A stretch of DNA of 64,000 bases from Patescibacteria group bacterium (GTDB lineage: Bacteria; Patescibacteriota; Patescibacteriia; JAXHNJ01). Of this stretch, positions 1-64,000 are shown piece by piece. The notes under the pieces are model-generated. The model saw only the letters and a program-made list of their open reading frames with translations. It ran no database searches and was not told the origin of the DNA. How positions within the stretch are numbered: position 1 is the first letter of the stretch; the number at the start of each line of letters is the position of its first letter. Both the position numbers and the translations under genes were made by a program. The DNA lies in assembly GCA_041649715.1 (NCBI GenBank), contig JBAZMP010000003.1:167690-231689 (forward strand). The letters are read 5' to 3'.

Positions 1-1216
1 GTATTTCCTGATTATCCATTAAATTGATAAAAATATTCGCCTGGTCATTGGCCCGGACCAGAATGGCAAAATCATTCCAGGTCAGGCTCCGGTTTTTCTT
101 CCTTAAGGCCAATATTTTTTCCACCACCCCCAGCGCCTCTTCTTCCTGGGTCAAAAAATGCAAATGCTCAATCTTGCCCAAACCCTTATTTTGGGCAATC
201 AGTTTTTTTGTGATCTTTACCGTCAGTAGTTCCCCCTTGTCATCAATCTGCTTTTTCCCCAATCTTGCTTCCAGGCGATTCGGATTGTTTAACTGTATGA
301 ATTTGTAAGATAGGTCCAGGATATTCTGCCGGTTACGGTAATTCTCGGTCAGGACGATCTCTTCGCAGGCAGGAAAATCCTTTTTGAATTCTAGAATATT
401 AGAGATGGCCGCCCCGCGGAACTTATAAATAGACTGGTCGTCATCCCCCACCACCGTAATATTTTTTTTGGATCCGGCTAAAAGCTTTAATAATTCGTAC
501 TGGGCGAAGTTGGTGTCCTGAAATTCATCCACCAGGATGTATTTAAACTGCTGACGGTATTTTTCCAAGATGTTTTTCCTTTGTTTCAATAAAGCCAGGG
601 CCTTGATAATAAGATCGCCGAAATCCAGCTGTCCTTTTTCTGTCAAAAGTGTCTGGTAGGTCTGGTAGGCTTTGGCCACCTCCAAAATCCTTTTGGCCTC
701 TTCGTTGTTATCGGCTTTTAATTTTTTATCGGCGTAAAAAATGAATTGTTCGGGCGTCACATTCTCATCCTTGGCCCGGGAAAAAACTTTGATTAAAGCA
801 TAAATGAACCGGGTGGGATTGCCCATGGGCTTATAATAATCCAATTCGAACCGGTTGAAGTTCTGCCGGATAAGCCGCCACTGTTCCACCTGATTTAAAA
901 GCTTAAAGCCAGGATCCAAGCCGATATCCAGGGCGTTATCCTTTAAAATCCTTTCCCCGAAAGAATGAAAAGTGGAAATCCACAAATCCACATAACCGTA
1001 AGGCAGCAGAATATCCGCCCTTTCCTCCATTTCTCCGGCCGCTTTGTCCGTAAAAGTCAGCGCGAGAATTTCTGAAGGTAAGGCTCTTTTTTCTTTAATC
1101 AAATAAGCCAATCTTTGGGTAATGACGGTAGTCTTGCCTGTTCCGGCGCCGGCGACAATCAAAAGCGGACCAGCCCCGTGTTCTATCGCTTTTCGTTGTT
1201 CGGGGTTTATTTTCAT
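1..1216 (-). CDS. UvrD/PcrA/Rep-family ATP-dependent DNA helicase (N-terminal part; C-terminus runs off window start)
   Basis: Reverse translation from ATG at 1216 gives MKINPEQRKAIEHGAGPLLIVAGAGTGKTTVITQRLAYLI (Walker A GxGKT) and DEFQDTN (motif II) typical of superfamily-1 UvrD helicases; not in ORF track because it is truncated by the window edge. Confidence 0.85.
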   Translation of the reverse strand, partial: MKINPEQRKAIEHGAGPLLIVAGAGTGKTTVITQRLAYLIKEKRALPSEILALTFTDKAAGEMEERADILLPYGYVDLWISTFHSFGERILKDNALDIGLDPGFKLLNQVEQWRLIRQNFNRFELDYYKPMGNPTRFIYALIKVFSRAKDENVTPEQFIFYADKKLKADNNEEAKRILEVAKAYQTYQTLLTEKGQLDFGDLIIKALALLKQRKNILEKYRQQFKYILVDEFQDTNFAQYELLKLLAGSKKNITVVGDDDQSIYKFRGAAISNILEFKKDFPACEEIVLTENYRNRQNILDLSYKFIQLNNPNRLEARLGKKQIDDKGELLTVKITKKLIAQNKGLGKIEHLHFLTQEEEALGVVEKILALRKKNRSLTWNDFAILVRANDQANIFINLMDNQEI

Positions 1217-1252
1217 AAGTAAATTATAGCATTTTAAGCCGGTTTATGAAAT

Positions 1253-1280
1253 TTGACTAAAAAAATTCTTGTGCTAAGAT
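1253..1280 (+). promoter_or_regulatory. sigma70-like promoter candidate (TTGACT -N16- TG-n-TAAGAT) for small-protein operon
   Basis: -35 TTGACT at 1253-1258, extended -10 TGcTAAGAT ending 1280, ~55 nt upstream of first SD/ATG. Confidence 0.4.
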
Positions 1281-1334
1281 ACAAAAACATTATCTTTGTT
1301 CTTTTTAGCCTAGAAAAGGGAGGATTAGATAAAA

Positions 1335-1523
1335 ATGCCGAGAGTCTGCCAATTCCAAGAGGAATGTATTAGTTATGTACCGTCAATGAATAGCCGCGAA
1401 AGACTTTGGTGGCTTCTGAAAAACATCTGCTGCCGATACGCAGAAAAAGGCCGCTGCCGGCGTAAATTATGCCTGGCGCATTACGACCAAGAGATCTTTC
1501 CTCAAAAAAAGAAGGGAGCCTAA
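1335..1523 (+). CDS. small Cys-rich hypothetical protein (62 aa; C5,C11,C32,C33,C41,C46)
   Basis: ORF preceded by AAGGGAGG SD ~12 nt upstream; translationally coupled (TAAaATG) to next ORF; GC-rich relative to neighbours; antisense 145-aa ORF judged spurious. Confidence 0.45.
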   Translation: MPRVCQFQEECISYVPSMNSRERLWWLLKNICCRYAEKGRCRRKLCLAHYDQEIFPQKKKGA

Positions 1524-1524
1524 A

Positions 1525-1791
1525 ATGGCCGAAGAGAGAAAGGAAAACAAAAAGATGGTAACCCTGGAAACCGATCCCCTGCTGGCAGATTTCGCCAAAA
1601 TCCTCAACAGCAACCGCAGCGCGGCAAGAAAACACGAGCAACTCCGCCGCTTCATGCACCTTCAGACCCTGCGTATCCGCACCCGGGAAATCGAGGGAGT
1701 TATACACGACACTCACGCCACGGAAGGCACCATGGTCGGCCTGCACGCCCTTATCCTTACCAAAATGATGGATCTCGGCTTGAAAAAATAG
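1525..1791 (+). CDS. hypothetical protein (88 aa)
   Basis: Starts 2 nt after stop of previous ORF; AAGGGAG SD 9 nt upstream; followed by intrinsic terminator. Confidence 0.45.
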   Translation: MAEERKENKKMVTLETDPLLADFAKILNSNRSAARKHEQLRRFMHLQTLRIRTREIEGVIHDTHATEGTMVGLHALILTKMMDLGLKK

Positions 1792-1808
1792 CCCGCCCGA
1801 AACCAAAA

Positions 1809-1835
1809 CCCTGTCCCGAAAAGACAGGGTTTTTT
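1809..1835 (+). terminator. rho-independent terminator (CCCTGTC-ccgaaaa-GACAGGG-TTTTTT)
   Basis: Perfect 7-bp GC-rich stem followed by T6. Confidence 0.75.
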
Positions 1836-1884
1836 ATCCAGTTAAAAATCAGGTTTCTAACGAAAAATTGCCCGTTATGACTTT

Positions 1885-2664
1885 TTGTGGTTTACTGATA
1901 ATAATATCCACAACTTTCTTACAAACATAAAAATTAATAAATTCGACAAAATTAGCCAAGTATTTTCTTCTACCGTTAATCAAACAAAAGAGTTTGTCCG
2001 CACCCCTTTATTTCTGAAACTTATTGGTGACGTAAGAAATAAAAATGTGGCTGATTTTGGCTGCGGCGACGGTTTTTTTACCAGGATACTGGCGCAAAAT
2101 TTTGCCCGTAAAGTCATGGGCGTTGATTATTCTGAAAAGATGATTAAAACAGCCATTGAGAAAGAAAAAGTGAATCCCCTAAAGATCACGTATTTATTGG
2201 AAGATGTCAGATTTTTAAGAATGAAAGAAAAATTCGATTTGATATCGGCCGTATATCTTTTAGATTATGCCGAATCTAAAGAGGACCTATTAAAAATGGC
2301 CCTGACTGCTTATCACCATCTTAATCCAGGGGGAAAATTTTGCGCCATTGTTCCACATCCACATATTCAACCAACGAAAGATTTTGAATTTGAAAGAAAA
2401 ATAACTTCCCTAGATAATAAAGATAAATTCAAAGACGGAGACCGATTGAAATGCGAGATCAAAAAAAATGATAAACAATTCGAGTTTATTTTTTATTATT
2501 GGTCAAAAGACACTTATAACAATATATTATCTAAAGCCGGCTTCAAAGACATTACGTGGGTTGAACCATTTATCTCGGAAAGGGGCCTTAAATTATTCGG
2601 TCCAGAATATTGGCAAAATTTTCTGAAAAAACCATCAACCATCGGTTTTATCGGCCATAAATAA
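1885..2664 (+). CDS. class I SAM-dependent methyltransferase (small-molecule MTase-like), low-GC island
   Basis: Motif I VADFGCGDGFFT, motif post-I GVDYSEKMI, LEDVRFL acidic motif; ~33% GC versus ~55% in flanks; start codon uncertain (TTG in track, no in-frame ATG for first ~90 codons). Confidence 0.7.
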   Translation: MWFTDNNIHNFLTNIKINKFDKISQVFSSTVNQTKEFVRTPLFLKLIGDVRNKNVADFGCGDGFFTRILAQNFARKVMGVDYSEKMIKTAIEKEKVNPLKITYLLEDVRFLRMKEKFDLISAVYLLDYAESKEDLLKMALTAYHHLNPGGKFCAIVPHPHIQPTKDFEFERKITSLDNKDKFKDGDRLKCEIKKNDKQFEFIFYYWSKDTYNNILSKAGFKDITWVEPFISERGLKLFGPEYWQNFLKKPSTIGFIGHK

Positions 2665-2750
2665 TTATTTGACAACCCTATCTTAAGGCGCTAAGATTTT
2701 AAGCAACAATCGATAATCGATCTTTTCAAAATCACACCGAAGGGAAAACC

Positions 2751-2966
2751 ATGACGCTCGAAACACTCTGTCTTCATCAGAAACACCCCAACGACTGCGA
2801 ACACTATTACCACCCCAATCTGGAAAGAGAAGGCGAAGAAGCCTGCCGCAAGCATCATCTCTGCGCGTATTGTAAAGACGGCCGCTGCCAAAATCCGCGC
2901 ATCGGCAAATATCGAGGCAAATTAGTTCTGCCGAAAGTACAATCACCCGAGCGCGCCCTTCAATAA
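2751..2966 (+). CDS. small Cys/His-rich hypothetical protein (71 aa), distant paralog of ORF 1335..1523
   Basis: AAGGGA SD 5 nt before ATG; followed by terminator; shares C-x-Y-x-(E/D)-x-GRC and N-terminal C-(Q/L)-x-Q motifs with the 62-aa protein; GC-rich. Confidence 0.45.
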   Translation: MTLETLCLHQKHPNDCEHYYHPNLEREGEEACRKHHLCAYCKDGRCQNPRIGKYRGKLVLPKVQSPERALQ

Positions 2967-2985
2967 CTTGTAAGGGCGTTTTTTT
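2954..2985 (+). terminator. rho-independent terminator (CGCCCTT-loop-AAGGGCG-T7)
   Basis: 7-bp stem plus T-run immediately after stop of 2751..2966. Confidence 0.65.
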
Positions 2986-3066
2986 AGACAAGTCCAGACT
3001 CAAGACACCCGCGCTGTTTTTCGTGGCAAACACAACGCGGATCTCTTGAGCCCGCGTTGGCTTTTT

Positions 3067-3411
3067 TTATTTCTTTACAATTTTATGCGGATGATATTTT
3101 TCCACGTAGTAAATCTGTCTATCAATTTCTTCAAACGAAAAATCTGCCCCGTCTGTGACAATCAGTTTTATTTCCCCGTCATTTTCCCTTAAAACCACGG
3201 CGATAACTATTCCGTCAAAATTAACCAGAGGCTTATCCGGTCCCAAAATATAGGCATCAATTTCTTCCCCGTCAGCTTCCGACTTCGTTCCGGGAATAAA
3301 ACCGTAATTAGTTTGATACTTATTCTGCGGATAATCGGGATGCGCCGAATTTAAGGGCCGGTCGATAGCCACTTTCACCTTTTTTCCTAACCACTGTTTA
3401 TAATTATCCAT
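3067..3411 (-). CDS. inorganic pyrophosphatase-like protein, N-terminally short (matches only C-terminal half of family I PPase)
   Basis: EADGEEIDAYILGP (cf. DGDPLDVLVL), IVIAVVLRENDGEIKLIV, EEIDRQIYYVEKYHP (cf. EIEHFFEHYK); start placed at MDNYKQ with AAGGGGAA SD, abutting stop of upstream gene. Confidence 0.45.
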   Translation of the reverse strand: MDNYKQWLGKKVKVAIDRPLNSAHPDYPQNKYQTNYGFIPGTKSEADGEEIDAYILGPDKPLVNFDGIVIAVVLRENDGEIKLIVTDGADFSFEEIDRQIYYVEKYHPHKIVKK

Positions 3412-3412
3412 A

Positions 3413-4066
3413 TTATTTCCCCTTTTCCTTCCCCCAACAAACAATCAGGGCGTGAAATTCATTATATAATTTGTAAGACTTCGGCAATCGTTTTTCAAAA
3501 TATTCTTTATATTCATTATAAGTTTTAAATTCAACGCCGTACTTTTTACACAGTCTTCGGGTATAGGCGTCGATGACAAAGGAAGGCTTTCCGCCTGCGT
3601 ATAATAAAATTGAATCGGCTGTTTCCGGACCGATGCCGTGGACCGCCAATAATTCCTCGCGGCATTTTTTTAATGGTTTCTTAAAGAACTTTTTTAGACT
3701 GCCTTGATAATTTTCCATAAGCCATAAACTATACGCCTTAAGCTTTTTGGCTTTTTCATTATAATAGCCCGAGGAGCGAATCAACCCCCTTAATTTAATT
3801 GGCGAAATATTCAATATTTTTCTCGGAGACAATATTCTTTCCTTTTTAAGTTTATAAATGGCACGCTCCACGTTTCCCCAATTCGTATTCTGGGTTAATA
3901 TCGCCCCCAGACAGACTTCAAACATATTTTTCTCATTATTGACACATATTTTCTTTCTCAATATCTTATCCTCTTGATCTCTCGATATCTTTATATCTAG
4001 CACCGGCCACCAATCCTGGCGTCCGTATTTTTTCGACAAACTCAGATAAATCTTGATTAAATTCAT
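3413..4066 (-). CDS. HhH-GPD superfamily DNA glycosylase (endonuclease III / MagIII-like, no Fe-S cysteine cluster)
   Basis: Helix-hairpin-helix LLAVHGIGPETADSILLYA followed by catalytic Asp (VIDAY); no C-terminal 4-Cys motif. Confidence 0.7.
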   Translation of the reverse strand: MNLIKIYLSLSKKYGRQDWWPVLDIKISRDQEDKILRKKICVNNEKNMFEVCLGAILTQNTNWGNVERAIYKLKKERILSPRKILNISPIKLRGLIRSSGYYNEKAKKLKAYSLWLMENYQGSLKKFFKKPLKKCREELLAVHGIGPETADSILLYAGGKPSFVIDAYTRRLCKKYGVEFKTYNEYKEYFEKRLPKSYKLYNEFHALIVCWGKEKGK

Positions 4067-4145
4067 GATCGTATTATATCTTTTTTAAACCAAATAAAAA
4101 AGCCCTGCTCATAAGAACAGGGCTTTGGTTAAATGTACAAAAATA

Positions 4146-5462
4146 CTAGGCGAATACTTCCGGTGGTATTTCTACCGCTTCTGACCTTTCCGGACCGACC
4201 GTCACGAAAGGAATAGGCAGTCCAGTCTGCCTGGTGATCTCCTTCAAGAATCCCTTGGCTTCATCCGGCAAATCCTCCCAGTGCCGACAGTGGCCGGTAT
4301 TTTTCTGCCAGCCCGGCAAAGTGAAGTAAACCGGTGTCAAAGTCTCAAGATAGCGGGGCTCAACCGACGGAACCTCATCAAGTCGCCTCCCATTTGCGTC
4401 CTGGTAAGCGATGATGATTTTCACTTCCGACATAGTGTCAAGCACATCAAGTTTGGTCACCGGCGTCAGAATCTGACCGTACGGTGTTCTCATCCTTTTG
4501 AGAATCCAGCGGATAAGAACCGTGTCGAGCCAGCTTACCCGGCGTTTCCGGCCGGTCGTCTCTCCTATTTCATGACCTCGATCGCAAATTATCTCTCCGT
4601 ACACGTCAAAAAGCTCGCCGACCAGTGGTCCGTTGCCGACTCGGGTGGTATAAGCTTTAGTCGCCATGTAGGCCTTATCCCACCAGCCGATGTCGTGCAG
4701 CAAACCAGGCAAGGTCGTCGTGGAAGAGGTAACGAAAGGATAAGTACCGTGGTCGATATCGAGCATCCCTCCTTGAGCGCCTTCAACCAAAACGCTTTCC
4801 CTCTTTTCGATGACCTTCCAGATGAGATCAGTCATGTTGGTCACAGAGAAACACCTGGCCATCTCCAAAGCAGCTTCGTAGTAACACCGGCATTCTTCCT
4901 GGTATTCGTCCAGAGGAGAATCATGCGGAAACCGGAACTGCTTTGCGTAATACTTTACCAGCTTCTGGTACCGCTCTTCGAAACCCGGAGAAAGAACATC
5001 GGCGACCCGGATAGCGGTCCAGCGTTCTCTGGCTGAAGCATAAGCCAGACCGATACCCTTGCCGGTCGTTCCGATCGGATGGTCAGAGAATTTCTCCAGG
5101 ATCGCTTCTTTCCGCTTATGCCAAGGGAAAATCAGATGGGCCTGAGGTGAAATGTAAATCTCGTTCTTGAACGGCAAGTTCAGGGCTTTTACAGCCGCCA
5201 CTTCCTTCAGAAATCCCACGGGATCGATCACCATTCCCGTACCGAGAGCGCAATCGACGCTCGGGGTAAAAGCACTGGAAGGGATCTGGTGAAAGGCGAG
5301 GCTCTTGTCGCCGACAGTTACGCGATGTCCGGCATTCGGTCCGCCTTGAAAGCGGACGTTCAGACCGAATCTTTGCGACTGCAGCAAATAGTCAACCACC
5401 CTGGCTTTGCCCTCATCGCCGAACAAGAAATCACCGACAAAAACTATTTCTCCCCTCATCAC
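4146..5462 (-). CDS. purA: adenylosuccinate synthetase
   Basis: P-loop GDEGKAR (variant of GDEGKGK), GGPNAGH, GTTGKGIGLAY, GAQGGMLDIDHGTYPFVTSS, TTGRKRRVSWLD; 4-nt ATGA overlap with guaB; GC-rich. Confidence 0.85.
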   Translation of the reverse strand: MMRGEIVFVGDFLFGDEGKARVVDYLLQSQRFGLNVRFQGGPNAGHRVTVGDKSLAFHQIPSSAFTPSVDCALGTGMVIDPVGFLKEVAAVKALNLPFKNEIYISPQAHLIFPWHKRKEAILEKFSDHPIGTTGKGIGLAYASARERWTAIRVADVLSPGFEERYQKLVKYYAKQFRFPHDSPLDEYQEECRCYYEAALEMARCFSVTNMTDLIWKVIEKRESVLVEGAQGGMLDIDHGTYPFVTSSTTTLPGLLHDIGWWDKAYMATKAYTTRVGNGPLVGELFDVYGEIICDRGHEIGETTGRKRRVSWLDTVLIRWILKRMRTPYGQILTPVTKLDVLDTMSEVKIIIAYQDANGRRLDEVPSVEPRYLETLTPVYFTLPGWQKNTGHCRHWEDLPDEAKGFLKEITRQTGLPIPFVTVGPERSEAVEIPPEVFA

Positions 5463-6976
5463 TTCTCACCTCCCATCGGGTAGTTCGGCGCACTTTCCGT
5501 GATAATAATGTCGTGCGGATGGCTTTCCCGTACCCCGGCCGCTGTCACCTGCATGTAGGAAGTTTCCCAGAGATCAGTGATCCGCTCGGCGCCGCAATAG
5601 CCCATGCCGGCGCGCAAGCCGCCCATCAGCTGATAAACAACGTTGGCCAAGGCTCCTTTTATCGGAGTGCGACCCTCAATGCCTTCCGCAATGAGCTTAT
5701 CGCGATCCTTGACATCGCCCTGCTTGTACCGTTCCGCGCTGCCTTCCTGCATGGCAGAAATCGAGCCCATCCCACGGTAAATCTTGTAGTTTTTACCCTG
5801 GTAAGGAATAATCTCGCCGGGGCTTTCATCCGTGCCGGCGAAAAGCGAGCCAATCATGACTGAGCTGGCTCCCGCCGCCAAAGCCTTAACGATATCCCCT
5901 GAATAACGGATACCGCCATCGGCAATCAAGGGCACGCCTGCCTTGTGGCAGACTTCAGCGCATTCCAGGATCGCAGAAAACTGGGCCATGCCTACGCCCG
6001 TAATCACCCGTGTGGTACAGATGGCCGAAGGCCCCATCCCGACCTTTATCGCGTCCGCGCCCCAATCGATTAAATCCTGCGCTGCTTGAGCCGTGACTAC
6101 GTTGCCAGCTATGACCGGTAAAGTCGGATACCGCTCGTTCAGACGCTCAAGCATGTTCTTCATGTTCTTCAGATTATCACCATGAGCGGTATCAACCACA
6201 ATCACATCGACCCCGGCTTTGACCAAAAGATCAACTCGCTCCTGGTTATTCAGCCACACGTCGCCAACGGCGGCCCCGACAAGCAATCTGCCCTTTCCAT
6301 CCAGAGCGACCTGCGGATAAAGAGAGCGCTTTCGGATGTCATTGCGGGTATAAAGCCCGACCAGGATTTTCTTTTTTCCGTCCATCCGGATAACCGGCAG
6401 CTTTTCCACCCGCTTCTCCATCATTCTCTGCTCTGCTTCTTGAGGCGTGACGCCTTCATTAGCCGTCACCAGTTCGCGCGTCATGATCTCTGTCACCCTT
6501 CTCGTCTTCATCTCGGCTACCGGACAGGATTCCACGTCCTTGTGGGTAACAATACCCAAAAGTTCACGGTCTTGCCCGATCACCGGCAGACCCGCCACCC
6601 GACACTTAATCATATACCGGCTGACTTCTTCCACCGTCTGCTCCGGCGTGCAAGTGTAAGGGTCAGGAATCAAAGCATTCATCCAGCGCTTGACCCGCTC
6701 TACTTGTCCCGCCTGAATTCCCGGCGAAAGGTTACGGTGAATGATACCGATGCCGCCATCCAAATCTACCGCAATGGCTAATTCGAACTCGGTCACCGTG
6801 TCCATGGCCGCTGAGACTATGGGGATATTTAGTTTAATCGCCCTCTTTTTTCCCCGACTGGCCGTTATATCAGTGCCGATTTCCACCTCGTGCGGCATCT
6901 TGACGGCCAGGCCCGGTCGTAACAACACATCGTCAAACGTTAAACCGAGACCTTTAAATCTTTCCTTCGCCTCCAT
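5459..6976 (-). CDS. guaB: IMP dehydrogenase with CBS pair
   Basis: GGIGIIHRN, tandem CBS domains, catalytic loop [25 protein letters not shown]. Confidence 0.9.
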
Positions 6977-7158
6977 TTTCCCTCACTCCTTTCTCAGTTC
7001 TGCAAATACCCAATTTACTGACGGTTTTATTCCACTCCTTTCCTTGTTTTCTTTGAATTTTCAATGAGCATGCTTTCAAAAAGCGAGTCCTTTACCTTAC
7101 CAAAAAAGGCTGACTTTTGTCAACTTCATATAGGCCGGCTTGTCTGATATCTCAATTG

Positions 7159-7344
7159 CTAAAATTTTATTCCGAAATGGTCGCCCCAAAATCGGAGGAA
7201 AACTAAGATAAGAGCCATGAGAAACAAGGCCCAAAACAGCTTTAGGAAATTAAAGCCCTTTTTCAAACCCTCTTTGACGGGATTATAAACCGGCCCCCCA
7301 TACTTTATCTTATCGCGGGCTCTTTGGTAATCGGAAAGCTTCAT
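7159..7344 (-). CDS. small membrane protein (61 aa), hypothetical
   Basis: Hydrophobic helix; overlaps rmuC stop by 4 nt (operonic). Confidence 0.35.
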   Translation of the reverse strand: MKLSDYQRARDKIKYGGPVYNPVKEGLKKGFNFLKLFWALFLMALILVFLRFWGDHFGIKF

Positions 7345-8399
7345 TCTTCTCCTTCTTTAGGCTTTTCTAATTCTATCGGCTCCACCCCGCCACCCGTACC
7401 AGCGATCTTGAATACATCCCTGTCAATCTTTTTAAACTCCTTATAAGCGGTGTTATAACTGCCCACCGCCGTGCCTAATTGGCTGCCTAATTTTTCCAGA
7501 TAAGAGTCAAAATTCAAAATATGCTTGCCTAAGACCTCCACGTTCTTTCTAATCTCCAGGGCCGACTCCTCAATCTGCAGCGCTCTCAACCCCTGCAAGA
7601 CCATCTGCAGATAGGCCATGAATGTGGTCGGCGAAACAATGATCACATGCTTTTCCTTGAAAGCGTAATCGATGAGATCACGGGTGGAAATCTTGACCGC
7701 TCCGACCTTGTTCACCAGCAGGTCGTAATAAATCGCTTCGGAAGGAATAAACATGAAGGCGAAGTCATAGGTTTTTTCGGCCGGCCGGACATACTTGGCG
7801 GTTTCGTCAATCCGGTTTTTTAAATCCTGTTTAAAAAGTTTTTCCAGTTCCTGGCGCCTTTCTTCATTATGTTCTTCAACAATCTTATTATAATTTTCCA
7901 GAGAAAACTTGGAATCCACCGAGATGATTTTATCTTTAATGAAAATAACCGCGTCCACGATTTCCCCGTTTTTGAACTTATACTGCATCTGGTAGCTTTT
8001 CGGCGGCAAAACGTTCTTTAAAACGGTCTCCAAATAATATTCCCCCAAAATCCCCCTTTGTTTGGGATTCTTCAAAATATCCTGCAAAGACTGCAATTGA
8101 TCGGAAAAATTCAATACCTGGCGGTTCGTCTCGTCTAATTTCGTCAGTTTTTCCGTCACCTCGCGGATTATCTGGGCATCCTGGCTGCGCTGGGCGGCAA
8201 ACATTTTCGTGGACTCGCCCATTTTATTGTCCAAAGTCCGGTTGATCTCACTGATCTGGTTCTGCAGCATCAAAAGAGACTGTTCATCTTTTTTAACCTC
8301 TCCCAACCCCTTGAGTTTCCGGGACAAAATAAAGTAAATAAAAACCGCCAAAAACACTCCCACGAGAATAACGCCGATAATTATTGACCATGTTTGCAT
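7341..8399 (-). CDS. rmuC: DNA recombination protein RmuC
   Basis: N-terminal TM helix, long coiled coil, conserved FMFIPSEAIYYDLL nuclease-like core of RmuC/DUF195. Confidence 0.75.
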   Translation of the reverse strand: MQTWSIIIGVILVGVFLAVFIYFILSRKLKGLGEVKKDEQSLLMLQNQISEINRTLDNKMGESTKMFAAQRSQDAQIIREVTEKLTKLDETNRQVLNFSDQLQSLQDILKNPKQRGILGEYYLETVLKNVLPPKSYQMQYKFKNGEIVDAVIFIKDKIISVDSKFSLENYNKIVEEHNEERRQELEKLFKQDLKNRIDETAKYVRPAEKTYDFAFMFIPSEAIYYDLLVNKVGAVKISTRDLIDYAFKEKHVIIVSPTTFMAYLQMVLQGLRALQIEESALEIRKNVEVLGKHILNFDSYLEKLGSQLGTAVGSYNTAYKEFKKIDRDVFKIAGTGGGVEPIELEKPKEGEE

Positions 8400-8404
8400 A
8401 ATCT

Positions 8405-8437
8405 TGATATCTTAATCGCTTGATATCTTGATATCTT
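8405..8437. repeat. intergenic repeat family copy R1 (GATATCTTAATCGCTTGATATCTTGATATCTTA)
   Basis: Shares core ATCT(T/C)AATCGCTT(G/A)ATATCT with copies at 18984-19045 and 55338-55370; sits between tatD stop and rmuC start. Confidence 0.6.
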
Positions 8438-8440
8438 ATT

Positions 8441-9217
8441 TTAAATCTTAAAAAATCCTTCCGCGTTCTTTCCCGTCTGCTCAACCACTTTTTCCACCGG
8501 AATATTTTTCAATTCAGCGATTTTCTTGGCCACTTCGACAACGTATATCGGCTCGCAACGTTTGCCGCGATACGCCTGAGGCGCCAAATAAGGCGCATCG
8601 GTTTCTATAAACATCTTTTCTAATGGCACCTCTTTTACCACGGAAAAGAGTTCTTGGTCATCGGTAAAAGTGATAATGCCGGTAAACCCCAAGTAAAAGC
8701 CCAGAGCCAACAAACGTCGGGCAATTTCGCGGGAAGACAAAAAGCAATGGACGACCGCCGGAATCTCTTCTTCTTCTTTCATCAATGCGATCAGATCCTC
8801 ATAAGCGTCCCGGCAGTGCAAAATCACCGGCACGCCCGCTTGTCTGGCCACGCCCAAATGTTTCTTCAAAAGCTCTTTCTGCCCTTCTTTGGCTCTTGCT
8901 TCTTCTTCTTTGGACTCCGCCCACATCTGGTAATAATCCAAGCCCGTTTCCCCGACGGCCACCACTTTATTATCTTTGGCCAGTTTCAAATATTCTTCCG
9001 GCGAGAATTCTTCGTCATTGATATGGGTCGGGTGCAGACCGACGGCCCCAAAAACAAAATCAAACTCATGGGACATATCAGCGGCTTTTTTACTGTTTTG
9101 CATCTGCGAACCGACCGTTATCACCTTCATCCCTTTTTCTTGACAACGCTTGGCCACCTCACGATAATCTTTCTCAAAAGCCTCGAAATTTAAATGACAA
9201 TGGGTGTCTATTAGCAT
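8441..9217 (-). CDS. tatD: TatD-family metal-dependent hydrolase/DNase
   Basis: MLIDTHCHL N-terminus, conserved His/Asp/Glu metal ligands (HCF, ETDAPYL). Confidence 0.8.
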   Translation of the reverse strand: MLIDTHCHLNFEAFEKDYREVAKRCQEKGMKVITVGSQMQNSKKAADMSHEFDFVFGAVGLHPTHINDEEFSPEEYLKLAKDNKVVAVGETGLDYYQMWAESKEEEARAKEGQKELLKKHLGVARQAGVPVILHCRDAYEDLIALMKEEEEIPAVVHCFLSSREIARRLLALGFYLGFTGIITFTDDQELFSVVKEVPLEKMFIETDAPYLAPQAYRGKRCEPIYVVEVAKKIAELKNIPVEKVVEQTGKNAEGFFKI

Positions 9218-9285
9218 GTTTGTTGGTTTATTTTTCTACCTACTATTATTCTTGATATTTTAATTGTGCTTATAATAATGGTTTA

Positions 9286-9466
9286 AATCCCAAGCACCAA
9301 ATCCCAAGCACCAAACAAATTCGAAATCACAATTTTCTAAATTCCAAACCGCTCGCCTTTAAGATTATGTATATTATTTTGAATTTTGGAATTTTCCGCC
9401 AAAGGCGGATCAGCCCCGGGCTGAGAATTTGTTTTGAATTTTGTGCTTTGGATTTTGGATTTGGAG
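9286..9466. repeat. long imperfect palindrome (tandem AAATCCCAAGCACC x2 ... GTGCTTTGGATTTTGGATTTGG) with central GC hairpins
   Basis: Left arm 9286-9348 and right arm 9379-9466 are imperfect reverse complements; centre has CCGCCAAAGGCGG and CAGCCCCGGGCTG hairpins. Confidence 0.55.
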
Positions 9467-9482
9467 AAAATAGACAAACAAG

Positions 9483-9821
9483 CTAACAAGTCAGATGTAT
9501 CAGCGCCGCCACTCTTTTTCCTTCTTTTTTCAGCCGATTATATTCTTCGCAGGCGGCGGCCGAATCCTTAACGATCAGGGGAATTTTTTTGTCGGCGAAA
9601 AAATCATGGACTTCCTGACCAACCTGCATAATTGAGTCCGCGCCGTTGCCTATAATGATTATTTCTGGCTGCTCGCCGATAACTTGCCTGACATCGTCTT
9701 CATAAACCGCGTGGCCGGAAACCCGCTTCCAGTCAGATACTTTATCGGGGCCGACAAAAACATCTTTCTGATATTGCCGGCCGTCTATCACGATCCGGCC
9801 GAACTCATAAAGATCAATCAT
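9483..9821 (-). CDS. Mth938-like domain protein (DUF498 family)
   Basis: IDLYEFGRIVIDGRQYQKDVFV ... IIIIGNGADS pattern typical of Mth938/AAMDC fold. Confidence 0.55.
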   Translation of the reverse strand: MIDLYEFGRIVIDGRQYQKDVFVGPDKVSDWKRVSGHAVYEDDVRQVIGEQPEIIIIGNGADSIMQVGQEVHDFFADKKIPLIVKDSAAACEEYNRLKKEGKRVAALIHLTC

Positions 9822-10327
9822 TTGGGAATAATCTCGTTAAATTTTCGGACAGCCTCCGGAAACAAAGGCACCAGCCAGGAAGAAAAAACGACGAATATGT
9901 TAACCAGTTGGGAATTCTCGAAAGTATAGGCGAGAACCGTCCCTGAGCTGATCGTCTTGATAAAATTCAAGATAACGCCCAGGATCAATCCGCCCTCAAC
10001 CGCTCCTAAAAACAATCCTCCCAAACGGTTCAGCAAACTAAAACCGGGCAGGATCGCCACCGCCCCGAAGGTTTTGCTGATCAGACGGACCAAAGCGCCG
10101 ACAAGCTTGGAAATCAAGATAAGAAGGATGATAAAAGCGGCAATCTTGACCCCCATATTATCTTTAAGGCCGAAAAAGGCCACGAGATCGTCATACCAGC
10201 GGCTCGCCAAAATCACCCCTAAAAAAATTCCGACGATTGAACCCGCGGTCTCGATCAAACCCCGCCAGAAGCCGAACCAACAAAAGCCCAAAAAAGCCAT
10301 TAAAATCGCACCGTCAAAAAATTCCAT
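9818..10327 (-). CDS. cvpA: CvpA-family membrane protein (colicin V production protein)
   Basis: N-terminal FDGAILMAFLGFCWFGFWRGLI motif and 4 TM helices characteristic of CvpA. Confidence 0.7.
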   Translation of the reverse strand: MEFFDGAILMAFLGFCWFGFWRGLIETAGSIVGIFLGVILASRWYDDLVAFFGLKDNMGVKIAAFIILLILISKLVGALVRLISKTFGAVAILPGFSLLNRLGGLFLGAVEGGLILGVILNFIKTISSGTVLAYTFENSQLVNIFVVFSSWLVPLFPEAVRKFNEIIPK

Positions 10328-10339
10328 ATGATATATCGG

Positions 10340-11791
10340 TTAATTAATTCGGGGGAATATAGCCTCACCCTTAGTTATTTTACCACAAACCAGGGAATTA
10401 GTAATTCTGGCGGCGGTCTGCGGCATAAAAGGCGCCAAAGCCCGGGCCAGATCGCAAAGCATCGCCGCCAATTCGCTAAGAAGCTTTTCAAGTTTATCGC
10501 GGTCTTTTTTCTCTTTGGTCTTGGCCAATTTCCAGGGTTCGTTCTTATCAATTTCCTGATTCGCCCAAGTGACGGCATTTAAGATCTCGCTAAGCGCCTG
10601 GTCAAAGGAATAATTCTCAATTAAAGTATTTACTTTGCTAAAATCCTTGGGACTTTTCAAGATTTTGGGGATTTTACCGGCGCAATATTTTTCAATCATA
10701 TTCAAGACTCTGGCCACTAGATTACCCAGATTATTGGCCAAATCCGCGTTGTATTTTTCCCTGAATCTTGATTCGCTAATATCACCGTCTGACCCGAAGA
10801 TAAATTGTGAAATCAATAGATAACGGGCCGCGTCTACCCCGTATTTTTCCACTAAAAGATTGGGGTCCAGCGCATTGCCCAAAGTCTTAGACATTTTCTG
10901 TTTATCAATAGTGAAATAACCATGAATAAATTCCTCTTTTGGCGGATGTTCACCAACCGCTAAAAGTAAGGCGGGCCAGTAAACCGCGTGAAATTTTAAT
11001 ATCTCCTTGGCCATTAAGTGCAGATCCGCCGGCCACCATTTTTTGTATTCTTTTGCATTATCGCCATAACCAATGGCGGAAATATAATTCTGCAAAGCCT
11101 CGACCCAGACATAAACCACCTGTTTTTTATCAAAAACCAAAGGAATCCCCCATTTCACTTTTTCCCGAGAAACAGAAAAATCTTCCAAACCCTGATTGAT
11201 TAAAGACAAAACCTCGTTTTTCCTGGCCACCGGCAATATTTTAATCTCATCTTTTTCAATCAGCTCTTTCACTTGATCGATATAATTACCCAGTTTGAAA
11301 AAATAGTTATTTTCCGACAGTTTCACCGGCTCCTTTTTATGATCAGCGCATTTCCCATCAACTAAGTCTTTCTCGGTCATAAACTTTTCGCAACCCTCGC
11401 AATACAAACCCTCGTATTGGTCTTCGTAAATCGCTCCATTTTCTTTAAGTTTCAACATAAACTTGTCTACCGACTCGACGTGCCTTTTATCCGTGGTTCG
11501 GATAAAATAATCGTATTCAATGCCTAAATTCTGCCAGGCTACTTTGAATAAGGCCGTAACTTCATCACAAAAAGCCTGCGGGGTTTTTCCCTCTTTTTCC
11601 GCCGCTTGGGCTACTTTTGTCCCGTGCTCATCGGTGCCTGTTAAAAAGAAAACCTTATCCTTGCCCAGTTTATTCCGCCAGTAACGCGCTAAAATATCGG
11701 CCGCTAAGGTCGTATAAGCGTGACCGATATGCGGTTTATCATTAACGTAATATATGGGCGTTGTAATGTAGAATTTTTTGGGCATTGACAT
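10340..11791 (-). CDS. metG: methionyl-tRNA synthetase (short form, no C-terminal tRNA-binding domain)
   Basis: HIGH motif PHIGHAYT, zinc knuckle CEGCEKF...CADHKK, KMSKS motif KMSKTLGN. Confidence 0.9.
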   Translation of the reverse strand: MSMPKKFYITTPIYYVNDKPHIGHAYTTLAADILARYWRNKLGKDKVFFLTGTDEHGTKVAQAAEKEGKTPQAFCDEVTALFKVAWQNLGIEYDYFIRTTDKRHVESVDKFMLKLKENGAIYEDQYEGLYCEGCEKFMTEKDLVDGKCADHKKEPVKLSENNYFFKLGNYIDQVKELIEKDEIKILPVARKNEVLSLINQGLEDFSVSREKVKWGIPLVFDKKQVVYVWVEALQNYISAIGYGDNAKEYKKWWPADLHLMAKEILKFHAVYWPALLLAVGEHPPKEEFIHGYFTIDKQKMSKTLGNALDPNLLVEKYGVDAARYLLISQFIFGSDGDISESRFREKYNADLANNLGNLVARVLNMIEKYCAGKIPKILKSPKDFSKVNTLIENYSFDQALSEILNAVTWANQEIDKNEPWKLAKTKEKKDRDKLEKLLSELAAMLCDLARALAPFMPQTAARITNSLVCGKITKGEAIFPRIN

Positions 11792-11861
11792 ATTATTATT
11801 TATAGACTATAATAATTTAATTTATTTGCTCTTTACCTGTTACCAACGAAGGAGGTCGTAG

Positions 11862-12158
11862 ATGATCAATGTCAGTCCTAAAGCAGGAACGTTCTTGCGC
11901 CAGATCCGGACGAGTTTGCCGGAAGGTTCCGCCGAAAAGCGGTTGGTGGAACAACTGATAACTGGATCAATCCATATGCTCAGCCAAGCGGAACGCCAGA
12001 GCCTGGCTGATCTTTGCGGAAAGACCGCCATCAACGGACTCGAGGTACCGTTGCATCTACGGCGGGAATTCCAGGTGATCAGCGAGAGCATCCGCGCTTT
12101 CCGAACCCAGCAAGAGGTGAAATTCAGGCAGCGTCGCAATAGGCAAGCCGAGGGCTAA
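11862..12158 (+). CDS. hypothetical protein (98 aa), GC-rich
   Basis: Strong SD GAAGGAGG 6 nt upstream of ATG; followed by perfect-stem terminator; antisense ORF rejected. Confidence 0.45.
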   Translation: MINVSPKAGTFLRQIRTSLPEGSAEKRLVEQLITGSIHMLSQAERQSLADLCGKTAINGLEVPLHLRREFQVISESIRAFRTQQEVKFRQRRNRQAEG

Positions 12159-12176
12159 GTTCCTGGCAATCCTTAA

Positions 12177-12211
12177 CCGGTACTCCCCGCGGAGTACCGG
12201 TTCATTTTTTT
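12177..12211 (+). terminator. rho-independent terminator (CCGGTACTCC-ccgc-GGAGTACCGG-TTCATTTTTTT)
   Basis: 10-bp perfect stem, T-run; overlaps 3' end of convergent rsmI. Confidence 0.7.
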
Positions 12212-12888
12212 CCGCCGACCAAAACCACGAATTCTCCCCTTACTTTATCTAAATTATTTTCAAAATAGCTTTTTATCTCGTTAATATTCCCCCGTTTTAT
12301 CTCCTCAAACATTTTCGTCAGCTCGCGGCAGACGACTATTTTTCTTTTTTCCGTCAAGATCTGCGATAAACTCTGCAGGGTCTTTAAAACGCGGTGAGGC
12401 GATTCATAAAAGATGACGGTTTCGCGGCTTTCAGCAATCTGTTTGAATAACGTCTCTCTCCCCTTTTTATGGGGCAAAAATCCCAAGAAAACAAACCGAT
12501 CGCAGGGCAGACCGGAGACAGAGGCGGCGGCCGCCAGAGCGGAAGGGCCCGGGATCGGGATAATTTTCACGCCTTCGCCCAAAGAGGCCAGTACGTCGGC
12601 AATCAGGCGGTTGCCGGGATCAGAAATCCCCGGCGTCCCGGCTTCGCTCACCAAACCGGCGGATTTTCCCTGCCTTAATAAATTTATTATCTCGTCCACT
12701 CTTTGTATTTTTGAATGTTCGTGATAGCTGATCAAAGGCTTCTTTATCTCATAATGATTGAGCAGTTTAACCGTTTCCCTCTTATCCTCGCAAATAATAA
12801 AATCCACTTCTTTCAAAACATCCAGCGCCCTAAAGGTCAAATCTTTTAAGTGGCCGATCGGCGTGGCAATAAGATAAAGTTTCGGCAT
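12202..12888 (-). CDS. rsmI: 16S rRNA (cytidine1402-2'-O)-methyltransferase RsmI
   Basis: Tetrapyrrole-methylase fold; YLIATPIGHLKDLTFRALDVLKEVDFIICEDKRETVKLL matches RsmI N-terminus; ends with TGA stop. Confidence 0.85.
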   Translation of the reverse strand: MPKLYLIATPIGHLKDLTFRALDVLKEVDFIICEDKRETVKLLNHYEIKKPLISYHEHSKIQRVDEIINLLRQGKSAGLVSEAGTPGISDPGNRLIADVLASLGEGVKIIPIPGPSALAAAASVSGLPCDRFVFLGFLPHKKGRETLFKQIAESRETVIFYESPHRVLKTLQSLSQILTEKRKIVVCRELTKMFEEIKRGNINEIKSYFENNLDKVRGEFVVLVGGKK

Positions 12889-12914
12889 TTATGAATAAAT
12901 ATTAAACCCTGACA

Positions 12915-12950
12915 AAAATTAATTAATCAGGGTCTCAAATTAACGCATTT
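12915..12950 (-). terminator. terminator hairpin after AI-2E transporter gene
   Basis: CCCTGA-loop-TCAGGG stem followed by T-rich tract on minus strand. Confidence 0.4.
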
Positions 12951-12961
12951 TTTTCATCTTT

Positions 12962-14017
12962 TTAGCCAATCCCTTCACCTTCGATCCGATCCTCTTTTTC
13001 TCTTTTTTCCTTAAAAAAATCCTTTAGGAATTCATCGCCGATGATCGTAATGGGGATAGCCAAGATTATCCCTAAAATGCCGAGCAGCTTTGACGCCAAA
13101 AGCATGACTATAATCACCACGATCGGATTGAGGCCCGTCACTTTCTGCATCACTTTAGGCACCAGCAGATTATTCTCCAGCTGCTGGATTAGGATGTAAA
13201 GAATGACGACGAAAATCGCCTTCCAGGGGGAAACAGTCAAGGCGATCAAGACCGCCGGCACCGCCCCGATAATCGGCCCGGCGATGGGAATAAATTCGGT
13301 GATTCCCGCAATTAATCCTAAAACTAGCGGGTAAGGGACTTGCAAAATGACCAATCCGATGAAACAAACCGTGCCGATGACGACGCACAAAATCAGCTGC
13401 CCTTTGATCCAGAAACCCAGGCGGGTTTGAATCCGGCTGATAAGCAAAACAAAATAAGGCTGGTATTTGGCCGGGGAAATCGCGGCAATGACCTTGCGGA
13501 AACCGTCCTCAATCAGAACAATATAGAAAGTCAGGACTAAAATACCGACCAGAGAGAATAAACCGCCGAAGAGCCCAGACAAACCGGCAAAAATACTGGA
13601 GGTAATATCGCCCAAAGTGGAAACGATGCTTTGCAGACTTTCCTGGATTGTTTTTACCAACTCGCTGCCCGAACCGGCCGCTCCCGGCAAACTATTCTGT
13701 ATCTTTTCATAAAGAGAGGGAAAATTGCCGGCAAACTGTTTAAGCTGGCTGGAGATAGCCGGAATGATCAAGGCAATGGCCACACTGATCAAACCCAGAA
13801 TAATGACATAAAAAATGACAATACTGAGCACGCGGGGAATATTCCTTTTCTGCAGCTTATCCACCCAGGGTGCCAAAGCGGAAGCTAAAACCACCGAAAC
13901 AAAGATCATGATTATGACATCGCGGACGTAATACAAAAAAAGAAGGGCGATAACCACCAAAATTAGCTTAATAAAGCTGGCCGTGGAAAATGTGACTGGC
14001 TGTCCTCTTCCGTTCAT
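12962..14017 (-). CDS. AI-2E family transporter (PerM/UPF0118)
   Basis: 8 TM helices and conserved C-terminal LNPIVVIIVMLLASKLLGILGIILAIPI region. Confidence 0.8.
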   Translation of the reverse strand: MNGRGQPVTFSTASFIKLILVVIALLFLYYVRDVIIMIFVSVVLASALAPWVDKLQKRNIPRVLSIVIFYVIILGLISVAIALIIPAISSQLKQFAGNFPSLYEKIQNSLPGAAGSGSELVKTIQESLQSIVSTLGDITSSIFAGLSGLFGGLFSLVGILVLTFYIVLIEDGFRKVIAAISPAKYQPYFVLLISRIQTRLGFWIKGQLILCVVIGTVCFIGLVILQVPYPLVLGLIAGITEFIPIAGPIIGAVPAVLIALTVSPWKAIFVVILYILIQQLENNLLVPKVMQKVTGLNPIVVIIVMLLASKLLGILGIILAIPITIIGDEFLKDFFKEKREKEDRIEGEGIG

Positions 14018-14032
14018 GCTTATATTATAAAA

Positions 14033-15310
14033 TTATTTAAGATTTCGGTCAATAAAACGGACAAACTCGTTTTTCTTGGCGAAAGGGCCGATGACGACCA
14101 AATTCATCAATTTCTTTGAGAGGATCTTTGCCGCCGCCCGCTTTATTTCGGCTCGCGTCACCTTGTCCACCTTTTTAAATTTTTCTTCCGGCTTTTCTAT
14201 CTTACCCGTCAATAGCTGCTGTTTCGCTAAAAATGAAGCGATCTCGCTTGACTCTTCCAGCTCCAGGACCAGCTTGCCCTTTAAGAAATCCTTGGCGCGT
14301 TTTAACTCGGCAGGACTGACGCCTTGCTTTTTGATCTTCATTAGTTCCTGCCAAAGCACAGCCAAAGCCTCAAAAATCCTGGATTTATCCAGGCCCGCCT
14401 GGATGAATAAAAGGCCGGTATCTTCATAGATGTTGGGGATCGCTTTTATATAATAGCACAAGCCTCTTCTTTCCCGCATTTCGATAAAAAGCCGGGAACT
14501 CATCGAACCGCCTAAAATCACGGATAGTAAATAAAACGGATAAATATTCTTGTCAAAATAAGAAAAAGCCTTAAAACCCAAGCCCACCTGCACTTGCTCC
14601 GTCTCTTTAAACTTAAGGGTCACCTGCGGCTTTTTCTGTTTTGAAGAAAATCTGCGGAAAACAGGCGCTTTATTTTTCTGGCTCTTCGGATTAAAATATT
14701 TCCCGATCAAATTCTTGACTTTTTTTTCCTCAAAATTACCGGCGACCGCGATCAGCATATTCTTGGGGTGGTAAAATTTCTGATGATATCTGACCAGTTC
14801 CGACCGGGAAAAACGGCGGATATTTTCCCTCGACCCGATAACCAAACGGCCTAAAGGACCGCTTCCGAAAACCGTCCTTTCCATCAGATCCTCAATATAA
14901 AGGAGCGGATTATCTTCGTACATATTAATCTCTTCTATGATCACTCCTTTTTCCTTGGCCATTTCTTTGATCTCGAACTTGGAATGGAAAAGGATGTCGG
15001 AAAGAACATCTACAGCCAGCTCTACTTTCTTATCGATCACTTTCACATAGAAGCCGGTCAAGTCCTTGGTCGTAAAGGCATTGAAATCCGCGCCCACCTG
15101 GTCCAGGGCTTTAGAGATATCCAGGGTATTCGGCCTCTTTTTCGTCCCTTTGAACAGCATATGTTCTAAAAAATGGGAAAGGCCGTTAAGCTGGGTGGAT
15201 TCATAGCGCGACCCGACTTTAAAAAGCACCAAAACGGTCACCGCCTTGGTCTCTTTCATCGGGGCCAAGATCAGCTTGGCCTGGTTTTTTAGGGTAAGAA
15301 GTTTAAACAA
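14033..15310 (-). CDS. M16-family (pitrilysin/insulinase-like) zinc peptidase
   Basis: Inverted zinc motif HFLEHMLFKGT, downstream Glu, two-domain length. Confidence 0.8.
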   Translation of the reverse strand: MFKLLTLKNQAKLILAPMKETKAVTVLVLFKVGSRYESTQLNGLSHFLEHMLFKGTKKRPNTLDISKALDQVGADFNAFTTKDLTGFYVKVIDKKVELAVDVLSDILFHSKFEIKEMAKEKGVIIEEINMYEDNPLLYIEDLMERTVFGSGPLGRLVIGSRENIRRFSRSELVRYHQKFYHPKNMLIAVAGNFEEKKVKNLIGKYFNPKSQKNKAPVFRRFSSKQKKPQVTLKFKETEQVQVGLGFKAFSYFDKNIYPFYLLSVILGGSMSSRLFIEMRERRGLCYYIKAIPNIYEDTGLLFIQAGLDKSRIFEALAVLWQELMKIKKQGVSPAELKRAKDFLKGKLVLELEESSEIASFLAKQQLLTGKIEKPEEKFKKVDKVTRAEIKRAAAKILSKKLMNLVVIGPFAKKNEFVRFIDRNLK

Positions 15311-15410
15311 AGTATTTTGTTTAGAATTTTGATGTTGGGATTTGTTTCCCCGTTAGAAACGCGGTTTCTAAACGGGGTTTCGGATTTAGGATTTATTTAG
15401 GAATTAGAAA

Positions 15411-16745
15411 TTAATCCAACTTGCCCTTCAAATAACCCAATAATTCCTCAATAGCGATCCTCTCCTGCTTCATCGTATCTCTATCTCTCACGGTTACTTT
15501 CTTGTCTTCCAAAGAATCAAAATCTATGGTCACGCAATAAGGCGTCCCAATTTCATCCTGCCTTCTATAACGCCTGCCAATAGAAGCAACTTCGTCATAA
15601 GCGCACATAAAATGCGGCCGTAAAGTATCATAAATTTCATTAGCTAATTTAGCCACCGGTTCTTTTTTGGACAAAGGCAAAACCGCCACTTTTATAGGCG
15701 CCAAATCCTTATGCAATCTTAAAACCACTTCTTCTTCTTTATTGCTTTCCGTGGTGGTGGTCCGGCCGCCTTTGATTTCCTCGTAAGCATCGATTAAAAA
15801 TAATAAAAGACCTCTGTCCACGCCCATCGAAACCTCTTCGACGAAAGGCATGAATTTATTTCCTGTTTCTTCGTCGCGATAGCTCATATCTACGCCACTG
15901 AATTTACTGTGCCTGGACAAATCCCAATCGCCGCGATTATGAATCCCCGCAAACTCGTCCCAACCAGCAAAAGGCGTTTTATACTCCACGTCCCATGCTT
16001 CCCTAGCGTAATGGACAAGCTCATCTTTTGTATGTTGTCTCAAACGCAGATTTTCTGGATGGCAAACAAATTTTTTATACCAGCTCAATGTCCACTCTTT
16101 CCATTCTCTATAATACTTCTCGGCCGTCTCGGGTTTGACAAAATATTGCATCTCCATCTGCTCAAACTCTCGTGTCCTAAAAATAAAATTGCCGGGCGTA
16201 ATTTCATTTCTGAAGGATTTGCCGATTTGCGCGATACCAAACGGCAGTTTTTTCCGCGTTGCCTCTTTAACATTTAAATAATCTAGGTAAATGCTTTGGC
16301 AAGTTTCGCCACGCAGGTATGCCTCGCTCTGTTTGCCCTCAACCGCGCCCAAATGGGTTTTCATTAAAAGGTTAAATTTCTTTGTTTCCGTAAAATCACC
16401 CCCGCATTCAGGGCATTTTTTGCCATCTATTTTGTCCGCGCGAAAACGCTGGTGGCATTTTTTGCATTCAACAAGCGGGTCGGTAAAACTTTCAAGATGT
16501 CCGGACGCCTCCCATACTATTCTGGGCGTTAGAATAGAACTATCAAGCCCGACCACATCAATTCTTTCTTGTACCATTTTTTTCCACCAGGCGCGTTTGA
16601 TATTATTCTTTAATTCTACGCCCAAAGGACCATAATCCCAACAAGAATTAAGCCCACCGTATATTTCTGCGGCCTGAAAGATAAAACCTCTTCTTTTACA
16701 TAAAGAAGTTAATTTATCCATGATAGATTGCTTTTGATTAGCCAT
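15411..16745 (-). CDS. glyQS: glycyl-tRNA synthetase, alpha2 (dimeric, class II) type
   Basis: N-terminus MANQKQSIMDKLTSLCKRRGFIFQAAEIYGGLNSCWDYGPLG diagnostic for GlyQS; class II motifs. Confidence 0.9.
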   Translation of the reverse strand: MANQKQSIMDKLTSLCKRRGFIFQAAEIYGGLNSCWDYGPLGVELKNNIKRAWWKKMVQERIDVVGLDSSILTPRIVWEASGHLESFTDPLVECKKCHQRFRADKIDGKKCPECGGDFTETKKFNLLMKTHLGAVEGKQSEAYLRGETCQSIYLDYLNVKEATRKKLPFGIAQIGKSFRNEITPGNFIFRTREFEQMEMQYFVKPETAEKYYREWKEWTLSWYKKFVCHPENLRLRQHTKDELVHYAREAWDVEYKTPFAGWDEFAGIHNRGDWDLSRHSKFSGVDMSYRDEETGNKFMPFVEEVSMGVDRGLLLFLIDAYEEIKGGRTTTTESNKEEEVVLRLHKDLAPIKVAVLPLSKKEPVAKLANEIYDTLRPHFMCAYDEVASIGRRYRRQDEIGTPYCVTIDFDSLEDKKVTVRDRDTMKQERIAIEELLGYLKGKLD

Positions 16746-16783
16746 AAATTTAATTTAATTATAGTAAAAAAACCCCTTAAAAG

Positions 16784-16816
16784 CAAGAAAAAAGCCATCA
16801 AGCGCTTGTTTGGCTT
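16784..16816 (-). terminator. rho-independent terminator (AAGCCA-loop-TGGCTT + T-run on minus strand)
   Basis: Hairpin immediately downstream of stop of 16823..17047. Confidence 0.5.
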
Positions 16817-16822
16817 AATGGC

Positions 16823-17047
16823 TCATTTCTGCTTACCTTTCGGCAGAAGACCAAGGTGGTAAAGGACGGCCATGACGGCAGCAGTCTGCCAGACTAAGAC
16901 GTCCTCGCCCAACTCCTGTCTCTCTGTTTCCATGACTCTTTTTTTCGCCTGAATATATTCGGTTCTCTGCTTATGCCATTCCTCGCGTTTATCCGGGCGA
17001 TGGTACTTCCAGGGCATCCTCATGATAATCACCACCTCAAGTTGCAT
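16823..17047 (-). CDS. hypothetical protein (74 aa)
   Basis: AGGAGG SD before ATG; no recognisable domain. Confidence 0.35.
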   Translation of the reverse strand: MQLEVVIIMRMPWKYHRPDKREEWHKQRTEYIQAKKRVMETERQELGEDVLVWQTAAVMAVLYHLGLLPKGKQK

Positions 17048-17133
17048 TACCTCCTATTATCAACATAGCGAAAAACTTAAAAATGTCAAGACAAAAAAGC
17101 GTTTCTTCACGGGAAGAAACGCTTATCAAAAGA

Positions 17134-18288
17134 TCAAGAATAATCATACCAGGTGATCGCTTCAGAAACGCCTATCAGGCTCTTCTTCGCTGCCTCCCAC
17201 TCTTTCGCTTTAAGCGACAGATAAGCGGCTCGGGCATTTTTTATGGCTTCATCTAAACACTTCTTCTGGAAATCTTTCTCCTCCACCAGAATCATCTGGC
17301 CGGCGATCTCGCGCAGCTTCATGATGAGCGAGGCTTTAACAAAGAGGCCGGTATTGATGACGTAGGTGACTTCCAGAATAAGGTCTTCTACTTCCCCCTG
17401 GATTTTTTTCAAGCTCAGGGAATTATACGCCCGGCTTATTTCGACGATTGCTTCCTCAATCCGGTTGGCCAGGATCAGATCGGCGCCCTTTTGAAGTTCC
17501 TTAGTGCCAAGCTCCGCATTAGCGAGGAAAGGTTGAAAGTTTATCACCTCCAAATCAACGATAATGCTGTGGAGCCGGGCGACCATCCGCTGCCTGACCC
17601 TTTCCTCCACCTGATACTGACGCCCTTCACTGAAATCGACAATCGCTTTAAGGAAATGGCAGGATGAAGCGAGCAGATACTCGGCGAAATCGAAAACCGC
17701 TTTTGAAGCCAATAACCGAGGCATTAAGATTTCCTCGATTTTTTCGATTGTAACGAGACGCTCGCCAAACCGGTTGCCGGCGGCCACCGACCGGGCGCGC
17801 AAAGCGCCGGGATTGATTCGGCCCAACGAATCATGGACCAGAGGTATCGGCTCGATCACCCGCAAGCCATTCTCCTTGGTCTCGTCTCTCACCCGGCCGA
17901 CAATCCGGAAAATCTCGTCGACCCTTTCTGTCAATGCCTTTTCATAACCGGCGAGATTACCTTTATTAAGGCCGATCACCGCCAGATTCAATTCCTTGGC
18001 GGCTTCAATCGCTTGCCTCATGACCGACTTCTCGCCGTAATAAGGCTGGTCGTAGCCATTCAGAATGTCTACGACCTGGCGGTGAAAAAGATAAATGCTC
18101 GACAGAAGCTGGAATTTTCTTGTTTCACCCGACCATTTCGGGACGGCGAATTGACCCTTGTGCTTTCCTTCCGTGATCAAGATAACCCGTGTGTTAAGCA
18201 GATACCGACCCCTGGCTTTACCTCGGTGTCTGTACAATTCCGCCTCACCATGGACCCGGCTCAAGAAACGATAAGCCATGATAACCAC
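17134..18288 (-). CDS. hypothetical protein (384 aa), orphan, GC-rich
   Basis: GAGGTGG SD 7 nt upstream; N-terminal alpha/beta region (VIGLNKGNLAGYEKAL) plus C-terminal all-alpha region; no family recognised. Confidence 0.5.
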   Translation of the reverse strand: MVIMAYRFLSRVHGEAELYRHRGKARGRYLLNTRVILITEGKHKGQFAVPKWSGETRKFQLLSSIYLFHRQVVDILNGYDQPYYGEKSVMRQAIEAAKELNLAVIGLNKGNLAGYEKALTERVDEIFRIVGRVRDETKENGLRVIEPIPLVHDSLGRINPGALRARSVAAGNRFGERLVTIEKIEEILMPRLLASKAVFDFAEYLLASSCHFLKAIVDFSEGRQYQVEERVRQRMVARLHSIIVDLEVINFQPFLANAELGTKELQKGADLILANRIEEAIVEISRAYNSLSLKKIQGEVEDLILEVTYVINTGLFVKASLIMKLREIAGQMILVEEKDFQKKCLDEAIKNARAAYLSLKAKEWEAAKKSLIGVSEAITWYDYS

Positions 18289-18305
18289 CTCGATTTTTAA
18301 AGTAC

Positions 18306-18339
18306 AAGAACAAAAAAGCTACCTAATCTTGATAGCTTA
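18306..18339 (-). terminator. rho-independent terminator between small membrane-protein pair and 384-aa ORF
   Basis: AAGCTA-loop-TAGCTT hairpin followed by T6 on minus strand. Confidence 0.5.
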
Positions 18340-18394
18340 ACTTAGCGCGATTCTAATACTTTGTCAATCTCGGATGTTGATAAAAATTTAGTAA

Positions 18395-18679
18395 TTATTT
18401 TTTAATAACGGCGGCCTCTTTTTGATTAATCCGCCTTATTATTAAAGCAAATATTATAAATAGAGATAAAGATAAAATTATACCTACTATTCCAATAATA
18501 AATGGTCCTTGAACTAAGGCCAAAAAAGCAACCAGTGGCCATACAGCCGCAACAAAAAAATAACCCATTATATCGTTCCCTAACCCGCTGTTAGAAGCAA
18601 ATAAATTCGCCCAACCTATCCCGATAATAAAATAAAGTATAAGAGCGGAGATGATTGTGTGTTTTTTCAAAATATTCAT
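18395..18679 (-). CDS. small membrane protein (94 aa), paralog of 18687..18980
   Basis: MNILKKHTIISALILYFIIG... RRINQKEA; 3 TM helices; ~30% GC. Confidence 0.5.
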   Translation of the reverse strand: MNILKKHTIISALILYFIIGIGWANLFASNSGLGNDIMGYFFVAAVWPLVAFLALVQGPFIIGIVGIILSLSLFIIFALIIRRINQKEAAVIKK

Positions 18680-18686
18680 ATAATGT

Positions 18687-18980
18687 CTAATTTTTTTTGA
18701 TGTTTGCTTCTTTCTGATTAACTCTTCTAATCCACAAACCGAAAATAATAAACACAGATAAAGAAATTAGCAATTCGAATATTTTAAGGAAAATATTTCC
18801 GCTAAAAAATATTTGATACGGCCATATAAAAACAAAAAATGGTAATATCCATATTAGTTCATGCCAATTTATCTTTAAGTCAGTCAAATTTGGTAGTTCA
18901 AAAATAATTCCCCAAAAAAAGCCAATAATAAAATATATTAAAAGGGCAGTAATAGCCGTATGTTTTCTAAAAAAATTCAT
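18687..18980 (-). CDS. small membrane protein (97 aa), paralog of 18395..18679
   Basis: MNFFRKHTAITALLIYFIIG... RRVNQKEA; tandem duplication; ~30% GC. Confidence 0.5.
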   Translation of the reverse strand: MNFFRKHTAITALLIYFIIGFFWGIIFELPNLTDLKINWHELIWILPFFVFIWPYQIFFSGNIFLKIFELLISLSVFIIFGLWIRRVNQKEANIKKN

Positions 18981-18983
18981 AAC

Positions 18984-19045
18984 TTAATATCTTAATCTCT
19001 TAATCGCTTGATATCTCGATATCTTAATATCTTAATATCTCAACA
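18984..19045. repeat. intergenic repeat family copy R2
   Basis: CTTAATATCTTAATCTCTTAATCGCTTGATATCTCGATATCTTAATATCTTAATATCTC; shares core with R1 and R3; lies between Clp stop and start of 97-aa gene. Confidence 0.6.
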
Positions 19046-19047
19046 GT

Positions 19048-21825
19048 CTACAGCTCCCTTGCCTTTTCCACACTTATCTGTCCTCCCGGTTCCAAGACCG
19101 CCACGTCGCGACGGGTCAGCTTGCCCTGCAGCATATAACTCGCCAAAGCGTTGTCCACCGTTTCCTGGATCAACCGGCGCAAAGGCCGGGCCCCGTAGAT
19201 CGGGTCGTAGCCTGTTTTGGATAATTCCGCGATCGCTTCCGGCGAAGCGCGCAAGGTGATCCCTTTTGCCTGCAGTCTCTGGCCGACCTTCTTCAGCAAC
19301 AAATTCACCACTTGTTTAATATGCTCTAGGCTCAATGGACGGAACAAAATAATGTTGTCAAAACGGTTGATGAATTCCGGCCGGAAGAATTTGAACAATA
19401 TTTCCTCCAAAAGCTCCCGCTTTATCACTTCCAGGGTCGCCCCCTCGTTCAATCTGGCTTGAATGTGCGGCGTGGCCGCGTTGGAGGTGGCGATCAAAAT
19501 GACGTTTGAAAAATCGATCGTCCGACCCAAGGAATCGGTCAGCCGGCCGTCATCCATCACCTGCAAGAAAACATTTAAAACATCGGGATGGGCTTTTTCC
19601 AACTCATCTAGTAAAACCAAAGAAAAGGGGTTATTCCTCACGCTTTCCGTCAAATATCCGCCGACGCCCGCCCCGGCATAACCGGGCGGCGCCCCGATCA
19701 AACGGTTCAAGGAGGACTGGTCTTGATATTCCGACATGTCCAGGCGGATCATGTTTTCCTCCGAACCAAAATAGACATCGGCCACGGTTTTCGCCAGTTC
19801 CGTCTTTCCGACGCCGGTCGGCCCCACAAAAAGCAGATTGGCGATCGGCCGGTCGATATCGCGAAGTTCCATCCGCGCCCGGCGTAGCGCCCCGGCCACC
19901 GCGGTCACGGCCTCTTCCTGGTTGATAATCCTTTCATGGATCCGGTCTTCAAGTTTTAATAATTTTTCGCTTTCTTTTTCCGTGATCTTGGTCACTTTGA
20001 CCTTGGCTCTTTGCGAAATGATCAGAGCCACGTCCTCACCGGTCACCGCCGCGTCACGCCCTTTGGCTTTACGAACATAAACCGCCACTTCCTGCAATAA
20101 AGAAATGGCTTTTTCCGGGAGATAACGGTCATGGATATAACGCTGCGACAAAGTGACCGCTTTTTCTAAGGCCTCGTAGGAAAAATAGACCCGGTTCTTG
20201 TATTCAATCCCGCCGGCTTTGGCCTCCAAAATCCTGATCGCCTCGTTCGTCTCGGGCTCCAAAATAGTCACCTTCTGAAAAACGCCGGTCAAGCCGCCGC
20301 TTTGCTCGATGTAGCGGCTGTAATCAATAGGGTTAGTGGTCGCCATCGCCATAAAATAGCCTTTTTGCAGGGCTTCCGACAAAATCGCCGACAAATCCAG
20401 AGTCTTGCCGCCTCCCGAGGAAACACCAACCATGTTCTGGATATTGTCAATCGAAAGAACAATATTGCCCGACCGGATTATTTCATCGATAATCGCCGAG
20501 AGTCTTTCTTCTAACTCACCGATGGCTCCGGCTCCGGCCACCAGGGCCGGCACTGACAGACTGACCAGGCGCTTATCCCGCAAGACCTCCGGCACATCCT
20601 CCGCCGCCATCAGGGAAGCGATCCCTTCGACAATATTGGTCTTCCCCGTTCCCGGGAAACCGACCAAGATCGGATTGGCCTTGCCGGATTCCATCACCCG
20701 GAAGATTTCCGCGATCTCATTTTCTCTGCCTACGCAAAGCTCCAAAACCCCTTCTCTGGCCAAGCGCGTCAGATCGCGGGAAAACTGGTCTAACACCGGC
20801 GTGGCAATAGCCGTCATTGCCCTGTTTATCCCGCTTTTCGGTTTGCGCGAGGCCCTGGTCCTTAATTTTGACCACTGGCGGCCGAGTTTTTCCTGAATAT
20901 TCAGCCACTCCACCACGTTTCTTAACCGGTCAAAATCTATCCCTAAGTCAAAAAGAATTTCCTGGGCGGCCGTCCCGGTTCTGGCGATAGCGATGATCAG
21001 ATCCGGTACGCCGAGGCTGGCCCGGCGCCCCTTGTAAGCCTCTTCGTAAGCGTAATAAACCAGTTTGCTAAAATTTTCGGATAAGATCGGTTCGCTTGCC
21101 CCCTGACTAGGGATCAGCTGTAAATGCTTATTTATCTGGCCGATCAGCTTATCCGGCATGGCGGCCAACCGGGCCATAATGATTTTCATTTCCCTGGCAG
21201 AAATCAACGCCGCCAAAACATGAAGTGGCTCTAAAGTATTGTGATGGAAACGATTAGCCAATTCCCAAGCTTTCTCCACCGTGCTTTGCGCACCGGCGGT
21301 CAAATACCGGGAAACTTCCTCAGTGATCTTTTTATTCTGCAGTATCTCGGAAAACGATTCCAAGATTTCAGGGGCAGGCACTTTCTCACGGAAATCCCTG
21401 GCAATGTGGGGAAAAGCATTTCTTTCTTTTTCCAACCGGTAATAGATGTACAAATCAACCAGCAGGGAAAACCAAAAGATCAACAAAGAGGTATTACGCA
21501 AAAGCAGAAAATCATAATTCGGATAACCCTGGCTGAAATGCTGGTAGAATTGCCAGAAACCCAGCAAAAGTCCGATTATGCCGACAAGAATCGAAAAGCC
21601 GTTAATGGCCGCCCGCATGGTTTTTTCGGATTTTTCCTCCAAGATCCTGACCAGGGAAATCTTTTTTCGCCAGACCAGATAACGGCCCTGAAAATATCCC
21701 GCCAGGCCTAAGGACCGGCAAGTCGGGCAAGGCCGGTACTTCCCCTCTTCCATGACAAAACTTTGGCCTTGGCACTGCGGACAGGCGATAAAACGCAAGT
21801 CGGGTATTTTCTTTTCTTCGGGCAT
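19048..21825 (-). CDS. membrane-anchored Clp/Hsp100-family AAA+ ATPase (zinc ribbon + 2 TM + Clp_N + two AAA+ modules, no M-domain, no IGF/L loop)
   Basis: N-terminus CPQCQ...CPTCR then two hydrophobic helices; Clp N-domain repeats; AAA1 Walker A GFPGTGKT; AAA2 Walker A FVGPTGVGKTE, sensor SNAAT; Walker-A spacing ~275 aa (ClpA-like). Confidence 0.85.
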   Translation of the reverse strand: MPEEKKIPDLRFIACPQCQGQSFVMEEGKYRPCPTCRSLGLAGYFQGRYLVWRKKISLVRILEEKSEKTMRAAINGFSILVGIIGLLLGFWQFYQHFSQGYPNYDFLLLRNTSLLIFWFSLLVDLYIYYRLEKERNAFPHIARDFREKVPAPEILESFSEILQNKKITEEVSRYLTAGAQSTVEKAWELANRFHHNTLEPLHVLAALISAREMKIIMARLAAMPDKLIGQINKHLQLIPSQGASEPILSENFSKLVYYAYEEAYKGRRASLGVPDLIIAIARTGTAAQEILFDLGIDFDRLRNVVEWLNIQEKLGRQWSKLRTRASRKPKSGINRAMTAIATPVLDQFSRDLTRLAREGVLELCVGRENEIAEIFRVMESGKANPILVGFPGTGKTNIVEGIASLMAAEDVPEVLRDKRLVSLSVPALVAGAGAIGELEERLSAIIDEIIRSGNIVLSIDNIQNMVGVSSGGGKTLDLSAILSEALQKGYFMAMATTNPIDYSRYIEQSGGLTGVFQKVTILEPETNEAIRILEAKAGGIEYKNRVYFSYEALEKAVTLSQRYIHDRYLPEKAISLLQEVAVYVRKAKGRDAAVTGEDVALIISQRAKVKVTKITEKESEKLLKLEDRIHERIINQEEAVTAVAGALRRARMELRDIDRPIANLLFVGPTGVGKTELAKTVADVYFGSEENMIRLDMSEYQDQSSLNRLIGAPPGYAGAGVGGYLTESVRNNPFSLVLLDELEKAHPDVLNVFLQVMDDGRLTDSLGRTIDFSNVILIATSNAATPHIQARLNEGATLEVIKRELLEEILFKFFRPEFINRFDNIILFRPLSLEHIKQVVNLLLKKVGQRLQAKGITLRASPEAIAELSKTGYDPIYGARPLRRLIQETVDNALASYMLQGKLTRRDVAVLEPGGQISVEKAREL

Positions 21826-21832
21826 AAAATAT

Positions 21833-22216
21833 TTAAAAAAGGCCGCGCTGGCCGCTTAAATTTAAAATAATCATATAGACGATGAAAACCGGCAAAACCA
21901 ACCAGAGCAAGAGCAAAACAAGAAGAATGGCCAGCCAAATGACCATCAATACCAGTTTATAGAAAAAGACGATGATTCTCAGAAAAAAACTGATGATCCG
22001 TCCGGAACGGCTGTAATCGCCGTACATCGGTTTCAGCAAGTTCATGAATAATATCTTCAGCGAAAGCCGATTCGACCAGCTTAAGACTTCGTTGACAAAA
22101 AATAAGCCGGCTTTTTTCAAGCCCGCCGTATACCACCAGACGGGAAAATAAACGACATCAAAAACAAGTTCTTTCAGAATATATTTGGTGGTCTTCGCCG
22201 CTAAATTTTCCGCCAT
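21833..22216 (-). CDS. hypothetical membrane protein (127 aa)
   Basis: Multiple TM helices; 8 nt upstream of Clp start. Confidence 0.45.
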   Translation of the reverse strand: MAENLAAKTTKYILKELVFDVVYFPVWWYTAGLKKAGLFFVNEVLSWSNRLSLKILFMNLLKPMYGDYSRSGRIISFFLRIIVFFYKLVLMVIWLAILLVLLLLWLVLPVFIVYMIILNLSGQRGLF

Positions 22217-22340
22217 AAATGGAAAATTAATATTTTCACCTATATTATATCATAAAAATCGATTTTCCGCAAGGTAAAAATATATTAGGTAAAGCCGCTC
22301 GTTATTTTTTCTAGCGAGCGGCTAAAGTACATTTTTTGGA

Positions 22341-22697
22341 TTAAGCGTCCTGCTTTTCACGGAAAGCCTGCCTTTCTTTTCCGTTTCTTAATTTAACGAG
22401 ATCATCAAGCGCCCGAGAAATATCAATGTCTTTTTCGCAGGCGTAAATATGGCCATTGTTGCCGAGTCCGACCGCGATTTCGAACACTAATATTTTTCGG
22501 TCGGCCTCGTGCGTCACCCCGACCAGTATCCCGAATTCATGCCCCCTTTCTTTCTGGCACTGGCCGAGATTTTCTTTCTGATTGAAGTAGACCCTGACCT
22601 TAAAATCAATCAGATCATGGATGTCTCTGACGCGGCAGGAAATAATCCCGTCGCGACTCCCTTCTATCTTTTCCCGCTGTCCATAACTGATTATCAC
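22341..22697 (-). CDS. ribosome hibernation promoting factor (HPF/RaiA)-like protein
   Basis: beta-alpha-beta-beta-beta-alpha pattern; C-terminal LVFEIAVGLGNNGHIYACEKDIDISRALDDLVKLRNGKERQ resembles HPF; start moved to GTG with AAGGGGG SD 8 nt upstream; TTGACA-N18-TCTAAT promoter upstream. Confidence 0.4.
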   Translation of the reverse strand: MIISYGQREKIEGSRDGIISCRVRDIHDLIDFKVRVYFNQKENLGQCQKERGHEFGILVGVTHEADRKILVFEIAVGLGNNGHIYACEKDIDISRALDDLVKLRNGKERQAFREKQDA

Positions 22698-22846
22698 CGG
22701 ACTCACCCCCTTTCAAGAGAGGAAAGAGCTAAAGATCTGACGACTTAATCCGCTAATGTATTAGATAAACTATTTCGATATTTTGTCAAGTAGATAAAGA
22801 ATAAAAAAAATGAGGGTGGTCTTAACACCCCCAAAAGTGCATCTTT

Positions 22847-23029
22847 TCACTCTTCCGCGGGCAGACAACATTCATCCGCTTCTTTTCTCGTCCAGTGTCT
22901 CATGCCGCAAACATGGCAGATAAATTCACCGTTTAGCCGGCCGTCGTGTTCAGCAACTTTCAGCGCCTGCTCAAACTTCTTATATTCCTTGGTGTCCTTT
23001 TTCAGAATCTTGTCTTCTTCCTTCTCCAT
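22847..23029 (-). CDS. small zinc-finger-like hypothetical protein (60 aa)
   Basis: AGGAG SD; CHVC...CC motif; terminator hairpin plus T8 downstream. Confidence 0.4.
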   Translation of the reverse strand: MEKEEDKILKKDTKEYKKFEQALKVAEHDGRLNGEFICHVCGMRHWTRKEADECCLPAEE

Positions 23030-23125
23030 GTTAAATCACTCCTTGCTTACAAAAAAATTGGGATAGCATACCCATCATACTCTTAGGCAATATTTTGTCA
23101 ATACCTAATATAATTATAAAAATGG

Positions 23126-24208
23126 CTAAATCTTTTTTAGTCTCAGCCGCTCCATTAATCGATTGTAAAACCTGATATTGTGGATGGTGGCTAATGTAAG
23201 GGCTAAAGGTTCTTGGGTCAGGAATAAATGCCTTAGGTAAGCGCGGCTGTAATCCCGGCAGGTACGGCAGTCGCAATAAGGATCGATCGGTTTTAGGTCA
23301 AAGGTGTATCGGGCCTGTTTGATCTTTATTTCCTGGTAGAAATCTTTGCCGGATAAACTTGGATTTTTTGACCGCCAGACGTATAAAACTCCGTGGCGGG
23401 CGTTGCGCGTCGGTAAAACGCAATCAAACATATCTAGGCCTAAATTGACCGCCTTTACGATTTGGTCCGGATAGCCCACACCCATCAGGTACCGCAGCTT
23501 TGAGGCGGGCAAATAACCCTGGAGCCATTCTAAAACCGAATACATTTTTCTTTCCGGCTCCCCGACAGCGAGCCCTCCGACGGCGAAACCGTCAAAGGGC
23601 AAACTAGTTATTTCTTTGGCGTGTCTTATTCTTAAATCCTTGTATATTGAGCCCTGAATAATGCCGAATAATAACTGGCCGGGCTTTTTGTGCTTTTTAA
23701 AATACTCGAAACCCCGCTTGGCCCAAGCCGTGGTCAAATTCATGGACTTTTCGGCGTAATCTTTTGAACAAGGGTGGGGCGAGCACTCATCAAAAGACAT
23801 GATTATATCCGCCCCCAAATCTATCTGGATCTGGATGGCTTTTTCCGGAGATATAAAATGGGATCGGCCGGAAAGATTATCCTTAAAAAACACCCCCTGG
23901 CTGGTAATTTTCCGGAATTTGGCCAGGGAAAAAACCTGATAGCCCCCCGAATCGGTCAAGATCGGCCGGTGCCAATTCATAAAACGGTGCAAACCGCCCG
24001 CTTTTTTAATGACCGGCACTCCCGGCCGCAGATACAGATGATAAGTATTGCTCAAGATAATTTGTGTTTCTAATTTTAAAAGATCGTCCGTGGTCACTGA
24101 CTTTACGGCCGCTTTTGTGGCGATCGGCATAAAAAAGGGGGTTTTTATCAACCCGTGCCTGGTTTTTAAAATTCTGGTGCGGGCCGAAATTTTCCCCGGT
24201 TTTTTCAT
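23126..24208 (-). CDS. tgt: queuine tRNA-ribosyltransferase
   Basis: FMPIATKAAVK, catalytic Asp (LDGFAVGGLAVGE), zinc site CDCRTCRDYSRAYLRHLF; start set at MKKPGK to avoid overlap with upstream gene. Confidence 0.85.
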   Translation of the reverse strand: MKKPGKISARTRILKTRHGLIKTPFFMPIATKAAVKSVTTDDLLKLETQIILSNTYHLYLRPGVPVIKKAGGLHRFMNWHRPILTDSGGYQVFSLAKFRKITSQGVFFKDNLSGRSHFISPEKAIQIQIDLGADIIMSFDECSPHPCSKDYAEKSMNLTTAWAKRGFEYFKKHKKPGQLLFGIIQGSIYKDLRIRHAKEITSLPFDGFAVGGLAVGEPERKMYSVLEWLQGYLPASKLRYLMGVGYPDQIVKAVNLGLDMFDCVLPTRNARHGVLYVWRSKNPSLSGKDFYQEIKIKQARYTFDLKPIDPYCDCRTCRDYSRAYLRHLFLTQEPLALTLATIHNIRFYNRLMERLRLKKI

Positions 24209-24224
24209 GATTTTATCCTTATCA

Positions 24225-26162
24225 TTACTGACTTTGGGTAACGATCCCCTTTCCCTGGGCATTAATGTCATTCTTCAAATCGGTCGTCAGAGAATCACAA
24301 TTGGCTTTGATCGTTTGTTCGGTAAAACTGTCCGTGGCTTGAAGGTTGGTCTGATCGGTCAAAATTTTCACAAAGCCTCCGTCCGCCGCCACGGGTGTCG
24401 TGCTTACCTCAAAAGAAGCGGAAAGCTGCGGGTAAATCTGGCCGGTACCGACGGGTATTTTATTGACCGTCCAGGTTACTTGACGCGTGGCCGGGGCAAA
24501 AGACAGATCGCCGGCCGATAAAACCTTATTCTGGCCCGTCCAGTAGATATCCGCCGGTAAAGTGGAAACAACTGTCACGTTTAAAAGCTCGTTTGACGTA
24601 TTGGTAAGGTACCAATAGACCCGATAAGTCGTCGTCTGGCCGACCACCGGCGGCAAAGGGCCGGTCCCCAAGGCTTCGTTTTCTTCCGAATAGTAGCGCG
24701 TCTCGCAGTTTAATTCCGCCACCGTATTGACTTTAAGCGTCACCGCGTTGCTTTCGGCCGCCAAACTGCCGCCGCCCAAACCTTCAATGGCAGAAGATTG
24801 ACCTTTAAACTGGCTGATGAACTGGAAATTCTTGTCTTCAGAACCGTTTAGGGCCAATTTTTCCTTAAGATTTATTTTGAAAGTAATTTCCCCGTGGCTG
24901 GCCGGCTTTAAAGAAGAAAGAAGGTCGATCTGGTCTTTTGTCCAGGTGATTGACTGGCCGCTGACCTTCCCCTTAAGATCATCGGCGAAGGTGGAAAAAT
25001 CCAGGAGCTTATCATCCAATTCCAAAGTAAGGGTCACGTCTTTTAATTCTAGGTCGGAATTATTCTGGTAAAGCAAATAATAGGTCAGGGTTTCTCCGGG
25101 ATCAACGGCCGCATTTTCATCGGAACCGTTGATTTTAAGTTCCAGCGTCAGTTCAGGAGAGATCAACAGAACCAGCAGTGATTTTTCCACCTGCGGGTTA
25201 AATTCGCCCTCCGGCCCGATCAGGCCCACCGTAAATTTGATTTCCTTCATGTCACCGGCGGCTCCGACAAATACCCCCTTAAGCTCAATTTCACCCGTGT
25301 TGCCCGCCTCCAGGCGGTCAATCTGCCAGGTGTTCTTGCCTTCGGAAAAATTCGGATTGGCGGAAGCAGGCGTAAAACCGTCCGGATAAACCGCGACCAA
25401 TCTAATTCTTTCCAAGGCCTCGGAAGAATCATTTTTATATTTTATTTTATAGGTCGTTTCTTTTTCCGGGATGACTCTGCTGCCGCCCTCGATTTCCAAA
25501 CCGATATTAGACGAGGAAATGGCGGTCGAAAAAGACGTTTCCGTGTTAAAGGTGGAATTAAAATTAGAGGGTTTATAGCTCAATTTGGCGCTGAAACTTT
25601 TTTGACTTCCCACTTCGCCCATGAGCAAGCCGGTGATTTTCACTTCGCCTCCTTTTCCCGCGCCCAGATCCCGCAGCCTCCAGTATTGATTGTAAGTATT
25701 ATCGGCTTCCGGATCAGCGCTTTTAAAGGTAAATCCTTCCGGATAAGTCACGGATAATTCCAGATTGCCCAAAAAAGCCTGGCCTTGATTCAGGTATTGG
25801 ACAGTCAGGGTTATTTCCTCGCCGGAAGCGACCCGGCTGACCCCCGTAACATTCAAGGCCACGTCCCCTTCTTTAAACTTCTTGTCGCGGAAAAAAACAA
25901 AAAAGCCGGCCAGAGACACGGCAAAAAGCAGAAGCAATAAACCGATTATTTTTAGATAAAATGATTTTTTGCCTTTCTTCACTTTTTCCAGTTTCGTCAA
26001 ATTCAAAGGCTTGCCATCTTTATCCTGATACATCTTAGCGATGGCTGGTTTATAATCCGCCAGAGATTTCACCTGGTTGTCCCTTTTTTCTTCTTCCTTC
26101 TTTTCTTCCACCTTAAAAACGGGGATTTGACGGGTAAAATCTTTTACTTTTTTCTTTGGCAT
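24225..26162 (-). CDS. single-pass membrane/surface protein with tandem beta-sandwich (DUF11/CARDB-like) repeats
   Basis: N-terminal Lys-rich cytoplasmic tail, one TM helix, then ~5 repeats of ~110 aa rich in T/S/N/G. Confidence 0.55.
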   Translation of the reverse strand: MPKKKVKDFTRQIPVFKVEEKKEEEKRDNQVKSLADYKPAIAKMYQDKDGKPLNLTKLEKVKKGKKSFYLKIIGLLLLLFAVSLAGFFVFFRDKKFKEGDVALNVTGVSRVASGEEITLTVQYLNQGQAFLGNLELSVTYPEGFTFKSADPEADNTYNQYWRLRDLGAGKGGEVKITGLLMGEVGSQKSFSAKLSYKPSNFNSTFNTETSFSTAISSSNIGLEIEGGSRVIPEKETTYKIKYKNDSSEALERIRLVAVYPDGFTPASANPNFSEGKNTWQIDRLEAGNTGEIELKGVFVGAAGDMKEIKFTVGLIGPEGEFNPQVEKSLLVLLISPELTLELKINGSDENAAVDPGETLTYYLLYQNNSDLELKDVTLTLELDDKLLDFSTFADDLKGKVSGQSITWTKDQIDLLSSLKPASHGEITFKINLKEKLALNGSEDKNFQFISQFKGQSSAIEGLGGGSLAAESNAVTLKVNTVAELNCETRYYSEENEALGTGPLPPVVGQTTTYRVYWYLTNTSNELLNVTVVSTLPADIYWTGQNKVLSAGDLSFAPATRQVTWTVNKIPVGTGQIYPQLSASFEVSTTPVAADGGFVKILTDQTNLQATDSFTEQTIKANCDSLTTDLKNDINAQGKGIVTQSQ

Positions 26163-26195
26163 ATGACGCCGTTATTATAGCAGAGAAAATCATTT

Positions 26196-26954
26196 TTAGC
26201 CATCCGGCATTTGTTTCAGATAACTAAGGCTTTTAAAATCATGCTCAAAAATATATTTTAGATAGGGGAAAATTACTTTTTTTAATTCTTCAATTTCTTT
26301 CTTTTCTAGCTTTAAAGCCGCGGCTTTTTTCAGATCCTGCTCTAAAAAGAAACGCAGGATCTTGATCGCCTCCGTCGAAACCGGATGAGACTCCTTGTCC
26401 ACCTTAAGACACTGCGGGCACAAGAGACCGGCCTTGGCTAGACTGAAATTATTCCTAACCGGTTTTATCTTGCTCTGGCACTCCTGGCAGGAATAAAGCT
26501 GGGGGATAAACCCCAAGGTTTTTATCAACTTAAAAATGGCGGCAATTATAAGCTGGATTTTTTTTGAAGTCTCTCTGGCTTTTTCCAAAATTTCCAAAGT
26601 TTCTTTTAGCAGCTCGAAGATCTCGCCCTCCCGGCTTTGAGGCTTAATATGCTGTCCGGTAATCTCCACGATCACGGCCAGCCAGGCGATCACGGTCAAA
26701 TCATTCCGAATATTATGATAGTATTTCAAGACCTTAACCGCGGTAATGTAATCAAAACTCCGCCCCCCCGCGACCATCAATTCCGCCAGGGCGTATGGCT
26801 CCAAGGCACCGGCCAACTTGCTTTCCTTCTTTCTTGCTCCCCTGGCCAACAGTTCCAACTTGCCTTCATTTTTCCCGTAGACAAGAAAAATCCGGTCATT
26901 TACCCGGAAATTTTTTCTGTTTAAAATAATGGCTTCTGTTCGGAAAAGCGGCAT
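26196..26954 (-). CDS. recO: DNA repair protein RecO
   Basis: N-terminal OB-fold (EAIILNRKNFRVNDRIFLVYG), C-terminal zinc finger CQECQ...CPQC. Confidence 0.75.
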   Translation of the reverse strand: MPLFRTEAIILNRKNFRVNDRIFLVYGKNEGKLELLARGARKKESKLAGALEPYALAELMVAGGRSFDYITAVKVLKYYHNIRNDLTVIAWLAVIVEITGQHIKPQSREGEIFELLKETLEILEKARETSKKIQLIIAAIFKLIKTLGFIPQLYSCQECQSKIKPVRNNFSLAKAGLLCPQCLKVDKESHPVSTEAIKILRFFLEQDLKKAAALKLEKKEIEELKKVIFPYLKYIFEHDFKSLSYLKQMPDG

Positions 26955-26957
26955 AAA

Positions 26958-29900
26958 TTAGACCACAAAACCGATTCTTAGATCCTTTCCTTCAATTTTC
27001 AGGTCTTTATAAAAAGACAACTTCTCCAATTCTTCCTTTTTCCCCTCAATAATATCAGAGGCCAGTATCTCTTGCTTGAGTTTTTCCCCATAAACCGCCA
27101 AAAGTTTATCAAAAAATCCGGAGGCAGCGGCATATTTCAGCTTGATCCGGTTGCCCGGCGTCAATTTTGCTTCTTTACGCAAAGAATTTATTTGCCTTAT
27201 CAATTCCCTGACTATTCCCTCCTCCCTTAATTCATCGGTTAAAGTGATGTCGAGCGCCACCCAAAAACCGTAACTTTCTTTTACCTTGAACTCGCTACCT
27301 GCGGGTTTTGTTTTTCCCAGATGGATTTCTCTCACATTAAGCTCCTCGGCGATTATTTTTAATAATTTCTCGTCTAGATTCTTCGCGTTGGAAACAAGTG
27401 AAGTTAAAGGCTGCCGGACCTTAAAACCGTTTTCCGCCCGCAAGGCATGACCGGCTTCGACTATCTGCCGAACCAAAATCATGTCATTTATCACCGACTT
27501 TTCGATCTCCCTGTCTAACCCCGGCCAATCAGCTAAGTGTACCGACTCCTTCACTCCGCCGGTGGCCTGATAAAGTTCTTCCGCCAGAAAAGGCGTGAAA
27601 GGCGCCATCATCTTGCTCAATGTCAATAAAACATCCTCAAGCGTCGACAACGCTTCATTTTTTTCCGCTTCTGCGGCGCCCTTAAACCGGTTTCGGCTGC
27701 GCCGCAAATACCAGGTGGATAAATCATTGATAAAGACCTCCATCTTCCGGACCGCGTTCACTATCTCGTAATGCTCCAAATCTTTTGTCACTTCTTCAAT
27801 CAACAAATGAAGAGAGGTTAAAATCCAGATATCGAGGACATTTTTGCTTTCTATTGGCTTAACTTCGGTTCCGGCGTACATCTGGTAAAAACTTAAAACA
27901 TTAAAAAGAACCAAGAAGTTTTTCTTAACCACTGATTCTACGCCGGAAGCGTCAAAATTTTTGGTTTCACCCGGCTGATTCAAAGAATAAAAATACCAGC
28001 GGATGGCATCCGCGCCGAATTTTTCGAAAATCTCTTGCGGGTTTACGACATTGCCGCGCGACTTCGACATCTTCTGACCGTTTTTATCCAGGACCAAACC
28101 TAAGCAGATGACATTTTTATAGGCCGGACCTTTATCTAAAAGAGTGGAAATAGCCAAAAGAGTGTAAAACCAGCCGCGCGTCTGATCCATTGCTTCGGAA
28201 ATAAAATCCGCCGGAAAACCCGTCCCTTTATCAATCTTTTCCTTGTTCTCAAAGGGATAATGGACTTGAGCGAAGGGCATAGAACCGGAATCAAACCAGC
28301 AATCAATCACTTCCGGCACCCGCTTCATTTCCCCGCCGCATTCACAGAGAGCTTTTACCTGGTCCACAAACGGCCGGTGAAGATTTATTTCTTGTAATTC
28401 TGGATTTACGTAAAATACCCTTGGATCTGCCCCGGTTTTATGACCATAAATCTCCTTTATTGCCTGCGAAACGGAATAATGGCGCAAATAATCCGCGAAC
28501 ATGACAATCTGTGCCTGGTGAGTGACGCAAAGGACGTTATGCCCTTGGTATTTTTTGACTAAATTATCGGCAAAAACAACAATTCTTTTTTTAACGTCTT
28601 CAAACGACTCTCCGGCTTGGCTATGTTTTATCGTTAAAGCTTCGGGACTGGCCTTTTCCCGGTATGCCAAAAATCGGCGATAATCATGATCATTTTTAAT
28701 AAGCTCGTTATGGGTTTTTTCCTCCCATGACCCCTCAAATATTTCATTAAGATCCTTATCCTCAATAATTTTCACTTTCAGGGATCGATTGATTATTTCC
28801 GCTGTTTGTTTGGCCCTTAAAGTCGGCGAGGTAAAGATGATATCAATATTTTTTCCCGCTAACTGCTGGGCATAATTTTCCGCTTGTTTTTTGCCTAAGG
28901 CAGTGAGAGGATATTTATCCGGGGCCGAACTGTCAATCCCTTTTACATTTTTTTCGCTTTCGGCGTGGCGAACCAAAATCAATTTTGTCGGTTTTTCTGC
29001 CGCCTTTAGCCTTAATTCCTCCCGGGAACCGAAACACTGATATTTGTGACATTTTTCGCACTGCCAGACAGGCAAGGGCGTACCCCAATAGCGTTCGCGG
29101 CTGATAGCCCAATCTTTTACCTCGTTAATCCACTCGCCAAAGCGGCCTTCTTTAATATAGTCCGGCACCCAATTAATTTTTTCATTATTCTTTTTTAGCT
29201 TTTCTCGTAAAGCCGACATCTTAATAAACCAGGAATTCTTGGCGTAATAAAGCAGGGGCGAATCGCAGCGCCAGCAAAAAGGGTAATCATGGGTATATTT
29301 TTCCGTTTTATAAAGAAGATTTTTTTTCTTCAAATAATCGATGATCTCCTCTTCCAGTTTTTTATCTTTTACAAATCTCCCCTGCCAGGGTTTTACCAAG
29401 GAGTTAAAAATGCCATTCTCATCTAGGGTATGAATTTTCGGCAGGCCGATTTTCTCGCCTAAGTTATAATCGTCTTCCCCATACATCACGGCGGTGTGTA
29501 CCACGCCTGTTCCGTCTTCGACGGTGACAAAATCGGCGAGAGTCAAATAATAAGCCTTTTTGCCCCCTTCTTTTTCTAGATCAAGAAAATCAAATAAGGG
29601 CTTGTATTTTTTCCCTTCCAGCTCTTTTGCCGAGTACTCTTTTATCACCTCGTGATCACCCTGCAAAACATTTAACCGATCTTTGGCTAAAATAAGGAAC
29701 TCATTTCCCTGTCTGATTTTTACATACTTAAAGGACTCACCTAGGGCCAGGGCGACATTGCCCGGCAAAGTCCAGGGAGTAGTGGTCCAGGCTAAAACAA
29801 AAGTCCCGGGCTCATCAGCCAGTTCGAATTTAATATAAACCGAATCCTCGGTCACGGATTTGTACCCTTGGGCGACTTCATGCGAAGAAAGAGCCGTGCC

Positions 29901-30434
29901 ACAGCGCGGGCATTGGGGAACCACCTTATACCCCAAATACAATAATTTTTTATCCCAGACCTGCTTTAAGATCCACCAGACGCTTTCAATATAATCATTG
30001 TCGTAAGTGACATAAGGATATTCTAAATCCAGCCAAAAACCCAGACGTTTTGTCATTTCTTCCCATTCGGTTTTATATTTCCAAACATTTGAACGGCACT
30101 GATCATTGAATTTACCCAGACCGTATTTTTCAATCTGGGGCTTGCCGGAAATCTTAAGTTCCTTTTCCACTTCCAGCTCCACCGGCAATCCGTGCGTGTC
30201 CCAGCCGGCTTTTCGCTCCACGTAAAAGCCCCGCATGGTTTTGTAGCGCGGAATCACGTCCTTAAAGGCCCGGGCCAAAACATGATGAATGCCGGGTTTG
30301 CCGTTGGCGGTGGGCGGACCTTCAAAGAAAATAAAAGGATGACCTTTTTTCGTCTTTTCCAGGGTTTTCTTAAAAATATCCTTTTCTTCCCAGAATTTTA
30401 GGGTTTTCTTTTCTGCTTCCGGAAAATTTATCAT
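26958..30434 (-). CDS. ileS: isoleucyl-tRNA synthetase (type 2) with an inserted histidine-phosphatase (PGAM-like) domain
   Basis: HIGH PTANGKPGIHHV, editing domain, KMSKS KMSKSRGN, zinc knuckles WQCEKCHKYQC / CECGG; between them ~195 aa LILVRHAESEKN...VLCVTHQAQIV (RHG and second-His motifs of histidine phosphatase superfamily). Confidence 0.9.
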   Translation of the reverse strand: MINFPEAEKKTLKFWEEKDIFKKTLEKTKKGHPFIFFEGPPTANGKPGIHHVLARAFKDVIPRYKTMRGFYVERKAGWDTHGLPVELEVEKELKISGKPQIEKYGLGKFNDQCRSNVWKYKTEWEEMTKRLGFWLDLEYPYVTYDNDYIESVWWILKQVWDKKLLYLGYKVVPQCPRCGTALSSHEVAQGYKSVTEDSVYIKFELADEPGTFVLAWTTTPWTLPGNVALALGESFKYVKIRQGNEFLILAKDRLNVLQGDHEVIKEYSAKELEGKKYKPLFDFLDLEKEGGKKAYYLTLADFVTVEDGTGVVHTAVMYGEDDYNLGEKIGLPKIHTLDENGIFNSLVKPWQGRFVKDKKLEEEIIDYLKKKNLLYKTEKYTHDYPFCWRCDSPLLYYAKNSWFIKMSALREKLKKNNEKINWVPDYIKEGRFGEWINEVKDWAISRERYWGTPLPVWQCEKCHKYQCFGSREELRLKAAEKPTKLILVRHAESEKNVKGIDSSAPDKYPLTALGKKQAENYAQQLAGKNIDIIFTSPTLRAKQTAEIINRSLKVKIIEDKDLNEIFEGSWEEKTHNELIKNDHDYRRFLAYREKASPEALTIKHSQAGESFEDVKKRIVVFADNLVKKYQGHNVLCVTHQAQIVMFADYLRHYSVSQAIKEIYGHKTGADPRVFYVNPELQEINLHRPFVDQVKALCECGGEMKRVPEVIDCWFDSGSMPFAQVHYPFENKEKIDKGTGFPADFISEAMDQTRGWFYTLLAISTLLDKGPAYKNVICLGLVLDKNGQKMSKSRGNVVNPQEIFEKFGADAIRWYFYSLNQPGETKNFDASGVESVVKKNFLVLFNVLSFYQMYAGTEVKPIESKNVLDIWILTSLHLLIEEVTKDLEHYEIVNAVRKMEVFINDLSTWYLRRSRNRFKGAAEAEKNEALSTLEDVLLTLSKMMAPFTPFLAEELYQATGGVKESVHLADWPGLDREIEKSVINDMILVRQIVEAGHALRAENGFKVRQPLTSLVSNAKNLDEKLLKIIAEELNVREIHLGKTKPAGSEFKVKESYGFWVALDITLTDELREEGIVRELIRQINSLRKEAKLTPGNRIKLKYAAASGFFDKLLAVYGEKLKQEILASDIIEGKKEELEKLSFYKDLKIEGKDLRIGFVV

Positions 30435-30496
30435 ATAAAAAAATAAGCCTAATGCTTATATTTTAGAGGAAAATGACGGGTTTGGCAAGTCGGCTA

Positions 30497-30525
30497 TTGA
30501 CAAAAACAAAAAGTAGTGCTATTAT
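30497..30525 (+). promoter_or_regulatory. sigma70-like promoter (TTGACA -N17- TATTAT)
   Basis: Consensus -35 and near-consensus -10 with 17-nt spacer ~55 nt upstream of ATG at 30581. Confidence 0.55.
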
Positions 30526-30580
30526 GAACTATTAATTTTTCTCGTTCTTTGATAGATCGGAAATGGAGGAGGTGTTTGAT

Positions 30581-31165
30581 ATGATATCGGTTGTCTTAAG
30601 TTCGATCGCTATCATCGGTCATGTCATCGCCTTCGTCATATACAATAAACAGATGCTGAAAGGCGAATCAAGGCCGAATGCGGCCACCTGGAGTATTTGG
30701 GTACTAGGTGTCGGTTTGAATTGTGCCACTTATATCGTTATGAGTGGCGATATCATTAAGGCCTTGATACTTCTGGCCGGTTCCTTAGGCTGTACCTGGA
30801 CTTTCTTTTTTTCTCTGTTTAAGGGCAAGCTCACGCGGCTAAACCCCTGGGATATTGTCGCCATGATCATTGGCTTCTTCGCCTCGTTTGTCTGGTGGCA
30901 CTACCGTAATGCGACGATGGCCAACATGATTTTGCAAATCCCCATCGTCATCTCCTTCTTACCCACCTATCGTGGTATCATCCGAAATCCCCGGAATGAA
31001 AAAGCGTTACCCTGGTTTCTCTGGTCAGGCGCTTACCTGCTAACTATTTTCACTGTTATTTTACGTTGGCAGGATAAACCCCTGGATCTGGTCAATCCCA
31101 TCAACTATCTCTTTCTCCATGCAGGTATCGGTTTGTTCGCCCAACGGAAAAAACTTCCGTCCTAA
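30581..31165 (+). CDS. hypothetical polytopic membrane protein (~6 TM)
   Basis: GGAGGAGG SD 7 nt upstream of ATG (MISVVL...); hydrophobic helices; bidirectional terminator downstream. Confidence 0.5.
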   Translation: MISVVLSSIAIIGHVIAFVIYNKQMLKGESRPNAATWSIWVLGVGLNCATYIVMSGDIIKALILLAGSLGCTWTFFFSLFKGKLTRLNPWDIVAMIIGFFASFVWWHYRNATMANMILQIPIVISFLPTYRGIIRNPRNEKALPWFLWSGAYLLTIFTVILRWQDKPLDLVNPINYLFLHAGIGLFAQRKKLPS

Positions 31166-31201
31166 AAGCCATGTCGTTCCCACGACCTCTGGCTTTTTTT
31201 C
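31163..31201. terminator. bidirectional intrinsic terminator between convergent genes
   Basis: AAAAGCCA-T-GTCGT-TCCC-ACGAC-CTC-TGGCTT-TTTTT; A-run and T-run flank nested stem. Confidence 0.6.
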
Positions 31202-31251
31202 TTAACAAAAATTAATAAACTAGTCTCTCGATTCCTTAATAGCCTAGTCGC

Positions 31252-31473
31252 TCAATCTCTCAATATCTCAATCTCTTTCGTTCGGCTTTTCTCCCCCGCT
31301 AAAATAGCGACTCTGCTTTTACTGACGTCAAAATACTCCGCCAGTAATTTAATCAACGCCTTGTTCGCTCTCCCCTTTTCCGGAGGTGCCGTTATTTTAA
31401 CTTTTAAAAAATCCCCTTGGCGGGAAATTTGGTTAATTCTGGCTTTGGGAAAAACCTTGACCTTAATCACCAT
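31252..31473 (-). CDS. YggU/DUF167 family protein
   Basis: KVKVFPKARINQI...LKVKITAPPEKGRANKALIKLLAEYFDVSKSRVAILAGEKSRTKEIEI matches UPF0235; start placed at internal MVIK. Confidence 0.6.
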   Translation of the reverse strand: MVIKVKVFPKARINQISRQGDFLKVKITAPPEKGRANKALIKLLAEYFDVSKSRVAILAGEKSRTKEIEILRD

Positions 31474-31478
31474 TATAT

Positions 31479-32636
31479 CTATTTCTCTTTGCGGGTTAAT
31501 TGACAGACTCTTTCGTATACTTTTAAAGTCTCGCGGGCGCATTTTTCCCAGGAGAATTTTTTAGCCTGCTCATATCCTTTTTTAATCATCGCTTCTCTCT
31601 TAGTCTTGCTGCCTAGCACTTTTTCCAAAGCTTTAGCGATACTTTCTGAACGTTGGGGGTTGACATACTCCGCCGCTTCCCCGCAAACCTCGGGGAGCGA
31701 GGAAGTTTTGGAAACGACCACCGGGCAACCTAGAGACATCGCTTCCAGGGGAGGCAGGCCGAAACCCTCATAAAATGACGGAAAGACAAAGACGGTCGCC
31801 TGCTTCAATAGATCAATCTTGAAATTATGCGGGATGTATTCCAGATATTTCACCCTCTCTTTCAGTTTAAGTTTATTGATCAAACGGAAAATATTCTTGC
31901 TCTTCCAGCCGCGCATCCCCGCCAGCACCAAGTCATACGCGGCGAATCTGGGTTTTTCCTTGATCAATTGGCTGTAAGCCTGCAGCAATCTTAAAAGATT
32001 CTTTCGCGGCTCCAGGGTGCCGACAAAAAGTATATATTTGTCCTTCAGGTTATAACGCTTTAGGGCGGAAATATCTTTCGTCCGGGTCGGATATTTATCG
32101 ACCGTCACGCTTTCATAAACCACCGAGATTTTTTCGGAAGGGATCTTAAATAGCTTAATAATGTCCCTTTTAGTCGCCTGCGATACCGCGATAATATGCT
32201 TCGCCTTTTTCATGCTCTTCGGCACCAAGAAGCGGGTGGAAAACTTCTGGCCGGAGGGAAACCATTTCTTTTCCTTGTAAATGGCCAGGTCATGCACGGT
32301 CACCACCGAGGGCTTATTGTAATTATAGGGGATGACATTCGCCGGGCTATGATAAACATCCAGTTTCTCTTTGCCGAGTTCGGCCGCGATCAAAAGATGA
32401 GAATAGGTAAAAGGAAGAAATTTCTTGTATTGTGAAAAAGGGAAATATTTTATCTCAAAATTTTTCTGCTTGAACTCCCGGGTGTCCGTGACGCGATAAT
32501 CAAAAAACAAGACGTATTGATTCTTCTTGTCAATCCGCATCAAGTTCTTGACCAGGTAATAATTGTAGTGGCCGATCCCCGCTTTTTCGCCCCGCGAGGG
32601 AGAAAGCATGGTCCGGCAATCAATGCCAATTCTCAT
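31479..32636 (-). CDS. GT4-family glycosyltransferase
   Basis: C-terminal EGFGLPPLEAMSLGCPVVVS motif of GT-B retaining glycosyltransferases. Confidence 0.8.
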   Translation of the reverse strand: MRIGIDCRTMLSPSRGEKAGIGHYNYYLVKNLMRIDKKNQYVLFFDYRVTDTREFKQKNFEIKYFPFSQYKKFLPFTYSHLLIAAELGKEKLDVYHSPANVIPYNYNKPSVVTVHDLAIYKEKKWFPSGQKFSTRFLVPKSMKKAKHIIAVSQATKRDIIKLFKIPSEKISVVYESVTVDKYPTRTKDISALKRYNLKDKYILFVGTLEPRKNLLRLLQAYSQLIKEKPRFAAYDLVLAGMRGWKSKNIFRLINKLKLKERVKYLEYIPHNFKIDLLKQATVFVFPSFYEGFGLPPLEAMSLGCPVVVSKTSSLPEVCGEAAEYVNPQRSESIAKALEKVLGSKTKREAMIKKGYEQAKKFSWEKCARETLKVYERVCQLTRKEK

Positions 32637-32699
32637 TTTTATTATGTAGGTTTAAGGTGTTGGAAGAATGAACCGCGCGGTTCATTCGAAACACTTTAG

Positions 32700-32770
32700 A
32701 CGTTCTATCGCTTTCGCTCGCTCTAAACGTTTTGTACGAGCCACGAAGTGACGATAGAACGGTTACAACG
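32700..32770. repeat. palindromic element copy A (CGTTCTATCGC ... CGATAGAACGG) related to the ssrA 5' flank
   Basis: Inverted 10-11-bp arms 32703-32713 / 32748-32758; right arm plus following GGTTACAACGA resembles the CGATAGAACGTTAACAAGG at the tmRNA 5' end. Confidence 0.5.
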
Positions 32771-32789
32771 ATTTGAACGACTAAGGCGT

Positions 32790-34430
32790 CTACATCCGAT
32801 CCGGCGCCGAAATACCCATAAGCGCCAGGACCTTCATTAAAGCAAACTTTGTCAGTTTTATCAACTCGTAACGTTTGATTTTTAACTTATCGTTGTCAAT
32901 CACCCGGCACACGGTATAAAAATCATGGAACTTTGCGGCCAGATTTTGGGCGTAAAAAGGCAATTTTTGCACCTCATAATTTCCGGCGACCTCCTCTATT
33001 ATTTCTGGCAATTTAATGATTTCCTTGACCAGGTTCAACTCTTCCTTCTTGCGCAATGGTTCCCTGTCCTGCTGTTTTGCTTTCCGGGTGTATTTCGCCG
33101 CCTTTTTTATTATACTACAAATACGGGCGTGGGCGTACTGGACATAATAGACCGGATTTTTCTCGGATTTCTCGCGGCCCAGATCAAGGTCAAAATCCAG
33201 ATGAGTATCAGCGGCATACATCAAAAAGAAAAAACGCGCCACATCCGGCCCGACCTCATCGATCAATTCTTCCAGAGTGACAAAAGTGCCGCCCCGTTTG
33301 GACATCTTGATCTCTTGGCCGCCCTTTATCAGTCTTACCAATTGAAAAATTACGATATCCAATTTCCCCTCAAGATCCAGGGCTCGCAGAGCGGCCTGCA
33401 TCCGGCCTTGGTGGCCGAAATGATCCGCCCCCCAAAAATCGATGGCCTTATCGAATTTCCTCAAGGCGAACTTATCATAATGGTAAGCGATATCAGAAAG
33501 AAAATAAGTCGGTTCACCGTCTTTTTTTAAAAGAACCCGGTCTTTGTCATCGCCGAAAAAAGTGGTCTTAAGGAACAGAGCTCCTTCCTGCTTATAAAGA
33601 AGTTCCTTTCCTTTGAATATATTGATGACCTTATCCGTTAACTTCCTTTGGTATAAAGATTTTTCGGAAAACCAACGGTCAAATTTTATCTTCAGGCGCT
33701 TGGTCACAAAACGTTTGATCTCATCCATCATTAGTTTAAGCACTCTTTCCCTGATTCTCTGGCGCACCTTATCGATATTCTTAAGCTTATAATTATTGAC
33801 GGTCGCCAATTTTTTCGCCAGCTCAATCACGTAGTCTCCCTTGTAACAATAGTCCGGATAATCCAGTTTTATCCCCTGCTGCTGGAAAAAGCGGATGCGG
33901 ACCGATTCCGCCAAAACCTCGATCTGATGGCCCATGTCATTAAGATAATATTCCCGCTGGACGGCAAACCCCGCCGCTTTCAAGACATTGGCCAGGACAT
34001 CGCCCGTAAAGGCGCCGCGGCCGTTGCCCAAATGCAAAGGCCCGGTCGGATTGGCGGAGATAAACTCCACCTGCACCTTCTTGCCTCGGCCGAAGTCCGA
34101 CTGACCGAATTTTAGGTTTTTGGCCTGGCGACTGACCTGCCGCCTTAACCAATCTTCCGATAAATAACAATTTATAAACCCGGGCGCCACCACCATGGCC
34201 TTGCCTATCGCGGCCGGCCAGACCACCCCCTTGATCAGCTGATGCCCAATCTCCATGGCGTTTTTTCCCAAAAGGGGCGCTAATTGCATGGCCAGATTAG
34301 TGGAATAATCACCGAAGCGCTCCTCTTTCGGTCTTTCTACGGCAAAATTTACTTTGGTCAAATTTTCCGGCCAAAGCGTTTCCAGCTGTCGTTTTATTTT
34401 TTCTTCGATCTGAATCTTCAACGTTTTCAT
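32790..34430 (-). CDS. argS: arginyl-tRNA synthetase
   Basis: Class I signature PTGPLHLGNGRGA, KMSKRGG, C-terminal anticodon-binding domain; start placed at MKTLKIQ (track start is GTG upstream). Confidence 0.85.
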   Translation of the reverse strand: MKTLKIQIEEKIKRQLETLWPENLTKVNFAVERPKEERFGDYSTNLAMQLAPLLGKNAMEIGHQLIKGVVWPAAIGKAMVVAPGFINCYLSEDWLRRQVSRQAKNLKFGQSDFGRGKKVQVEFISANPTGPLHLGNGRGAFTGDVLANVLKAAGFAVQREYYLNDMGHQIEVLAESVRIRFFQQQGIKLDYPDYCYKGDYVIELAKKLATVNNYKLKNIDKVRQRIRERVLKLMMDEIKRFVTKRLKIKFDRWFSEKSLYQRKLTDKVINIFKGKELLYKQEGALFLKTTFFGDDKDRVLLKKDGEPTYFLSDIAYHYDKFALRKFDKAIDFWGADHFGHQGRMQAALRALDLEGKLDIVIFQLVRLIKGGQEIKMSKRGGTFVTLEELIDEVGPDVARFFFLMYAADTHLDFDLDLGREKSEKNPVYYVQYAHARICSIIKKAAKYTRKAKQQDREPLRKKEELNLVKEIIKLPEIIEEVAGNYEVQKLPFYAQNLAAKFHDFYTVCRVIDNDKLKIKRYELIKLTKFALMKVLALMGISAPDRM

Positions 34431-34529
34431 AATTTTATTATAACGGAAAATTTGATTTAAGAAAAGGAAACTCCCTCCCCTTTTTGACACTCCCCCCTTT
34501 CGCTGATTTATGCTAATCTAATAATACTT

Positions 34530-34982
34530 ATGAGTCTTATCGCCAAAAATAAATTCGCCTATTTTGACTATCATATCCTCAAAGAATATGAAGCGGGAAT
34601 CGTCCTGGCGGGTCCGGAGGTAAAATCAGTCAAGCTCGGGCAGATCAATTTAAAGGGCTCTTACGTCAGTTTAAGGAACAATGAGCCCTGGTTAATTAAT
34701 GCCCACATTTCACCCTACAAAATGGCGGTTGGCGCCCAAAAAAAATACGAGCCGACCCATGATCGCAAACTACTTTTAAGGGCATCGGAGATAAGAAGCT
34801 TGATCGGCCAGTCAAAATCGCAAGGGTTGACATTGATACCCCTTTCTGTTTATACTGTAAGAAGGCTTGTAAAAATCCGATTAGCCTTGGGCCGCGGCAA
34901 AAAGAAGTATGACAAGCGGGATTCAATCAAAAAACGGGAAGAAGACCGCCGTTTACAGCGGGCCATGCGCCGGAAGTATTAA
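34530..34982 (+). CDS. smpB: SsrA-binding protein
   Basis: KNKFAYFDYHILKEYEAGIVLAGPEVKS...; basic C-terminal tail. Confidence 0.9.
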   Translation: MSLIAKNKFAYFDYHILKEYEAGIVLAGPEVKSVKLGQINLKGSYVSLRNNEPWLINAHISPYKMAVGAQKKYEPTHDRKLLLRASEIRSLIGQSKSQGLTLIPLSVYTVRRLVKIRLALGRGKKKYDKRDSIKKREEDRRLQRAMRRKY

Positions 34983-34984
34983 GC

Positions 34985-35100
34985 GCTCTATTCGTTCTAT
35001 CGCCTTCGGGCTAGTACAAAGGATTAGAACGAGTGAACCGACAGAACGCCTAAAAAGATTACAACATACACGGGGATGCCAAAATTCGATAGAACGTTAA
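34985..35100. repeat. palindromic element copy B (TTCGTTCTATCGCC ... TTCGATAGAACGTT) spanning smpB-ssrA junction
   Basis: Left arm 34988-35000, right arm 35086-35099 lies inside tmRNA 5' region. Confidence 0.5.
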
Positions 35101-35462
35101 CAAGGTAAGCTATGCAAGCCGAGCCCGATGGAAACTCGCTAAAAGTCCGTCAAATGATAAGTGTCAAAAACTTATTCAGCAAACTAAGAGAAGCTTTTTC
35201 TCCTAAATTTGCTTTTGCTGCCGTTTAATTAACCGCAGCCATCTGTAAAAGCTGATACCTAATAGGCTCTTATGGGTGTCAAAATATTAGGCATGACTGA
35301 CCGGTTGTCTTGGCGGGTCAGTCGAGAGCACAAAAAGACTTTAGACTTTAAGGTTTTGTTTCTTTCCCACTTAGAGTCCGAACTAAAACCAAAGAAAACA
35401 CGCTTGTAGAATATTTTGCCTTTACTTTCTAGACGCGGGTGCAAGGCCCGCCATCTCCACCA
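35072..35462 (+). ncRNA. ssrA: tmRNA (SsrA)
   Basis: 5' GGGGATG pairs with 3' CATCTCC-ACCA giving a 7-bp acceptor stem with G3:U70 (alanine identity); T-arm GCGGG-TGCAAGG-CCCGC; ATTCGA D-loop-like motif; PK1-like TATGCAAGCCGAG; immediately downstream of smpB; candidate tag ORF ending ...KFAFAAV-TAA near 35200-35230 (uncertain). Confidence 0.75.
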
Positions 35463-35541
35463 TTCGGTTCGCCGTTTTTTACTCAAAATAAAAAAAGTCA
35501 GCCTCATTGTTTTCAATTATCTAATTATTAACTAAAAACCT

Positions 35542-36045
35542 ATCAAAAGACTCCGCATAAACCGCCAGATACGCGTCCCGCAAGTCATTGTGATTGACGA
35601 AAAAAATATTAATCTTGGCCCCCTTGATACCTATAAGGCCCAAGCCTTGGCTGAAGAGCGTGGCCTTGACCTTGTAGAAGTCAGCCCCAAGGGCAATCCG
35701 CCGGTCGCAAGGATTCTTGACTTTGGCGCCTATTTGTTCCAACAGGAAAAACAGGAAAGAAAACATAGGGCGAAACAGAAAAAGATTGAAGTCAAGTGTA
35801 TCAGGCTTACTCTAGCGATCGGCAAGCATGATCTAGAGGTCAGAAAAAAGCAAGCCGAAAAGTTTCTGAATGACGGCCACAAAGTCAAAATTGAAATGAT
35901 GCTTCACGGCCGGGAAATCGCCCATCAGGACCTTGGCCGGCAGATCATTTTTGAATTCATCAAAGAACTGGGTGACCAGGTTTTCTTAGAGCAAATGCTG
36001 ACCCGTCAGGGCCGAAAGTTTTTCACCATTGTTTATAAGAAATAA
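35542..36045 (+). CDS. infC: translation initiation factor IF-3, probable non-AUG start
   Basis: KRLRINRQIRVPQVIVIDEKNINLGPL...GLDLVEVSPKGNPPVARILDFG aligns with IF3 N-domain upstream of the track GTG start; no in-frame ATG, candidate ATC/ATA/ATT start (infC autoregulation feature). Confidence 0.7.
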   Translation: MKRLRINRQIRVPQVIVIDEKNINLGPLDTYKAQALAEERGLDLVEVSPKGNPPVARILDFGAYLFQQEKQERKHRAKQKKIEVKCIRLTLAIGKHDLEVRKKQAEKFLNDGHKVKIEMMLHGREIAHQDLGRQIIFEFIKELGDQVFLEQMLTRQGRKFFTIVYKK

Positions 36046-36076
36046 CGGGACATCATACCAATAATAATTATAATAT

Positions 36077-36295
36077 ATGCCAAAGATCAAAACCCACAAA
36101 GCAACGGTAAAAAGATTCCGTAAGACCAGCGGCGGAAAATTCATGTTCCGTCAGACCGGTCAGGACCACTTCAACGCCCGCGATTATCCCACTAAAACCA
36201 TGGGTAAAAGAAAAGATATTAGAATCGCGAGAACCAATTTAAAGGCCATTAAGAAACTAATTCCCTATTACAGGACGAAAAAATATGCGCGTTAA
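36077..36295 (+). CDS. rpmI: 50S ribosomal protein L35
   Basis: MPKIKTHKATVKRFRKTSGGKF. Confidence 0.9.
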   Translation: MPKIKTHKATVKRFRKTSGGKFMFRQTGQDHFNARDYPTKTMGKRKDIRIARTNLKAIKKLIPYYRTKKYAR

Positions 36296-36632
36296 AAGAG
36301 GCGTCATCCACGTCAAAAAAAGACAAAAGCTTTTCCGGGCCCTCAAAGGCTACCGCTGGCGCCGGAAAAACACCCTTAAGCTCGGCAAAACCGCTTTCTT
36401 GAAAGCCGGTGTCAATGCTTACCGCGACCGTAAAAGAAAAAAACGGATCTTCCGCGGCCTGTGGAACATCAAAATCAACGCCGGGGTGAGAGCCTATGGC
36501 TTGAACTACGCCACCTTCATTCATTTGCTTAAAGTGAATAAGATTGAGCTTGACCGGAAAATCCTGTCCCAGCTGGCCGAATTCGAGCCGAAAGTTTTTG
36601 AAGAACTGGTCAAAGAGATCAAACCATCATAA
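36285..36632 (+). CDS. rplT: 50S ribosomal protein L20
   Basis: MRVKRGVIHVKKRQKLFRALKGYRWRR; overlaps rpmI by 11 nt. Confidence 0.9.
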   Translation: MRVKRGVIHVKKRQKLFRALKGYRWRRKNTLKLGKTAFLKAGVNAYRDRKRKKRIFRGLWNIKINAGVRAYGLNYATFIHLLKVNKIELDRKILSQLAEFEPKVFEELVKEIKPS

Positions 36633-36644
36633 TCAACAAACTTT

Positions 36645-36679
36645 AAAAAAGTCAGGGTAAAAGAACCTTGACTTTTTTT
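36645..36679 (+). terminator. rho-independent terminator after infC-rpmI-rplT
   Basis: AGTCAGGG-loop-CCTTGACT + T7. Confidence 0.65.
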
Positions 36680-36741
36680 ATTATAATGATAATATAATGT
36701 CAGTCAATAAAAATTACAGAAGCCCTTAGCCTAGGAGGTTA

Positions 36742-37005
36742 ATGGTGAAACGTTTCTTACTAAAACAGATAATACGTAAGATTCTCAGAATTAAACCATC
36801 ATTTGCGGTAGCCCCTTCCACTTCGCGGCCTACTCCAGCAAGAGGCCAATACTATTACTTCGCTAATCCAGCCGACGAAATCCTAACCTGCTGGCCGGTT
36901 TTTCTCGAAGAGTCTCTAATAGAAAAGAAAAAAACAAATACATCGCCACGCCGCGGATGGAAAAATTTTTTCCGAAAGATAGCTAGAGCCATCCTGCGCC
37001 GATAG
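36742..37005 (+). CDS. small basic hypothetical protein (87 aa), paralog A (CWP motif family)
   Basis: CCTAGGAGG SD; shares ADEILTCWP and FFRKIARAILRR motifs with paralog B. Confidence 0.5.
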   Translation: MVKRFLLKQIIRKILRIKPSFAVAPSTSRPTPARGQYYYFANPADEILTCWPVFLEESLIEKKKTNTSPRRGWKNFFRKIARAILRR

Positions 37006-37038
37006 AAAAAACCAAGATCCCCGTCAAAGGAGGCCAAA

Positions 37039-37284
37039 ATGAGCAGTCCCTTAACAAGAGAAAACCTAACAGAAAGGCTGAAAAGAACTCCACTCTTTGT
37101 GGTAACTAATACCCCGCGGCATCCGTTGCACGGCAACCACAAGCATGCTTTCGATGATCCGGCGCAAGAAATCATTCAATGTTGGCCGGAAATCCCGAGA
37201 CACCGCCGAAAATCAGACCTGCCCATTCTTTTCTGGAAGAGATTTTTCCAAAAGATCGGTCGCGCCATTTTACGCCACCAATAA
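37039..37284 (+). CDS. small basic hypothetical protein (81 aa), paralog B (CWP motif family)
   Basis: AAAGGAGG SD; AQEIIQCWP and FFQKIGRAILRH motifs. Confidence 0.5.
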   Translation: MSSPLTRENLTERLKRTPLFVVTNTPRHPLHGNHKHAFDDPAQEIIQCWPEIPRHRRKSDLPILFWKRFFQKIGRAILRHQ

Positions 37285-37298
37285 TCCGCCCCTTGATA

Positions 37299-37330
37299 AA
37301 ACCAGACTGATTTAGTCAGCTGGTTTTTTT
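37299..37330 (+). terminator. rho-independent terminator after paralog B (overlaps 3' end of DUF559 pseudogene)
   Basis: AACCAG-ACTGAtttaGTCAG-CTGGTT + T7. Confidence 0.6.
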
Positions 37331-37680
37331 ATTATCTCATTAATTCCATCAATTACCCCCTCCGTGTTTTTGTAAATATCAAGATTTGTCACTCTTAAAA
37401 ATCAGGTGCCAAATGACTTAATATATTCCTCTCGCCTCTTGTCATATTCAATCGTATCCTTAGTAAAATGGCTGAGGCCGTCAACTTCAATGGCCAATTT
37501 CAATTTAGGACAGTAGAAATCAATGACAAAATAACCGACGCTATACTGCCTTCTAAATTTATAACCGAGTACTTGCCTATTTTTAAGTCGCACCCACAAA
37601 AATACCTCGGCCTCTGTCATATTATGCCGCAGCGTTCTTCTATTAATGTTCATCGAGGGATAATTACGAACTCGTTTCAT
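37312..37680 (-). pseudogene. DUF559 (Vsr-like PD-(D/E)xK endonuclease domain) gene interrupted by in-frame TGA at a conserved Trp position
   Basis: ORF 37402..37680 ends ...EYIKSFGT-TGA; in-frame continuation FLRVTNLDIYKNTEGVIDGINEII matches DUF559 C-terminus (G-W-x-VLRF...); TGG to TGA nonsense change inferred. Confidence 0.55.
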
Positions 37681-37721
37681 ATTTTTCTATCCTCCCCTGT
37701 AAAAACAATGCTGCGTACTTT

Positions 37722-37768
37722 ATACGCTGCGTCATTCTTCCCCTCCTTTTTTTATAAAAAAAGGAGGG
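37722..37768. repeat. perfect palindromic hairpin CCCCTCCTTTTTTTATAAAAAAAGGAGGGG plus adjacent GAACCAAGGGGAGGTTC hairpin
   Basis: Self-complementary 30-mer between VanZ stop and DUF559 start; contains AAGGAGG. Confidence 0.5.
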
Positions 37769-37815
37769 GAACCAAGGGGAGGTTCCTCGCCACCTCTAAC
37801 AATGTATCACATTAA

Positions 37816-38196
37816 CTAGGAAAATAAAGGCTTCCTCACCACCAAATAAATCCCGCTGCCGCCGACAATCCCCAGGCTGTCGATCAACACGTCTCTTAAA
37901 GCCATCTGGCGGCCACCCACAAAACTCTGGTGATATTCATCGCTGGCCGCGTATAAAATACAAAATAACAGAACAATAATATAAACGTATTTTATTTTCC
38001 CTTGATTCTCCCCTTTTAACCCGATCCGCAAGGCCAAAATTGCCAAGATGCCAAACTCTATCATATGTGCCGCCTTTCTCAAAATAAAATCCCAGACATC
38101 GGGGAAACCACTTTTTAAATTTGGCAACGAGGATAAATAAAAAATCAAACCCGCCCAAAGGATAAACGGCAGGTAATACTTAAGAAAAATTTTCAT
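37816..38196 (-). CDS. VanZ-family membrane protein
   Basis: RKAAHMIEFGILAIL...ASDEYHQSFVGGRQMALRDVLIDSLG signature of VanZ-like. Confidence 0.6.
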   Translation of the reverse strand: MKIFLKYYLPFILWAGLIFYLSSLPNLKSGFPDVWDFILRKAAHMIEFGILAILALRIGLKGENQGKIKYVYIIVLLFCILYAASDEYHQSFVGGRQMALRDVLIDSLGIVGGSGIYLVVRKPLFS

Positions 38197-38978
38197 TAAT
38201 ATTTTCCAATAAATGGCTTAAGAAATCTGACTAATTCTTGATGCACTTTCGGCTTGGCACAGATATAGCCCTTCAGCTTGCCGCCTGGATACCAGGGCTG
38301 ACCGTCCATTTGACTGGCAACTAAACCGGCTTCACGGCAGATAATATCGGGGGCGGCCACATCCCAGGGCGTATTATGGGAAAACATAAAGCCGTCCATC
38401 CGGCCCAAAGCGGCATAACAGGCGGTAATGGAGATACAGGCGCGTTCGGTAAGGCACCAGATCTTTTTTTCCAGAGCCGTCTTCATTTTTATAAGGGGAT
38501 ATTTTGAGTTTTTCCAAACATCGAGATGAATCATCGTCTCGGAAAATTTTTCTCTCGCCCTGGAGATAAACTTTTGGCCGTTTAAAAAAGCGCCCTTGTC
38601 TTTTTCCGCGAAAAATAATTCCTGATGGACCGGATCAAAAACCCCTCCCATCATCATTTCTTTCCCCCGAGCTAATCCCAAAGACACGCCAAAATACGGG
38701 ATACCTTGGGCATAATTGATGGTGCCGTCGATCGGGTCAATGAACCAGGTATATTCATGCTGATTCTTAATATCGGGTAACTCTTCAGAAATAATGTTAT
38801 GATCGCCGAAATTCTTTTTAATCTCAGCCACTATGAATTTGTTTATCTTAATATCGGTCGCCGTGACAATCGATCTCCCCTTTTTCCAGCCGATCTTCTG
38901 CTCCAGTCGGAAATTAACCAAGGCCATGGCGCCGGCCTTCTTTATTACTTGTTGAACAAATCTTTTATAATCTTCCAT
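38196..38978 (-). CDS. inositol monophosphatase-family phosphatase (SuhB/IMPase-like)
   Basis: WFIDPIDGTINYAQGIPYFGVSLGL (DPIDGT motif), WDVAAP C-terminal motif; start at MEDYK (track start is TTG). Confidence 0.75.
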   Translation of the reverse strand: MEDYKRFVQQVIKKAGAMALVNFRLEQKIGWKKGRSIVTATDIKINKFIVAEIKKNFGDHNIISEELPDIKNQHEYTWFIDPIDGTINYAQGIPYFGVSLGLARGKEMMMGGVFDPVHQELFFAEKDKGAFLNGQKFISRAREKFSETMIHLDVWKNSKYPLIKMKTALEKKIWCLTERACISITACYAALGRMDGFMFSHNTPWDVAAPDIICREAGLVASQMDGQPWYPGGKLKGYICAKPKVHQELVRFLKPFIGKY

Positions 38979-39025
38979 GGCTATAGTATAACAAAATAAC
39001 CTCAATTTGGTTAGAGGCTAAATGT

Positions 39026-39103
39026 TGGCGGACCCGACGAGATTCGAACTCGTGATCTCCTCCGTGACAGGGAGGCGTGTTAGGCCAGCTACACCACGGG
39101 TCC
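39026..39103 (-). tRNA. tRNA-Asp (anticodon GUC), CCA encoded
   Basis: Reverse complement GGACCCG-TG-GTGT-AGCTGGCCTA-ACAC-G-CCTCC-CTGTCAC-GGAGG-AGATC-ACGAG-TTCGAAT-CTCGT-CGGGTCC-G-CCA folds into canonical cloverleaf. Confidence 0.85.
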
Positions 39104-39157
39104 AAAGTATGTCTAATACTAACAAAACCAGTTAGTTTTGTCTACCCCTTCCCTTTC

Positions 39158-42100
39158 CTATTCAACGACATTGCCCAAATAATCAAAGGTGACCACTTCC
39201 GGCGCTCCGCTCATCTGGGAGGTGGTTATTTCATCTAGACCGTCGTTATTGACATCACCTGAAGAAACATAAATTCCGCGACGGGAAGAGGTTGAAGCGG
39301 CAAAAAACTGACTGACCAAAATACCATTGTTATTAAACATTCTGACGTGAGGCGCCTTACCTTGGCTCGTCCCGGTAATGATTTCTGTCCGGCCGTCCCC
39401 GTTGACGTCGCCGGCGGCCAGGTTCACGCCGCCGCGATATGTATAGGCGTAGGCAAAAAACTGAGAGAGAACTTTTCCCGAGGCGTTAAAAACCCTGACA
39501 TGCGGTCCGCCGTTGTAAATCGGGGCGGTAATTATCTCCGCGACTCCGTCGCCGTTTACATCTCCCGCGGCGACATTGATGCCGATGCGAAAATAAGTGG
39601 GATAGGCAAAAAACTGACCGAGCAGATGGCCTTGAAAATCAAATATTCTTACATGCGGGGCTGATGGTCCGTCCGTGCCGGTGATAATATCCGCGAGGCC
39701 GTCGCCAGTTACGTCGCCGACCGCGACCTTCATCCCCCTTCTAAACAACAAGTCGTAGGCAAAAAACTGAGCCTTAAGGTTTCCCTGCCAGTCAAACACT
39801 CTGACGTGCGGCCCTCCGCCGGGACCAGCTACCGTCACAATATCCGCTATCCCGTCGCCGTCGACATCGCCAATCGCCACATTAAAACCCTGGCGGAAAG
39901 TAGGCGCGTAGGCGAAAAATTGGCTTAAAACGTTTCCGCGACTATCAAATATTCTCACCTGCGGTCCGCCACCTTCCCCGGCCGCGGTGATTATCTCAAT
40001 TTGTCCGTCGTTATTTACATCACCGGTCGCTGACCTTACTCCTCCCGTAAAAGTACTGACATAAGCAAAAAAGCCTTCGCTGGTTTCCAGAGTATTAAAA
40101 ACAGCCGGAACAGAGCCTGAGGCATCGCTTACAGCGAAGCCGACTGACAGAACATCGGATTGACCGTCGCTATTGGTCACTTTCACATCGTAATAGCCAG
40201 GACTCATCTTCCCTAAAGGAATAACTACCGTCATGGCCGTCGAACTTTTAACATAGGTGGTCGTAGAAAAATCCCCGAATTGTGTTTGCGCGCCGTGGCG
40301 GAAATTCTGACCCAAGACATCCAAGTAAGCCTGGTAAGTGGTATCGGTGCGAATTTTTATGGTGTTCGGCGTGACGCCGGTCACGACCGGAGCAAGATCG
40401 GTATAGGGCGCTTGGCCGCTAACATCAATTTTTCTAATCATATCGTTCCAGCTATCGCAGAGGTAAAGATATTTATTAGTGCTATCCACGACCAAACCCA
40501 TCAGGTTGTTGAATTCCGCCGCCGTCCGGCTACCGTTCTTGAAACCCCGGCTGCCTGAACCAGCCACTAATTTTACCACCCCGCCGGATAGTTCAATCAC
40601 TCGGACGCGGTGCGAACCGGAATCGCTGACAAATAACTGATTAGCGTAATAATGAACATAAGTGGGATAGGAAAAAACCGCTTTGCTCGTCAAACCGTCA
40701 AGATAACCGTTGCGTCCGTCGCCGGCCAAAGTAACCGTGTCGCCGTCAGAAACCCTCACCCGCCTGATCCGATGATTGTCACGGTCAGCGACATATAGAT
40801 ACTGCCCGGAAGAATCAATATCAAGGCCGTAGGGAGCATTGAATTTCGCCGCCTTTCCTGCTCCGTCGGCAAAGCCGGCTTCACCCGAACCGGCGACGAG
40901 GGTCGTCTGACCGTCAGAGATCCTCACTTTTCTAATCCGGTTATTGCCGGTATCCGTCACGTATAAATACTGGTCATCGGGCGAAATTGTTAAGGTAGCC
41001 GGAACATCAAATCTGGCGGCCGCCCCCGCCCCTTCCGCGTAGCCGTTGCCCGTCCCGGTCACGTTATAATTGCCGCCCCCGGCCACCAAAAAAGAGCTTT
41101 GTTTGGCGATATTGATGCCGCGGATCCGATTGTTCCACCGGTCAACGATATACAGGGTGTCGCCCGAAGAATTAATTGTGATCCCGGAAATATTAGAAAA
41201 TCTCGCTTGGCTGCCGGTCTTTTGGCAAAAATCGTAACTGTCGATGCTGTTACCGATTACAAAGCTTACTTTACCGGTGACCCGGTTGATCTTTCTTATC
41301 TTGTTATTTTCCGCCAGGTAGAAATATTTTTTATCCGGCGATAAGACCAGGTCATACGGCCGGCCGATGACGGCAGCGCCTAAGCTTCCATCGGTATTGC
41401 CAAAACGGTCTTTGCCGGCCACCAAATTATTATCGGCGGCGTTATTTTTATTAAAACGGTGAATGGTGCCGTTACCGCCCAAGTAAAGATAATTGCCATA
41501 CACCCTGATACCGGAATAAGTGTAAACCGTGGTCATAGAAGTGTCACTGACAAATAAAGAAGTAGCTTTAGTGGCTAAATTAATTCGCCTGATCATCGAG
41601 ATGCGATCGGCATCTTCGTCAGTCACATAAAGCGAATTAGTGGCTGCATCATAACCTATACCATAGACCAGGCGGAATTGGGCGGCGGCACCCACTCCCT
41701 CCTTATATCCCTTACTGCCCGAGCCAGCGATTAAAGTAACCGCCCCCGTGCTGGTATTTACGCTGACCACACGGTAATGACCCTGATCAGCCACATAAAG
41801 AGTTGAGCCGTCTCCGGAAATATCCATTTTTCTCGGCGAAGAGATAGCGGTGGTTAGAGTGGTCACCGCGCCGGTTGAACGGCTGATTTTTTTGATGGCA
41901 TTATTGTTGGTGTCGGCCACGTACAGATAGTTCCCAAAAGTCACGATACCTTCGGGCCTGGCCAAACCGGAAGAAACATAAGTGCTAACGCTGCCGTAGA
42001 TATCAATTTTCCTGACCTGATCATTGTAGGTGTCGGAAATAAAAACATTGCCCGACGAATCAACGGCGATACCTTTGGGCAAAGCGAATTCGGCGGCATC

Positions 42101-42406
42101 GGCCGCCCCATTAATCAAACCGTATGAACCGGTACCGGCATAAGTCGTGATAATACCGCCGGTATCGATTTTTCTGACGACGTTATTATAAGTGTCGGCG
42201 ACATAAAGATTGCCCGAGCCGTCAAACGCCAAATCCTCCGGAAAATCGACATAAGCGGCCGTCGCCGCCCCGCCGTCACCTGCATAAACCCGGCCAAGAT
42301 AAGTAGTAGTATCACCGTAAGCGGCGAGGGCAGGCCCGATAAACGCAAAAAAAGTGCCAAAAAAAATGATTGGAACTAGATAAATAAAATAGCATTTTTT
42401 TCTCAT
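39158..42406 (-). CDS. large secreted/surface protein with NHL-type and FG-GAP/VCBS-type beta-propeller repeats
   Basis: Signal peptide; >10 repeats of YVADT(Y/N)NN(x)(R/K)KI (NHL-like); central IPT-like region; six C-terminal GDVNGDG...GGGPHVRVF FG-GAP repeats. Confidence 0.6.
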   Translation of the reverse strand: MRKKCYFIYLVPIIFFGTFFAFIGPALAAYGDTTTYLGRVYAGDGGAATAAYVDFPEDLAFDGSGNLYVADTYNNVVRKIDTGGIITTYAGTGSYGLINGAADAAEFALPKGIAVDSSGNVFISDTYNDQVRKIDIYGSVSTYVSSGLARPEGIVTFGNYLYVADTNNNAIKKISRSTGAVTTLTTAISSPRKMDISGDGSTLYVADQGHYRVVSVNTSTGAVTLIAGSGSKGYKEGVGAAAQFRLVYGIGYDAATNSLYVTDEDADRISMIRRINLATKATSLFVSDTSMTTVYTYSGIRVYGNYLYLGGNGTIHRFNKNNAADNNLVAGKDRFGNTDGSLGAAVIGRPYDLVLSPDKKYFYLAENNKIRKINRVTGKVSFVIGNSIDSYDFCQKTGSQARFSNISGITINSSGDTLYIVDRWNNRIRGINIAKQSSFLVAGGGNYNVTGTGNGYAEGAGAAARFDVPATLTISPDDQYLYVTDTGNNRIRKVRISDGQTTLVAGSGEAGFADGAGKAAKFNAPYGLDIDSSGQYLYVADRDNHRIRRVRVSDGDTVTLAGDGRNGYLDGLTSKAVFSYPTYVHYYANQLFVSDSGSHRVRVIELSGGVVKLVAGSGSRGFKNGSRTAAEFNNLMGLVVDSTNKYLYLCDSWNDMIRKIDVSGQAPYTDLAPVVTGVTPNTIKIRTDTTYQAYLDVLGQNFRHGAQTQFGDFSTTTYVKSSTAMTVVIPLGKMSPGYYDVKVTNSDGQSDVLSVGFAVSDASGSVPAVFNTLETSEGFFAYVSTFTGGVRSATGDVNNDGQIEIITAAGEGGGPQVRIFDSRGNVLSQFFAYAPTFRQGFNVAIGDVDGDGIADIVTVAGPGGGPHVRVFDWQGNLKAQFFAYDLLFRRGMKVAVGDVTGDGLADIITGTDGPSAPHVRIFDFQGHLLGQFFAYPTYFRIGINVAAGDVNGDGVAEIITAPIYNGGPHVRVFNASGKVLSQFFAYAYTYRGGVNLAAGDVNGDGRTEIITGTSQGKAPHVRMFNNNGILVSQFFAASTSSRRGIYVSSGDVNNDGLDEITTSQMSGAPEVVTFDYLGNVVE

Positions 42407-42457
42407 AAATTTTTCTACCTTTCACTACTATTTTAATATGAAATTTTAAATAAATCA

Positions 42458-42500
42458 AGATAAAAAAAGAGGGCGGTTCTCAAAGCCTTGAGAACCGCCC
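42458..42500 (-). terminator. rho-independent terminator (13-bp stem GGGCGGTTCTCAA / TTGAGAACCGCCC + T-run on minus)
   Basis: Perfect long stem immediately downstream of stop of 42516..43601. Confidence 0.75.
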
Positions 42501-42515
42501 GCAAAGAACAAACCG

Positions 42516-43601
42516 CTAGAGCCGGTAAACCAACAGCCGCACGTGCGGCTCGGCCAACTCTCTGGTCGCCCAGAATTTCACCGCGTGGCCGATGCCCTGG
42601 CTGACGGGCAGATTTAAAGCGGCGACCAGCTCGCCCGATCTTAAGGCCCGGATGATCAGGTACGGCCGGCCGGGTCTGAAAGCCGTCTGCCAGGCAAAAA
42701 TCTGGCCGGTCTTATGCCTGATTGAAATGATCGGACAGGCGTAGGGAGCCGTTTGGACAAGTAGCTTCCGGCCGATCGAAATTGATTCCGGCAGGACAAA
42801 CGGTCCGGCGGGAAAATACATCTTATTGCTCGATGGCCGACCGAGTTGCCGCAAGTAGCGCGCCAGGTTCGGTGTCTCCACGGAACCTTCGAGCACCACC
42901 GCATAGATCTCTCCAGTCTTTATGGTGACAAATGACTGAAGCTGACCATTCTTGCGGTTAGTAACGTAATTGTTCAACTGGGGCAGTCGGTCGGGCAAAT
43001 TGAGGCTGTCCGGCACCCCGAAAAAACGATATTCTTCGGGTTCCACCACGGCAAAACCCAGAGGCATCTTGTCCGAACCGGTTATGCCCAGGTAGGGTGC
43101 CTTTACCAAGATGACGGCAAGAAGCACTAAGCCAATGACGGCGTATATGCGGCTTTCCCAATTCGTCTTCTTTCGCCAGATCTTGTCGATTAAGCTGACA
43201 ACGACCAGCCAAAACAGATAAGTGAAGAGAAGCTTGACGATGAGAATCGTATTCCCCGGCCAGCCGAGGTCAGCATAATTACGGAAGTAATCCGTGAAAC
43301 CGCCGGCCTTGACGATCGTGTAGGACAGGGCCAGCAAAAGCGGCAGCCAAAGGAGAAGCGTAACGGTTAACCATCTGGGTCTGACTGCCTGTTCACCAGG
43401 TTTTTTCTCCCCGAGCTTTCCCAACTTCTTTTTTAGCCATTGCTTGATCCTCTGCCAAAGGCTAACTTTATCTTTTTTCTTCCCGTTGATCTTCGCTCTT
43501 GGCTTAGGCGATCTATGCGCCTTGACGTATTGCCAAATCACCCAGGAGCCAAAGAGGACGATTCCGAGAATGAAAAAAATATAGGACAGAGTAATACCCA
43601 T
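42516..43601 (-). CDS. hypothetical membrane protein (361 aa) downstream of SPFH gene; possible partner protein
   Basis: N-terminal TM, Lys-rich linker, 3-4 TM helices, beta-rich C-terminal domain; GC-rich like SPFH gene. Confidence 0.5.
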   Translation of the reverse strand: MGITLSYIFFILGIVLFGSWVIWQYVKAHRSPKPRAKINGKKKDKVSLWQRIKQWLKKKLGKLGEKKPGEQAVRPRWLTVTLLLWLPLLLALSYTIVKAGGFTDYFRNYADLGWPGNTILIVKLLFTYLFWLVVVSLIDKIWRKKTNWESRIYAVIGLVLLAVILVKAPYLGITGSDKMPLGFAVVEPEEYRFFGVPDSLNLPDRLPQLNNYVTNRKNGQLQSFVTIKTGEIYAVVLEGSVETPNLARYLRQLGRPSSNKMYFPAGPFVLPESISIGRKLLVQTAPYACPIISIRHKTGQIFAWQTAFRPGRPYLIIRALRSGELVAALNLPVSQGIGHAVKFWATRELAEPHVRLLVYRL

Positions 43602-43669
43602 CCTCTTTTACCCCCTTTCTTTGAGAGTAAGTTGGAGGGCAAAACAGGCTTGCCCCCTTTGTTATTTCC

Positions 43670-45136
43670 TCACTTGGCTGAGGGTGATTCCGGCTTCGGT
43701 TTCACTTTGCCGGCTTTGATCCCCGCCATCATTTCTTCAACACGTTTCCACTGCTCGGGATCACTCTTGATGCCCGCGAGCATCTTCTCCAGCTGCTGGA
43801 GATCGGTACCGGTTGTCGTCTTTCCGCCGTCAAGTACCGTCTTGATACCCCTGACGGCCGCGGCTAGCTCCGCCGTTCCAGCCGTGCTGGAAAACACGGA
43901 ATAATCAGAGCTTGCCAGAGTGACTTGAAGAGTATCTAGAACGAGAAGAATCTTCTTCTCTTCCTCTTCCAAGCCAAGCTTCTTGGCCAGCTCATCATAA
44001 CCTTCCGCTCGCAACGTCCGGTCGAACTTTTCCTTGGACGCCAATCCCAGGGCGCTCTTTTCCTTTTGGATCTGATCGAGCTCGGCCAGCGTTGTCCCTT
44101 TCTCTTTGGTAATAAAGGCTTTCGCCCGATCGTTCATCTCGGTGATGATTCCTTCGGGAGGGATGACTTGCTGGATTTTGCTGGCATGCTCGATAGTCAC
44201 CAAACCCCACTGCTGCATGATGGCGTTGATCTCCTTAAAGAACCCATCGCTCATGCGTGTTAATCCCGCTGGTCCAATCAGATCGGCCAATTTTTCTTTT
44301 GCCGATAAATTCAGGACCACAGTCTTGGCCAGGGCCAGCGCCGAAGGATAAAGTTCCTTGACCGCATAAACAGCCTTGAGATGATCTTCCCAGGGTATCT
44401 GGAAATAGAGCACCCAATCGACCTTTGCCCCGACCACTCCGTCTTTGGTATTGACGGGTTGGAGCTCGGGATCGATTATCTGGACTTTCAAACTGATAAG
44501 CCAGGGAAATTTAGGGTAGTACTGAATGTTGTTGTCCTTGCCAACCGGATATTCATCTGGCTCGGCCATCCGCACTCTTTCATAGGGATAAAACGTGCAG
44601 GTGATACGTTTCCAGAATTCCGGATAGTATCGCGCGGAAAAACTGTAGCCGCCGAAAGCTTCGAACACCGCCACGTTGTTCACGGGGATGTAGAAAATCA
44701 CCCGGTGACTCCAGTAAAGTCCGCCGGCTAATCCAAGGTAGGCAAACACGTATATCCAGGGCTTGCCTTTCTTCTGGAAATCCGGATACCAGTCCATCGG
44801 TGCCTTGGTTTCTTCCGCCGTGACCGACGTCTGCACCAGGGTCGAATCCGACTGGCTTTTTTTCAGCGCCCGCTGATAAGACAAGTCAAAGGGCTTGAAC
44901 AACAACGACGTGCCAAGCCAGGCCATGATCGGGATCAGGATGATAAAAACCCAGATCATCCTGGCAATCCTTTCCCAATCGTCCAGCTCGTTGATCTTCG
45001 GAACTTTAACGGTTTTTGAGCCCGTTCCCGCTGAAGCGCCACCGTCCTCGTTTTCCTCTCTTGGCTTGCTGATGATAAGGATAAAGACTGGGCTGACAAA
45101 CAACAGCGCAATGAAGATCCACTTCAGACCGAACAT
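43670..45136 (-). CDS. SPFH/band-7 (stomatin/prohibitin/flotillin-like) membrane protein
   Basis: TM anchor then SPFH core (ISLKVQIIDPELQPVNTKDGVVGAKVDWVLYFQI, AVKELYPSALALAKTVVLNLS), long C-terminal coiled coil. Confidence 0.7.
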   Translation of the reverse strand: MFGLKWIFIALLFVSPVFILIISKPREENEDGGASAGTGSKTVKVPKINELDDWERIARMIWVFIILIPIMAWLGTSLLFKPFDLSYQRALKKSQSDSTLVQTSVTAEETKAPMDWYPDFQKKGKPWIYVFAYLGLAGGLYWSHRVIFYIPVNNVAVFEAFGGYSFSARYYPEFWKRITCTFYPYERVRMAEPDEYPVGKDNNIQYYPKFPWLISLKVQIIDPELQPVNTKDGVVGAKVDWVLYFQIPWEDHLKAVYAVKELYPSALALAKTVVLNLSAKEKLADLIGPAGLTRMSDGFFKEINAIMQQWGLVTIEHASKIQQVIPPEGIITEMNDRAKAFITKEKGTTLAELDQIQKEKSALGLASKEKFDRTLRAEGYDELAKKLGLEEEEKKILLVLDTLQVTLASSDYSVFSSTAGTAELAAAVRGIKTVLDGGKTTTGTDLQQLEKMLAGIKSDPEQWKRVEEMMAGIKAGKVKPKPESPSAK

Positions 45137-45329
45137 CGCAATCACCTCTTTCTTTCCTGATTAGTAACTTTAACACCTGTGTTAACCTAAATTTAGCCAT
45201 CACGTTATACTCACTCTTCAAGAACTAAATCTTTTAGAGGAGTAATTTTCCCCGCTAACACAGCGGGTATACCCCCCTCTTTTTCAAGGTTCTCGTTTTT
45301 AGCACAACTTAAATCATCAGTAACATCAT

Positions 45330-45358
45330 ATGCTAGCACAAAATCACGAATTTGTCAA
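45330..45358 (-). promoter_or_regulatory. sigma70-like promoter candidate on minus strand (TTGACA -N17- TAGCAT) upstream of SPFH gene
   Basis: Reverse complement of 45330-45358 reads TTGACAaattcgtgattttgtgcTAGCAT. Confidence 0.4.
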
Positions 45359-45366
45359 GAGTAAAA

Positions 45367-46230
45367 TTAGTAACAGGTCAAAAGCGCTTTTTTCCGCTCA
45401 CAAATAACCTCACCATCTGTATCTGTCCTAAAAATACGCGCTCCGATTTTTTCCAATCTTTGTAAAGTAATCAAATGGGGGTGGCCGAAACGATTATTTT
45501 TTCCGACCTGGAAAACCGCATATGAAGGCGATAGTTGAGTTAAAAAGGGCGGACTTGAGGAATATTTTGAGCCATGATGCCCCACTTTTAGCACTTCAAC
45601 TCCGCTAATCAAATCGGCGGCTAACATCTCTTTTTCCTCTTCCGCCCGGCTGTCGCCGGTAAATAAAAAAGAGTAAGAACCGTCAATAAGTTCGGTGACA
45701 ATCGAAGTATCGTTTAAATTTTCAAACTTTTGGCCGGTTATATCCGTCAGGGGATATAAAGTTTTAAGATATGTATTTTCCCCTAAATTGAACCGGTCAC
45801 CGTTTACGGTTTTTTCCAAAGGAATCTTTTTTTCTTGAGTTACCCTTAACCAGTCCTGATAATCGGCTCCCGTATAATCAATTTGAGAATCAATTATTCT
45901 TTCAACCTTGTAACTTTTTAAAACTTCGATCAACCCCTGCAAATGGTCAGTGTGCGGATGCGTTAAGATCACTAACTCGATTTTCCGGTCCCAAAAAGGC
46001 AGATGCTTGCCCAAACCGGAGAGAACTTTTTTATCCGGGCCGCCGTCGATCAGGACATCAATATTACCAGGCGCTTGAATTAAAATGGCATCGCCCTGCC
46101 CGACATCTAAAAAAACCACCTTGACATTCCGGCTGTATTGGCTAAATAAAATTATTAAAAAAATTGAAATAACTAATACAATAACCAGGATTATAAAAGA
46201 AATTTTTTTGTAACTTTTCATATTTGACAA
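45367..46230 (-). CDS. ComEC-type metallo-beta-lactamase domain protein (separately encoded C-terminal module of ComEC/Rec2)
   Basis: N-terminal TM, VVFLDVGQGDAILIQ, HPHTDHLQG (HxHxDH), VGHHGSK motifs. Confidence 0.7.
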   Translation of the reverse strand: MSNMKSYKKISFIILVIVLVISIFLIILFSQYSRNVKVVFLDVGQGDAILIQAPGNIDVLIDGGPDKKVLSGLGKHLPFWDRKIELVILTHPHTDHLQGLIEVLKSYKVERIIDSQIDYTGADYQDWLRVTQEKKIPLEKTVNGDRFNLGENTYLKTLYPLTDITGQKFENLNDTSIVTELIDGSYSFLFTGDSRAEEEKEMLAADLISGVEVLKVGHHGSKYSSSPPFLTQLSPSYAVFQVGKNNRFGHPHLITLQRLEKIGARIFRTDTDGEVICERKKALLTCY

Positions 46231-46346
46231 CTTATTAATGAGATGATACTTTTTAAGTCTCGGTTATTCGTCTTTAGAGCGTTCCTGCCGCTCTTTAAAA
46301 TATAACATAAATCATCGTTTTTTTCTTTTTCTTGAGGAGGCCTAAG

Positions 46347-47447
46347 ATGAATATCACGTTGACGTTAGTGAAGGCTGACATTGGTTCTCTCGGCGGCCAT
46401 ATCAAGCCATCGGAAAAACTCCTGGCCACGGTCACGGACATCATTGACTCATCCTACCAAAGCGACAATCTTCTTTCCTACCGCGTCACCCACACGGGTG
46501 ACGATATCGCGATTCTTATGGTTCACCCGCACGGGGTAAACAACGTCCACATCCACGGCCTCGCGCTGGAAGCCTTCAAGGCCGGTACCAAGATAGCCAA
46601 GAAACAGGGGCTGTACGGCGCCGGCCAAGATCTGCTGAAAGACGCTTTCAGCGGCAACATCAGAGGCATGGGTCCGGCTATCGCGGAAATGACTTTTGAG
46701 GAAAGACCCAACGAGCCTTTCCTGGTCTTTGCCGCGGACAAGACCGACCCAGGTGCCTACAACCTCCCCCTCTATCTCGGCTTTGCCGATCCCATGCACT
46801 GCTCCGGTTTGCTGCTGAGCGAAAAAATGGGCCAGGGTTTCAAATACACGATTATGGATGTCTCCCACACCGAGGGTGACCGCGTCATCGAACTCAATAC
46901 TCCGGAAGATCTATACTTATTGGCGGCTCTCCTGCGGGACAACGAGCGTTTCGTCGTCGAGACAATCAACTCACGGGCCACCGGCGAAATCGCGGCCGTC
47001 GTTTCCACCACTCGTCTCCACAACATTGCCGGCAAATACACCGGTAAAGACGACCCCATCGCCATCGTGCGCGTCCAGGGCGCTTTCCCGGCCACCGGCG
47101 AAATCCTTTCACCCTATACCCTCGGGCATTTTGTCGCCGGCTTCATGCGCGGCAGCCACAACGGACCCCTGATGCCAGTCAAGCAAAACAGCTCTATTTC
47201 CTTTTTCGACGGACCGCCGGTGGTCAGCTGCGCCGCTTACTGCGTTAAGGAGGGAATACTCACCGAAGCGGCGGATACCTTTGACCATCCCTTCTGGGAT
47301 TATATCCGGCATCAAATCTCCCAGAAAGCGCTGGAAATCCGCCGACAGGGTTTTTCCGGACCGGCCATGCTCGATATCAGAGAACTTGAGTATGGGGGGA
47401 TTAAGAACGTACTTGCCACGCTAGAAGAGCGGTTCAAAGTCCGCTAG
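46347..47447 (+). CDS. fbp: fructose-1,6-bisphosphate aldolase/phosphatase (class V, archaeal-type bifunctional FBPase)
   Basis: N-terminus NITLTLVKADIGSLGGH (cf. TISVIKADIGGxxGH) and overall length ~370 aa; GGAGG SD 7 nt upstream; ~58% GC. Confidence 0.7.
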   Translation: MNITLTLVKADIGSLGGHIKPSEKLLATVTDIIDSSYQSDNLLSYRVTHTGDDIAILMVHPHGVNNVHIHGLALEAFKAGTKIAKKQGLYGAGQDLLKDAFSGNIRGMGPAIAEMTFEERPNEPFLVFAADKTDPGAYNLPLYLGFADPMHCSGLLLSEKMGQGFKYTIMDVSHTEGDRVIELNTPEDLYLLAALLRDNERFVVETINSRATGEIAAVVSTTRLHNIAGKYTGKDDPIAIVRVQGAFPATGEILSPYTLGHFVAGFMRGSHNGPLMPVKQNSSISFFDGPPVVSCAAYCVKEGILTEAADTFDHPFWDYIRHQISQKALEIRRQGFSGPAMLDIRELEYGGIKNVLATLEERFKVR

Positions 47448-47457
47448 AAAAATCGTA

Positions 47458-48948
47458 TTATTTGCCGTCTACCGCAGGTAGACGGCTTTTTATAAGTTTA
47501 AAAAATGCAAACATTATTAAATAAATTAAAAAGATAATCAAAACATTTAAATGACTGAAGCTTATAGCCGCCCAGGAATGATTGGCAAAAAAATGACATA
47601 GGCTAGTGATGTATTTTAATAATAAATAACAAAGCCAGAATAAAAGTTGGCCGATGGGCCAAAATATCAGGGAAACAAATGTGGCCGCCAAACCTAAAGT
47701 CAAAAGCAGGGAAAAAATCGGCAAGATCAAAACATTAGCCAGCGGCGAGATCAAAGAAATAATCTTGAAGTTATAAATAATGATCGGCAGAGTAAAAACC
47801 TGGGCAGACAAAGTCATAACCAACGAGCTTTTTATTTCTAAAAGTTCCGGGAGGAATTTCAATATTTTCTCCAACCAAGGCGAAATATATATTAAACCCA
47901 AAACCGCCAAAAAAGAAAGCTGAAAGCCGACATCGTGCTTTAAAAGCTGGGGGTTAAATAAAAGCATTGCCACGGCGGCTAAGATTATGGCATTAAGACT
48001 GTGGTTTAACCTGCCCAAAGACATGGCCCACAAGACCAAAAAAGCCATAACAGACGCCCTGACCGCCGAAGCCGGCAAGCCGATCAATACGGTAAATAAA
48101 AAGAGAACCGCGCTCGCCAGCCAAAAAGCCTGTTTTCTTCTTAAGCCGATTGCTAAAGAGAAATTCATTAAAAGCCCGGCGATAATGGTCATGTTCTGGC
48201 CGGAAATCGCCATGATATGCGTGATCCCCGTGCGGGAAAAATCTGCGGCGACCGCGGCCGGCAATTTTGTCTTAATGCCAAACGACAAGGCTGCAAAAAA
48301 TGAGCTTTCCGGCTCCGGTATTCCCCTTTTTATGCTTTCGGCGAATTTTTCTTTCACGGAGTAAATTACTTCTAAAAAAGCATTGCCCTGATAAACGGCC
48401 AATTTTTCAATCCTGGGCTTATAACTGACCAGGTATATTTTGAAACGGGCCAAATAAGCTGGATAATCAAAATCTTGGATTTTTTCCGGCCTTTGGATTT
48501 TACCGCTCACTTTAACCAGATCACCGTATTGATAGACCGGATTCAAATCGCTGGTAATCAAAAAATTCAGGCCGATCAATTCAGGAGGCCCTAACTTAAT
48601 TTTCACTTTGATTTTTCTTATCTGTTCGCTTTCCTCGGTTTCCTCGTAAACCAAACCGGTGATTTCAATTTTTTCCTTTAACAAATCTTCCGGAATAATC
48701 GGCTCTTCGGATATGCTCAATGTATAGCGGCCCAGCCCTAATATGATAAATAAAAAACAAAAACCTGCGATTTTTATTTTTCGCACCGGCCAAAAAAATA
48801 TCAAGATAATTAAAGTCAGAACAAGCGCCATGAATATATAATAAATGGAAACGGCGAAAAATGACCGGCCGGCAATTCCGGCGATAAAGGAAATAAGAAA
48901 TAAAAGAAATATTTTTGATTTAGAAAAATAATTCATTAATAAGCTCAT
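47458..48948 (-). CDS. comEC: ComEC/Rec2 competence membrane channel, N-terminal (DUF4131 + competence domain) module
   Basis: Polytopic membrane protein with conserved MAISGQNMTIIAG and SAVRASVMA competence-domain motifs; 5' end overlaps tnpA stop by 29 nt so true start may be an internal Met. Confidence 0.7.
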   Translation of the reverse strand: MSLLMNYFSKSKIFLLFLISFIAGIAGRSFFAVSIYYIFMALVLTLIILIFFWPVRKIKIAGFCFLFIILGLGRYTLSISEEPIIPEDLLKEKIEITGLVYEETEESEQIRKIKVKIKLGPPELIGLNFLITSDLNPVYQYGDLVKVSGKIQRPEKIQDFDYPAYLARFKIYLVSYKPRIEKLAVYQGNAFLEVIYSVKEKFAESIKRGIPEPESSFFAALSFGIKTKLPAAVAADFSRTGITHIMAISGQNMTIIAGLLMNFSLAIGLRRKQAFWLASAVLFLFTVLIGLPASAVRASVMAFLVLWAMSLGRLNHSLNAIILAAVAMLLFNPQLLKHDVGFQLSFLAVLGLIYISPWLEKILKFLPELLEIKSSLVMTLSAQVFTLPIIIYNFKIISLISPLANVLILPIFSLLLTLGLAATFVSLIFWPIGQLLFWLCYLLLKYITSLCHFFANHSWAAISFSHLNVLIIFLIYLIMFAFFKLIKSRLPAVDGK

Positions 48949-49519
48949 TATTTAAATATAAATGAGGATATCTCGAATATTTGCCGGGCAAACCATGCTT
49001 TTCATAATTATATTTGATGTATTGAAGAATGTTATACAATCGTTTTTCGTTATCAATGATGCGGAAGTTGTAACGCGATTGCCAAAGCTCGGCAACATGA
49101 ATTTGGCGTGAAAAATTTCCTTTAATAGACTGCATCAAATCGGAAATGGTGTATCCGCGCGGGCTAGAAAGCCCGCGCTGTTTTTCTGGAAAAAGCCCGC
49201 GCTGTGGTAACGAGGAAGACTCACGCCGTATGTATGGGTAAAAACCGTGCGATGCAAAACAAAAAAAAGTCTCACCTTCCGTCCCACAGCGCGCCTTTTC
49301 TAAGGCGCGCCCGCCGTTCTTCACCAATAAATGCAAATGATCGGGCAAAATACAAAAAGCGTACAAATTAAAACCCTTTATCCTGCCTGCTTCAATGATA
49401 ATTTGATACAGAAGCTGGGCGTATTTTTCATTATCAAAGAACCAAAATCGTTCTTCGATATTGGTGGTGATAAAATATGGCAAAATAACCTGGTATATCC
49501 TTCTTTGGGTCATAAACAA
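48920..49519 (-). mobile_element. tnpA: IS200/IS605-family (HUH Y1) transposase gene tnpA with ~57-codon in-frame insertion
   Basis: HUH motif LPDHLHLLV, C-terminal ELWQSRYNFRIID...YIKYNYEKHGL with catalytic Tyr; 199 aa versus ~140 typical. Confidence 0.7.
49155..49312. repeat. GC-rich palindromic (REP/MITE-like) element inserted in-frame within tnpA
   Basis: Hairpins CGCGGGCT-agaa-AGCCCGCG (+T5), direct repeat AGCCCGCGCTG x2, inverted GCCCGCGCTGTGG / CCACAGCGCGCC, CGCGCC-ttttctaa-GGCGCG; local GC ~60% within ~38% GC gene. Confidence 0.6.
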
Positions 49520-49593
49520 AAAAGCGGCCTTCTCTAAGCCACCGTATTATCTGTCTATATACTAATTTAAAATAGGATAAAAGTCAAACAATT

Positions 49594-50689
49594 TTATCTC
49601 TCTTTGTGGCGCAGATAGCTTTCAATAAAAGCGTCTAGTTCGCCGTCCAAAACTTTGTTCACGTCTTGAGTCTCATATTTCGTCCGGTGATCCTTGACCA
49701 TCTTATAGGGCTGCATGACATAGGAGCGGATCTGGTTGCCCCAGGCCGCTTCGTGAAATTCGCCTCTGATTTTTTGCTTTTCTTTTTGCTTCTCTTTTTC
49801 TTCCAACATCAAGAGCTTACTCTTTAATATTTTCAGGGCCATTTCCCGATTTTGCTTCTGGGAGCGCTCGTTCTGGCAGGAAACGGTGATCTTGGTCGGC
49901 AAATGGACGATCCGCACGGCCGAATAGGTTGTCTGCACGCTCTGGCCGCCGTGGCCGGAAGAAAGGAAAGTATCGATGCGCAGGTCCTTCGGGTCAATTT
50001 TTATTACTTCAATTTCGTCCAGCTCCGGAATCACCTCAACTAGGGCAAAAGAGGTGTGACGCATTTTTTCCGCGTCGTAAGGGGAAATTCTTACCAAACG
50101 ATGGACGCCATTTTCTGATTTCAAAAAACCAAAAGCATAATGGCCGATAATTTCAAAAGTAACGCTTTTTATGCCGGCTTCATTACCCACGGATTTATCT
50201 AATATTTTGACCAGCCAGCCTCTTTTCTCGCAAAACCTCAAATACATACGCAGCAAAATCGCCGCCCAGTCCTGGGCGTCCACCCCGCCGGTGCCGGCAT
50301 GAATCGCCACTATGGCATTCCGCTGATCGTATTTGCCGGCCAACAAAATAAAAAACTCCAGTCTATCGAACTGCTGCTGCAATGCCTTGTATTTTTTCTC
50401 AATATCCTTTTCTAGAGAATGGGCTTTTTCTTTGATTGCTTCATGAGACAAATTTAGCAACTCTTCAATCTCCTGATGGATATTATCCCAAGTGGCGATT
50501 TCTTTCTTTAACTCTTCAAATTGCCGGCTGATTTTCTCCGCCCTCTCCCTATCCTGCCAGAAATCTTTTTCCGCGACCTGGTATTCAAAATCTTTAAGTT
50601 GATCTCTTTTCTTTTCTAGGTCAAAGAAACCCCCTCGCCTGCTCGATTTTCAGGCTCAATGACTTTATTTGCTTGACGATATTTTCCAC
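49594..50689 (-). CDS. prfB: peptide chain release factor 2, with programmed +1 frameshift (join 50689..50624, 50622..49594)
   Basis: Frame-0 leader (GTG)ENIVKQIKSLSLKIEQARGFL-TGA with internal SD AGGGGG then CTT TGA C shift site; downstream frame gives RF2 (SPY variant of SPF motif, GGQ as GHGGQSV). Confidence 0.8.
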
Positions 50690-50718
50690 AAGGATTCATT
50701 TATTTATTAATGAATGAA

Positions 50719-50775
50719 TATTATCACAAAAGAGGGCATTTATCAAATTATCCCTCTGAAATTTTCTTTTTCACG
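50719..50775 (-). terminator. terminator hairpin after two-component/ABC operon
   Basis: AGAGGG-loop-CCCTCT stem followed by T-rich tract on minus strand. Confidence 0.4.
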
Positions 50776-50790
50776 TCCAACCTAAAATGA

Positions 50791-51939
50791 CTACAGATCA
50801 ATCACAAACTCCGTTCCTTTTTTATTCTCCGGAATTCTCGCGCTAATCTTCCAGCCGTGGGCTTCCACTATTTCTTTAGCAATAGCCAGGCCTAAGCCCA
50901 AACCGCCGGTCAGCCTATTTCTTGATTTTTCCAGGCGGAAAAACCGCTCAAAAATATCCTGCAAGTGTTCCGGCGGTATGCCGACCCCGTCATCGGCAAA
51001 AATTATTTGCTTCTCATCGGCAAAAAGAGTGATATTCTGCGCTTTTGAATAGCGCAGAGCATTGTCAAAAAGATTAGTGAATACCTGGGACAAAAGCACC
51101 GCGTCCGCGTTAAGCGTGTAGTTTTCAGGTAACTCGGCTGCAAACGCCATTTTATTCTTTGCCAATTTCTCCTTATAAAAACCCATCAACTTATCTATAA
51201 TATCTTTTAAAATAATATCCTGGCGCTGAATTTTGACCGATTGGCTGCGCAAGACCGCATAATCCTGCAGGCCTTCGGTCATTTCCGTCAAACGATCAAC
51301 CTGCTCTTTTAATGACTTAATTCTCTCATTGTCTAATTTTAAAACCCCGTCCTGCAAGCCTTCCAATTGGGCGGTTAAAGAGGCTAAGGGCGTCCGCAAT
51401 TCGTGCGAAGTGTCGGAAATCAAATTTTTGCGCAGCTCTTCCACTCTTTGAAGTTCCGCCGCTAGACTGTTGAATTCCTGAATAATGGCGTTAAATTCCG
51501 CGCTTTCATTCTCATCCAGACGCAGCTGGTAATGACTCTGTCTTAGTTTTTTCAAACCGCCGCTTAATTTATTAAGGGGTTTGGTTACCGTGCGGGAAGT
51601 CAGATAGCCAATTCCGATCGCCCCTAAAAAAGCGGCTAAACCGATAATAATCAGGGAATTTTCGAAACGCGTCCGGAAATGCTCCCCCGGCGTCAGAAGT
51701 TCCCCTTTTTGGGGTCCTGGAAAAATGAAAAAAGGATCATCGGAATACGGCATCCTTTCGGGGGGAAAAATGTTAGGTCCGGTAAAAAGGCCGTAAACAT
51801 CAGTAAAAATCCTTTCTCCGCGGCTCATGGCGAAAATATTCACAAAAATTAAAAGACTGGCTACCAACAATATAATCAGAAGAGCGACTTTAAAACCGAT
51901 TTTATTAATATATTTAAGAAAATCCTTTATTTTATTCAT
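50791..51939 (-). CDS. sensor histidine kinase (2 TM, HisKA + HATPase_c)
   Basis: H-box SHELRTPLASL, N/G boxes FDNALRYS, DDGVGIP, GGLGLGLAIAK. Confidence 0.8.
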   Translation of the reverse strand: MNKIKDFLKYINKIGFKVALLIILLVASLLIFVNIFAMSRGERIFTDVYGLFTGPNIFPPERMPYSDDPFFIFPGPQKGELLTPGEHFRTRFENSLIIIGLAAFLGAIGIGYLTSRTVTKPLNKLSGGLKKLRQSHYQLRLDENESAEFNAIIQEFNSLAAELQRVEELRKNLISDTSHELRTPLASLTAQLEGLQDGVLKLDNERIKSLKEQVDRLTEMTEGLQDYAVLRSQSVKIQRQDIILKDIIDKLMGFYKEKLAKNKMAFAAELPENYTLNADAVLLSQVFTNLFDNALRYSKAQNITLFADEKQIIFADDGVGIPPEHLQDIFERFFRLEKSRNRLTGGLGLGLAIAKEIVEAHGWKISARIPENKKGTEFVIDL

Positions 51940-52601
51940 AAATTATATTTATAGCCCGTGCCAATGACGGTTAAAATGTATTTGGGGTTTTGGGAATCAT
52001 CCTCAATTAATTTCCTAAGCGATTTAATATGGGCGTCAATCGTCCTTTCCATCGCTTGCCGGCTAGAACCGTCGCCGTCAATCGCCTCCAATAAGGCCGG
52101 CCGGGTAAAAACCTTGCCTGGCTGCCGGATTAAAGCATTGAGGATTTTAAATTGCGTGGTGGTCAAGATTATTTCCTGGTCACCTTTTCTGGCGATCATT
52201 TTTTCTTCGTCAAGCGCTAACCCGCCGGCCCGTGGCACCGACACCAATGGCTGACGTAATCTGGCCTTCACCCGGGCCACCAGCACTTTTGGCGAAAAAG
52301 GTTTTTTAATGTAATCATCCGCGCCGATCGTCAAGCCTTTTAGCTCGTCGGGTTCCTCAATCCTGGCCGTCACCATAATGATCGGCACTTTTGATTTCTG
52401 CCTGATATTCCGACAAACCTCTAGACCATCCCGGTTAGGCAAATTTAGATCCAAAATCACCAGGTCAAAAGTATCGTTAAATTTCACCATGGCCACTTCT
52501 CCGCTCCCTGCTTCGTCCACGCTAAAACCGGCAAGTTCCAGATATTTTTTCATAACCTCGCGGATGGATTCTTCGTCTTCAACTATTAATATCTTGCTCA
52601 T
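51936..52601 (-). CDS. OmpR-family response regulator
   Basis: Receiver domain ILIVEDEESI...DLVILDLNLP, winged-helix C-terminus. Confidence 0.85.
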   Translation of the reverse strand: MSKILIVEDEESIREVMKKYLELAGFSVDEAGSGEVAMVKFNDTFDLVILDLNLPNRDGLEVCRNIRQKSKVPIIMVTARIEEPDELKGLTIGADDYIKKPFSPKVLVARVKARLRQPLVSVPRAGGLALDEEKMIARKGDQEIILTTTQFKILNALIRQPGKVFTRPALLEAIDGDGSSRQAMERTIDAHIKSLRKLIEDDSQNPKYILTVIGTGYKYNL

Positions 52602-52622
52602 ATTCTGTCTTATTTAATCCTA

Positions 52623-53291
52623 TTACCTGTCCGAGGTTATTTTACCATCTTTGATAATAATCGTCTTGTCCGCGTATTTCTTCACATAATCAGAGTGGCT
52701 GATCAGGATAATTGTTTTATGATGTTTTTTGTTAAGCTGGCCTAAAAAGCCGATTATTTCCTCTCCGCTATGACTATCCAGATTGCCGGTCGGCTCGTCC
52801 GCCAGGATAATTTCCGGGTCGTTAACCAGGGCTCTCGCGATGGCCACTCTCTGCTGTTCACCGCCGGAAAGCTTGCTCGGCAGATGATCAGCGCGGCCCT
52901 CCAAACCCACCGGCTTCAAAGCCTCGATGACTCTTTTTTTATCGTGTTTCGTCCGCTTGGCCATCACCGCTTCGACATTTTGAGCCGCGGTTAAGGTGGG
53001 TATCAGATTAAAATTCTGGAAAATAAAACCGAGGTGCTCGCGCCGGAGTTTAGTCAGCTTGCCATCACTGGCTTTTGTTAAATTAAGACCTAATACTTCA
53101 ATCTCTCCTTTGTCAGGCCGGTCCAGGCCTCCCAATAGCTGCATCAGAGTGCTTTTACCTGAACCGGAAGGGCCGATGACCGCCAAAAATTCCCCTTTTT
53201 CTATCTCCAGATCAACTTCATCCACCGCTTTAATAATCTTTGTCCCCTGCTGAAATATTTTTGAGATTTTTTTCGCTTTGATAATAGGCAT
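52623..53291 (-). CDS. ABC transporter ATP-binding protein (MacB/FtsE-like)
   Basis: Walker [10 protein letters not shown], signature [15 protein letters not shown], Walker [12 protein letters not shown]. Confidence 0.85.
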
Positions 53292-53306
53292 GTCAATATT
53301 TTTAAT

Positions 53307-54965
53307 TTATTCAAGGTGCCGCAAGGCTTCCTGCGGTTTCATTTTTGACGATTTAAGCGCGGCGAGACTGCCGGCCACAATCGCGCCGACCAGCGCGACC
53401 AAAGTGCCGAGCAGCAAAATAGAATAATCCAGGGCGATTTTTAAAGGAACGGAAGTAGTCACGCCCGCGTTTTCCTCTGTACCCATAAACCGCCGGACAA
53501 AACCAAAGCCGCCGGGCCCGCCGATATCACTTGTCTGACCAATGGTCGCGGTAAGAGAAATATTAAAGTGATTTAAAAGAACGATCGCCCCTAAAGCCAA
53601 ACCCAGGCCCAAAGCGGCGCCAATCACTCCGATCACGATATTTTCCCCGATAATCTGCCGGACAATCAAAGAATTTTTCCAGCCAATCGCCTTTAGTGTG
53701 CCGATTTCCCTCACCCGTTTGTTAACCGAAAAAACAGTCAGCAGGCTGACAATGATGAAAGAAGCGATTACGACGATTATGGTCGTTACTCCGATGAATT
53801 TGTTGGTCAGATTGGCGGCGCTGACCAGGCTGCCCGTCACTTCCCTGGCTGTATCAGATGAATCCGTCACGGTCGCGCCGGTAAAAGCGGACGAGAGTTT
53901 TTCGCTGGTCTGCGCCACGTCTTTGGCGTTGGCAGCCTTGACCAGCATGACATTGATCCGGCTTTCCCGGCCGGCCAGTTTTTGCAAATCCGCCAAAGAA
54001 AGATAAAGATCCGCCGTGTTGGTGTAAAGTTTCGGCGTCACCAGGCCGACCACGGTTAATTCCTGCTTGGCCAGAGTGATTTTATCGCCCAGCTTGATAC
54101 TGTTTTTATCCGCGTAGGACTGGTTGACCACGACCTGGTTTTCCCCATTGAAATAACTACCGCTGGTGATTTGGTCCGGTAAAATCAAACCGATATCGGT
54201 CTTAGTCGTGTCCACGCCGGCCACCGTAAAATTAGTCGTGGTGATATCCGTGGAAATCGCTCCGATATCCTGCTTATAGGTGCGGGTGGGAGCGGTAAAG
54301 CGGAATGTCATGCTGCGGAAACGTTCCGGCATGGCGTTTCTCTCCGCCTCGCGGACATATTGCCGGCCTTCTTCAGAGCGCGGATCAATGCCTTTGGCTT
54401 TAAGTTCGTTTTCCGCCTTCGTCCGGGCGGCGTCCACGGCCGCTCTTTCCGCGTCCGTCATCTCGGCTATCTCTTGGTTCACTTCAAACTGCTCCCCGCC
54501 CGTGGTAATTTCCGCCGTCACCTGGGGGATCTTTCCCTCCTGATGAGTAACATTCAAAATAAGGCCGGCCGCGGCGTTGGCCACCAGACTTGAATCCAAT
54601 TTAGTTATTTCCGCCGCGTCATAAGTCAAAAGCGTGCCCGGCAAAAAAGAATCACTGGTAAACTGGTCGCCGGGATTGCCCAATTTGGAGAGGTCAGTCG
54701 AAATCTGATTTTCTTTCATCATGTCCGCACGGGTGGTTTCATCCAAACTTTCTATATTGTCCTGATTGACCGTCCGGGTGACCATGATGTCCGTGCCGAC
54801 ATTCTGCAGAGGATTCAAGACTTTGTCCTGTTCGGCCGACAAGCTCTGGGAAAGAGAAAGAATCGTGATGATAATGGCGCTGGCCATGGCCAAGCCCAAA
54901 GATACCGTCAAAGTCTTTCCCCACCGCCGAGTCAATTCAGCCCATAAATAACGCAGATAAAACAT
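53307..54965 (-). CDS. ABC transporter permease, FtsX/MacB type with large extracytoplasmic domain
   Basis: N-terminal TM, ~300-aa extracellular region, C-terminal FtsX 3-TM bundle. Confidence 0.75.
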   Translation of the reverse strand: MFYLRYLWAELTRRWGKTLTVSLGLAMASAIIITILSLSQSLSAEQDKVLNPLQNVGTDIMVTRTVNQDNIESLDETTRADMMKENQISTDLSKLGNPGDQFTSDSFLPGTLLTYDAAEITKLDSSLVANAAAGLILNVTHQEGKIPQVTAEITTGGEQFEVNQEIAEMTDAERAAVDAARTKAENELKAKGIDPRSEEGRQYVREAERNAMPERFRSMTFRFTAPTRTYKQDIGAISTDITTTNFTVAGVDTTKTDIGLILPDQITSGSYFNGENQVVVNQSYADKNSIKLGDKITLAKQELTVVGLVTPKLYTNTADLYLSLADLQKLAGRESRINVMLVKAANAKDVAQTSEKLSSAFTGATVTDSSDTAREVTGSLVSAANLTNKFIGVTTIIVVIASFIIVSLLTVFSVNKRVREIGTLKAIGWKNSLIVRQIIGENIVIGVIGAALGLGLALGAIVLLNHFNISLTATIGQTSDIGGPGGFGFVRRFMGTEENAGVTTSVPLKIALDYSILLLGTLVALVGAIVAGSLAALKSSKMKPQEALRHLE

Positions 54966-55337
54966 AGTCTTTTTATTTTATTTATTAAATATTCACAGGT
55001 TTAGTATAACCCTGCTGTTTGAATTTGGCGTGAATTTTTTTACAACCTTAAATAATATTAAAAAACATGATAAGAATAGAATTTTATAATATATATACTG
55101 AAAAACAGAAGGGGTAATGACAATTTTTTAAATGTATGCTACCATTGGATATACAAAATTAGACGGCACATATTGTTTGTTTGCCGGGGTATCCAGCGCT
55201 GCTTGGGTGTTTTAAACACTAGCCTTAAAAAGGCACGAGCAAAACCTGGCCCCGGCCCTTTTTTTATGTAAAGATACCGACTGCACCGCCAGATTAAAAG
55301 TATAAAAAAGCGCAGGCGATAAGTCGCCCGTGCTTAA

Positions 55338-55370
55338 TATTTTAATATCTCAATCGCTTAATATCTTCCG
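55338..55370. repeat. intergenic repeat family copy R3
   Basis: CTTAATATTTTAATATCTCAATCGCTTAATATCTTCC immediately after htrA stop; shares core with R1/R2. Confidence 0.55.
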
Positions 55371-55371
55371 C

Positions 55372-56604
55372 CTACTCTCCCGACCACTCCTCCAGCGTCA
55401 CCTTGACCTCCTTTTCCTGGCCGTCATGCAGAACTTTCAAAGTCACTACGTCGCCCGGACTCTTTTTGGTAATCAATTCGGCTAAACTATTATCGCTGTC
55501 AATTTTTGTGCCGTCAAAAGTCAGGAGAATATCGTTTTCTTCCAAGCCCGCTTTGTCTGCCGGACTGCCGGACATCACCGCGGATTCACTGGCATCACCT
55601 TTGGCTAACAAAGCGCCGTAACTCACTGACAAATTATCCGCCTTTTTTATCTGATCATTAACCAAGATATAGCGCACGCCCAGGTATGGCCGGGTGATTT
55701 TCCCGCTTTTCTGGATGCTTTCAATATCTTTCTTCGCCTCATTAATAGGAATGGCAAAACCGACTAACTGGCCTGAGCTGGAAATCGCCGTATTCACGCC
55801 GACCACCTGGCCGGCCAGATTAAGCAAAGGCCCGCCGGAATTGCCGTAATTGATGGCCGCGTCAGTTTGAATAGTGTTTTCCAATGTTTCCGTCGTGCCG
55901 GAGGTAGAACTTCCCGCTTCAATCGTCCGGGCCAAACCAGACACGATCCCTTGAGTCACCGTATTGCGGTATTCGCCTAGGGCGTTACCGATGGCAATGA
56001 CCGTCTGGCCAATTTGTAGAGCTTCAGAATCGCCGAGCTCCACCGTGGTTAAATTGCTCGCTTCAATTTTCAGGAAAGCCAGATCCTGGGTCGGATCCTT
56101 GGCCAAGACTTCGGCGTCGTATTTTGTCCCGTCGTTTAAAACCACAGAATATTCCGTCGTGGTGTCGGCAACGACATGCTTATTGGTTAATATCAGGCCG
56201 TCAGAGGCGATAATAAAGCCGGTGCCGCCGGAAACTTCCGTTTCGCCTTGGGGCAATTGAGAGGGGTAACCAAAGAAGTATTCAAAGGGTGAATACTGCT
56301 GGTTTTGATAATATTTTGAATAATCCTTGGTGCCGACAATGGAAACCACGGCGTTTTTCACCTTATTGACCACGTCGATGGTCGCCGAATTCTCGGTCAC
56401 GGAAAGAGTCGAAGTGTTGACATTGGCAAAACTTTGGCTGTTTGTTTCCTCGCGGAATATATTCTCTTTAATCCAATTACCCACCTTGCCCTGGTTTAGA
56501 AAATAACCAAAAAATCCGCCGGACAGGCCGCCGATAAAAAAACTAATGATTAAAACCAAAATAATCACCGGCGTTAAACTCGTTTTTTTGTTTTCTGCCT
56601 CCAT
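55372..56604 (-). CDS. HtrA/DegP-family serine protease with PDZ domain, membrane-anchored
   Basis: N-terminal TM; catalytic His (LTNKHVV), Asp, Ser (GNSGGPLLN); C-terminal PDZ. Confidence 0.8.
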   Translation of the reverse strand: MEAENKKTSLTPVIILVLIISFFIGGLSGGFFGYFLNQGKVGNWIKENIFREETNSQSFANVNTSTLSVTENSATIDVVNKVKNAVVSIVGTKDYSKYYQNQQYSPFEYFFGYPSQLPQGETEVSGGTGFIIASDGLILTNKHVVADTTTEYSVVLNDGTKYDAEVLAKDPTQDLAFLKIEASNLTTVELGDSEALQIGQTVIAIGNALGEYRNTVTQGIVSGLARTIEAGSSTSGTTETLENTIQTDAAINYGNSGGPLLNLAGQVVGVNTAISSSGQLVGFAIPINEAKKDIESIQKSGKITRPYLGVRYILVNDQIKKADNLSVSYGALLAKGDASESAVMSGSPADKAGLEENDILLTFDGTKIDSDNSLAELITKKSPGDVVTLKVLHDGQEKEVKVTLEEWSGE

Positions 56605-56651
56605 ATTTTTACTAATTAATTATTAGTAATATAAAGATATAATAATTTTTG

Positions 56652-56665
56652 ACGTGCGTCAAGAA
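56652..56665. promoter_or_regulatory. perfect 14-bp palindrome TTGACGTGCGTCAA overlapping -35 of putative htrA promoter (candidate operator)
   Basis: On minus strand TTGACG -N17- TATCTT precedes htrA ATG by ~35 nt; palindrome overlaps the -35. Confidence 0.4.
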
Positions 56666-56795
56666 TTAAATAATAACAGTTTTTTAAATAATATTAGAGG
56701 AAAAAATTGATAATTTTCATACCAAATTCACAATTATGATTATACCAAAAAGAACCGTCTTCACAGCCATGGAAAAATTGCCCAGTCAACGAGAA

Positions 56796-56858
56796 GAGCG
56801 GATTCAGAATCCGCTCTTCTCCATCAAACGGATGGTAGGCTGATCAGCCTACCATCCA
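56796..56858. repeat. two adjacent perfect palindromes (GAGAAGAGCGGATT-cag-AATCCGCTCTTCTC; GGATGGTAGGCT-GATC-AGCCTACCATCC)
   Basis: 14-bp and 12-bp perfect stems 7 nt apart, between 56911 gene stop and htrA promoter; no adjacent T-run. Confidence 0.6.
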
Positions 56859-56910
56859 GAAATATTATTTCACCAGCTTTTTCTCAAAATCCACGCCCCT
56901 CTCTCGCCCC

Positions 56911-57159
56911 CTATTTCTTGTGGAATAATCGTCTTTTTTCGATATAGGCTAACTTCCACCAAAACCGGCCTAAAAAATAGCCGCCGATCAAGCCAGCAAT
57001 GACCAAACTGATCTGCAGCCAGTAAGGCAGGGCGCAGCCGTGATGCCAGGTTATTTCTTTGGCATATTTTAAATACATGGCTTCAATGCCGGCGTGCAAG
57101 ATGAAACTTAAAAGCAAACCCAGAATGACGCTTAAAATCAGATATGCTATTCGTTTCAT
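56911..57159 (-). CDS. small membrane protein, hypothetical
   Basis: 2 TM helices; start set at MKRIAYL giving ATGA overlap with upstream gene. Confidence 0.4.
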   Translation of the reverse strand: MKRIAYLILSVILGLLLSFILHAGIEAMYLKYAKEITWHHGCALPYWLQISLVIAGLIGGYFLGRFWWKLAYIEKRRLFHKK

Positions 57160-57647
57160 AATATTCCGGCCTTGGATTTGGCTATTTTTTCCAATCCCTG
57201 GCATAACTTATTTATCATTTCCTGACTGGTTTTTTTATGCGTCAGCTCCAGGAAAAAACCAGCGCCGCCTAAGATGACGAGCCCCGGATAAGCGAAGGGG
57301 GAAGGAACAAAATAGACCGCCGCCAGAGCCAGGGCGAGCCAAAAACGGATAAGAGTATGTCTTTTTGTTAATTGGCGCATAAGACCCTCCATCTCATTTG
57401 GCAAATGAAGGATGTTATTACCCATTAAATTTATTTTTTTTCTTTTAGTTTCCTGCGAAACCTTGGGAACAACCAGGATGATAACCACGATAACAATGCC
57501 CAAATAAACCGCCATTCCGGTTATTTTCGTGATAGCCGCCATGAGGACGAGAAGACTGTCCAAACTTAACCAAACCCTCCTCTCATAGGCTTCGAGGGCT
57601 AATAATTTTTCACCTAATTCTTTGGGGGTTAACAATAATTCAACCAT
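57156..57647 (-). CDS. hypothetical membrane protein
   Basis: 4 predicted TM helices; start set at MVELLL to avoid overlap with lipoprotein gene. Confidence 0.4.
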   Translation of the reverse strand: MVELLLTPKELGEKLLALEAYERRVWLSLDSLLVLMAAITKITGMAVYLGIVIVVIILVVPKVSQETKRKKINLMGNNILHLPNEMEGLMRQLTKRHTLIRFWLALALAAVYFVPSPFAYPGLVILGGAGFFLELTHKKTSQEMINKLCQGLEKIAKSKAGIL

Positions 57648-57666
57648 GAATATGTAATGGTTTATT

Positions 57667-57876
57667 TTAAGGGTTTGCCGACTCGCCGGAAAGAGGCTTT
57701 TCTGAGACCGTCGGCATATCCTCCTCTCCCGCGACCTGGCCGGTCGAAAGGGTATTATCTTCAATATTTTGATTTACGGGCGTGGACAGCCTGGTCTTAG
57801 TCTTAACACTCTCCCCGCAACCAGCTAAGGTAAGAACCAATATGGCCAAAGCAATGATAAAAAAATATTTTTTCAT
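57667..57876 (-). CDS. small lipoprotein (69 aa)
   Basis: Lipobox LTLAGC after signal peptide. Confidence 0.45.
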   Translation of the reverse strand: MKKYFFIIALAILVLTLAGCGESVKTKTRLSTPVNQNIEDNTLSTGQVAGEEDMPTVSEKPLSGESANP

Positions 57877-57911
57877 ACTTTATTACAATTTACCCTAAAA
57901 AGCGGATAAAA

Positions 57912-58220
57912 TCAAGGAGATAAAAATAAATGTTCTGTAAATTCAAAAATCTTTTCACCGGCAAACTTAACACCCTCTTTCTTTAAAAGTAGAATCTTTT
58001 TTTTATTTCCACCGGCAAAACCGCCGGCTTGCCCATCTGATCTTATGACTCGGTGGCAGGGCACTTTCGGCGCATACGGATTTTTATTCAAGGCATTGCC
58101 TACCGCCCTAAAGGCCTTGGGCTTATTAATCGCTTTGGCCAAAAGCTTGTAGGTTGTAATTTTCCCTTTCGGAATCTTGCGGCAGGCCAGCCAGACTTTT
58201 TCCTGAAAATCTGTTGACAT
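57912..58220 (-). CDS. ogt: methylated-DNA--protein-cysteine methyltransferase (Ogt/MGMT, DNA-binding catalytic domain only)
   Basis: Active-site motif VPCHRVIRSDG, upstream HTH YKLLAKAI. Confidence 0.75.
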   Translation of the reverse strand: MSTDFQEKVWLACRKIPKGKITTYKLLAKAINKPKAFRAVGNALNKNPYAPKVPCHRVIRSDGQAGGFAGGNKKKILLLKKEGVKFAGEKIFEFTEHLFLSP

Positions 58221-58267
58221 AATAAAAAAACTCCTTTTAAACCCTAAAATAGGGCTGACTTAGAGAA

Positions 58268-59170
58268 TTACGGAGTTAATATCGTGGGCAGATCGACGAA
58301 TGAATAACCCCGATTTTTTATCTCATTGATCAGGTCCGGTAAAAACTGCGGGACCAGTTTTGTGCCCGCCTGCATGACGACGATCGTACCGTCTTTCAAG
58401 TTATCCAAAACGCGGGTCTTGGCGCCGTCCGCGGTCTGTGAGGTATCCCAATCGTAGGCGTCAACCGTCCAAAGCACCGGGCAATAGCCGTCATTTTTTA
58501 CGGTGGTAAAAATACTGTCACTGATCTCCCCGTACGGCGGCCGGAAAAAGGGCTTTGATGATTTTCCAGTCGCGGAAATACAGGCGTCATCCGTTCTTTT
58601 CAATTGACTGGTCAGGTCCTCGGCGCTCAAAGACACGATATGGGAATAGTCATAACTTAAATTATAAATGGAAAAACCCTGGTCACTTAAGCTCTTCACC
58701 GCTTCCTTATTCTCGCTAATTAACTCACCGGTCATGAAAAAACTGGCCGGCACACTGCTAGTTTTTAAGATATCGGAAATCTGGGCAAGATTATCCGTTT
58801 TTGAGGCGCCGTTAAAAGTCAGGGTCACCTGCTTCCGGTTCTGGCCGCGGGAAAAAGCGGCGCGGCAATTATCCAGATTAAAGGAAGTGCTGGGCGCGAC
58901 TGAAACATTAGTATTGGCATTGGCATTGGCGCTAATATCAAGATTACTGTTTGCATTTACATTTACATTGACATTAGCATTGGTGTTAGGGCTGGTCGTT
59001 TCTTTTTTGCCGAAGCAACCCTTAAAGATCCAGATGGCAATCAAGATGAGGATAATCCATAAGACAAACTTAAAAATCTTGGAACCTGAAGATTCCCTTT
59101 TCAAGCGGTATTTCTGATATTGCTGCAAATCGGCCATAGTAGCTTTTTTAGGCGGCCTTAATCGCTTCAA
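58268..59170 (-). CDS. polysaccharide deacetylase (CE4/NodB-homology) with N-terminal TM and NANxNV low-complexity linker
   Basis: NodB motifs (TFDDG-like region degenerate; HSxxH-like; PPYG) in C-terminal 200 aa. Confidence 0.65.
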   Translation of the reverse strand: MKRLRPPKKATMADLQQYQKYRLKRESSGSKIFKFVLWIILILIAIWIFKGCFGKKETTSPNTNANVNVNVNANSNLDISANANANTNVSVAPSTSFNLDNCRAAFSRGQNRKQVTLTFNGASKTDNLAQISDILKTSSVPASFFMTGELISENKEAVKSLSDQGFSIYNLSYDYSHIVSLSAEDLTSQLKRTDDACISATGKSSKPFFRPPYGEISDSIFTTVKNDGYCPVLWTVDAYDWDTSQTADGAKTRVLDNLKDGTIVVMQAGTKLVPQFLPDLINEIKNRGYSFVDLPTILTP

Positions 59171-59699
59171 CAGGCTGCTTATTTAAGTATACCACTAATT
59201 CATAAATTCCGAAAAACAGGCCGACGAAGAACAGGTCGCCTAAAACAGAGTTTCGGAAAAAGGGAACAGCCATGGCGAAACATTGGCCCAAACCGGCTAG
59301 TGTTTTAGGGTACCAGGCGCCGGCCGCCCAAACGGCAAAATTGGTGGTCAGGAAAAACAAGAAAGAGGAAGCAAGCGTGCCCGAAAATACGGTCGTCAAA
59401 CCCTTTCTCTTCCGGATAAACAAACCGATCAAACCCGCTAAAATAAAACTGCCCCAAACGGTTAACATCACGGGCCACTCGTAAAAACCAATGAAGATAT
59501 CGGCGATCACCTCGGCCGCCAAAGGAATTAATATGGCGTATTTTTTGCCTAAATACACGCCCCCAAACAAGGCCAAGGCGGCCACCGGGGCGAAATTGGC
59601 CGGCAACGGCAGAATCCTTTCATGTGACAAGACTCGGATCAAAACGGCGAAAATCACCAAAATATAAGGCAAGATCTCCCAGTTTTTTATTTTTTTCAT
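59148..59699 (-). CDS. membrane protein, possible ECF-type S component (cobalamin/corrinoid-related by context)
   Basis: 5-6 TM helices, small size, downstream of DUF4430 gene under cobalamin riboswitch. Confidence 0.4.
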   Translation of the reverse strand: MKKIKNWEILPYILVIFAVLIRVLSHERILPLPANFAPVAALALFGGVYLGKKYAILIPLAAEVIADIFIGFYEWPVMLTVWGSFILAGLIGLFIRKRKGLTTVFSGTLASSFLFFLTTNFAVWAAGAWYPKTLAGLGQCFAMAVPFFRNSVLGDLFFVGLFFGIYELVVYLNKQPVEAIKAA

Positions 59700-59733
59700 A
59701 AGATTTTCTCCTAAATTTATCTTCTAATTTTTA

Positions 59734-60201
59734 TTACATTTTGGAAAATTTGAATTCTACTTTGTCGCCGCCGCGTACCTGATAGGCGTCAATGCCGACG
59801 TTCGCCTCCTGGTCATTAACCGTATAGGTCCAGTATTGGCCGTCGGTACCGTTTTTATAACCGTTGAGCTCTTCCAAAAGCGTGCCGAAATCATATGCCT
59901 TTATTGTATAGCTCAAATCTTTGTTCTGCGCCCCTTTTTCCAAGAGCGAAAGAACGGTTACCGGTCCAGTCACCTCAAAGCTAAGCTCTTCGGTTTTTTG
60001 TCCGTTGTTGATGACAAAATTAACCAAGGGCGAAACCGTGAAAACACCGGCGACCTCGCCCCGGTTAACCGCTACGACCGGCTTAAATGAAAGTTTATCG
60101 ATCTCATTGTTTGTTTTGTTCGCCTGCGCGTTAAAAACCACGCCCAGGACAAAAGCCAGTAAAACAAAAATGCTTAATTTTAACTTACCGTTTTTTAACA
60201 T
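59734..60201 (-). CDS. DUF4430-domain secreted protein (B12-associated)
   Basis: Signal peptide; C-terminal YWTYTVNDQEANVGIDAYQVRGGDKVEFKF pattern of DUF4430. Confidence 0.55.
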   Translation of the reverse strand: MLKNGKLKLSIFVLLAFVLGVVFNAQANKTNNEIDKLSFKPVVAVNRGEVAGVFTVSPLVNFVINNGQKTEELSFEVTGPVTVLSLLEKGAQNKDLSYTIKAYDFGTLLEELNGYKNGTDGQYWTYTVNDQEANVGIDAYQVRGGDKVEFKFSKM

Positions 60202-60254
60202 AATTTTTCCTTTAAAAAAACCCTTTCAACTTTTCGGTTTTAGGGTTTCATAAA

Positions 60255-60455
60255 TGATTAAATCCTTTCGACCGAAGGCTTTTACTTAAGGTATCCTGGC
60301 TTACAGAGGATTGGCTCATCTTTCCCTTCCCCCCAACCTCCTTCCTAGACGGAAAGCGTTAGAAGTGGTTTAAAAGACTGGCTTCTCTGTTTACAGTGAC
60401 GGGATCGCGCCGGATTCACACCGGACTTCCCTTTTTCTTGGTCTTAACTTTCAAC
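60255..60455 (-). promoter_or_regulatory. cobalamin (AdoCbl) riboswitch with terminator-type expression platform
   Basis: Minus-strand RNA reads AAAAAGGGAAGTCCGGTGTGAATCCGGCGCGATCCCGTCACTGTAAACAG...GTAAGCCAGGATACCTTAAG (B12-box) followed by AAACCCT-loop-AGGGTTT-T7 terminator and SD AAAGGA before DUF4430 ATG. Confidence 0.7.
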
Positions 60456-60472
60456 CAAGAAATATTAAATTT

Positions 60473-60979
60473 TTAATATTCGATGCCTTTTCGGGCCCTT
60501 ACTCCCTGATTGAAGTAATGCTTGACGGCCCGCATTTCTGTGACTAAATCCGCTTGTTCAAGTATCTTACCACAGGCGCCTCGGCCTGTCAAAATAATTT
60601 CTGTGGATAAAGATTTACCCTTGATAAGCTTTAAAATATCCGCCGGGGCAATTAACTTGAGTTTGGCCGCGACATTTATTTCATCCAGTATCACCAGGTC
60701 AGATCTTCCTTCTTTGACCATCCGGCCGGCATAAGCCAGGGCCTCACGCGCCGCTTTCCGGTCTATGGCGCTCGGCCTGCTAAAATTAACAAAAGCCCGC
60801 CGGCCGAATTGTTTGACGGTTATGTTTTTGAATTTTTTTAACGCTTTGACCTCGCCAAAATCCCCTTTTTTCATGAACTGGATCAGGCAGACTTTTTTCC
60901 CCTGGCCCAAGGCCCTTAAGGCCTGCCCTAAAGCGGCCGTGGTCTTTCCCTTGCCGTCGCCGGTATAGACCTGGATCAT
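60473..60979 (-). CDS. btuR: cob(I)yrinic acid a,c-diamide / cob(I)alamin adenosyltransferase (CobA/BtuR family)
   Basis: [37 protein letters not shown] P-loop region. Confidence 0.8.
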   Translation of the reverse strand: [168 protein letters not shown]

Positions 60980-60983
60980 AAAA

Positions 60984-63239
60984 TTAGCCCAGTGAACAGG
61001 CCGACCAGCCGCAATGCGTGCAGGTCTTGCAGCCTTCCTTAATTTCTAAGCGAGCCCCGCACTCCGGACACTTGGCCTTATCCACCATTTTTAAAATTTT
61101 GACTTCTTCTTGCGTGGTCCGCGGCGCAATCCCTTCTGTCTTCGTTTCCTTTCCTTCCGCGCCTTTTTTGCCTGTTTCAATATTTAGAACCTGGGCCTCT
61201 CGGCTACGATCACGATAAATGGTGACTCCCTTACAACCCAACTTAAAAGCCAGCATATAAACTTTTTCCACGTCTTCGGTGGTCGCCTCATGCGTAAAAT
61301 TAACGGTTTTGGAGACCGCATTATCGGTATATTTCTGAAAAGCCCCTTGCATTTTTATGTGCTCTTCCGGCGTGATATCGTGAGCCGTGACAAAAACTTT
61401 TTTCACCTTTTCGGGAATCTCGCTAAAATCCTGCAAGGTGCCTTTTTCTGCGATCCGGCGCATCAATTCATCCGAGTAAAAACCGCCCGCCCGGGCCACT
61501 TCCTCAAAAAAGGGATTTACTTCCACTAATTCATCGCCTTCGTCGAGTAAATGGCGCCGCACGTAAGAAATGGCGAAAATCGGCTCCACGCCCGAAGAAC
61601 AGCCGGCGATAATGGAGATAGTGCCGGTCGGCGCGATCGTGGTCAAGGTCGCATTGCGTAATTTAGGACCTTTGGTCTTATAATATATGCTTTGAGCATA
61701 AGCCGGAAAAGCTCCCCTGATCTCCGCCATATTTTGCGAAGCGATCTTCGCCTCATCACTGATAAATTTCATCAGCTTCTCGCCCAATTTCAGGGCGGCG
61801 GGAGAATTATAAGGAATTTCCAAAATTAAGAGCATGTCGGCGAAACCCATCACCCCTAGACCGACTTTGCGGTTTTTTTCCACCATTTGCTCAATCTGTT
61901 CCAAGGGATACCGGTTCATGTCAATCACGTTATCCAGAAAATGAATGGCCGTATGGACAGTTCTCTTTAATTTTTCATAGTCTACTTCTTTATCCTTAAC
62001 CATTTTGGCTAAATTTATCGAACCCAAATTGCACGATTCAAAAGGCAATAAAGGCTGCTCGCCGCAAGGGTTGGTCGATTCGATCTTGCCCTCTTTTGGC
62101 GTGGGGTTGAATTCATTTATCCGGTCGATAAAAACAATCCCCGGCTCGCCGTTTTTCCAGGCCATGGTCACGATAAGGTCAAAAACCTTGCGGGCGGAAA
62201 GGCGAGAGGCGACCAGATTCGAGCGCGGATTGATTAATTCATATTCCTTGTTCTTTTCCGCCGCTTTCATAAATTCATCGGTTAAGGCGACGGAAATATT
62301 AAAATTGGACAATTCCCCCTCTTTTTCTTTCGCCGTGATAAACTCCAAGATATCGGGATGATCAACCCGCAATATCCCCATGTTGGCCCCCCGCCTCGTC
62401 CCTCCCTGTTTGACCGCTTCGGTGGCGGCGTTAAAAACCTTCATAAAGGAGATGGGGCCGGAAGCGACGCCGCCCGTTGTTTTGACGATATCCCCCTTGG
62501 GCCGGAGCTTCGAAAAAGAAAAGCCGGTGCCGCCGCCGGATTGGTGGATAATGGCGGTGTTTTTTATTGTTTCAAAAATACCGGTGATAGAATCGTCCAC
62601 GGGCAAAACAAAACAGGCGGAAAGCTGCTGTAAATCCTTGCCCGCGTTCATCAAAGTGGGAGAGTTCGGCAAGAATTCAAAACTGGACATCATGTCAAAA
62701 AACTCGCGAGCGGTCTGCTCGACATCGATCTCCTGATGATACAAAGTTTTATATAATTTGTCAGCATAGGCGATATTATTCGCCACCCTTTTGAACATTT
62801 CCTCCGGTGTTTCAGTCACTTGCCCCTGCCCGTCTTTAAGCAGATAGCGCTTGCGCAAAACCGTCATGGCGTTCGGCGTCGACTTCACTTCTACCCGGTA
62901 CCCTTTGAGCATCTGCCTCGCCTCGCGGATTTCCTTATGTTTTTGCCGGTAGATGATATAAGCCTTGGCCATTTCCGCCTGCTTATCCCGGATTAATACC
63001 TCCTCGACAATATCCTGGACTCCTTCCACGGAAGGGAGGCTATTTTCCGGCAGTCTTTCCCGCAAAATGGTTACGGTCTGCTCGGCCAGTCTTTTTGACA
63101 GGCTCCGATTGGGCTTGCCGATCGCGCGCGAACACTTGAAAATCGCTTCGGTGATTTTATTCACGTCAAAGGGAACTACCCGGCCGTCTCTCTTGCGGAT
63201 TTCCGTTAATTTATTTTTTTTGAACAATGAAGCTTCCAT
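60984..63239 (-). CDS. nrdJ: adenosylcobalamin-dependent ribonucleotide reductase (class II, NrdJ) with N-terminal ATP-cone and C-terminal zinc ribbon
   Basis: ATP-cone ([13 protein letters not shown]), catalytic core with NPCGEQPL, C-terminal CPECG...CKTCTHCG. Confidence 0.85.
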
Positions 63240-63377
63240 TCGTATTCTCGTTTATTTCCACGATTGATTATTAGCAAAAAAATAGACCCTAAAAACAAGA
63301 AAAGGTCAAGAATTTTAAAAGTCAAAAAGAAACGATTATTTTTCCCAACAGTCTTCTTCTTCACCTTTAAAATTCTT

Positions 63378-64000
63378 CTACATCATTTTCTTACGGATAA
63401 AGGCGGGAATCTCTAATTCCTCCTCTTCCTTGGTTTTTTTAGGTGCTTCTTCTTGGGCCGGTGGCATTCTTTTATCCGGTTTATAGGCGGGGATGAATGT
63501 TTTTTCCGGCCGCTTAAGCTCTTCAAAGGGGGTGACCGGGGTTGGAGCAACCTTTTTGACCGATTTCATTCCTTTGCCGAAACCAGTGGCGATCACCGTT
63601 ATCTTTACTTCGTCGCCCATCGCTTCATCAATAACCGAACCGAAAATTATCTTCGCCTCGGAATCAGCGGAGGCGGTGATCACTCTCGCCGCTTCATTAA
63701 CCTCGTACATGCTCAAATTCGGTCCGCCGGTGATGGTAAATAAAATTCCCTTCGCCCCATCAATCGAAAGTTCCAAGAGAGGGCTGTCAATGGCGGCTTT
63801 GGCCGCGTCCACCGCCCGGTTCTCACCCGAAGCCTGGCCGATACCCATCAAGGCCGAACCGGTATCCGCCATAATCGCCTTCACATCGGCGAAATCCACA
63901 TTAATCAAACCAGGAACAGTAATCAATTCCGCAATACCTTGGACGCCCTGGCGTAAAACATCGTCCACCACGGCAAAAGCGTCTAAGAGACTGGTTTTTT
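63378..64000 (-). CDS. ftsZ: cell division protein FtsZ (C-terminal part; N-terminus beyond window end)
   Basis: ...[41 protein letters not shown]7 loop region, C-terminal conserved peptide [13 protein letters not shown]. Confidence 0.9.

Follow-up and report, generated by a model that had tools for sequence, protein, structure and literature searches.

Why does a small gene for a tyrosine transposase carry, within its reading frame, a GC-rich segment built of palindromes, and is that segment a recent accident or an established part of the gene? The question was raised by a locus in the window (the whole 64-kb stretch of patescibacterial DNA analyzed here), for which a preliminary description had proposed an IS200/IS605-like tnpA that was hit by a REP or MITE insertion and abuts the 5' end of comEC. 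The genomes of Patescibacteria are tiny and leave hardly any room between genes. The gene, its motifs and its neighbors are:

48920..49513, minus strand: RAYT gene (TnpA_REP-type Y1 HUH), from homologue alignment, profile matches and fold.
49322..49348, minus strand: HUH motif LPDHLHLLV in strand beta3, read from the sequence, the alignment and the AlphaFold2 strand at residues 61-68.
49007..49021, minus strand: catalytic Tyr motif Y-I-K-Y-N, from sequence and alignment.
47458..48948, minus strand: comEC (DUF4131 and Competence domains), intact, from Pfam and alignment.
49594..50460, minus strand: prfB (main frame), the upstream neighbor.

The open reading frame at 48920..49519 (minus strand) encodes 199 residues when read from a TTG at 49519. 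Homologues open with MTQRRIYQ, which makes the ATG at 49513 a more likely start than the listed TTG. Both motifs attributed to this frame at the outset were located, and its catalytic residues are conserved: Y167 and N171 are invariant in an alignment of 44 sequences, and among RAYT homologues H63 is invariant and H61 conserved. The C-terminus lies about 30 residues past the Tyr motif, with no conserved extension after the core.

Profile searches established the family of the protein and revealed how the insert interrupts it. The native protein matched the Pfam Y1_Tnp profile (PF01797) over residues 21-67 alone, and the match became contiguous (profile positions 13-120 of 121) when the insert was deleted in silico. 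Against the NCBIfam model for REP-associated tyrosine transposases (NF047646, REP_Tyr_transpos; curated equivalog cut-off of 80 bits), the native protein scored 75.6 bits in two separate stretches; removal of the insert raised the score to 86.2 bits and the coverage to profile positions 3-145 of 146. The IS200/IS605 model (NF033573) gave only 18.6 bits for the native and 26.4 bits for the insert-less protein, both below its cut-off of 55. The E. coli TnpA_REP structure 4ER8 was the top sequence match of the insert-less protein (phmmer, E 1.9e-9), with an alignment that runs unbroken over the excision point; it was also the best Foldseek match, and is thus the closest solved relative by both sequence and fold. 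The protein is a RAYT (TnpA_REP) and not an IS200/IS605 transposase. Of the original assignment the HUH/Y1 enzyme stands, and the family is replaced, given that the protein without the insert scores 86 bits against the RAYT cut-off of 80 and 26 bits against the IS200 cut-off of 55. The ends of an insertion sequence would have no room here, with prfB only 74 nt away on the upstream side and comEC overlapping the gene downstream; an IS200/IS605 element with LE and RE ends is ruled out by this lack of space together with the low model scores. A second RAYT copy is absent from the 64-kb window. For annotation, the case is instructive: genes of this type score just under the RAYT cut-offs, and annotators will probably take them for IS200 transposases or disrupted genes.

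The segment that splits these matches stands out by composition, with a GC content of 0.50-0.55 at 49150-49349 versus 0.24-0.40 in the flanks. Its parts, and the elements that precede the gene, are:

49153..49314, minus strand: in-frame REP doublet (REPIN-like insert), translated as a predicted disordered loop, residues ~72-119.
49285..49314, minus strand: REP unit 1, first on the coding strand, GCGCGCCTT-AGAA-AAGGCGCGC, encoding RALEKAR.
49153..49182, plus strand: REP unit 2, inverted with respect to unit 1; on the coding strand GCGCGGGCT-TTCT-AGCCCGCGC, encoding QRGLSSPR.
49168..49205, no strand assigned: 24-nt (8-codon) tandem duplication of half a REP, AAAGCCCGCGCTGT twice.
49198..49293, no strand assigned: inner long inverted repeat CGCGCTGTGG...CCACAGCGCG, extending inward.
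49523..49543, minus strand: hairpin GGTGGCTT-AGAG-AAGGCCGC with a T-run, directly before the ATG, terminator-like and with a REP-like apex.
49559..49587, minus strand: promoter-like TTGACT-17-TAGTAT, upstream of that hairpin.

A hairpin scan placed the stem-loop of unit 1 (GCGCGCCTT-TTCT-AAGGCGCGC) at 49289-49310 and that of unit 2 (GCGCGGGCT-AGAA-AGCCCGCGC) at 49157-49178, the latter followed on the plus strand by a terminator-like T-run, TGTTTTTCTG. The units scored 34.8 bits (E 2.8e-6) and 36.3 bits (E 1.2e-6), respectively, with the covariance model R1. The duplicated half-REP copies of AAAGCCCGCGCTGT occupy 49168-49181 and 49192-49205, spaced 24 nt. The inner repeat pairs CGCGCTGTGG at 49198-49207 with its inverted partner CCACAGCGCG at 49284-49293, and allows the whole doublet to fold into one long hairpin. 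When folded, the 181-nt segment had z values of -4.5 on the minus and -4.1 on the plus strand, and none of 200 shuffles was as stable. Every part of the ~160-bp GC-rich array of hairpins and of direct and inverted repeats that had been described was thus recovered, with a fold that beats 200 shuffles. The insert measures ~50 codons against two insert-less homologues (P0036 and P0038), close to the ~57 extra codons first claimed. Scans for Rfam families and tRNAs found nothing in the insert.

The suggested search for other copies of the palindromic element was made within the 64-kb window, and none was found. Scanning the full 64 kb for hairpins revealed no further GC-rich hairpin of the REP type besides the two in the gene, and a covariance model derived from the units returned these same two copies (36 and 35 bits) and no other REP copy. 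Covariance-model matches at 56792-56858 proved to be two other perfect palindromes, different in type from the REPs of the RAYT insert. An exact 13-mer match (GCCCGCGCTGTGG) at 29899-29911 was set aside as chance because it lies inside the CPRCG zinc motif of ileS.

In related loci, extra REP copies occur only within ~1.2 kb of the RAYT gene and most lie within 600 nt (L003, L004, L011, L016-L018, L084, L092 and L093); one weaker hairpin was found 3.2 kb away in L092. Intergenic doublets lie upstream of the gene in L016, L017 and L018, single units right before its start in L003, and single units at or after its end in L011, L092 and L084. Flanking doublets are clear in L016-L018, L003, L011 and L092. 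Beside the window RAYT there is only one degenerate REP-like hairpin, upstream (49523-49543), which is conserved in L098 and L099, as is the TTGAC of the promoter-like element. Extragenic copies in L016 and L018 have stems with a GGG/CCC base and, at the foot, the canonical 5' GTAG (GTAG-A-GGGCGGACT...). The canonical 5' GT[AG]G guide tetranucleotide is absent at the foot of the REP units of the window. This missing foot and the lack of dispersed REPs in 64 kb both count against the explanation that we favor below.

A protein search retrieved 45 relatives, all from Patescibacteria wherever the annotation names a host; the best match (P0001) was the gene of the window itself, called with a later start. 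An insert at the same site is present in ~40 patescibacterial homologues with identities down to ~35%, and is missing from P0036 and P0038 in the alignment. It holds two conserved peptide motifs, R-[TA]-L-E-[KSR]-[VA]-R and [QE]-R-[TG]-L-S-[SRK]-[VP]-R, separated by a stretch that varies in length and whose sequence is not conserved. When the DNA of 41 family loci was compared, nearly every locus showed a hairpin with a 4-nt NGAR loop followed by one with a YTCN loop, the latter palindrome being the reverse complement of the former, so that the imperfect palindromes form an inverted doublet. Since the palindrome of motif 2 is the reverse complement of that of motif 1, the two motifs are two readings of one palindrome; judged from sequence, R-T-L-E-K-V-R and R-T-L-S-S-V-R are translated palindromes. 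Consequently, the idea of a REP/MITE insertion that happened to preserve the frame holds as regards REP-like palindromic DNA lying in frame, and fails as regards a recent chance hit, given one site and one phase in ~40 homologues. The outcome named at the outset as refuting that idea, conservation of the extra residues among homologues, is borne out in part, but it is DNA palindromes rather than a protein domain that are conserved.

The codon phase of the palindromes is identical in 57 of 57 in-gene hairpins. Avoidance of stop codons was rejected as its sole cause, given that the two remaining phases contain stops in merely 2-10 of 23 units and are stop-free in over half. The constant phase could instead stem in part from selection on the peptide rather than from a single origin. 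The number of REP units varies among close relatives, and the 24-nt repeat has two copies in the window and three in L098; these differences indicate that the array expands and contracts in multiples of three bases. Two loci look broken, L009 by an in-frame TGA within a REP and L019 by a frameshift.

Covariation within the stems is part of the evidence that conservation lies at the DNA level. In 45 distinct units, 83% of stem cells were paired versus 65% in shuffled sets, and the stem covariation score was 0.486 versus 0.177, a value reached in none of 500 shuffles; when partners were slid, the score fell to 0.06-0.13. The units had been chosen by a stem scan, which biases the inner 7 pairs and which a loop-only control mitigates. 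The analysis was therefore repeated in non-circular form on sites picked by the loop and its closing pair alone, and 8 or more of the 12 stem positions were paired at 42 of 83 sites within the insert versus 20 of 1022 elsewhere. The mismatches that remain are also telling. On the coding strand those of unit 1 are C.A, T.C and C.T, with G.T accounting for just 1 of 30, and those of unit 2 are the complementary mirror set, T.G, G.A and A.G. To judge from these bases, the pattern is that of an inverted repeat in DNA, which would fold into one and the same imperfect hairpin on either strand, and not that of an mRNA structure.

These mismatches bear directly on the proposal that the hairpins act in RNA and control the RAYT gene and the downstream comEC, by terminating or attenuating transcription within the gene, by offering an RNase III site or by making translation pause. 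Such a role would accord with the strong fold, with the plus-strand hairpin followed by a T-run, and with the fact that REPs elsewhere are known as RNA elements (Di Nocera 2013, PMC3733652). However, unit 2 repeats unit 1 in reverse complement, mismatches included, so that in RNA the two would take on different structures; furthermore, G.U is nearly missing where unit 1 is mismatched on the mRNA strand (1 of 30), and the sole terminator with a T-run lies on the antisense strand. We consider this role improbable.

Modeling places the insert outside the fold of the enzyme. AlphaFold2, run with 44 homologues, gave the RAYT core a pLDDT above 90 and left residues 72-119 unstructured (pLDDT 31-43), between the strand at 61-68 that carries the HUH motif and a helix at 125-140. 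The model thus predicts that the insert is a disordered surface loop between beta3 and alphaC that leaves the HUH/Tyr fold intact. This lack of predicted structure is one of several observations that make a lineage-specific peptide insertion, selected for its amino acids (e.g., as an interaction motif RTLEKVR...RTLSSVR) with incidental palindromy, quite unlikely. The conserved motifs and their single reading phase would suit such a peptide, as would the fact that the phase in use yields hydrophilic peptides rich in Arg, Ser, Glu and Lys and the other phases peptides rich in Trp and Cys. Nevertheless, the conserved stretch coincides exactly with the palindromes, insert length and middle sequence are not conserved, and identical hairpins occur in non-coding flanks. 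In addition, residue pairs change together as base pairing requires (T/V, A/A, G/P), and Leu codons of the form TTR go with Lys or Asn codons AAN and those of the form CTN with Ser or Arg codons AGN.

The broken frames of L009 and L019 raise the prospect of a decaying relic in which REPs mark a dead transposase. This is very unlikely for the gene studied here, whose frame is intact, as it is in most homologues, whose H61, H63, Y167 and N171 are conserved, whose modeled core exceeds a pLDDT of 90, and whose C-terminus is conserved right up to the comEC overlap.

It remains to consider comEC, which the insertion was suspected of having truncated or newly disturbed. Both ComEC Pfam domains (DUF4131 and Competence) are complete, and the protein aligns without gaps to that of L098. 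The comEC frames of L098 and L099 reach upstream to a conserved start, M-[NT]-YFSKSKIF. The described overlap of 29 nt between the RAYT stop and the comEC start is correct for an ATG at 48948; the conserved ATG at 48936 (MNYFSKSK) gives an overlap of 17 nt, likewise found in L098 and L099. A comparison of the comEC N-terminus with these homologues, in which the MNYFSKSKIF start is conserved, thus contradicts the suspicion: start and 17-nt overlap are shared, and the overlap is therefore ancestral and comEC untruncated. Truncation is excluded by Pfam coverage and by the alignment to the L098 comEC including its unannotated N-terminus. The gene order is prfB-RAYT-comEC in the window and prfB-glmS-RAYT-comEC in L098 and L099; a gyrB-RAYT order is shared by L017 and L018. 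With one syntenic RAYT copy in the window, the gene shows what is expected of vertical inheritance. A general link between RAYT and comEC was discarded, as comEC adjoins RAYT in the closest relatives alone. A recent chance REP/MITE insertion into an IS200/IS605 tnpA that kept the frame and disturbed comEC is thereby largely refuted: the segment is GC-rich, palindromic and foreign-looking in an AT-rich gene, and REP copy number in the insert varies among close relatives, but the same site and phase recur in ~40 homologues, synteny and comEC overlap are kept in L098 and L099, the protein scores as RAYT and not as IS200, and the window holds no further copy.

The best explanation, to which we assign a probability of about 0.72, is a vertically inherited RAYT gene that carries an in-frame REPIN-like doublet, with its 24-nt duplication, in the beta3-alphaC loop, shared across the clade and made of cognate DNA hairpins. 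Most likely, one ancestral REP insertion occurred in the patescibacterial RAYT clade, and the inserted doublet would later have grown and shrunk in multiples of three bases. It may have been tolerated by being read in frame as a disordered surface loop, with the HUH/Tyr fold unaffected. We infer that the palindromes were retained neither as a protein domain nor as an mRNA structure, but as DNA hairpins of the type that the RAYT family binds and cuts on single-stranded DNA. They would be the cognate REPs of the enzyme, lying within and beside its own gene, and, by analogy, the hairpins of the window are putative substrates of its RAYT. What the many homologues show conserved is the palindromes and not the peptide, as seen in the single codon phase, the compensatory stem changes and the mirror-image mismatches.

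A stronger proposal holds that RAYT and REP form a self-contained system, in which the sole cognate hairpins lie in or beside the RAYT gene and are selected as a cis-acting DNA site rather than for spread through the genome. We regard it as rather unlikely. If true, candidate roles would be self-nicking or autoregulation while the DNA is replicated, or regulation of comEC, its translationally coupled neighbor.

Comparison with known systems places the locus among REP-associated transposases. The IS200/IS605 TnpA proteins share the HUH/Y1 superfamily (PF01797), but the protein of the window falls under the family cut-off and the locus has no ends with subterminal hairpins, no tnpB and no multiple identical copies. 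A further likeness is to the in-frame REPs in other genes listed by Di Nocera et al. (2013, PMC3733652), who recall the Rickettsia palindromic elements. These too are palindromic repeats, often dimers, that encode tens of residues in frame within host proteins that are likely still functional; theirs lie in many unrelated genes, whereas here RAYT is the only host gene. REPINs (Bertels and Rainey 2011, PMC3116915) similarly consist of two inverted REPs and a spacer, foldable as one long hairpin, but form large extragenic populations, none of which was seen in the 64 kb.

The E. coli TnpA_REP processes single-stranded cognate REPs and recognizes imperfect or perfect palindromes (Corneloup et al. 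2021, PMC8266576). Its REPtron (4ER8; PMC8266576) resembles the present locus in fold and catalytic motifs, in a single-copy syntenic gene and in imperfect palindromes arranged as inverted pairs. However, E. coli has its REPs outside genes, in high copy number and with a GTAG tag, while those described here lie inside the reading frame with none dispersed in 64 kb.

The closest parallel is TnpA_REP subclass 2.4 (RAYT group 4), reported mainly from Cyanobacteria and Bacteroidetes, in which REPs are inserted inside tnpA_REP genes without disrupting the frame and the insertion forms a peripheral extension in the model (Quentin, Siguier, Chandler, Fichant 2018, PMC6006769). The architecture of the window gene matches that of the subclass point for point, the likeness being drawn from the published description. 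In both, a REP-derived insert lies in frame between beta3 and alphaC, differs greatly in length and sequence from gene to gene, includes short DNA repeats and sits at the periphery of the modeled structure; in both, REPs flank the gene as well, here clearly in related loci, and there is no C-terminal extension domain. The present case differs in its patescibacterial host and in REP units without a 5' GTAG foot in the window (among relatives, L016 and L018 alone have one). It also stands apart by a doublet that occurs throughout the clade with an unvarying codon phase, and dispersed copies appear to be missing from the 64 kb. A REP inside its own RAYT gene has thus already been described for one subclass (PMC6006769), and the example from the CPR is new. 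Because the arrangement was already described in 2018 (PMC6006769), the gene of the window is a CPR addition to it. This odd arrangement now extends to Patescibacteria, and its many homologues offer a natural data set for asking why RAYTs retain REPs in their own coding sequence.

The stop codon of the RAYT (REP-associated tyrosine transposase) gene and the start of comEC overlap by 17 nt, with the RAYT terminus NELFF-stop lying over the comEC start MNYFSK, and the same overlap recurs in the two related loci that share this synteny, L098 and L099:

window 48920-48936, RAYT/comEC overlap
L098 10743-10759, RAYT/comEC overlap
L099 about 8536-8552, RAYT/comEC overlap

Since the overlap is kept in all three genomes although their RAYTs are only about 52% identical, the sequences suggest translational coupling of an enzyme of single-stranded DNA hairpins (RAYT) with a DNA-uptake channel (ComEC). 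On the 5' side of the RAYT ATG, a second arrangement is conserved in order, a TTGAC-type promoter-like site followed by a hairpin GGTGGC...GCCGC with a T-run:

window 49514-49590 (-), promoter-like site and hairpin leader
L098 9886-10000, promoter-like site and hairpin leader
L099 7930-8000, promoter-like site and hairpin leader

The arrangement resembles an attenuator or terminator in the RAYT leader and not just the terminator of the upstream gene.

Two perfect palindromes lie side by side upstream of an HtrA-like gene (window 56792-56858, intergenic). One, AGAGCGGATTCAGAATCCGCTCT, is found again with one central base different in L098 (9971-9991), directly ahead of the RAYT start codon, a position at which the window has nothing; the other includes GTAG...CTAC. 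The pair may represent a second, mobile REP-like family. Elsewhere in the window, the prfB ORF (49594-50460, -) has a TTG start, its match to the PCRF profile begins only at position 56, and its L098 homologue is called at 362 aa. These features fit the programmed +1 frameshift that is usual for this gene, with an N-terminal part upstream in another frame. A tmRNA, a tRNA-Asp and a cobalamin riboswitch (35072-35462, 39026-39103 and 60274-60477) are routine.

The REP content of related RAYT genes varies. Locus L003 (3206-3265; identical to L077) holds a second GC-rich hairpin, CTGCCCGCC...GGCAGGCGGG, nested in the loop of its first unit with the reading frame retained. In L016, two diverged RAYT paralogues 1 kb apart (110-745 and 1758-2435) each carry a doublet inside the gene, with a further, GTAG-tagged doublet in the stretch that separates the two. 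Locus L009 (3189-3240) has only one unit, at the same insert site, whose loop holds an in-frame TGA; this RAYT either is a pseudogene or belongs to a host that uses code 25, in which TGA is a sense codon. The distant RAYT of a Peribacteria locus, L021, has no insert and is flanked by hairpins:

L021 2895-2916, YTCN-loop hairpin upstream of RAYT
L021 3435-3456, NGAR-loop hairpin downstream of RAYT

This locus is a classical REPtron, with the same loop types as the in-gene REP units.
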